From: Candidatus Omnitrophota bacterium
Lineage (GTDB): Bacteria > Omnitrophota > Gorgyraeia > Duberdicusellales > 4484-171
NCBI GenBank assembly: GCA_028710385.1
Contig: JAQTUC010000002.1
Span: 1-28,859, forward strand
Reading direction: 5' to 3'
DNA: 28,859 nt
Part shown: positions 1 through 28,859 of the stretch, in pieces
How the letters are laid out: the number at the start of each line of letters is the position of its first letter
How positions within the stretch are numbered: position 1 is the stretch's first letter
Notes under the pieces: model-generated
Seen by the model: only the letters and a program-made list of their open reading frames with translations
Databases searched by the model: none
What the model was told of the DNA's origin: nothing
Made by a program: the position numbers and the translations under genes

Positions 1-74
1 TTATTTATACTTTTGTTTTTCTGTATGTAAGTTAGTATTTTGGTTTTTAAACTCATTCATCCTCGCTTCGCCCG

Positions 75-160
75 GTTACACAGATTACGCATCACGTCAC
101 ACATTCCACGTATCACGTTTTTAAAGACGTGTTACGTGATACCTGTTACGTGATACTTTT
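75..160. repeat. Heptad-periodic imperfect palindrome, intergenic, downstream of pilB
   Basis: TGTTACGTGATAC at 130-142 and 144-156; GTATCACGT (110-118) is inverted to ACGTGATAC (134-142); left arm has a 7-nt NNNNCAC rhythm. Confidence 0.7.
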
Positions 161-174
161 TCAATCTACAATCA

Positions 175-1866
175 TCACAACGGCTCATCCGGGCCTGTAA
201 CTTTTAACACCTCTTCAAGCGTTGTCAGGCCTTTAATTATTTTAACCAATCCATCTTCCCTTAAGGTGCGCATGCCAAGCAGCCTTGCTTCTCTTTTTAT
301 TATATGCTCTGACACTGAACTAGTAATTAACGCTCTTACTTTTAAACCGACCGGGAGATACTCGCAAATAACGGTCCTTCCCTTATAACCTATATTCTGG
401 CAGGCAGAGCATCCTTTGGCTTTATAAAGTTTGGCGTCTTTGCTTATAGAATATTTTTCCCTGATTCCATCCGGCATTTTGTATTCTTCTTTGCATTTAG
501 GGCAAAGCGTGCGCACAAGACGCTGCGTTAAAACTCCTATAAGAGTTGATGAAAGCAAAAACGGCTCAATACCCATATTAAGAAGCCTGGTTACGGAGCC
601 GGCGCTCGTTGTTGTATGAAGGGTGGACAAAACCAGATGCCCTGTTAAGGCCGCCTTTATCGCGATATCCGCGGTGTCAAAATCCCTTATTTCGCCAATC
701 ATTATAATATCCGGATCCTGGCGCAGAATAGAGCGCAGGCATGATGCGAAAGTTAAATTTATCTGAGGATTAATGCTTACCTGGTTTATGCCTTTTAACT
801 GGTATTCTATCGGGTCTTCTACCGTTATAATATTTTTTTCCGGGCTATAAACATGGGATATGGCAGCATAAAGAGATGTTGTCTTGCCGCTTCCTGTGGG
901 GCCGCAAACAAGAATAAGGCCGTGGGGCTTTAAGCTGTCTTCTTTTATTCCTTTTAAAACATCCTGTTCAAACCCCAAAAGGTCCAGGTCAAGAAGCGCT
1001 GTGGTTTTATCCAAAATTCTTAAAGCACATTTTTCGCCCATGCTTGAGGGAAGAACAGAAACCCTGAAATCAATATTTCTGTCCATGATAATGCTTCTGA
1101 ACCTGCCTTCCTGAGGAAGCCTGTGCTCTGCAATATTTAAATTGCACATTACTTTTATGCGCGAGACTACAAAAGGATGCATTTTTTTGGGGAAACTCTC
1201 TGCTTCCTTAAGAAGACCGTCAACTCTGAATCTTACACGGCTGGTTTTTTCAAGCGGCTCTATCAATATATCCGACGCTCGCGCGTATACGGCTTTTTTT
1301 AATACCGAATTTGTAAACTTTATTACCGGCGCTTCATCTATTGAGCCTATTTCTTCCTCTACAGCGTCTTTATCTCTTATTATTTCAAGATTTTCAGGTT
1401 TTTGGCCGCCTATAATATCCTCAAGCGAAGTAAGCGGCTGGCGGCTGTAATGGGTGGCTATCGCCTCTTTCATTTCGGAAAAAGGCGCTATAACGGGATT
1501 TATTTCGCATCCTGTGATTTTTTTTAAGTCATCTATGGCAAGGACATTTAATGGGTCGCTCATCGCAACAGTTACTGTGTTGCCGATTTTTCCTATAGGC
1601 ATAACCTGCAGGCTGGCTGCGGTTTTTTCAGGTATAAGGTCAAGAATTTCTTTTGTGATATTGAGGTTTAAAACGCGCATCGGGGGAACCGAAAGATAAC
1701 CGGAAAGTATGCTAACGAGCTGCGCCTCCTGCATAATCCCAAGCTTAACGAATAACTCAACCAAAGACCCGCCCTTTTCTTTCTGCATAGAAAGGGCCTT
1801 TTCAAGGTCTTCTTTGGAAACAAGTTTATTATCTATCAGGTAGTCGGTAAATTTTTCTTTTGTCAT
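175..1866 (-). CDS. pilB: Type IV pilus assembly / GspE-family ATPase (PilB-like)
   Basis: Walker A GPTGSGKTT, TVEDPIEY Asp box, Walker B LRQDPDIIMIGEIRD, His box GHLVLSTLHT, CPKC...CSAC zinc motif, N-terminal T2SSE_N domain. Confidence 0.93.
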   Translation of the reverse strand: MTKEKFTDYLIDNKLVSKEDLEKALSMQKEKGGSLVELFVKLGIMQEAQLVSILSGYLSVPPMRVLNLNITKEILDLIPEKTAASLQVMPIGKIGNTVTVAMSDPLNVLAIDDLKKITGCEINPVIAPFSEMKEAIATHYSRQPLTSLEDIIGGQKPENLEIIRDKDAVEEEIGSIDEAPVIKFTNSVLKKAVYARASDILIEPLEKTSRVRFRVDGLLKEAESFPKKMHPFVVSRIKVMCNLNIAEHRLPQEGRFRSIIMDRNIDFRVSVLPSSMGEKCALRILDKTTALLDLDLLGFEQDVLKGIKEDSLKPHGLILVCGPTGSGKTTSLYAAISHVYSPEKNIITVEDPIEYQLKGINQVSINPQINLTFASCLRSILRQDPDIIMIGEIRDFDTADIAIKAALTGHLVLSTLHTTTSAGSVTRLLNMGIEPFLLSSTLIGVLTQRLVRTLCPKCKEEYKMPDGIREKYSISKDAKLYKAKGCSACQNIGYKGRTVICEYLPVGLKVRALITSSVSEHIIKREARLLGMRTLREDGLVKIIKGLTTLEEVLKVTGPDEPL

Positions 1867-1867
1867 A

Positions 1868-2305
1868 TCAATAGAATTTCTCTATAGCTTTTCTTATGTC
1901 CGAGGGGGTGCTTACAAAAATCTGGATATCGCAGCGGGTTAAATCTTCAAGGTCTTCTATGGCCTGGACGTTTAAGGGGTTTGCTATGGCAACAGTAAGC
2001 GTTCCTCCTATCTTATCCAAAGCTATCAGGCAATAATGAGTTGCCACATTTTTCGGTATCAGGGCAACTGTGTCCTTGGAAACTTCGTAGTTTTCCAGAG
2101 GAAGATAAGGAAAACCGAATTGAAGGCTAAGGCAATGCGCAATTTCATCTTCCTTGGCAAATCCGAGCCTTACAATAACCTCCCCTATCAAACCACCTTC
2201 TTTATTCTGGGCAGCCAAAGCTTTTTCCAGCTGTTCAAAAGTGATAACGCCCCTTTCTACCAGAATCTGGCCTAAAGGTTTTTCTGCTTTTTTTGGAGAC
2301 TTCAT
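1868..2305 (-). CDS. Stand-alone MshEN/T2SSE_N domain protein (145 aa)
   Basis: PLGQILVERGVITFEQLEKALAAQ-NKEGG-LIGEVIVRLGFAKEDEIAHCLSLQ tandem MshEN-like motif; paralogous to the PilB N-terminus. Start re-called at ATG 2305, just past the upstream stop at 2307; the ORF track uses TTG 2338. Confidence 0.85.
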   Translation of the reverse strand: MKSPKKAEKPLGQILVERGVITFEQLEKALAAQNKEGGLIGEVIVRLGFAKEDEIAHCLSLQFGFPYLPLENYEVSKDTVALIPKNVATHYCLIALDKIGGTLTVAIANPLNVQAIEDLEDLTRCDIQIFVSTPSDIRKAIEKFY

Positions 2306-2306
2306 T

Positions 2307-3638
2307 TTATTCCGATGTGCCGATGTGGGATTCGGCAAAAAGTATAAGTTCTTTTGCAGTCACTCCATCTATCGGATTTTCCGCTACAGAAAAGGAGAGC
2401 TTAATCTGGCCTTTAAAATTATCCTCTATCTTTTTCTTAAGATCGTTCGCAATTACCTGCGATTGCCTTTTATTTTTTTCTATTAAAATAGCGCATAAAC
2501 GGTTTAATCCGAATCTGCCAGGTATATCTATGGGCCTTAAACTTTCTTTAAACATTTTCGCTGTTTTCTTTATCAATTTTTCAGTCTCAATATGCCCGAA
2601 ATTTTTTTGATAGTCATCAAAATTTGATATTTCCATAAACAAAAAGGCACAAGGCCTCTGGTAGGAAAGAGACCTTACCATTTCTTCATCAAGCCTTTTT
2701 TCAATATACTTTTCGTTATAAAGGCCTGTAAGATAGTCAAATACTTCCAGTTCATCAACCTTGTGCGAAAGCCTTTTATGCTCCCAGATGATTGCGACAT
2801 TCTGCGTAAAAAGGCTGAGCACGCTTAAATCATCTTTGCTGAATACAAAATTATCGCTGTTTGTTGCGGCAAGTAATGAGCCTACCTGCTGGTTTCTGGA
2901 AAACACAGGCATAATAACTACCGTGTTTAAGCCAAACTCTTTCGCAAATTTCATATAGGGGAAATCTTTGTTTTCCTTATCCAAAATCAGCGTCCTTCCG
3001 GTTCTGCCGAAATTCTTAAGCTCGTTGGAAAGAATTTCTTCTGCTTTCGCGGCATCAATACCGCTGTAACTTACCAACTGGAAATTACCGGAAGTTTCGT
3101 CAATCAGGGTACAAAAACTTATTTTCATTTCCAATAACTCCGTAAGGCGCTGGTTCAGGAATTGAAGTATCTCCCTGGAAGGGACTTCTTTTGAAAATAA
3201 ATCATTTGCCTGAAGGATAGTAGACAATACCAAAACCTTTTTTGAAACCTCCTGGTTAAGCTCCTCGGCTTTCTGGCTGAAATCTTTAAGCTGTTCCAGT
3301 CCGCTTCTCATTTTGGAGGAAAGTATGTCTATCACCGATTCAAGGCTCTGCACTTCATTGGCGACATCCGGAGCGTCTTCTCCTATATTTTGAAGAGTCT
3401 TTCTGGAGTTAGTGTACACCCTTGCGATTGAAGCAAAAACTTCAAAAATTATCCACCAACCAAGCAATACAATCACTAAGGCAACCAGTATGGCAGGAAC
3501 TGAAATATACAATCCGCTGAAGTGGTATAAGATGACAATGACGGGAATAACCGTAACGAGAGATATGGCTATCCAGATTTTTCTTTTCAGACTTAATGTT
3601 TGAATTGAAAATTTTTTCTTGGCTTCGTTTTTAGCCAT
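2307..3638 (-). CDS. Membrane protein with 2 TM, GAF-like domain and degenerate GGDEF domain
   Basis: Two N-terminal hydrophobic helices; DYLTGLYN, NFDDYQKNFGH and LRPIDIPGRFGLNRL match a GGDEF fold with the signature replaced by GLNRL and the RxxD I-site (RPID) kept. Confidence 0.85.
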   Translation of the reverse strand: MAKNEAKKKFSIQTLSLKRKIWIAISLVTVIPVIVILYHFSGLYISVPAILVALVIVLLGWWIIFEVFASIARVYTNSRKTLQNIGEDAPDVANEVQSLESVIDILSSKMRSGLEQLKDFSQKAEELNQEVSKKVLVLSTILQANDLFSKEVPSREILQFLNQRLTELLEMKISFCTLIDETSGNFQLVSYSGIDAAKAEEILSNELKNFGRTGRTLILDKENKDFPYMKFAKEFGLNTVVIMPVFSRNQQVGSLLAATNSDNFVFSKDDLSVLSLFTQNVAIIWEHKRLSHKVDELEVFDYLTGLYNEKYIEKRLDEEMVRSLSYQRPCAFLFMEISNFDDYQKNFGHIETEKLIKKTAKMFKESLRPIDIPGRFGLNRLCAILIEKNKRQSQVIANDLKKKIEDNFKGQIKLSFSVAENPIDGVTAKELILFAESHIGTSE

Positions 3639-3719
3639 ATATTTTGATTTTAAATTACCGCTTATGTTAAGCGCCCCGCACCTTTATTAAATAAAGCTTA
3701 ACATTTTTTGTGCTGCGTG

Positions 3720-4106
3720 TCAATTAAAGCTGGTTTCCTTAAAGGAAAGTATTACGTTTATGCCCTTAAGTATCTCATCTATGGTGTAAGGTTTTGTAAC
3801 GTAGTAATCTGCCTCCATGGAGTAACCCTTTTTTATATCATCTATTTCTTTTTTTCCGGTTGCAAGCATAACGAAAACATCGGGCTTATTTTTCTTAATC
3901 CACCTAAGCACTTCCAAACCGTCAAGCTGCGGCAGCATTATATCCAGAACAACCACATCGGGCATAAAATCCTGTACCTTTTGTATGGCGTCTTTCCCGT
4001 CTTCGGAAGTTTCAACTGTAAACTCCAGCCGGCGCAGGCCATCCGCCAGAAAAGTCAGGGTTTCTTTTTCGTCTTCCACAATCAGAATTTTTCTGCCTCT
4101 AATCAT
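3720..4106 (-). CDS. Single-domain response regulator (CheY-like receiver)
   Basis: ILIVEDE, phosphoacceptor in VVLDIMLP, LATG, YVTKP. Confidence 0.92.
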   Translation of the reverse strand: MIRGRKILIVEDEKETLTFLADGLRRLEFTVETSEDGKDAIQKVQDFMPDVVVLDIMLPQLDGLEVLRWIKKNKPDVFVMLATGKKEIDDIKKGYSMEADYYVTKPYTIDEILKGINVILSFKETSFN

Positions 4107-4143
4107 GCGGCACCTCTTTTTTTTTGAATTTATTTCTCATATA

Positions 4144-4216
4144 TTTTCAAAAATTAGTGCTGGGTTAAATTCGGCTACATTCTTTTCCGGACTTTCTGTC
4201 CGAAAAAGGGTAAGTC
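4144..4216. repeat. Single copy of a dispersed REP-like element
   Basis: TTTTCAAAAATTAGTGCTGGGTTAAATTC (4144-4172) is identical to 16216-16244 and is followed by a hairpin (TTTTCCGGAC...GTCCGAAAAA). Confidence 0.8.
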
Positions 4217-4747
4217 TCATTTTATTTCGCCTTTTTTTATCGCTGTTATCATGTCCCGCAGGAAACCGCTTTCTGCGCTTGCTAATTTAAAATGATGCTT
4301 AAGGAGAAGCGTTAAATTCTTCGGTATATCTTTCTGCTCTTTTTCTTTCATGAGCAGCCACCGTTTTACTTTTTCCAAAAACCAGAGCCTGAGCCTTAGC
4401 AACGGTAAAATTTTTTTCTTGTCAAGGAAAGGCAGAAAATATAACGCCACATCCAATTCAACGAAAGGCTGGCGTTGGGAAAGGAACACTTCCCGGCAAA
4501 GTTCAAAGAATTCTTTTTCTCCGTGAGGCGTTATATAATAAATGTATTTATTGAGATTGTTCTCTCCCCTAAGCTCCTTTTTTTTTACAAGGCCTTCTTC
4601 CTCCATTCTGCTTAAGGGGTAATATATGGACTGCATTTCAAATTCAGAAAAAATACCCATTTCTTTCTGAATTATTTTTTTTATCTGATAGCCATGCTTG
4701 GGCCCTTCCTTCAAGATGCCTAAAATAACGAGCCTTTGTATTTTCAT
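4217..4747 (-). CDS. PadR-family transcriptional regulator
   Basis: ILGILKEGPKHGYQI...SIYYPLSRMEEEGLV...YYITPHGE winged helix; start overlaps the accA stop (ATGA). Confidence 0.9.
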   Translation of the reverse strand: MKIQRLVILGILKEGPKHGYQIKKIIQKEMGIFSEFEMQSIYYPLSRMEEEGLVKKKELRGENNLNKYIYYITPHGEKEFFELCREVFLSQRQPFVELDVALYFLPFLDKKKILPLLRLRLWFLEKVKRWLLMKEKEQKDIPKNLTLLLKHHFKLASAESGFLRDMITAIKKGEIK

Positions 4748-5697
4748 TCCTTAAAGACACCCATTTTCCTGAATTTATCGTACCTTAATTTAATAAGCGC
4801 GTCCATATCTATGCCTGACAATTCTTTAAGGTTTTTAAGTATGGCTTCTTTTAAATTTTTTCCTGTTATGTCATAGTTTCTATGCGCTCCGCCTTCCGGC
4901 TCCTGCACAATTTCATCTATTATGCCAAGGCTCAATAAATCCGGCGCTGTAAGTTTTAGCACCTTTGCCGCTTCTTTCTTCTGTGCCGCATCTTTCCATA
5001 AAATAGCGGCGCAGCCTTCGGGAGAAATTACCGAATAATAAGCGTATTCCATTATTAAAACTTTATCCCCGACTCCGATGCCCAAAGCCCCGCCGGAGCC
5101 GCCTTCGCCTATTACAACAACGACAATAGGGCTTCTTATGGCAAACATATCCCTTATATTTTCCGCAATGGCAAGGGCCTGGCCCCTTTCTTCAGCACCC
5201 ACTCCCGGGTATGCTCCTGGCGTATCCACAAGGCAGACCACGGGAAGGCCGGATCTTTCCCCAAGACGCATAAGCCTTATTGCCTTACGGTAACCTTCCG
5301 GGTTTGCGCAGCCAAAACTTCTTATAATGTTTTCTTTTGTGTCTTTTCCTTTTTGATGGCCTATTACAACAATTTTTTTATCGTCCAGCATAGCAAGTCC
5401 CGCGACAATCGCTCTGTCTTCGCCGAAAAGCCTGTCGCCGGACAAAAGCACAAAATCCTTCATTATAAGATTAATGTAATCAAGGGTGGTCGGCCTTTTG
5501 GGGTGCCTGGCAATCTGAATTTTTTGCCAGGGAGAGAGGTTTGAATAAATTCCTTTTTTAAGGGTTTTTAACTTTTTCTCAAGATTATTTATTTCTGCGG
5601 ATAAGTCAACTTCCTTTTCCGCAGAAAATTTCCTGAGTTCCTCAATTTTTTTTTCCAGCTCTATGACTGGTTTTTCAAAATCCCAATTTTCTATCAT
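4744..5697 (-). CDS. accA: Acetyl-CoA carboxylase carboxyltransferase subunit alpha
   Basis: QIARHPKRP, PEGYRKAIRLM, DTPGAYPG, GEGGSGGALG, YYSVISPEGCAAILWK. Confidence 0.97.
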   Translation of the reverse strand: MIENWDFEKPVIELEKKIEELRKFSAEKEVDLSAEINNLEKKLKTLKKGIYSNLSPWQKIQIARHPKRPTTLDYINLIMKDFVLLSGDRLFGEDRAIVAGLAMLDDKKIVVIGHQKGKDTKENIIRSFGCANPEGYRKAIRLMRLGERSGLPVVCLVDTPGAYPGVGAEERGQALAIAENIRDMFAIRSPIVVVVIGEGGSGGALGIGVGDKVLIMEYAYYSVISPEGCAAILWKDAAQKKEAAKVLKLTAPDLLSLGIIDEIVQEPEGGAHRNYDITGKNLKEAILKNLKELSGIDMDALIKLRYDKFRKMGVFKE

Positions 5698-5707
5698 TGT
5701 TTACGGC

Positions 5708-5767
5708 CTTCAGCTATCAGCTATCGGCTGTCAGCTGCTGAGAGCTGACGCCTGAAGACTGAAAGCT
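5708..5767. repeat. Heptad-periodic palindromic repeat between the L,D-transpeptidase gene and accA
   Basis: CTATCAG CTATCGG CTGTCAG / CTGCTGA GAGCTGA CGCCTGA AGACTGA: 7-nt units whose two halves are roughly complementary. Confidence 0.75.
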
Positions 5768-5769
5768 TT

Positions 5770-6570
5770 TTAATCTACAATGGTTACTTCTGTGCCTACG
5801 GGCACTATATCGTATAATTCCTCAACCTCGTCATTGCGCATTCTGACACACCCAAGGGTTACCTGTTTACCGAGATCTTCCGGCATTGTGGTGCCGTGTA
5901 TGCCATAACCTTTTAATTCAAAACCCAGCCATCTGGTGCCCAGGATATTCTCCGGGCTATCCGGAGGAACAACCGCGCCCGCCCTGAACCAGGTGGGATT
6001 AGGCTGCTTGTTTATAATTTTAAAAACACCTACCGGAGTTGAATTATTTTTTCCGGTTGAAACTACATAAGTCTTTACTATTTCATTGCCTACCTTAAGG
6101 AAAAGAATATTCTGCGATTTATCAACGACTATGGAAAATTTACATGTGTTTACTTTTAACCCCTGATCCGGCCTTATAATATCAGATGTTATGTTGTTTG
6201 CTCTTTTAATCAGCTCAATCGTTGTGTTGTTTTCCTTGGCTATTTTTGCCAGGCTGTCATTAGGCTTAACAGTGTATTTTTTTGCGCATTTATCCATTAT
6301 GGGAGAAAATAAAACTTTTATATTTATATCCTCTATTTTTTTCTGTATTTCCTTAAGCCCTGCCGTATCGTCTACTTTTTCGCGGGCTTGCTCGTAAAGC
6401 TTTCTTGCCTGAAGCAAATCACCGTTTAAAAAAGCCATATCAGCTTCTTTAATATAACCCTTCTGCGCGCCTAAGTGAGCGCCGTCGGGCTTTCTGCCTA
6501 AAACCAGCAACGCAGCCAATATCCCGACGATTACAACACCTGCTATGACTATTATAAATTGCTTCTTCAT
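5770..6570 (-). CDS. Membrane-anchored LysM + L,D-transpeptidase (YkuD family)
   Basis: N-terminal TM; LysM YTVKPNDSLAKIAKENNTTIELIKRANNI; catalytic GIHGT...LGCVRM. Confidence 0.93.
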   Translation of the reverse strand: MKKQFIIVIAGVVIVGILAALLVLGRKPDGAHLGAQKGYIKEADMAFLNGDLLQARKLYEQAREKVDDTAGLKEIQKKIEDINIKVLFSPIMDKCAKKYTVKPNDSLAKIAKENNTTIELIKRANNITSDIIRPDQGLKVNTCKFSIVVDKSQNILFLKVGNEIVKTYVVSTGKNNSTPVGVFKIINKQPNPTWFRAGAVVPPDSPENILGTRWLGFELKGYGIHGTTMPEDLGKQVTLGCVRMRNDEVEELYDIVPVGTEVTIVD

Positions 6571-6615
6571 CTTGTATCCTCCTTCAAGATTGTTCCTACA
6601 AGTTGTAAGTTTATT

Positions 6616-7065
6616 TTATTTATAGAATATTAAGGTGATGATAATTCCTATGAGTGCCCCTGCGAAAACTTCTATAGGGGTGTGGCCTGCCAGTTCTTTT
6701 AAGCGGTCGTCCTGGATTTTACGCTTGCTGTGTAAATCATCCATAATCCTGTTAAGTATGCGGGCCTGAACACCTATAGATCAGCGCCATGTCTGCGCAT
6801 CAAACAGTGTCATAAGCGCAAAAAAACAACTCATGGCAAAAAGCGGGGAAGAAAATCCCACTTCTTTACCCAAAGAAAAAGCAAGGCCGACTACTGCCGC
6901 GCTATGCGCAGAAGGCATGCCTCCGGTGCGCAGAATCCAGTTAAAGTTGAATTTCTTTTCCGTAACAAGGCCTATAACCACTTTTAAGCCCTGGGCTGTT
7001 ACCCAGCTTAAATTGGTAATCCAGAAAACCTTGTTAATCCATATGCCTTGAAGGCCGTTTTCCAT
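6616..7065 (-). pseudogene. Divergent PAP2 / DUF212 (YuiD-like) gene interrupted by one in-frame TGA at 6781-6783
   Basis: GGMPSAHSA motif. After the TGA the same frame continues SIGVQARILN...RLKELAGHTPIEVFAGALIG to TAA at 6616-6618, which is the expected family C-terminus. Confidence 0.85.
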
Positions 7066-7073
7066 AATTTATT

Positions 7074-7102
7074 ATTATAAAGAAAAAAGGTTATTTGGGC
7101 AA
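7074..7102 (-). promoter_or_regulatory. Candidate sigma70 promoter for the DUF212 gene (near-leaderless mRNA)
   Basis: TTGCCC (7102-7097)-N17-TATAAT (7079-7074); ATG at 7065 with no SD. Confidence 0.55.
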
Positions 7103-7168
7103 CTAAATATTTAGGCGGTTTGCTTAAATTTGGCTGAATTTGCTGCAAAATGCGGGTTTTTTGCCTGA

Positions 7169-7600
7169 TTAATACAAAACAATACCCTGTTCGTTTAACT
7201 CATTGACGGTTTGCTGGCTTGGCCGTTTGCCGATTTTTGTTACCCCAGGTGCAGGTTTTTCGCGGGCAGGCGAAGAGTTTGCCTCCTCTCCTGAGGCAGC
7301 ATAAGAACCAGAGGCGGGCGCCTCTTTTTTCTCCGGAACAGTTATTGCTTTTTTTGTTTCAGGCAATAAACTTTCTTCTTTTGGTTTCGCCCTTTTAATA
7401 ACTGTTATGGAGGGTTTACCGGGTTCCTTTAAAAGCGCCCCAATGCGCGCGCTTGCGGTATCCGCTGGTCGGAAAGAAATTTCCTGAGCAACCTTATTCA
7501 TGGTCGCCGCTGGATCATTGACGGCATTCCTTCTATTAATAAGAATTAAAATAAATATAGTGGCAAGGACAAAAGCTATGTATATGTATTTTTGCTTCAT
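7169..7600 (-). CDS. Hypothetical protein with N-terminal TM/signal, last gene of the pilin operon
   Basis: Hydrophobic N-terminus, Pro/Ala/Lys-rich linker; starts 3 nt after the upstream stop. Confidence 0.7.
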   Translation of the reverse strand: MKQKYIYIAFVLATIFILILINRRNAVNDPAATMNKVAQEISFRPADTASARIGALLKEPGKPSITVIKRAKPKEESLLPETKKAITVPEKKEAPASGSYAASGEEANSSPAREKPAPGVTKIGKRPSQQTVNELNEQGIVLY

Positions 7601-7602
7601 AC

Positions 7603-8907
7603 TTAATCTTCCTCCCAGGACAACGTAATATAATCTCCGGTAGTAGGCATAAAAGGCGGCGGAGAACTGAGCAGCCTTGAATCATAAGAATAATTCTTGG
7701 AATAACCGCTTACTTTCTGGCCGGTTGAACCGTTGAATGTCCCAACAGGGCCTCTTTCATCCTGTATTATTCCTCCGTAAACCGTTAAAGTGCCCTTTGC
7801 CGGGCCGACCCAATAATTCTCCATCATAAAAGAAGTGTTCAGCGCCATGGCGCATGCATCTATTTCCATATTGGACGGCGCAGAATCATCTACAACTATG
7901 TCTGATTCGGATATAATCCCCATTGTATCATCCGAAGCGGGATTTACCCGCGGATTGTCGGCGTAAACTATGCTATTTGGTATAACAACGTCGGCGCTGG
8001 CGCCCACAGTAAGCCTGCCGTTTAGCGTGCCTGATATGGTTAAATTGCCGCCGCTTACGAACAAAGCTCCGTTAGCCGGTATGCTCATATTCTTATTGTT
8101 CCATTTCTTTTTGGAATTAGTAACGTTCATGGTGCCGTTACTGTTTAAAACTACTCTGGAGTTGCCTTGCAAGTATATGCCGCCGCTTGCGGCTGCTGAG
8201 CGAAGGCTCAATGCCTGGCTGGGCATATTAATAGTTTCCGCACCAAAACCAACGCCCTCCTCAAAAGTAGGCTCATCGTAAGGCGCGTTAGTCAGCTGTG
8301 TTGAATTTATGTTGTTTCCGTTATTGTAATAACGCAAATAATCATCCACCGAACGGACTTCACTCTGAAACACAGGGTCTCCTGCAATATTGAAATGGCC
8401 GTTTGTATGCGTAGGCCCGTTTAAAGTATCGTTGGTATTAAACCACACGTTTGACCCGTCAAAAACTTCTCTATCCGTAAACCAGAGATAGCGCGCGTAG
8501 TTGTCAACCTGAACATAATTGGCAAGGATCCTTCTTGCGTTTCCGAAAATTCCGGTTGAGGTTACCTTGTATCTGCGAATGCCTGTTGAAGCGCCAACCA
8601 TTCCAAGGTCAGCGATAACAACGCTGTAAGTACCTCCTCCAAGGCTCTCTACAGAACCCCAGGGATTTGTCCTGTCGCCTATTGGAGGGGAGGACTGGGA
8701 CCTTAGCCATACAATAGCGTGATCAAGGCCGGCTTCAGCAATATTAAAAGCAGCAGTTCTTCTTTTAAATATATCCACAAGAAGGCTTTGATTTATGCCT
8801 ATGCTTATAAACGCTGCCGCATACATAAGAAGAGCCACTATAACCACCAAACTTAGCATAAGCGTTGAGCCTTTTTTGTTTTTAAGTTTTATAGGTGTGT
8901 TATACAT
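7603..8907 (-). CDS. PilX-like minor pilin, cassette 2 (DUF4900-like C-terminal region)
   Basis: KNKKG|STLMLSLVVIVALL class III signal lacking Glu+5 (PilX-type); AFNIAEAGLDHA PilX N-terminal motif. Confidence 0.75.
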   Translation of the reverse strand: MYNTPIKLKNKKGSTLMLSLVVIVALLMYAAAFISIGINQSLLVDIFKRRTAAFNIAEAGLDHAIVWLRSQSSPPIGDRTNPWGSVESLGGGTYSVVIADLGMVGASTGIRRYKVTSTGIFGNARRILANYVQVDNYARYLWFTDREVFDGSNVWFNTNDTLNGPTHTNGHFNIAGDPVFQSEVRSVDDYLRYYNNGNNINSTQLTNAPYDEPTFEEGVGFGAETINMPSQALSLRSAAASGGIYLQGNSRVVLNSNGTMNVTNSKKKWNNKNMSIPANGALFVSGGNLTISGTLNGRLTVGASADVVIPNSIVYADNPRVNPASDDTMGIISESDIVVDDSAPSNMEIDACAMALNTSFMMENYWVGPAKGTLTVYGGIIQDERGPVGTFNGSTGQKVSGYSKNYSYDSRLLSSPPPFMPTTGDYITLSWEED

Positions 8908-8909
8908 AG

Positions 8910-9521
8910 TTAGTTCCTCATTTTTATTATGAATTGCGCCGCATCCGTAAAAACTCTTCCTTTTGAATTTTGCCTGGTGGCGGTAACATTTACCTCAATA
9001 ACATTAACCGGAGAAACCGGCCTTGTGAACTGAAGGCCCGTAATGTTACGCGCAAGAATAGACGTTGCCGCCGGCGTTGTCCTTACTATTTCTCCATTGG
9101 CATTTAAACTGTATGTAATTAGATCCGGGGACCATTCAATGCGGCCGGCGGAATTTAAAATAGTTCCGTCACTGTCAATGTCAGCCGGTATGGCGAAAGT
9201 AATGGTATTGCTTGTTGAGCCGCTTGCAAGGTTTGTCTGCGCGGCCTGAGTAAATTTAAGCTCTTTCTCCATAGGAATTACCGCCTTAACCAGTTCGCGC
9301 CGCAAAGAAACCTCAACGTCTCCGGTAAGCCAGGAATTAATCCCGCTGTTTAACACGAGAAAAGCCGCGGCAATAAGTATAAAAAAAATACACACAACCA
9401 CAAGCAGTTCCGCGAGAGTAAACCCTGTTAGAAAAATATGTTTTCGGGCGGCAAGCGCCTTACAAGATATTTTTACCGACTCTTTTGCGCGTTTTTCTAA
9501 CGGGGCAAAACTTCTTTTCAT
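8910..9521 (-). CDS. PilW-like prepilin, cassette 2, with a 33-aa leader caused by an in-frame repeat insertion
   Basis: LTG|FTLAELLVVVCIFFILIAAAF N-methylation motif. Confidence 0.85.
   Translation of the reverse strand: MKRSFAPLEKRAKESVKISCKALAARKHIFLTGFTLAELLVVVCIFFILIAAAFLVLNSGINSWLTGDVEVSLRRELVKAVIPMEKELKFTQAAQTNLASGSTSNTITFAIPADIDSDGTILNSAGRIEWSPDLITYSLNANGEIVRTTPAATSILARNITGLQFTRPVSPVNVIEVNVTATRQNSKGRVFTDAAQFIIKMRN
9420..9506. repeat. 87-bp palindromic element inside the prepilin leader
   Basis: Arms CCCTGTTAGAAAAA (9423-9436) and TTTTTCTAACGGGG (9492-9505); 9417-9435 is identical over 19 bp to 17165-17183. Confidence 0.85.
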
Positions 9522-9525
9522 AATT

Positions 9526-9966
9526 TTACCTGTTAGCTATCCTGGTTGTTAATTCTACCGGGGAATCTATTATGCCATTACCGTTTACATCTTCGCCGAC
9601 ATCAAGGTTTCCGTTTAAGTTTGAATCTTCGCCTATCACTCTTCCTCTGTGCCTGAAACAGGCACTTATGGTAATTTGCAAAAGCTCCGGGTTGGTATCG
9701 TCAACATATACAACGCCCATGCTTTCCGGTATGTCGTTAATTGTAAAATTCAGCCCGTTATAGTCATTCATTATTTCGGTAAATGGGGTGCTGCGTATTT
9801 CCTCCATAAGGGCCTGCGCCGCGTTTGTTGCAATGTTAATATTTTTATCGGTGTCAATAAGCATAAAACACGACAGGTAAGTCACCAGTATGCTGCTTAT
9901 GGCAATTATCAGTATGGCCAGGGCTATAAGCACTTCAATAATAGTAAAACTTTTTTTTGTTTTCAT
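9526..9966 (-). CDS. PilV-like prepilin, cassette 2
   Basis: KKS|FTIIEVLIALAILIIAISSIL; C-terminal DSNLNGNLD and DVNGNGIID loops. Confidence 0.85.
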   Translation of the reverse strand: MKTKKSFTIIEVLIALAILIIAISSILVTYLSCFMLIDTDKNINIATNAAQALMEEIRSTPFTEIMNDYNGLNFTINDIPESMGVVYVDDTNPELLQITISACFRHRGRVIGEDSNLNGNLDVGEDVNGNGIIDSPVELTTRIANR

Positions 9967-9974
9967 TGTTTTGT

Positions 9975-11027
9975 TTAAGGAATTATTTCATATGGATTCT
10001 GCTGTTCGTTCCAGGAAACCACCTGGACATCAGCGTCTATGCCGAGATTCCTGATTGCTGTCATATACTCCGCATTATAGGTTACAGTGGCATTTCCGTT
10101 TAAACGGGCCTCTTCTCCTGCCCATACTCCTCCGTCAACATTGAGCTGGCCTCCTCCGCCGTTTACGCGAAATTCCCCTCTTGTATATATTGCCCCGTCC
10201 ACTGTGCCGTTTCCATTTATTGTAGCATCATATGTTACATCCGGATTTGTGATAACGTCGCCTACAACAACAAAAAACCCGCCTATAGTTCCAATGTTGC
10301 CTCTAAGTTCCAAATTGCCTAAAACATAAACTACATTGGGCGTTCCCGTTGTTGGATCTGCCGGGTTTGAAGGCGGGCTATACCAGAAGTTTGAGGGAAA
10401 AGTCTGGCTGCCTGTTGCCTGGTTTACAAGTTTACCGGAAGCATTATATGCGTACACGTTAGACTGGGCTTCGGCTACAGTTAAAAGCTGACTAAAGCTT
10501 AATTTTGCCAAAGGATTGATTGAAGCATCCTGGACAATATCACCGTGGACATTGCTTGTGTTATCAATCTGGTCAGCATAGCGTATTTTTCCCGTAACAT
10601 CGTAAGCGTCGCCGTTTAGGTTGACGTCTCCGGCGCTGTAAATAGCGTTTTCGTAGAAATTAGGCGGAATGGCTTTTGACACAACCACCTCAAGAACCCG
10701 TGTAATCCTTGCCGTTCCTGTTGCGGGAATAAACCCCCGCGCGATAACTCTTCTGTTTGAGCCTTCCACAGTAACATCGCAACTATAACCTCCAACGCCA
10801 AGAGAAGTCTCCCACAGGCCGGTTCCGCTCTGTGAATAACTGCTTCTAAGTTCATGCATGGCGCGGTTAACGCCAGCTTCAGCAAGCCAGAATGCCTGGA
10901 TAAATTCTTCGTTTCTTTCCGCAAGGCGGTTTTCAGAGATGCTGCGAAGTAAAATTCCTATAGCCATAACCCCCAGAACAACAGCCATAAAAATAGCCAC
11001 AATTAAAACTGAACCTTTTTTAGTCAT
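9975..11027 (-). CDS. PilX-like minor pilin, cassette 1
   Basis: TKKG|SVLIVAIFMAVVL; AFWLAEAGVNRA. Confidence 0.8.
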   Translation of the reverse strand: MTKKGSVLIVAIFMAVVLGVMAIGILLRSISENRLAERNEEFIQAFWLAEAGVNRAMHELRSSYSQSGTGLWETSLGVGGYSCDVTVEGSNRRVIARGFIPATGTARITRVLEVVVSKAIPPNFYENAIYSAGDVNLNGDAYDVTGKIRYADQIDNTSNVHGDIVQDASINPLAKLSFSQLLTVAEAQSNVYAYNASGKLVNQATGSQTFPSNFWYSPPSNPADPTTGTPNVVYVLGNLELRGNIGTIGGFFVVVGDVITNPDVTYDATINGNGTVDGAIYTRGEFRVNGGGGQLNVDGGVWAGEEARLNGNATVTYNAEYMTAIRNLGIDADVQVVSWNEQQNPYEIIP

Positions 11028-11529
11028 TGCGCAGCCTCACTTTTTCCAGTAAATCAAATTGCAGAACTCTTTGCCGCGCGGTTCTGCTTGCGGCAACGCG
11101 CACATTTAAAACATTTGTGCAGGCTACCGAGCAGCTGTCGGTTGCGGCGTTCCAGCAAAAACATAAATTATTTATATCGTTAGTCAAATATCTTTTTGTG
11201 CCAGCAGGGTGTTCTCTTACGGTGCGAGTTACTCCGTTTACGGTTTCCAAATAATAACTTATGGGGTTTGTGCTTCCCTGGACATTAAATGTAATTTTCG
11301 CACCGCTTAAAGCCGCATCCAAAACAATTGTGTCCGGATCGCCTTGCCTTATTTCCCTGGACATCGCATCTATCACATATCTTACTGTCTGCTGCAACTG
11401 CGCATACGCCATGTCTTCATACCAGATTCTGTCAGCAGCATTTAAAACTCCGAGTATGGCGGCAGCGATTAAAACAAAAATCGCAATGCTTATTAAAACT
11501 TCAATAAGGGTTGTGCCTCTTTTAAACAT
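11020..11529 (-). CDS. PilW-like prepilin, cassette 1
   Basis: KRG|TTLIEVLISIAIFVLIAAAIL...LQQTVRYVIDAMSREIRQG. Confidence 0.85.
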   Translation of the reverse strand: MFKRGTTLIEVLISIAIFVLIAAAILGVLNAADRIWYEDMAYAQLQQTVRYVIDAMSREIRQGDPDTIVLDAALSGAKITFNVQGSTNPISYYLETVNGVTRTVREHPAGTKRYLTNDINNLCFCWNAATDSCSVACTNVLNVRVAASRTARQRVLQFDLLEKVRLRND

Positions 11530-11542
11530 AATACACTTATTG

Positions 11543-12004
11543 CTATGGTTCTGTGATTAAAGTTTCAAGCGGCATTGATTTATTTCTGGACCTGTCTGTC
11601 CAGTTCACCGTAACAAGCACATCCAGCAATTCGCTGGTTGCTGTGGGCGCTTCGCCGGTTGAGGCATCAGAAACAGTAACTGTTATGGCCTCGTTAGTAA
11701 GGTAAAAAAGGTCCCTGTTCTGGAAATCGCTCGTTGCGCTTAAATTCCATTGGCCGGCCCCGGTTGTTCTAAGGTTGTTAAAACCGTTTATCGTTGATGC
11801 GCTGTCTTTTATCTCTTCCATAATATATTGGGCATGTGTTGCTGCTATGGACAAATTCCGGCTTATTTCATTTAATAATATACACGCAATAAAACTGGTT
11901 AAAAGCCCTGCGAAAATAACAGTCAGAAATACCGCTATAAGCATAAGCTCTGCCAGGGTAAAACTTTTTGCCGATAAAATCTTCTTTTTTGTCTTCATAT
12001 TCAT
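11543..12004 (-). CDS. PilV-like prepilin, cassette 1
   Basis: AKS|FTLAELMLIAVFLTVIFAGLL...ATHAQYIMEEIK...VTVNWTD. Confidence 0.82.
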   Translation of the reverse strand: MNMKTKKKILSAKSFTLAELMLIAVFLTVIFAGLLTSFIACILLNEISRNLSIAATHAQYIMEEIKDSASTINGFNNLRTTGAGQWNLSATSDFQNRDLFYLTNEAITVTVSDASTGEAPTATSELLDVLVTVNWTDRSRNKSMPLETLITEP

Positions 12005-12046
12005 TTCTTTTTAATTTAATAATAGAAATGGAAGGCTCTCTATTAG

Positions 12047-12075
12047 ATTATAGAATAATTTAGCCAAACAAACAA
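12047..12075 (-). promoter_or_regulatory. Candidate sigma70 promoter of the minor pilin operon
   Basis: TTGTTT (12075-12070)-N17-TATAAT (12052-12047). Confidence 0.45.
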
Positions 12076-12137
12076 CCGTAAAATAGTAATGTTTCCAAGC
12101 AAAACAAAACTTCTAAAATATTTAATACTACGCGGGG

Positions 12138-13667
12138 CTAAACCCACAGGTTTTTGTCCAAAGACCTGTATTGTATTGCCTCGGAAATATCCTCGGCAGA
12201 AATATTAGCTCTTCCAGCGAGGTCGGCGATTGTCCTTGAAACCTTAAGTATTTTGTCATAAGCTCTGGCGCTGAAACTAAAATGCGAGATTGCCATTTTA
12301 AGCAATTCCTGAGCAGGGCCCTCAAGGGTGCAGAATTTACGCAGCTGCCGGTTATTCATCTGGGAATTAAAAAATATTTTCTCATCCTTAAATCTTCGTT
12401 CCTGTATGCTGCGGACATTTTCAACCCTGTCTTTTATTGACTCTGAGCTTTCCGCTTTAAAATCAGCGGATATAAGGTCTTCTGTGCTGATTGCCGAGAG
12501 CTCAAGATGAATATCTATCCTGTCTAACAGGGGCCCTGAAATTTTATTTCTATATTTTTGTATCTGGTAACTTGTACAATGGCAGGATTTCTCTTTTGAG
12601 CCGAAATAGCCGCACGGGCAGGGGTTCATTGCGGCCGCAAATAAAAAACGCGAGGGGAATTTAAGATGCCTGGCTGCTCTTGATATGTTTATTGAACCGT
12701 CTTCAAGCGGCTGCCTTAAAGCTTCCAAAGCATCCCTGCCAAATTCCGGAAGCTCGTCAAGGAAAAGCACTCCGTTATGGGAAAGAGTTATTTCTCCCGG
12801 CTTAATATTTGTCCCTCCTCCAACCAAAGCAACACCTGAAGATGTGTGATGCGGCGAACGAAACGGCCTTTCCTTTACTACCGGCTGTGTTTTATCAAGC
12901 AACCCGGCTATGCTGTAAATTTTGGTAACTTCAAGGCTCTCCTCAAGCGCCATGTCCGGCAGAATTGTAGGAAGGCGGCGCGCCAGCATGGTTTTGCCAA
13001 CCCCTGGCGCTCCAAGTAAGATTGCGTTGTGCATTCCTGCTGCCGCAACCTCAAGAGCCCTTTTGGCAAAAGACTGGCCCTTAACTTCTGAAAAATCAAC
13101 CTCATATCTGGTTTTTACAGAAGTTAAATCAACTGTTTCGGCGCGGAAAGGCTTTTTTTCAATTGTACCGCAGAGAAAAGACACAGCTTCGTTAAGGCTC
13201 TTTACAGGATAAACATCCAGCCCGCAGACAAGCGCTGCTTCGCCGGCATTTTCCTGGGGAACAATGATTTTTTTATTCTTTGCTTTTGCGTATAGCGCCA
13301 TGGGGAAAACCCCGCTTACGGGCTTAACTAAGCCTTCCAGAGAGAGCTCCCCTATTATGAAATAAGAAGAAACATTGAAATGAATTTGAGCGGAAGAAGA
13401 AAGAATGCCAAGCGCAATAGCCAGGTCAAAATGAGTGCCTTCTTTTTTAACGTTTGCGGGTGCCAGATTTATGGTTATTTTTTGGGAAGGAAATTCAAAA
13501 CCGCTGTTTTTTATCCCTGAACGCAGCCGGTCCCTGCTCTCGCGTACCGCTATGTCGCAAAGCCCGATTAAGGAAACTGCGGGAAGGCCCCTTTGGACAT
13601 CAACCTCAACAGAAACCGGATAGACATCCAAGCCAAGGCTGCCTAAGGAAGTTGTCTTAGAAACCAC
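12138..13667 (-). CDS. comM: YifB/ComM Mg-chelatase-like AAA+ ATPase
   Basis: INLAPANVKKEGTHFDLAIA, GAPGVGKTM, RPFRSPHHT, PGEITLSHNGVLFLDELPEF, MNPCPCG, SGPLLDRID, SARAYDKILKVSRTIADL. Confidence 0.93.
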   Translation of the reverse strand: MVSKTTSLGSLGLDVYPVSVEVDVQRGLPAVSLIGLCDIAVRESRDRLRSGIKNSGFEFPSQKITINLAPANVKKEGTHFDLAIALGILSSSAQIHFNVSSYFIIGELSLEGLVKPVSGVFPMALYAKAKNKKIIVPQENAGEAALVCGLDVYPVKSLNEAVSFLCGTIEKKPFRAETVDLTSVKTRYEVDFSEVKGQSFAKRALEVAAAGMHNAILLGAPGVGKTMLARRLPTILPDMALEESLEVTKIYSIAGLLDKTQPVVKERPFRSPHHTSSGVALVGGGTNIKPGEITLSHNGVLFLDELPEFGRDALEALRQPLEDGSINISRAARHLKFPSRFLFAAAMNPCPCGYFGSKEKSCHCTSYQIQKYRNKISGPLLDRIDIHLELSAISTEDLISADFKAESSESIKDRVENVRSIQERRFKDEKIFFNSQMNNRQLRKFCTLEGPAQELLKMAISHFSFSARAYDKILKVSRTIADLAGRANISAEDISEAIQYRSLDKNLWV

Positions 13668-13774
13668 TTTGATATCCCCTGTAGTTTAGCGATAATTTGG
13701 CTGCGCTCTGTTGATTTATTTATGCGTAATCCTGAAGGCCAGCAAGTGAAATTTAAGCGGGTCCTATGGTGCGG

Positions 13775-14131
13775 TTATTTCTCCACGCAAAGCATCTTTT
13801 CAATTATTGAATTTATGGCATTGCGGTCTTCTTTGCTTATCTCGCAGAATTCAATACCTGTGTCGTGGTAAAGAATTCCTTTTCTGTACGGGCTTTTTTT
13901 GTCAACAACCCACACGATTTTACCCTGACAGGATATCTTGTTTTCTTTAAGGTGTATTTCCATGCCGACGAAACTTCCGGCTTCCATTCTTTCTCCGATT
14001 ATAACGCGCACTCCTCCGGCGGAAATATTTTCTGTATGCGTGGAAATTGAGTGTTCCGGGAAATTGTGGATAAGTATCTTGCAGGGGAATCTCGCTCTTA
14101 TAAATTTTCTTTTTTCTATGCCTTCATACAT
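13775..14131 (-). CDS. Stand-alone PilZ domain protein
   Basis: RxxxR (RKFIR) and NxSxGG (NISAGG) c-di-GMP motifs intact; GKIVWV, GIEF. Confidence 0.9.
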   Translation of the reverse strand: MYEGIEKRKFIRARFPCKILIHNFPEHSISTHTENISAGGVRVIIGERMEAGSFVGMEIHLKENKISCQGKIVWVVDKKSPYRKGILYHDTGIEFCEISKEDRNAINSIIEKMLCVEK

Positions 14132-14409
14132 AAAAGCGCTCTTTCTTAAAAGCCTATTTCTTCTTTAAACTTTTTAACCTGTATTTTTGCAGCTGTTGTT
14201 TTTCCCTGAGTAATCGCGGAATGTTTTTCTGCCGGTTTGTATTTTTTTCTCTAGACATATTCGTAAAAGCGGATTTAAATGTTCGGCCGGGAGCTTCCAT
14301 GCCTTCCTGGCACTTAAGTATAATGCTTAATTAAATTTTACATCTTATTGGGTAATTTTCAACCCAAATCTTTAAGCATTAAAACTAAAGGCGCAACGAA
14401 ACAGGCCGG

Positions 14410-15012
14410 TTAGCGGGTATGCGTGACAACTATCTTTTCAAGCTGTATGATTTTTTCGCGGGAAAAAGTGGTTTTTCCGCCTTTGGTTATAAACCCCTGA
14501 TTGCCTAATTCCATTTTGACCTTGTCCACTTCCTGCTGGGCCTTTACTTTTAAATCCCTTATCCTTTGGCCTAGCTCTTTAAGGCACCTCGTTCTTCTTT
14601 CGGCAACCAGCTTTTTCTCATCTAGGCTGGTGATTTTTCCTTCCCACAATCTAAGTTCTCCCGTAAGCTTGTTTATATCGTCATTAAGCGCGGCATTTTT
14701 TTGCTTTAAAGACTCATTTTCGCCTTTGGCAGCATTAAGCATTTCCTGCGTTTGGGCTAATTTTGCTTTTATCTGAATCAGTTCGCCCATAAGCGTGTCC
14801 TTATCATAATTTACAGCAACAAAAGTGCCCTTCTTATCCTTGAATTTATCGCCCAAATCCACGCTTACTGTTTCGCTTTGAGCAGCGCCCAGCGCCATTT
14901 TAAGAGAACGTATAATTTTGTGCTGATAAACAATCAAAATTACAGCCAGAATTATTATTGCTATCAATAAAATCAATGCCCCTTTGCCGGAATTTTCTTT
15001 TTTGGAACTCAT
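14410..15012 (-). CDS. Membrane-anchored coiled-coil hypothetical protein
   Basis: One N-terminal TM followed by long heptad-rich helices; SD GGAGGG. Confidence 0.75.
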   Translation of the reverse strand: MSSKKENSGKGALILLIAIIILAVILIVYQHKIIRSLKMALGAAQSETVSVDLGDKFKDKKGTFVAVNYDKDTLMGELIQIKAKLAQTQEMLNAAKGENESLKQKNAALNDDINKLTGELRLWEGKITSLDEKKLVAERRTRCLKELGQRIRDLKVKAQQEVDKVKMELGNQGFITKGGKTTFSREKIIQLEKIVVTHTR

Positions 15013-15037
15013 AAATACCCTCCGATTTAATTGTTAT

Positions 15038-15065
15038 ATTGTAAGCCTATATTGCGATCTGTCAA
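15038..15065 (-). promoter_or_regulatory. Candidate sigma70 promoter for 14410-15012
   Basis: TTGACA (15065-15060)-N16-TACAAT (15043-15038). Confidence 0.6.
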
Positions 15066-15172
15066 TGAAGAATTTAGATGCTGGCTATTGCCATAAAACG
15101 GGAAAACAGCAGCATAAACCCTTGATTTTACAGACAAATACGGGTTTTTATCCTGATTTAATCGTGAACTGC

Positions 15173-15201
15173 TTGCCAGAGCAGGTTTTGTATGATATAA
15201 C
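15173..15201 (+). promoter_or_regulatory. Candidate sigma70 promoter with extended -10
   Basis: TTGCCA (15173-15178)-N17-TATAAC (15196-15201), preceded by TG-A. Confidence 0.65.
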
Positions 15202-15225
15202 TAATTCCAGCCAAAAGGAGGGCAC

Positions 15226-15390
15226 ATGGGAAGATATAAAGAAAAATTAAAAAGGATTCACAGGAAAAAGATGAGAAAAGCCAAGGCAGCAGTAAGGCTA
15301 TATTACAAAAAAGAAATAGCTTATGAAAAATTAAACGCTTTGGCTAAAAAGTTCCTTGCGAAAAGAAAAAGAAAAGAAAAGAAAGCTTAA
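15226..15390 (+). CDS. Small basic hypothetical protein (54 aa), not in the ORF track
   Basis: MGRYKEKLKRIHRKKMRKAKAAVRLYYKKEIAYEKLNALAKKFLAKRKRKEKKA; SD AAGGAGGG; own promoter. Confidence 0.7.
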   Translation: MGRYKEKLKRIHRKKMRKAKAAVRLYYKKEIAYEKLNALAKKFLAKRKRKEKKA

Positions 15391-15665
15391 TCTCCGAATT
15401 TATAATGCTTTTTGACTTTCTTTTTGATATTCCACCTGCATTTAAGCCCTTTCGGAAAAACAACCAGGTCGCCTTTTATTATTTTTACCTTGCTGTTATC
15501 TGCAAGCTCTATCTCAACGTCCCCTTCCAGGAATAAACAGGTTTCTTTTTCGTCGTAAAACCAGTCAAAGGCGCTTACCTCTTTCTCCCAAATAGGCCAC
15601 GAGCGTACGCCTAAATTATTTAAGTCTTCCCGGCTTGGCTTCTTAACTTCAATCTCCAAAGCCAT
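15387..15665 (-). CDS. Cupin domain protein (DUF861 / cupin_3-like)
   Basis: WPIWEKEVSAFDWFYDEKETCLFLEG...GDLVVFPKGLKCRW. Confidence 0.9.
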   Translation of the reverse strand: MALEIEVKKPSREDLNNLGVRSWPIWEKEVSAFDWFYDEKETCLFLEGDVEIELADNSKVKIIKGDLVVFPKGLKCRWNIKKKVKKHYKFGD

Positions 15666-15671
15666 ACTCTG

Positions 15672-16055
15672 CTATTTTCCTTTCTTTTCCAGCAAATCCA
15701 GTATCTTGTTGATTTTATCAACAAGCGGAATCAAAACATCGCCCTTGCGCAGCCGGATTCTCAGCGAATGCTTGCCTTTGATTACCTCATCCAGTATATC
15801 TTCCATACGCGAAAGAGCACCAAAACCTTTATGCAGAATAAATGCCATGGTAATTAAAAGAATAAGCAGTATTGCGCCGAAGTTAAGCTGAAAAACCATA
15901 TAAGCCACGTCTCCGCTTATATCCACATCTCTCCATCCCAGGGTCTTTATGGAAACATAAGCGTTAAGGAAAAAAGAGACAATGACCATTGCCAGGACAA
16001 GCCTGATAAATTTAAACTGAATAGGTATCCTAAGCCGCGGGATTCTCCTTCTCAT
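15672..16055 (-). CDS. Small 2-TM + HAMP-like membrane protein
   Basis: Two TM helices, then LSRMEDILDEVIKG...IRLRKGDVLIPLVDKIN. Start re-called at ATG 16055 after SD AAGGAGGT. Confidence 0.7.
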   Translation of the reverse strand: MRRRIPRLRIPIQFKFIRLVLAMVIVSFFLNAYVSIKTLGWRDVDISGDVAYMVFQLNFGAILLILLITMAFILHKGFGALSRMEDILDEVIKGKHSLRIRLRKGDVLIPLVDKINKILDLLEKKGK

Positions 16056-16080
16056 GTCAACCTCCTTTTTAATGAGCACA

Positions 16081-16293
16081 TTATTTTTTCAAGTGCACCG
16101 GCACGCAGAAAAAATTATAGTGCGAATTAACCCAGCACTAATTTTTGTAACAACCTTATTTATTTATATCAAAGATTTATACCAAGAAAATCTTTTGAAC
16201 TTATTTCAAAATATGTTTTCAAAAATTAGTGCTGGGTTAAATTCAGCCTAACATTTTTCTGTGTCGTCTAGCGACTTGGAAAAATGTTGGCTT
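16081..16293. repeat. Inverted doublet of REP-like elements (REPIN/BIME-like)
   Basis: 16124-16147 is inverted to 16220-16244 with one indel; each copy is flanked outward by a related hairpin TTTTTCTG..ACTTGRAAAA; AT-rich spacer. Confidence 0.8.
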
Positions 16294-16296
16294 CAT

Positions 16297-16608
16297 TTAA
16301 TAATTCAAGGAAAATATTTGGTTATAATAACTTGATATTGACCTTATGGAATTCATAAGCACAACACCCAGAGCAATGCTTACAGCAAGAACAACAACCG
16401 TAATAATTATTTTTTTATCGCGGGAAAGACTTGGCTTAAGCCATATCAGGGGCAGCATTAAAGGCCCCACGCACAAGAAAGCAATAATCAGAAAAGATGT
16501 GCCTAAATACCATTTCTCCTGCGTTTTCTTAACCAGAAATTCACCGCAGAAACGGCACTTTACAGCCTCATCCTGTATGGTTTCTGCGCAATAAGGGCAC
16601 TTTTTCAT
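16297..16608 (-). CDS. Zinc-ribbon + 2-TM membrane protein
   Basis: [20 protein letters not shown] followed by two hydrophobic segments. Confidence 0.85.
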
Positions 16609-16656
16609 ATTTATTTTATTATACTCTAAATTTTAACATGCGGTAGTGAATTTTAG

Positions 16657-17094
16657 TTATTCGTTAATGTTTTTTTGTCCATTTTGATAGACAGCTTCCG
16701 GATATAATCCTTTTTCGGCCATTTCAGCTTCTATCATATAGACCTTTTCTGCCTGGAACAAATAATCGGCATACTCAACGGAATTGTAGTTTGCATTGTT
16801 TAATTCCTGCTTTTCTTCTTCCTCCAGCTTTTTTCGCTCATCACCCAGATTAAATTCCAGGCGGCTTTGCAGCTGGTCGCTGTGCTCGGCATCTCTTAAA
16901 AGCCTGTCCTTTACTTCTTCGTGTATGTCGTTTCTTCCGGAAATTTCTGAAATACTAAGGCAGCCTTCAAGCCTTTCCAGCATCTGCTTACGGAATTGTA
17001 TAACCTTAAGTTTCATTTCCTGTTTATGTATCCACATACCTTCAAGCTTTTTACGCTCTTCAAAATATATTTTTTTCAATAATTCAATATACAT
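16657..17094 (-). CDS. Hypothetical charged helical protein, just outside the island
   Basis: 145-codon ORF with SD AAGGAGGG; no recognisable motif. Confidence 0.65.
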   Translation of the reverse strand: MYIELLKKIYFEERKKLEGMWIHKQEMKLKVIQFRKQMLERLEGCLSISEISGRNDIHEEVKDRLLRDAEHSDQLQSRLEFNLGDERKKLEEEEKQELNNANYNSVEYADYLFQAEKVYMIEAEMAEKGLYPEAVYQNGQKNINE

Positions 17095-17164
17095 AAACCC
17101 TCCTTTGTGTGAATTTTTATATTATAAACGGAATTTATGGCTGTCCTGGCAGTTAAAACTTTGA

Positions 17165-17203
17165 AGTAAACCCTGTTAGAAAACATCATTTTTCTAACAG
17201 GGT
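17165..17203. repeat. Perfect 14-bp hairpin after the attR tRNA fragment; probable original tRNA terminator and member of the CTAACRGGG repeat family
   Basis: ACCCTGTTAGAAAA (17170-17183) / TTTTCTAACAGGGT (17190-17203). Confidence 0.75.
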
Positions 17204-17205
17204 AA

Positions 17206-17250
17206 ATGGCGGCGAGTGGATTTGAACCACCGACGCAACGGGTATGAGCC
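17206..17250 (-). repeat. att site: duplicated 3' half of tRNA-Met
   Basis: ATGGCGGCGAGTGGATTTGAACCACCGACGCAACGGGTATGAGCC, identical to 24968-25012. Confidence 0.95.
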
Positions 17251-17525
17251 CGCCAAAATTGTTTTGATTTCATTAGCCTTTGCACCACGTACGCCTTTAC
17301 CTCCTTTAAATTATATTATACCATTTTTTTTATAAAATTAGCGCACTGTAAAAAATTAATTTAACGAAAGAAAATTTATAGGCAAAGAAGGCATACATAC
17401 ACTCCCTCGCCCATAAACTTCTTATGCGCAAGCCCTATATTTTTCTCTGCTGAATTTTGCTTATCCTTTTACTCAGCTTGTTACTAATGTTGAAATTTCC
17501 CATAAGAAAGCCAATGAGTTTTTAG

Positions 17526-17687
17526 TTAGAAAAGGCATCCTAGAAGGTGACTTAAATCAACTTTTGGTCTTTTGCCTAATCTATAAGGATGCAACGAACA
17601 ACTAGTGTTTGCGCAGCATCGAACTTCCTTGTAATGGTTACAACAACATTCTAAACACTTTTTTCGGATAGCCTTTATCGGCGTCAT
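17526..17687 (-). CDS. Small Cys-rich phage-type protein (53 aa)
   Basis: MTPIKAIRKKCLECC...EVRCC...CSLHPYRLGKRP; SD AAGGAGGT before ATG 17687. Confidence 0.75.
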   Translation of the reverse strand: MTPIKAIRKKCLECCCNHYKEVRCCANTSCSLHPYRLGKRPKVDLSHLLGCLF

Positions 17688-17727
17688 TTTTACCTCCTTA
17701 AGAGAGTTTTTTACCAATGTTGTTTTC

Positions 17728-17870
17728 TTTTAATTACTAGTTACTATAATTTAAGAATATTCTAGTAATTAAAAGTAGTAGTGTAGTTTAAGAAGAATAT
17801 TCTTTCTTTTAATATTCTAGTAATTAATATACTCTCTAGAATAATTAATATAGCTTAATTAATATTTAAT
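17728..17870. repeat. AT-rich cluster of direct and inverted repeats (origin-like)
   Basis: AATATTCTAGTAATTA at 17756-17771 and 17811-17826; TTTTAATTACTAG / CTAGTAATTAAAA inverted (17728-17740, 17762-17774); palindrome AAGAATATTCTT at 17793-17804. Confidence 0.65.
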
Positions 17871-18102
17871 TACTTTCGGGACTATTAATGTTACCAGATA
17901 GATACTCTTCAATCACAACCTTAACGTCCTTGACATCTTTCTCTCTAAAGTTGTTTCCATGATGCCACTTACCATCCTTTTGGTACAATCGTGAAATAGT
18001 TATATTAGGGATAATCATGTTGTGTCCATCTTTAGTAACTTCATTGTCCCAGACTGACAGGATTACTTGACCGGATTTACATTGTTTTGATATGTTACTC
18101 AT
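17866..18102 (-). CDS. Small hypothetical protein, possible PC4-like ssDNA-binding fold
   Basis: Beta-rich pattern LSVWDNE...ITISRLYQKDGKWHHGNNF followed by a C-terminal helix; fold call is inference. Confidence 0.6.
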   Translation of the reverse strand: MSNISKQCKSGQVILSVWDNEVTKDGHNMIIPNITISRLYQKDGKWHHGNNFREKDVKDVKVVIEEYLSGNINSPESN

Positions 18103-18194
18103 TGTTTTTCTCCGTTTTGTTTTTGTTAATATTTTCTACTCCCCATTGTAACAATTTCATTAACTCATAGGCTTGCACCCCCTTTTTGTTGATA

Positions 18195-18344
18195 CTAAAG
18201 GAGATAAAAGGCATTGGTAAAACAAAAAACCCGCCGCCTAAAGATTAAGGCAACGGGTCTATCTCCTTTAGGCAATTAATAGAAATAAAAAAACCCAATA
18301 TCTTAAAGAAATTTTAGATATTGGGTTATTCTTCTTAATCGCCT
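18195..18344 (-). terminator. Two tandem long hairpins, each containing an intrinsic terminator (- strand)
   Basis: CCCGUUGCCU/AGGCGGCGGG + U-tract (18230-18257) and AACCCAAUAUCU/AGAUAUUGGGUU + U-tract (18292-18327); the mismatches become G-U pairs only on the - strand. Confidence 0.75.
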
Positions 18345-19340
18345 ATTCAATATATAACATATTAAAGCTTACTATGTCAATAAATTATGGCGAAACAAGA
18401 AAATTTAAAACGTTTACAATTTTTATAATTGTTTAAAGTATAAGGAGTTAGAGCTTTTCAAAATTATTTTTCAAAAAAGTTAAAATTGAGAATGAATATA
18501 GCAAAAAAGTGCTCTTGGTATTATCACTTTAACGTTCAAACTTCCCCTTCATTTACAAAGACAAAATAAGGTAGATATTAGATAGAAACAAGGTAGAAGC
18601 CAATAAAATCAAGCAAAGTAGAAAAAGGCAGAAAAGAAAAGTAAATAATTGACCGGCTCCATTCATAAACAAAAACGGCATATTGAGCACTTTTTCGCTA
18701 TAGCTTAGATGACTTGTCAAAATCCGCGGGAAACTAATTTAAGCCATAGGCTGCAAGGCATATAGCCTAACTATCAATGAGTGGCTAAAATAAGGCGCAA
18801 AATACCTTTTATTCTTCATTTATTCATACTTACGACGCAAAAATACCCTTATTATTGATATTTTATGCCAAAAAAAAATATTTTGGCATTTACTGTTTTA
18901 GTAAATGCCAAATTGAAATAAAATTAAATAATAAAATCAATGATTTGACGTTGGCAGGGTTTAATTTAGCAAAAATTTGTTCGGGGGCATTCGGGATACC
19001 AACTGTTTTCTTTTTTCGCTTGGATTACCATTAAAACTCTTTACAAATATTATGTTTTTCTAGTTGGCTATTATTATTTTTGGATTTACCGAACAATCCT
19101 TCTTCGGGGAATAGGCTATTTTTAAGTAATATCAATTTTGCACAATAGAATCAATGACTTTAGCCATTTTAATTAAATCGGCTGAAATTACGTTCGGGTG
19201 TGCTTCGGTAAATAGTAGAAAATTTAGAGGAAATATTAAACGCCATAGCCTTTTAGCTTTGCTACTTTATTGTCTAAAAAATATATACAATATTTTCTAT
19301 CCCACCCTTTCTTAAAAATCTCTGGATATTCTAACACAGT

Positions 19341-20087
19341 TTATTTATTTTTAGTAATAACTTCGCCCACACGAACAGTTTTTTCTTCTCCATCAATTAT
19401 CACAACCACATAATCCTTATTTACTTTTTTAATTGTAATGTCTTCCTTGGTTTCTCCTTCAGAAATAAAACTGTTATTTATTATTGCTGAATTTTTCCCT
19501 TTTTCATCAACAACTACTCCTTGCAATTTATAAAAACAAGCTCCTTCTAGTTTGTCAAAATAAGCCATACTTTCTTTATTCTGTTGATTTAAATATTCTT
19601 TAGTTTCTTTAATCAATTTTTGGGCATCTTCCAACCATTCTTCTTGTTTATTTCTTTTTTCAAGCTCTTTATATATATCTTGTAAACCAATAGTTTCTCT
19701 AGTTTCTTGGGAGAGACACGTTAACCATTTAAAATAATACTCATGTGCAAATTTTAAAGAAAGCCCTGAAGCACGTTCATTATTTGTCATAAATGCCAAA
19801 TAGCCCTTAATGGTGAAATCCATATATCCTAGTAAATATTCTTGACATTTTTTATCAGCAATTTCAATACTCTCGGCTTCGCGCTTAATTTCCTGAAGTC
19901 TTGCGACAGGCTCACTCAATGCAATACGTGAAGTACTACTTGCAATTTCATTTGCATCATTCCATTTATTAACTATTTCTTTAAGTTTTTTTGTATAGTC
20001 TTCTTTATGCCTTTCTTTTGAAGAACAAGCTGACAAAATAATTATTAATATTAAAAACGATAATATATATGATAATTTAATTTTCAT
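19341..20087 (-). CDS. Lipoprotein with a helical N-terminal domain and a C-terminal PilP/GspC-like beta domain
   Basis: Lipobox ILSAC; C-terminal KLQGVVVD...SAIINNSFISEGETKEDITIKKVNKDYVVV. ATG 20087 preferred over TTG 20093. Domain call is inference. Confidence 0.75.
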   Translation of the reverse strand: MKIKLSYILSFLILIIILSACSSKERHKEDYTKKLKEIVNKWNDANEIASSTSRIALSEPVARLQEIKREAESIEIADKKCQEYLLGYMDFTIKGYLAFMTNNERASGLSLKFAHEYYFKWLTCLSQETRETIGLQDIYKELEKRNKQEEWLEDAQKLIKETKEYLNQQNKESMAYFDKLEGACFYKLQGVVVDEKGKNSAIINNSFISEGETKEDITIKKVNKDYVVVIIDGEEKTVRVGEVITKNK

Positions 20088-20290
20088 TTCCAAAGAGAAA
20101 AATACCTTGCAAATTTACTTAACTTTAAACTACATATTTTATCCTTTTTGATTTACAGGAAAATAATACCCCCACCTTAAGGATTGGTCAAGATTATATA
20201 TTATAAATATAAGGAAAAGTATACCGATTATTAAATGCCTAAACAAACTTTTGAATGTTATAGTTTTCTCGCAAAGTTATTATAAGTCAT

Positions 20291-20779
20291 TCAAAATCCA
20301 GAGCCTTTTAGCTTTGCTACTTTATTGTCTAAAAAATATATACAATATTTTCTATCCCACCCTTTCTTAAAAGTCTCTGAATACTCCCAAACCTCAGCTT
20401 TCCTGCCCTTTTTGTCATATTCAGCAATCTTAATTAAAGAAGGTTCTCCGATAAGCCTTTTAACGTTTTCTTTTGTCATGCCTAATGAAATCTTGCTAAA
20501 CCTGCCTATAGTGTCGCCTAATTTGTATTCTTCCGCACCTTCGCCATAGCTTATTAGAATTATATCCTTATCTATCTTAACTATTTTACCTCCACAAACA
20601 TTTTCATTGGCTAGGTACAAACTATCGCCTATTTGTACAGAATCGGAAATTATCCCATTTATCTCGCATGAATTTTTAGCACCCCGCTCTAGAACAATTA
20701 GTTTATATTTTTTATTAAAAACAAATCCTAAAGTAACTAAAAGAAAAATTACCACCAAAATTATTACTAGGTTTTTCAT
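20291..20779 (-). CDS. Exported protein with a PilP/GspC-like domain and a BamE/SmpA-like C-terminal domain
   Basis: N-terminal TM/signal; EINGII...GGKIVKIDKDIILISY; ISLGMTKENVKRLIGEP...VWEY...IYFLDNKV. Confidence 0.75.
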   Translation of the reverse strand: MKNLVIILVVIFLLVTLGFVFNKKYKLIVLERGAKNSCEINGIISDSVQIGDSLYLANENVCGGKIVKIDKDIILISYGEGAEEYKLGDTIGRFSKISLGMTKENVKRLIGEPSLIKIAEYDKKGRKAEVWEYSETFKKGWDRKYCIYFLDNKVAKLKGSGF

Positions 20780-20836
20780 TTTTAGCCCCCCTTCGCTAAC
20801 ACAAATGGTAGAAATTTATGTTTACGATTTGTTTTA

Positions 20837-20866
20837 ATTATACACCATCATATATGGGGGTGTCAA
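20837..20866 (-). promoter_or_regulatory. Consensus sigma70 promoter overlapped by a palindromic operator
   Basis: TTGACA (20866-20861)-N18-TATAAT (20842-20837); palindrome ACACC-AT-CATATATG-GG-GGTGT at 20842-20863. Confidence 0.75.
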
Positions 20867-20896
20867 ATATAGAGGCATCATGAAATAATAAAAAAT

Positions 20897-21112
20897 ATGA
20901 ATAACTTGACTGGGGCTAAATTAGGTAAAAAACTTAAAGCGTTGCGCAAGAAACGCGGAATAACTCAAGAGCAATTAGCTGACCTTATAGAAACCAGCTA
21001 CAAATACGTTCAAAGAATAGAAGGGAAAAATCCTCCCGACATACGATTAACTACCATCACAAGACTTGCCAAGGCACTGAAGGTAAAACCTGAAGAGCTA
21101 TTGAAATCCTAG
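20897..21112 (+). CDS. XRE-family helix-turn-helix regulator
   Basis: LKALRKKRGITQEQLADLIETSYKYVQRIEG...IRLTTITRLAKALKV. Confidence 0.92.
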   Translation: MNNLTGAKLGKKLKALRKKRGITQEQLADLIETSYKYVQRIEGKNPPDIRLTTITRLAKALKVKPEELLKS

Positions 21113-21143
21113 AACAACTATTTGCAACAAACAATATTTTCTC

Positions 21144-21171
21144 TTGAATAACTAAAGCTGCGTGTTATAAT
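21144..21171 (+). promoter_or_regulatory. Candidate sigma70 promoter with extended -10
   Basis: TTGAAT (21144-21149)-N16-TATAAT (21166-21171), preceded by TG-T. Confidence 0.65.
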
Positions 21172-21238
21172 TCCATCGCAAGATAGATAGGCGGCTTACG
21201 TATTTCTTGTAATTGCTTGCATAAGATTGGAGAAAAAA

Positions 21239-21394
21239 ATGTCAACTTACAAAAGAAGACCAGAAAGTGACACATGGCATTTCAACAAAAAATGCTCAAA
21301 TTACCCAACTAAGCAAGATGCGATAAGCCGAAGCAAAAAACCTGCTTCTGGAGAAAAATGCAACGAATGTATGGCAAAATCCAAAAAGCATTGA
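21239..21394 (+). CDS. Small His/Cys protein (51 aa), not in the ORF track; possible Zn binder
   Basis: MSTYKRRPESDTWHFNKKCSNYPTKQDAISRSKKPASGEKCNECMAKSKKH; SD GGAGA; own promoter. Confidence 0.7.
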   Translation: MSTYKRRPESDTWHFNKKCSNYPTKQDAISRSKKPASGEKCNECMAKSKKH

Positions 21395-21553
21395 GTAATT
21401 AAGAATTGTTCTTAGCATGTTGCTAAGCGTAGCCGCCATCTATTATAATTAAACCTCAATATCCCCCCCCATTTTTCTACCCTTTAAAGAAAGAAAATAT
21501 GTCAGAATTGGCAATCGCAGTTTAGATATGTGGAAAAATAGGAATGTTTTAAA

Positions 21554-22129
21554 TTAATGCTGGGGGCAGTATTTTTTTGTAATAACAAAAATATTCTTTA
21601 TATACTGCGAAGATAAGGCAGAAAGTTTATTACCCATATTTCGCTCTAGCTCTATAGGTGTACTTGTCCTATTGAATTTGGTAAATATGTCTGTCGCTCC
21701 ATCATATAATTCCTCGGTAGCCTTGTAAATAATTTCTCCTAGCTGGGCATCATATCCTTTCATTAATGAGATATTCTTAAATTGTAAATCCTCCCACATA
21801 GCGTCTAAAACCTCAATATGCTGATGCACTATAGCAAGAATATTAGCCCCAGAAACATTAGCGTTACGAGATTCCGTTATAAGAAGATTCAAACGCTTCC
21901 TAATTAATGAAGAAAATTCGATTAAAGGAACAAATGACTTTAAAATTGATAATTCATAAAAAGCATATTCCAAATTATATTTACGTTCATTTTTTCTATT
22001 ACGCACAGACCAACAAATATTAATAATGAGTACTATAACGTTAAGTATTAAAGCCAAATAGTTTGCTAATGTTCTTGGGTCACAAATCTGCGCAAAAAAA
22101 GATGGGTTGGACTGGACGACTTCAGGCAT
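21554..22129 (-). CDS. Single-TM helical protein, third gene of the STAS/ATPase operon
   Basis: TM YLALILNVIVLIINICW followed by basic RNRKNERK; start overlaps the upstream stop by 8 nt. Confidence 0.75.
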   Translation of the reverse strand: MPEVVQSNPSFFAQICDPRTLANYLALILNVIVLIINICWSVRNRKNERKYNLEYAFYELSILKSFVPLIEFSSLIRKRLNLLITESRNANVSGANILAIVHQHIEVLDAMWEDLQFKNISLMKGYDAQLGEIIYKATEELYDGATDIFTKFNRTSTPIELERNMGNKLSALSSQYIKNIFVITKKYCPQH

Positions 22130-22472
22130 TTAGAATATCTCCCTGACTAGCTTTTAGTAATGCGGCATCAACATGATTTTTGATTTTATTTTGAATATGC
22201 TCTGTCGTATTGAACTGATATTTAGCGAAATACCCATCCCTGCCAAGCCTTTGCACTGGAATTTCAAATAATCCAAGAAAAAAAGATTTATTTATGCTTA
22301 CGATATTGGTTGGAATATCAATAATAATCTTTTCATAATCCTTTTCTAGCCTTTCGAAATCAAGGTTTTTGTCCTTAAGTTTTTTCAAGACAGACTCACC
22401 ATTCTCTCTCCCCACAAGAGACGTTTCCTCTGGAAGCAAAAAATCTTCTAACTTAATTGTTATTTGACTCAT
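22122..22472 (-). CDS. STAS-like domain protein (DUF4325-like)
   Basis: LVGRENGE...IIIDIPTNIVSINKSFFLGLF...LGRDGYFAKYQF pattern. Confidence 0.7.
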   Translation of the reverse strand: MSQITIKLEDFLLPEETSLVGRENGESVLKKLKDKNLDFERLEKDYEKIIIDIPTNIVSINKSFFLGLFEIPVQRLGRDGYFAKYQFNTTEHIQNKIKNHVDAALLKASQGDILNA

Positions 22473-23816
22473 TTATTGGCTCTCCTTGTTCCTTTCCTCA
22501 AGATATTTTCTATCAATCCTAAAATTGCCTGCAAAGATTGTTCCTTCTAATTTGTTTTCTAAATATATGACTTTTTTATCGTCTGGTATTTGGTGGAGGT
22601 CTGCCGCTTTATTAAAAGCGATGATTCGTCTTACTTCCTTCATTGCGCCCACTTCTTTATTCACTATGGGGTAAGTGTAATCAATTATAATCTCAGCGTG
22701 CCCTGAAATCAAGTAAATTTCAGCCGCCTTTTTTGGTGATTTAATTGCGTCAATAAAGGTTAATACGTCCATTATACCCTGACCGCGAGTACTTCCTTGT
22801 CCAAATTCTGTTCTTTTTGAACTTATACCATCTTGTAAAGCCATCACAGTCCAAATTGCTTCCTCGTCTTGCGATTGAAAAATCTTTCCCTTAACTTTTT
22901 CCCATAATGGCTTTTGCTTATCTATTATGGCTTTAACCCTTGCTATGACTTCAGCAGCCGTTGATTTTTCATCTGACAGATTTTCGTAAAAGGTTTTCCC
23001 ATAGTTGATAATCGCGAAACTACAATTATGTTCATCTTTGTCATAACAACCTAAAGCATGCCATTTTCCTTCATTGTTTCCACAATGCTCTTCTGCGTTA
23101 CCTATGATTTCGCCTATTATACCTATCAAACTAGATTTCGTAGCTATGTTCATCTCAAATCCATTATGCCTTAGGCAATTATTAAAATATTCTGCCAATT
23201 CTTCGCTAGCTTTACCTTTGTTTGTCGGATTCAATCTTGAACCATCAATTTTTATAGTAAAATATTTGTCCTTGTAGTCAAAATCTACAATGTCTGCTGA
23301 AAATTTTTCTGCGTTTATCCCTAGTTCATTTAAGATTCCAAATGATAGTAAAAAATCATTAACTTTCTTCAACCTGGATATTTTTCCAGACAACCTTATA
23401 AAGATACCTTTTTTCTGCCAATAATTTCTTTCCTCCTTTATAATCCTATCAAACAGATATGAAGCAGATAGACTAATTTCTTTAGTATTCTCGTGTGTAA
23501 TAAAAATATCTCTTGGTTTTCTTCTTTTAAAAATAGTATTTAACTTCTCAAAGAATTCATTAGTAACCACGGGATTACTAAAGAAACAAAATTTTTCAGG
23601 TATCTCTATGGTACATACCTCGAGTTTCCTAGCTCTCTGCGCTTTTTTCTCAACGTAATAACGATTATATAAGTGATATTTTATTTTTATAACTCTAGGT
23701 AACCGCGCTTTCCTAGAAAGCCTTCTTTTTAATCTGCTTCTTATTTCACGAAAGAAAAGCTTTTTTTGTCTACGTACTAAAGATTTTTTATTAATTTTGG
23801 CTCTCTTTTTGTTCAT
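22473..23816 (-). CDS. Basic N-terminus + STAS-like region + GHKL/histidine-kinase-like ATPase
   Basis: N box GEIIGNAEEH, G1-like IINYGKT (Asp replaced by Asn), G2-like GISSKR...TRGQGI; no H-box dimerisation domain seen. Confidence 0.75.
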   Translation of the reverse strand: MNKKRAKINKKSLVRRQKKLFFREIRSRLKRRLSRKARLPRVIKIKYHLYNRYYVEKKAQRARKLEVCTIEIPEKFCFFSNPVVTNEFFEKLNTIFKRRKPRDIFITHENTKEISLSASYLFDRIIKEERNYWQKKGIFIRLSGKISRLKKVNDFLLSFGILNELGINAEKFSADIVDFDYKDKYFTIKIDGSRLNPTNKGKASEELAEYFNNCLRHNGFEMNIATKSSLIGIIGEIIGNAEEHCGNNEGKWHALGCYDKDEHNCSFAIINYGKTFYENLSDEKSTAAEVIARVKAIIDKQKPLWEKVKGKIFQSQDEEAIWTVMALQDGISSKRTEFGQGSTRGQGIMDVLTFIDAIKSPKKAAEIYLISGHAEIIIDYTYPIVNKEVGAMKEVRRIIAFNKAADLHQIPDDKKVIYLENKLEGTIFAGNFRIDRKYLEERNKESQ

Positions 23817-23897
23817 TAATTTATCTATTTTTCCAATATTTAAATTTTACCAAACTAATTTCATAATATATTTTATACATATAATCTTTTAGCACAA

Positions 23898-24824
23898 CTA
23901 AATATTTAATGGGTGCCTGTCAACCGCCTGTTTTAACTGCTTATCATCACAACCTAGATAAAACCTTGCAGTAGTAGAAATATCGGAATGTCCCGCCAAT
24001 AGCTGAATATCTCTTAGATTAACCCCATTTCTAAGCATTAAAGTGCAAAAAGTATGTCTTAGTATTTGGGGAGATAACTTCTTTTTAAATTTTATTTTAG
24101 CCCTCAACTCTTTAAATAAAATATTTATTCCTTGCCCTGTTAATGCGGAAGCTTTTCTATTAGTAGAAACAAAAATATTATCAACCCCTGAACGCTTAGG
24201 TCTAAGCTTGAGATAATCAGCAAGGTATTCTTTGACGGTTTCATTAAGAGGAATTAGCCGTTCTTTGTTTTTTGCAAAAACCCTTATATATCCTCGCTCT
24301 AAGTTCAAATCTCCAAGCTTTAAGCTAAGTAATTCTTTTTTCCTTATTCCTGTAAAAAGAAACAATGCCAATATAGCTACGTTCCTAGACCATCTTGATT
24401 TATAGTATTTAGGCATATCTAAGCAAACTCGCATTAAGTCTCTGGCTTCCTCTTCATCCAAGAATTCAGGCAATCTCCTAGTTAATTTGGGCTTCTCCAG
24501 CCCCTCAAAAGGGTTTTTAGACAAATAACCTCTTTTTACAAGAAAGCTGCAAAATGACTTTATTCCTTGCATTGAATTGATTATCGTTCTAGGTGAGTTG
24601 CCGTTTACTCGTTGGCTGACAAAAAAACCCCTTAGATTAAGAGTAGTTAACGATTCTATGTCTGATTTTATTACTTTATAGCGTAAATACCTGCAGAAAG
24701 GATTCATGCTCCGTTTGTACCAATTAATGGTTGTAGGCTCCAGACAACGCTCCAAAAGCGAGTAATTAATGAATTCCTGAAAAGCATCTTGTATTTTCAT
24801 AACATTGGCTATACGGGTAAGCAC
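23898..24824 (-). CDS. Tyrosine recombinase/integrase (XerC/D-like)
   Basis: SAM-like N-domain; FTGIRKKELL (Arg I), SPQILRHTF, LAGHSDISTTARFY; adjacent to the tRNA att site. Start is GTG 24824 or ATG 24800. Confidence 0.93.
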   Translation of the reverse strand: MLTRIANVMKIQDAFQEFINYSLLERCLEPTTINWYKRSMNPFCRYLRYKVIKSDIESLTTLNLRGFFVSQRVNGNSPRTIINSMQGIKSFCSFLVKRGYLSKNPFEGLEKPKLTRRLPEFLDEEEARDLMRVCLDMPKYYKSRWSRNVAILALFLFTGIRKKELLSLKLGDLNLERGYIRVFAKNKERLIPLNETVKEYLADYLKLRPKRSGVDNIFVSTNRKASALTGQGINILFKELRAKIKFKKKLSPQILRHTFCTLMLRNGVNLRDIQLLAGHSDISTTARFYLGCDDKQLKQAVDRHPLNI

Positions 24825-24859
24825 TTAAAGCTAATGGTTGATTTTTTGAGGTAATTACT

Positions 24860-24902
24860 AATTGGCGGGGTAACTCAGATTGGTAAGCAAATGGCTCATG
24901 CC
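24860..24902 (+). repeat. Inverted degenerate copy of the tRNA-Met 5' half
   Basis: 38 of 44 aligned positions match the - strand of 25003-25046. Confidence 0.85.
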
Positions 24903-24968
24903 AGATAGCATTTTTGCCATTTTCACCATAGACAGCTTGGGGGTTTTGAAAAAAGAATGGAAAGAATA

Positions 24969-25042
24969 TGGCGGCGAGTGGATTTGAACCACCGACGCAA
25001 CGGGTATGAGCCGTTTGCTCTACCAAGCTGAGCTACACCGCC
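24969..25042 (-). tRNA. tRNA-Met(CAT), elongator type; CCA not encoded
   Basis: GGCGGTG/CGCCGCC-A acceptor stem, D-arm GCTCAGCTTGGTAGAGC, anticodon arm AACGG-CTCATAC-CCGTT, T-arm GGTGG-TTCAAAT-CCACT. G1-C72 pair argues against initiator; Ile2 is not fully excluded. Confidence 0.95.

Positions 25043-28859: not shown

What the first reader, a model, noticed from the sequence alone, without database searches (positions are those of the whole stretch)
9420..9506. Palindromic repeat inserted in-frame in a prepilin leader and supplying its own G|FT cleavage site
Seen: removing 87 bp (codons 6-34) gives MKRS|FTLAEL, a short leader like those of the paralogs (KKS|FT, AKS|FT). The insert is bounded by 14-bp inverted arms. 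Its end, TTTTCTAACAGGGTTTACT (reads FLTGFT), is identical over 19 bp to an intergenic hairpin at 17165-17183. Both copies read TTTRC-CCYGTTAG...CTAACAGGG-TTTAC on the - strand. Inference: a small non-autonomous element that targets TTTAC, which is the Phe-Thr codon pair at pilin cleavage sites, and regenerates a prepilin-peptidase site. It would then be removed from the mature protein, like a selfish insert hidden in a cleaved leader. I am not aware of a description of this.
Basis: partly seen in the sequence, partly recalled or inferred. Interest (0 to 1): 0.8.

Follow-up and report, generated by a model that had tools for sequence, protein, structure and literature searches.

The report
Mobile hairpin parked in pilin leader
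An 83-base hairpin-forming mobile DNA element has landed, in frame, exactly on the codons where a pilus protein's leader peptide is cut off, and it rebuilds that cut site, so the 29 extra amino acids are probably thrown away with the leader; the same has happened in many pilin genes of several bacterial phyla, and I found no published description.

Summary
Gene 8910-9521 (-) is a GspJ-like minor pseudopilin with a 34-residue leader. The leader holds an 83-bp imperfect palindrome (9423-9505) flanked by TTTG/TTTA on the coding strand.

- **It is an insertion.** The closest, syntenic ortholog has the empty site MKA|FTLVEV.
- **It belongs to a repeat family.** About 32 copies (arms CCCGTTAGA / TCTAACGGG) lie in this 1.46-Mb Omnitrophota-type genome. 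Most sit exactly on stop or start codons between genes. The target is roughly R-TTYA-Y, which the G|FT codons match.
- **Pilin leaders are hit repeatedly.** The element end followed by FT[LIV][LIV]E occurs 14 times in 10 of 85 genomes of the order (reversed control 0). It also occurs in more than 120 loci of Omnitrophota, Planctomycetota, Patescibacteria and others. Of 102 such copies with both arms, 82 are in frame and open.
- **The likely enzyme is not a Y1/RAYT transposase.** Full-length copies of about 290 bp, found in other genomes, carry one 86-aa GIY-YIG nuclease gene that has no stop codon of its own.
- **This copy is probably a relic.** No cognate nuclease was found in this assembly.

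Removal by prepilin peptidase and nuclease-driven mobility are inferred, not shown. This scan found the same family before on other DNA. I found no published description. The closest known are Ssn/NTS systems and Rickettsia palindromic elements.

The parts
8910..9521 (-). Minor pseudopilin gene (203 aa, GspJ-like) with a 34-residue leader and a class III signal ..FLTG|FTLAELLVVVCIFFILIAAAF
   Evidence: ORF list and translation. TIGR01711 gspJ matches at E 2e-6 (below its cut-off) and starts at residue 33 of the protein, profile position 2. Orthologs are 44-63% identical over residues about 30-203.
9423..9505 (.). 83-bp non-autonomous palindromic element. On the coding strand it reads CCCCGTTAGAAAAA...TTTTTCTAACAGGG and encodes (A)PLEKRAKESVKISCKALAARKHIFLTG.
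   Evidence: Sequence, arms, family membership, and absence from the syntenic ortholog.
9423..9436 (.). Terminal arm next to the cleavage site. The coding strand reads TTTTTCTAACAGGG = F-L-T-G and supplies Gly at -1.
9492..9505 (.). Terminal arm near the start codon. The coding strand reads CCCCGTTAGAAAAA = (A)P-L-E-K.
9419..9422 (.). Flanking direct repeat, copy next to the mature pilin (coding strand TTTA, the Phe codon plus the first base of Thr).
   Evidence: Sequence. The same TTTA(C) flanks 104 of 114 family members that have identical flanks.
9506..9509 (.). Flanking direct repeat, copy near the start codon (coding strand TTTG, one change from TTTA; Phe5 plus the first base of Ala6).
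   Evidence: Sequence.
9432..9474 (.). Inner imperfect palindrome of the element (19-nt arms, 79% complementary).
   Evidence: The 98-nt RNA fold is only -21.8 kcal/mol, z -0.87.
17166..17207 (.). Second family member in the window: a minimal 30-bp hairpin (17172-17201) flanked by GTAAAC / GTAAAT. It lies directly after a tRNA-like 3' end.
9526..9966 (-). Upstream paralog with an unmodified short leader, MKTKKS|FTIIEVL (PilV/GspI-like).
   Evidence: PF07963 N_methyl at E 5.8e-5, above its cut-off.
11543..12004 (-). Paralog with leader ..SAKS|FTLAEL, which shows the native Ser-Phe-Thr site.

Best explanation
The 87 extra bases are an 83-bp gene-less copy of a hairpin-ended mobile element plus a 4-nt target duplication. 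The element inserted at the TTTA of AGT-TTT-ACT (Ser-Phe-Thr), the prepilin cleavage site of a GspJ-like minor pseudopilin. Its length keeps the reading frame. In this frame the arms read (T/A)PLEK at one end and FLTG at the other, without stop codons. The duplicated TTTA(C) restores Phe+1 and Thr+2, and the element's terminal GGG supplies Gly at -1. The added 29 residues carry a net charge of about +5 and are not hydrophobic, so they should stay on the cytoplasmic side. Prepilin peptidase (one gene is present, contig C137) should then remove them with the leader, leaving the mature pilin unchanged. The family's autonomous form is a unit of about 290 bp whose only gene is an 86-aa GIY-YIG nuclease. 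That gene has no stop codon of its own and borrows a stop from the duplicated target (LTG-TAA or LTG-TGA), or reads on into the pilin. The target is loosely R-TTYA-Y. In these compact genomes, copies survive almost only at stop/start junctions and at G|FT sites. Shown: the anatomy, the empty site, the family, the recurrence, the frame bias and the nuclease association. Inferred: that the nuclease moves the element, probably on single-stranded hairpin DNA as Ssn nucleases cut; that the peptidase removes the insert; and that this copy is now immobile.
For: - **Empty site.** The syntenic ortholog in G002 is 63% identical and reads ATGAAAGCTTTTACTCTTGTTGAA.
- **Independent filled site.** G026, from another family of the order, has perfect TTTAC repeats..KSFTPLEK...GFLTG|FTLVEV.
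- **Family in this genome.** About 32 paired copies, 27-139 bp by the automatic pairing. Flank pairs co-vary: GTAAAC/GTAAAC, GTCTAC/GTCTAC, GTTCAC/GTTCAT.
- **Flank statistics.** Of 167 distinct elements, 114 have identical 4-nt flanks, against 51 expected when partners are shuffled.
- **Recurrence in the order.** 14 prepilin hits in 10 of 85 genomes, reversed control 0. They lie in pilins of different lengths and have different interiors. The denominator is 238 TTTAC-flanked arms.
- **Recurrence across phyla.** More than 120 loci; 74 of 90 matches have the left arm.
- **Frame bias.** 82 of 102 copies with both arms are in frame and open, against about one third expected for frame alone.
- **Full-length units.** GIY-YIG ORFs lie between the same arms in L058 and L105 (Pfam E 1e-16). 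The eight closest homologous loci in the order (seven 57-80% identical, plus one broken 56% copy in G029) carry the arms, one of them with variant arms.
- **Peptidase.** A Peptidase_A24 gene is present in the genome.
- **Start of the mature protein.** The GspJ profile match starts at residue 33.
Against: - No cognate nuclease was found in this genome (best E 2e-9; the assembly is 84.6% complete), so activity here cannot be claimed.
- The left flank (TTTG) and one arm position have changed, so the duplication is 3 of 4 here.
- Four other congeners also have long leaders that look only faintly element-like. The history, one old insertion or several, is therefore unresolved.
- GIY-YIG nucleases are not known to join DNA, so the insertion chemistry is unknown.
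- The enrichment figures rest on rough site counts and on related genomes that are not independent.
- There is no protein or RNA data: no RNA run was found, and the reads were available only as contigs.
Confidence: 0.82

Rival explanations
1. The hairpin is a REP-type repeat spread by a Y1 (RAYT / IS200-like) tyrosine transposase, as the first reader proposed checking.
For: It is a short palindrome that often lies just after stop codons and has a fixed neighbouring pentanucleotide, as with REPs and IS200/IS605 targets. Y1_Tnp genes are very common in this order: 66 of 85 genomes.
Against: No Y1 gene was found in this genome. None of the 32 Y1 loci inspected is framed by the arms. Many Y1-rich genomes lack the element. 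Flanks co-vary within a copy, like duplications. Full-length units carry a GIY-YIG gene instead.
Confidence: 0.05
2. The long leader and its palindrome are kept for a function of the pilin gene, such as an mRNA hairpin that tunes translation or a leader that delays processing. On this view it is not a passive selfish insert.
For: The same arrangement recurs in many pilin genes and phyla. Most copies are kept in frame. Some pilins start translation inside the element (for example MKVKFLTG|FT), so the element has been co-opted for the start codon and leader there.
Against: The closest ortholog does without it. The same hairpins lie between unrelated genes and inside other ORFs. The RNA fold of this copy is no more stable than shuffled sequence (z -0.87). 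Being in frame is what survival alone would select.
Confidence: 0.1
3. The inverted repeats bound an invertible segment that switches the pilin on and off (phase variation).
For: Inverted repeats of 14 bp flank a 55-bp segment inside a surface-structure gene, which is a classic place for phase variation.
Against: Many family members have loops of only 3-6 nt, which cannot invert. No recombinase lies next to the gene. The contigs laid on the region show one orientation only, although contigs cannot exclude minor forms.
Confidence: 0.02
4. The long leader is native (type IVb-like) and its similarity to the hairpin at 17165-17183 is chance or assembly error.
For: Type IVb pilins naturally have leaders of 15-30 residues (general knowledge). 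Several congeners also have long leaders.
Against: The 19-nt identity and the genome-wide family. The empty-site ortholog. An independent assembly of the source run covers 8900-9749 with no difference.
Confidence: 0.01

Closest known systems
Ssn nucleases with NTS/SRM hairpin repeats (Chenal et al. 2025, PMC11893778)
   Same: A single-domain GIY-YIG protein of about 90 aa whose gene is framed by the hairpin repeats that are scattered through the genome. The authors note that NTS-ssnA-NTS looks like an insertion sequence and raise mobility as a hypothesis.
   Different: The hairpin sequence differs: CCCGTTAGA.. here, against CGTCATTCCCGCG..GCGGGAATC. Here there are 4-nt flanking duplications, an ORF without its own stop that runs through the arm, gene-less mini-copies, and insertion on start/stop codons and prepilin sites. 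None of these is mentioned in the passages of that paper that I read or searched. Membership of cd10448 could not be tested.
Rickettsia palindromic elements (RPEs), as summarised in the MITE review PMC10969869
   Same: Small palindromic repeats that insert in frame into protein-coding genes and are translated as part of the host protein.
   Different: RPE peptides stay in the mature protein. Here the insert sits in a leader that is cut off, and it rebuilds the cut site. The taxa differ, and a candidate enzyme is known for this family. Sequence relatedness was not tested.
MITEs and REP/BIME-type repeats
   Same: Short, gene-less and multi-copy, with terminal inverted repeats and a short target duplication, often at gene ends.
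   Different: The full-length relative encodes a GIY-YIG nuclease, not a DDE or Y1 transposase. The arms are conserved across phyla.
Small stand-alone GIY-YIG proteins of the UPF0213 / YhbQ type (PDB 1ZG2, BH0048)
   Same: The nearest solved relative of the element's nuclease (E 6e-9).
   Different: Those proteins are annotated as ordinary cellular genes of unknown function. No element context is recorded in the PDB entry name, which is all I saw.

Membership tests
MITE (miniature inverted-repeat transposable element) | Small size, no coding capacity for a transposase | tested here: met
   83 bp with no gene.
MITE (miniature inverted-repeat transposable element) | Terminal inverted repeats | tested here: met
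   14-nt arms, 13/14 complementary.
MITE (miniature inverted-repeat transposable element) | Target-site duplication | tested here: met
   TTTG/TTTA here (3 of 4). In the family, 114 of 167 have identical 4-nt flanks against 51 expected. There are perfect TTTAC repeats in G026.
MITE (miniature inverted-repeat transposable element) | Many dispersed copies | tested here: met
   About 32 pairs in 1.46 Mb; present in 35 of 85 genomes of the order.
MITE (miniature inverted-repeat transposable element) | Derived from an autonomous element with the same ends that encodes a transposase | tested here: inconclusive
   Units of about 290 bp with the same ends exist, but they encode a GIY-YIG nuclease whose transposase activity is unproven.
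Ssn / SRM system (Chenal et al. 2025) | Single-domain GIY-YIG protein of about 90-100 aa | tested here: met
   86 aa; PF01541 at E 1.5e-16 covers residues 1-69. This holds for full-length copies in other genomes, not in this window.
Ssn / SRM system (Chenal et al. 2025) | Assignment to CDD family cd10448 | not testable with these tools
   No CDD library is available. The nearest PDB match is a UPF0213 protein.
Ssn / SRM system (Chenal et al. 2025) | Gene flanked on both sides by its hairpin repeat | tested here: met
   L058, L105 and L210-L217.
Ssn / SRM system (Chenal et al. 2025) | Repeat matches the NTS/SRM consensus | tested here: not met
   The arms CCCGTTAGA/TCTAACGGG differ from CGTCATTCCCGCGMAVGCGGGAATCYRG.
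Ssn / SRM system (Chenal et al. 2025) | Site-specific cleavage of single-stranded DNA near the hairpin | not testable with these tools
   This needs purified protein.
REP / RAYT | Y1 transposase gene framed by the repeats | tested here: not met
   No Y1 gene in G000. None of the 32 Y1 loci inspected is framed by the arms.
Rickettsia palindromic elements | Palindromic repeat inserted in frame in an ORF and translated | tested here: met
Rickettsia palindromic elements | Sequence homology to an RPE family | not tested
   No RPE sequences were compared.
Prepilin (class III signal peptide, TIGR02532 / PF07963) | Gly/Ala/Ser at -1, Phe +1, Glu +5, then about 20 hydrophobic residues | tested here: met
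   LTG|FTLAELLVVVCIFFILIAAAF.
Prepilin (class III signal peptide, TIGR02532 / PF07963) | Match to the family's profile above its cut-off | tested here: not met
   PF07963 and TIGR02532 do not match this protein at E up to 0.01, and gspJ matches only below its cut-off. The neighbouring paralog passes PF07963. I keep the call because the motif is plain, a neighbouring paralog passes, and the orthologs and paralogs show the same class III motif.

The most novel reading that the evidence does not exclude
The family is a new kind of minimal transposon whose only gene is an Ssn-like GIY-YIG single-strand nuclease. It survives in very compact genomes by borrowing host signals: the host ATG as its start, the duplicated TAA/TGA as its stop, and at pilin genes the prepilin-peptidase site. 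In full-length pilin copies (seen in a Yanofskybacteria MAG and a Ratteibacteria MAG) the nuclease would then be made as the 'leader' of a prepilin and set free by the host's own peptidase. Pilin leaders would be a preferred landing site, not just a tolerated one.
Probability: 0.35. Interest if true: 0.88.

Novelty: new variant of a known kind. Interest (0 to 1): 0.72.

Why it matters
The finding shows a way for selfish DNA to sit inside a coding sequence at almost no cost: in a peptide that the cell cuts off anyway, while rebuilding the cut site.

- It explains the oddly long prepilin leaders seen here in pilin genes of Omnitrophota, Planctomycetota and Patescibacteria.
- Annotators should know that such leaders are insertions and not a new pilin class.
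- It links a very widespread hairpin repeat to a tiny GIY-YIG nuclease. That bears on the open question, raised by the Ssn paper, of whether such nuclease-plus-hairpin units are mobile.
- The arms are nearly the same across phyla, and one nuclease is 80% identical between an Omnitrophota genome and a Ratteibacteria MAG. This points to recent horizontal spread.

Tried and rejected
- **Y1/RAYT link.** Searched PF01797 across the order and inspected 32 loci. None is framed by the arms.
- **Autonomous copy here.** Looked in this genome and in all fetched loci for arms 300-4000 bp apart with matching flanks. I found only neighbouring pilin genes that each carry a small copy.
- **Cognate nuclease in this genome.** There are four GIY-YIG hits. 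The one at C42:4268-4531 is followed by an arm-like TTTTCTTAACAGGG but has no left arm and lies after a tRNA. Those at C164 and C80 are broken, C85 looks intact, and all three belong to other hairpin families.
- **Decayed copies in congeners.** The long leaders of G001, G003, G005 and G006 match the arms only at 5 mismatches or not at all, so I do not count them.
- **Insertion polymorphism in public reads.** The runs are kept only as contigs. The source contig is identical, and no empty allele of this strain was seen. One contig in run X3 carries the empty site of a G002-like relative.
- **RNA structure as a function.** The fold of this copy is not more stable than shuffles.
- **Uptake-sequence idea.** Inverted DUS-like pairs were considered and dropped, because there are only about 32 pairs in 1.46 Mb.
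- **Alignment artefact.** MAFFT placed the gap of the empty-site alignment slightly to one side. The boundary was therefore read by eye.

Full report
**What is in the window.** The minus-strand ORF 8910-9521 encodes 203 residues that begin MKRSFAPLEKRAKESVKISCKALAARKHIFLTG|FTLAELLVVVCIFFILIAAAF. No in-frame ATG, GTG or TTG lies between the first ATG (9521) and the G|FT site, so the whole 34-residue leader must be translated. The gene sits in a row of minor-pilin genes. These are 9526-9966 (PilV/GspI-like, N_methyl above its cut-off), 9975-11027 (GspK/ComGG-like), 11020-11529 and 11543-12004. The gene itself matches GspJ weakly (E 2e-6), and the match starts at residue 33, which is where a mature pseudopilin should start. 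A prepilin peptidase gene is present elsewhere in the genome (C137:9025-9435).

**Checking the observation.** The arms 9423-9436 and 9492-9505 are 14 nt long and 13/14 complementary. An inner imperfect palindrome lies between them. The 19-nt string TTTTCTAACAGGGTTTACT recurs at 17165-17183, inside a perfect 14-bp hairpin that lies directly after a tRNA-like 3' end. CTAACRGGG occurs five times in the window against 0.33 expected. Removing 87 bp restores MKRS|FTLAEL, which resembles the paralogs' KKS|FT and AKS|FT. I place the element at 9423-9505 (83 bp). It has a 4-nt direct repeat on either side, TTTG at 9506-9509 and TTTA at 9419-9422 on the coding strand.

**It is an insertion.** The closest ortholog, in a genome of the same genus (G002), is 63% identical. 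It has the same upstream gene end and reads ATGAAAGCTTTTACTCTTGTTGAA, that is MKA|FTLVEV, with nothing between. A genome of another family in the same order (G026) has the same kind of insert at the same codons of a homologous gene. There the TTTAC repeats are perfect..AAATCT TTTAC CCCGTTAGAAAAA...TTTTCTAACGGGG TTTAC TTTAGTCGAA, which reads ..KSFTPLEK...GFLTG|FTLVEV. Four other congeners also have long leaders, but these match the arms too poorly to be counted. Whether this genus saw one insertion or several is therefore open.

**The family in this genome.** The assembly has 1.46 Mb in 179 contigs, is 84.6% complete, and comes from a landfill metagenome. Related MAGs are named Candidatus Omnitrophota. 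It holds about 32 inverted pairs CCCGTTAGA...TCTAACGGG. By the automatic pairing they range from 27-bp hairpins to 139 bp, and the clear single elements reach about 117 bp.
- The flanks form direct repeats that differ between copies but agree within a copy: GTAAAC/GTAAAC, GTCTAC/GTCTAC, GTTCAC/GTTCAT, ATAAAT/ATAAAT.
- Most copies lie exactly between two genes on the same strand.
- The repeat holds the upstream gene's stop codon (G-TAA-AC, A-TGA-AC, G-TAG-AC).
- In one subfamily the repeat also holds the downstream gene's start codon, and the arm carries a GGAGG ribosome-binding site.

Over all distinct copies that I collected, 114 of 167 have identical 4-nt flanks, against 51 expected when partners are shuffled. 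Of those, 104 are TTTA/TAAA and 6 are TTCA/TGAA. Reconstructed empty sites outside pilin genes give a logo of roughly R-TTYA-Y. The codons of G|FT, GGR-TTT-ACN, match that target.

**Pilin leaders are hit again and again.**
- In the 85 genomes of the order, the pattern CTAACRGGRTTTACNNTNNTNGAR occurs 14 times in 10 genomes, and the reversed control occurs 0 times. This pattern is the element end followed by Phe-Thr, two NTN codons (Leu, Ile, Val, Met or Phe) and Glu.
- All 14 are prepilin-type ORFs of different lengths, and 13 carry a whole element, or a recognisable degenerate left arm, in the leader. The fourteenth (L048, MKVKFLTG|FT) keeps only the right arm. Examples are MKITRFTPLEIRRLPKGKLSLTG|FTLLEL and MENPFTPLEKNFTVKRFRSLTG|FTLIEL.
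- The order holds 238 arms flanked by RTTTAC, so about 6% of them sit at pilin cleavage sites.
- In this genome about a dozen of 5,629 TTTAC sites are prepilin sites, and 567 TTTAC sites lie outside my crude ORF calls. The excess is about 30-fold over random landing and about 3-fold over landing in non-coding DNA only. These figures are rough, and the genomes are related to each other.
They include Omnitrophota, Planctomycetota (Pirellulales, Phycisphaerae, Sedimentisphaerales), many Patescibacteria, Riflebacteria, Ratteibacteria and others.
- 74 of the first 90 matches have the left arm within 260 nt. The leaders read M..(K/R)GFTPLE...(S/F)LTG|FTLIELLVV.
- Of 102 pilin copies with both exact arms, 82 are in frame and open, 8 are in frame with a stop, and 12 are out of frame. 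About one third would be in frame by chance, so broken pilins have evidently been weeded out.
- The same loci also hold 21 copies outside pilin sites. The family is therefore not confined to pilins in those phyla either.

**The enzyme.**
- Y1 genes are common in the order (66 of 85 genomes), but none was found in this genome. None of the 32 Y1 loci I inspected is framed by the arms.
- Earlier notes of this scan pointed to a GIY-YIG nuclease, and I tested that lead. In a Yanofskybacteria contig (L058) two neighbouring prepilin genes each hold a unit of about 290 bp. A Ratteibacteria contig (L105) holds one more.
- Each unit consists of the left arm, an ATG, and an 86-codon GIY-YIG ORF whose last codons (..SLTG) are the right arm. 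There is no stop codon, so the frame runs on into FTLIE.. of the pilin.
- The ORF matches Pfam GIY-YIG at E 1e-16. Its nearest solved relative is the UPF0213 protein BH0048.
- Within the order, seven genomes hold homologs 57-80% identical to the Ratteibacteria protein. Their loci, and a broken 56% copy in G029, carry the arms on both sides, one of them (G066) with variant arms.
- In G065 the layout is ATGAAT|CCCGTTAGA..ORF..TCTAACGGG|ATGAAA. The duplicated ATGAA gives the nuclease its TGA stop and gives the next gene back its ATG.
- This genome has no close homolog. The best hit is E 2e-9, and its GIY-YIG genes belong to other hairpin families or are broken. The pilin copy is therefore probably stranded.

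**How it most likely works.** The following are shown: the anatomy, the empty site, the family, the recurrence, the frame bias, and the nuclease inside full-length copies. The following are inferred.
- The nuclease recognises the hairpin, probably on single-stranded DNA as Ssn enzymes do (PMC11893778), and drives movement. GIY-YIG enzymes are not known to join DNA, so the joining step is unknown.
- The 29 added residues, net charge about +5 and not hydrophobic, stay in the cytoplasm and are removed with the leader at LTG|FT.

**Rivals that fit less well.** These are an mRNA hairpin kept for regulation, an invertible switch, and a native long leader. The RNA fold of this copy is no better than shuffled sequence. 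Many family members have loops too short to invert. The empty site rules out a native leader.

**Comparison with what is known.** In-frame palindromic inserts are known from Rickettsia (RPEs; PMC10969869). There, however, the peptide stays in the protein. Small GIY-YIG nucleases framed by genome-wide hairpin repeats are known as Ssn/NTS systems, and their authors raise mobility as a hypothesis. The repeat here has a different sequence. That paper mentions pilin only in its reference list, and it holds none of the words MITE or selfish. Searches for GFTPLE, for prepilin with palindromic repeats, and for GIY-YIG with pilin and hairpin found no description. This scan itself has met the same family several times on other DNA. 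My results agree with those notes and were obtained independently, except for the GIY-YIG lead.

**Verdict.** This copy is a slightly worn, gene-less member of the family. The general phenomenon is a new variant of known kinds of element. It is well supported by comparative evidence but has no experimental evidence.

Noticed in passing
G000 contig C133, about 650-760 (+), and C117, about 3890-3960 (+): Two more prepilin genes of this genome have long leaders: MQVNEIKSPLEKNFVESKPLAGFAFSRARHGKTVKG|FT and MIMHKEKFVSDMPASLKKRFLKA|FT. The first contains a variant palindrome, CCCCGCTGGAGA...CCTCTGGCGGGG. The second ends in TTTCTAAAAGCT, which resembles a worn right arm. Both may be old insertions of the same family.
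   Followed up: partly
G000 contigs C134:1636-1677 and C90:5331-5378: Two family members lie inside long open frames in my crude ORF list (690 aa and 1384 aa), far from either end and apparently in frame. They would be RPE-like coding insertions outside pilin genes. The host proteins were not identified.
   Followed up: no
G000 contigs C1:2817-2892, C158:3438-3502, C51:6142-6230, C119:10677-10877, C102:26108-26213: A subfamily sits on ATGA-type stop/start overlaps. One flank keeps the upstream TGA. The other keeps the downstream GTG/ATG, and the arm carries GGAGG in front of it. It leaves a short ORF starting MNPV(R/I).., which is the remnant of the nuclease N-terminus seen in full-length copies (MNPVRPWYYTYVL.., L217).
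   Followed up: partly
window 27783-27833; G000 contig C85:4993-5217: A second hairpin family (CCCCACACCCAGC in inverted pairs) occurs in the window. The same sequence frames another small GIY-YIG gene on contig C85. This genome therefore holds several nuclease-plus-hairpin families. Two broken GIY-YIG genes (C164, C80) lie beside a third repeat, and C164's lies beside a tRNA-like 3' end.
   Followed up: partly
L210 (G016:C65:5582-5830) against L105 (Ratteibacteria MAG JAQURI010000013.1): The element's nuclease is 80% identical in protein between an Omnitrophota-order genome and a Ratteibacteria MAG. This suggests recent transfer between phyla.
   Followed up: no
L230-L303 (IMG/VR viral contigs): The short form of the hairpin (CCCGTTAGA, 5-35 nt, TCTAACGGG) occurs on 74 viral contigs. 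Phages are thus a possible vehicle, or these may be host fragments in the viral bins.
   Followed up: no
L058:1455-2612 (Yanofskybacteria MAG MGJI01000027.1): In full-length pilin copies the nuclease ORF is in frame with both the original pilin start (..GFTPLETT-MFYTYVL..) and the mature pilin (..SLTG|FTLIEIM). The nuclease could therefore be translated as a leader of about 100 residues and released by prepilin peptidase.
   Followed up: partly
window 9516-9554, run X3: A contig from another sample of the same landfill study joins the upstream region directly to GCTTTTACTCTTGTTGAGGTC (AFTLVEV). This is the empty-site allele of a G002-like relative living in the same habitat.
   Followed up: no
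window 12524-12532 (+): A solitary CTAACAGGG lies inside the YifB/ComM-like gene 12138-13667, with no partner arm. It is probably a chance match.
   Followed up: no
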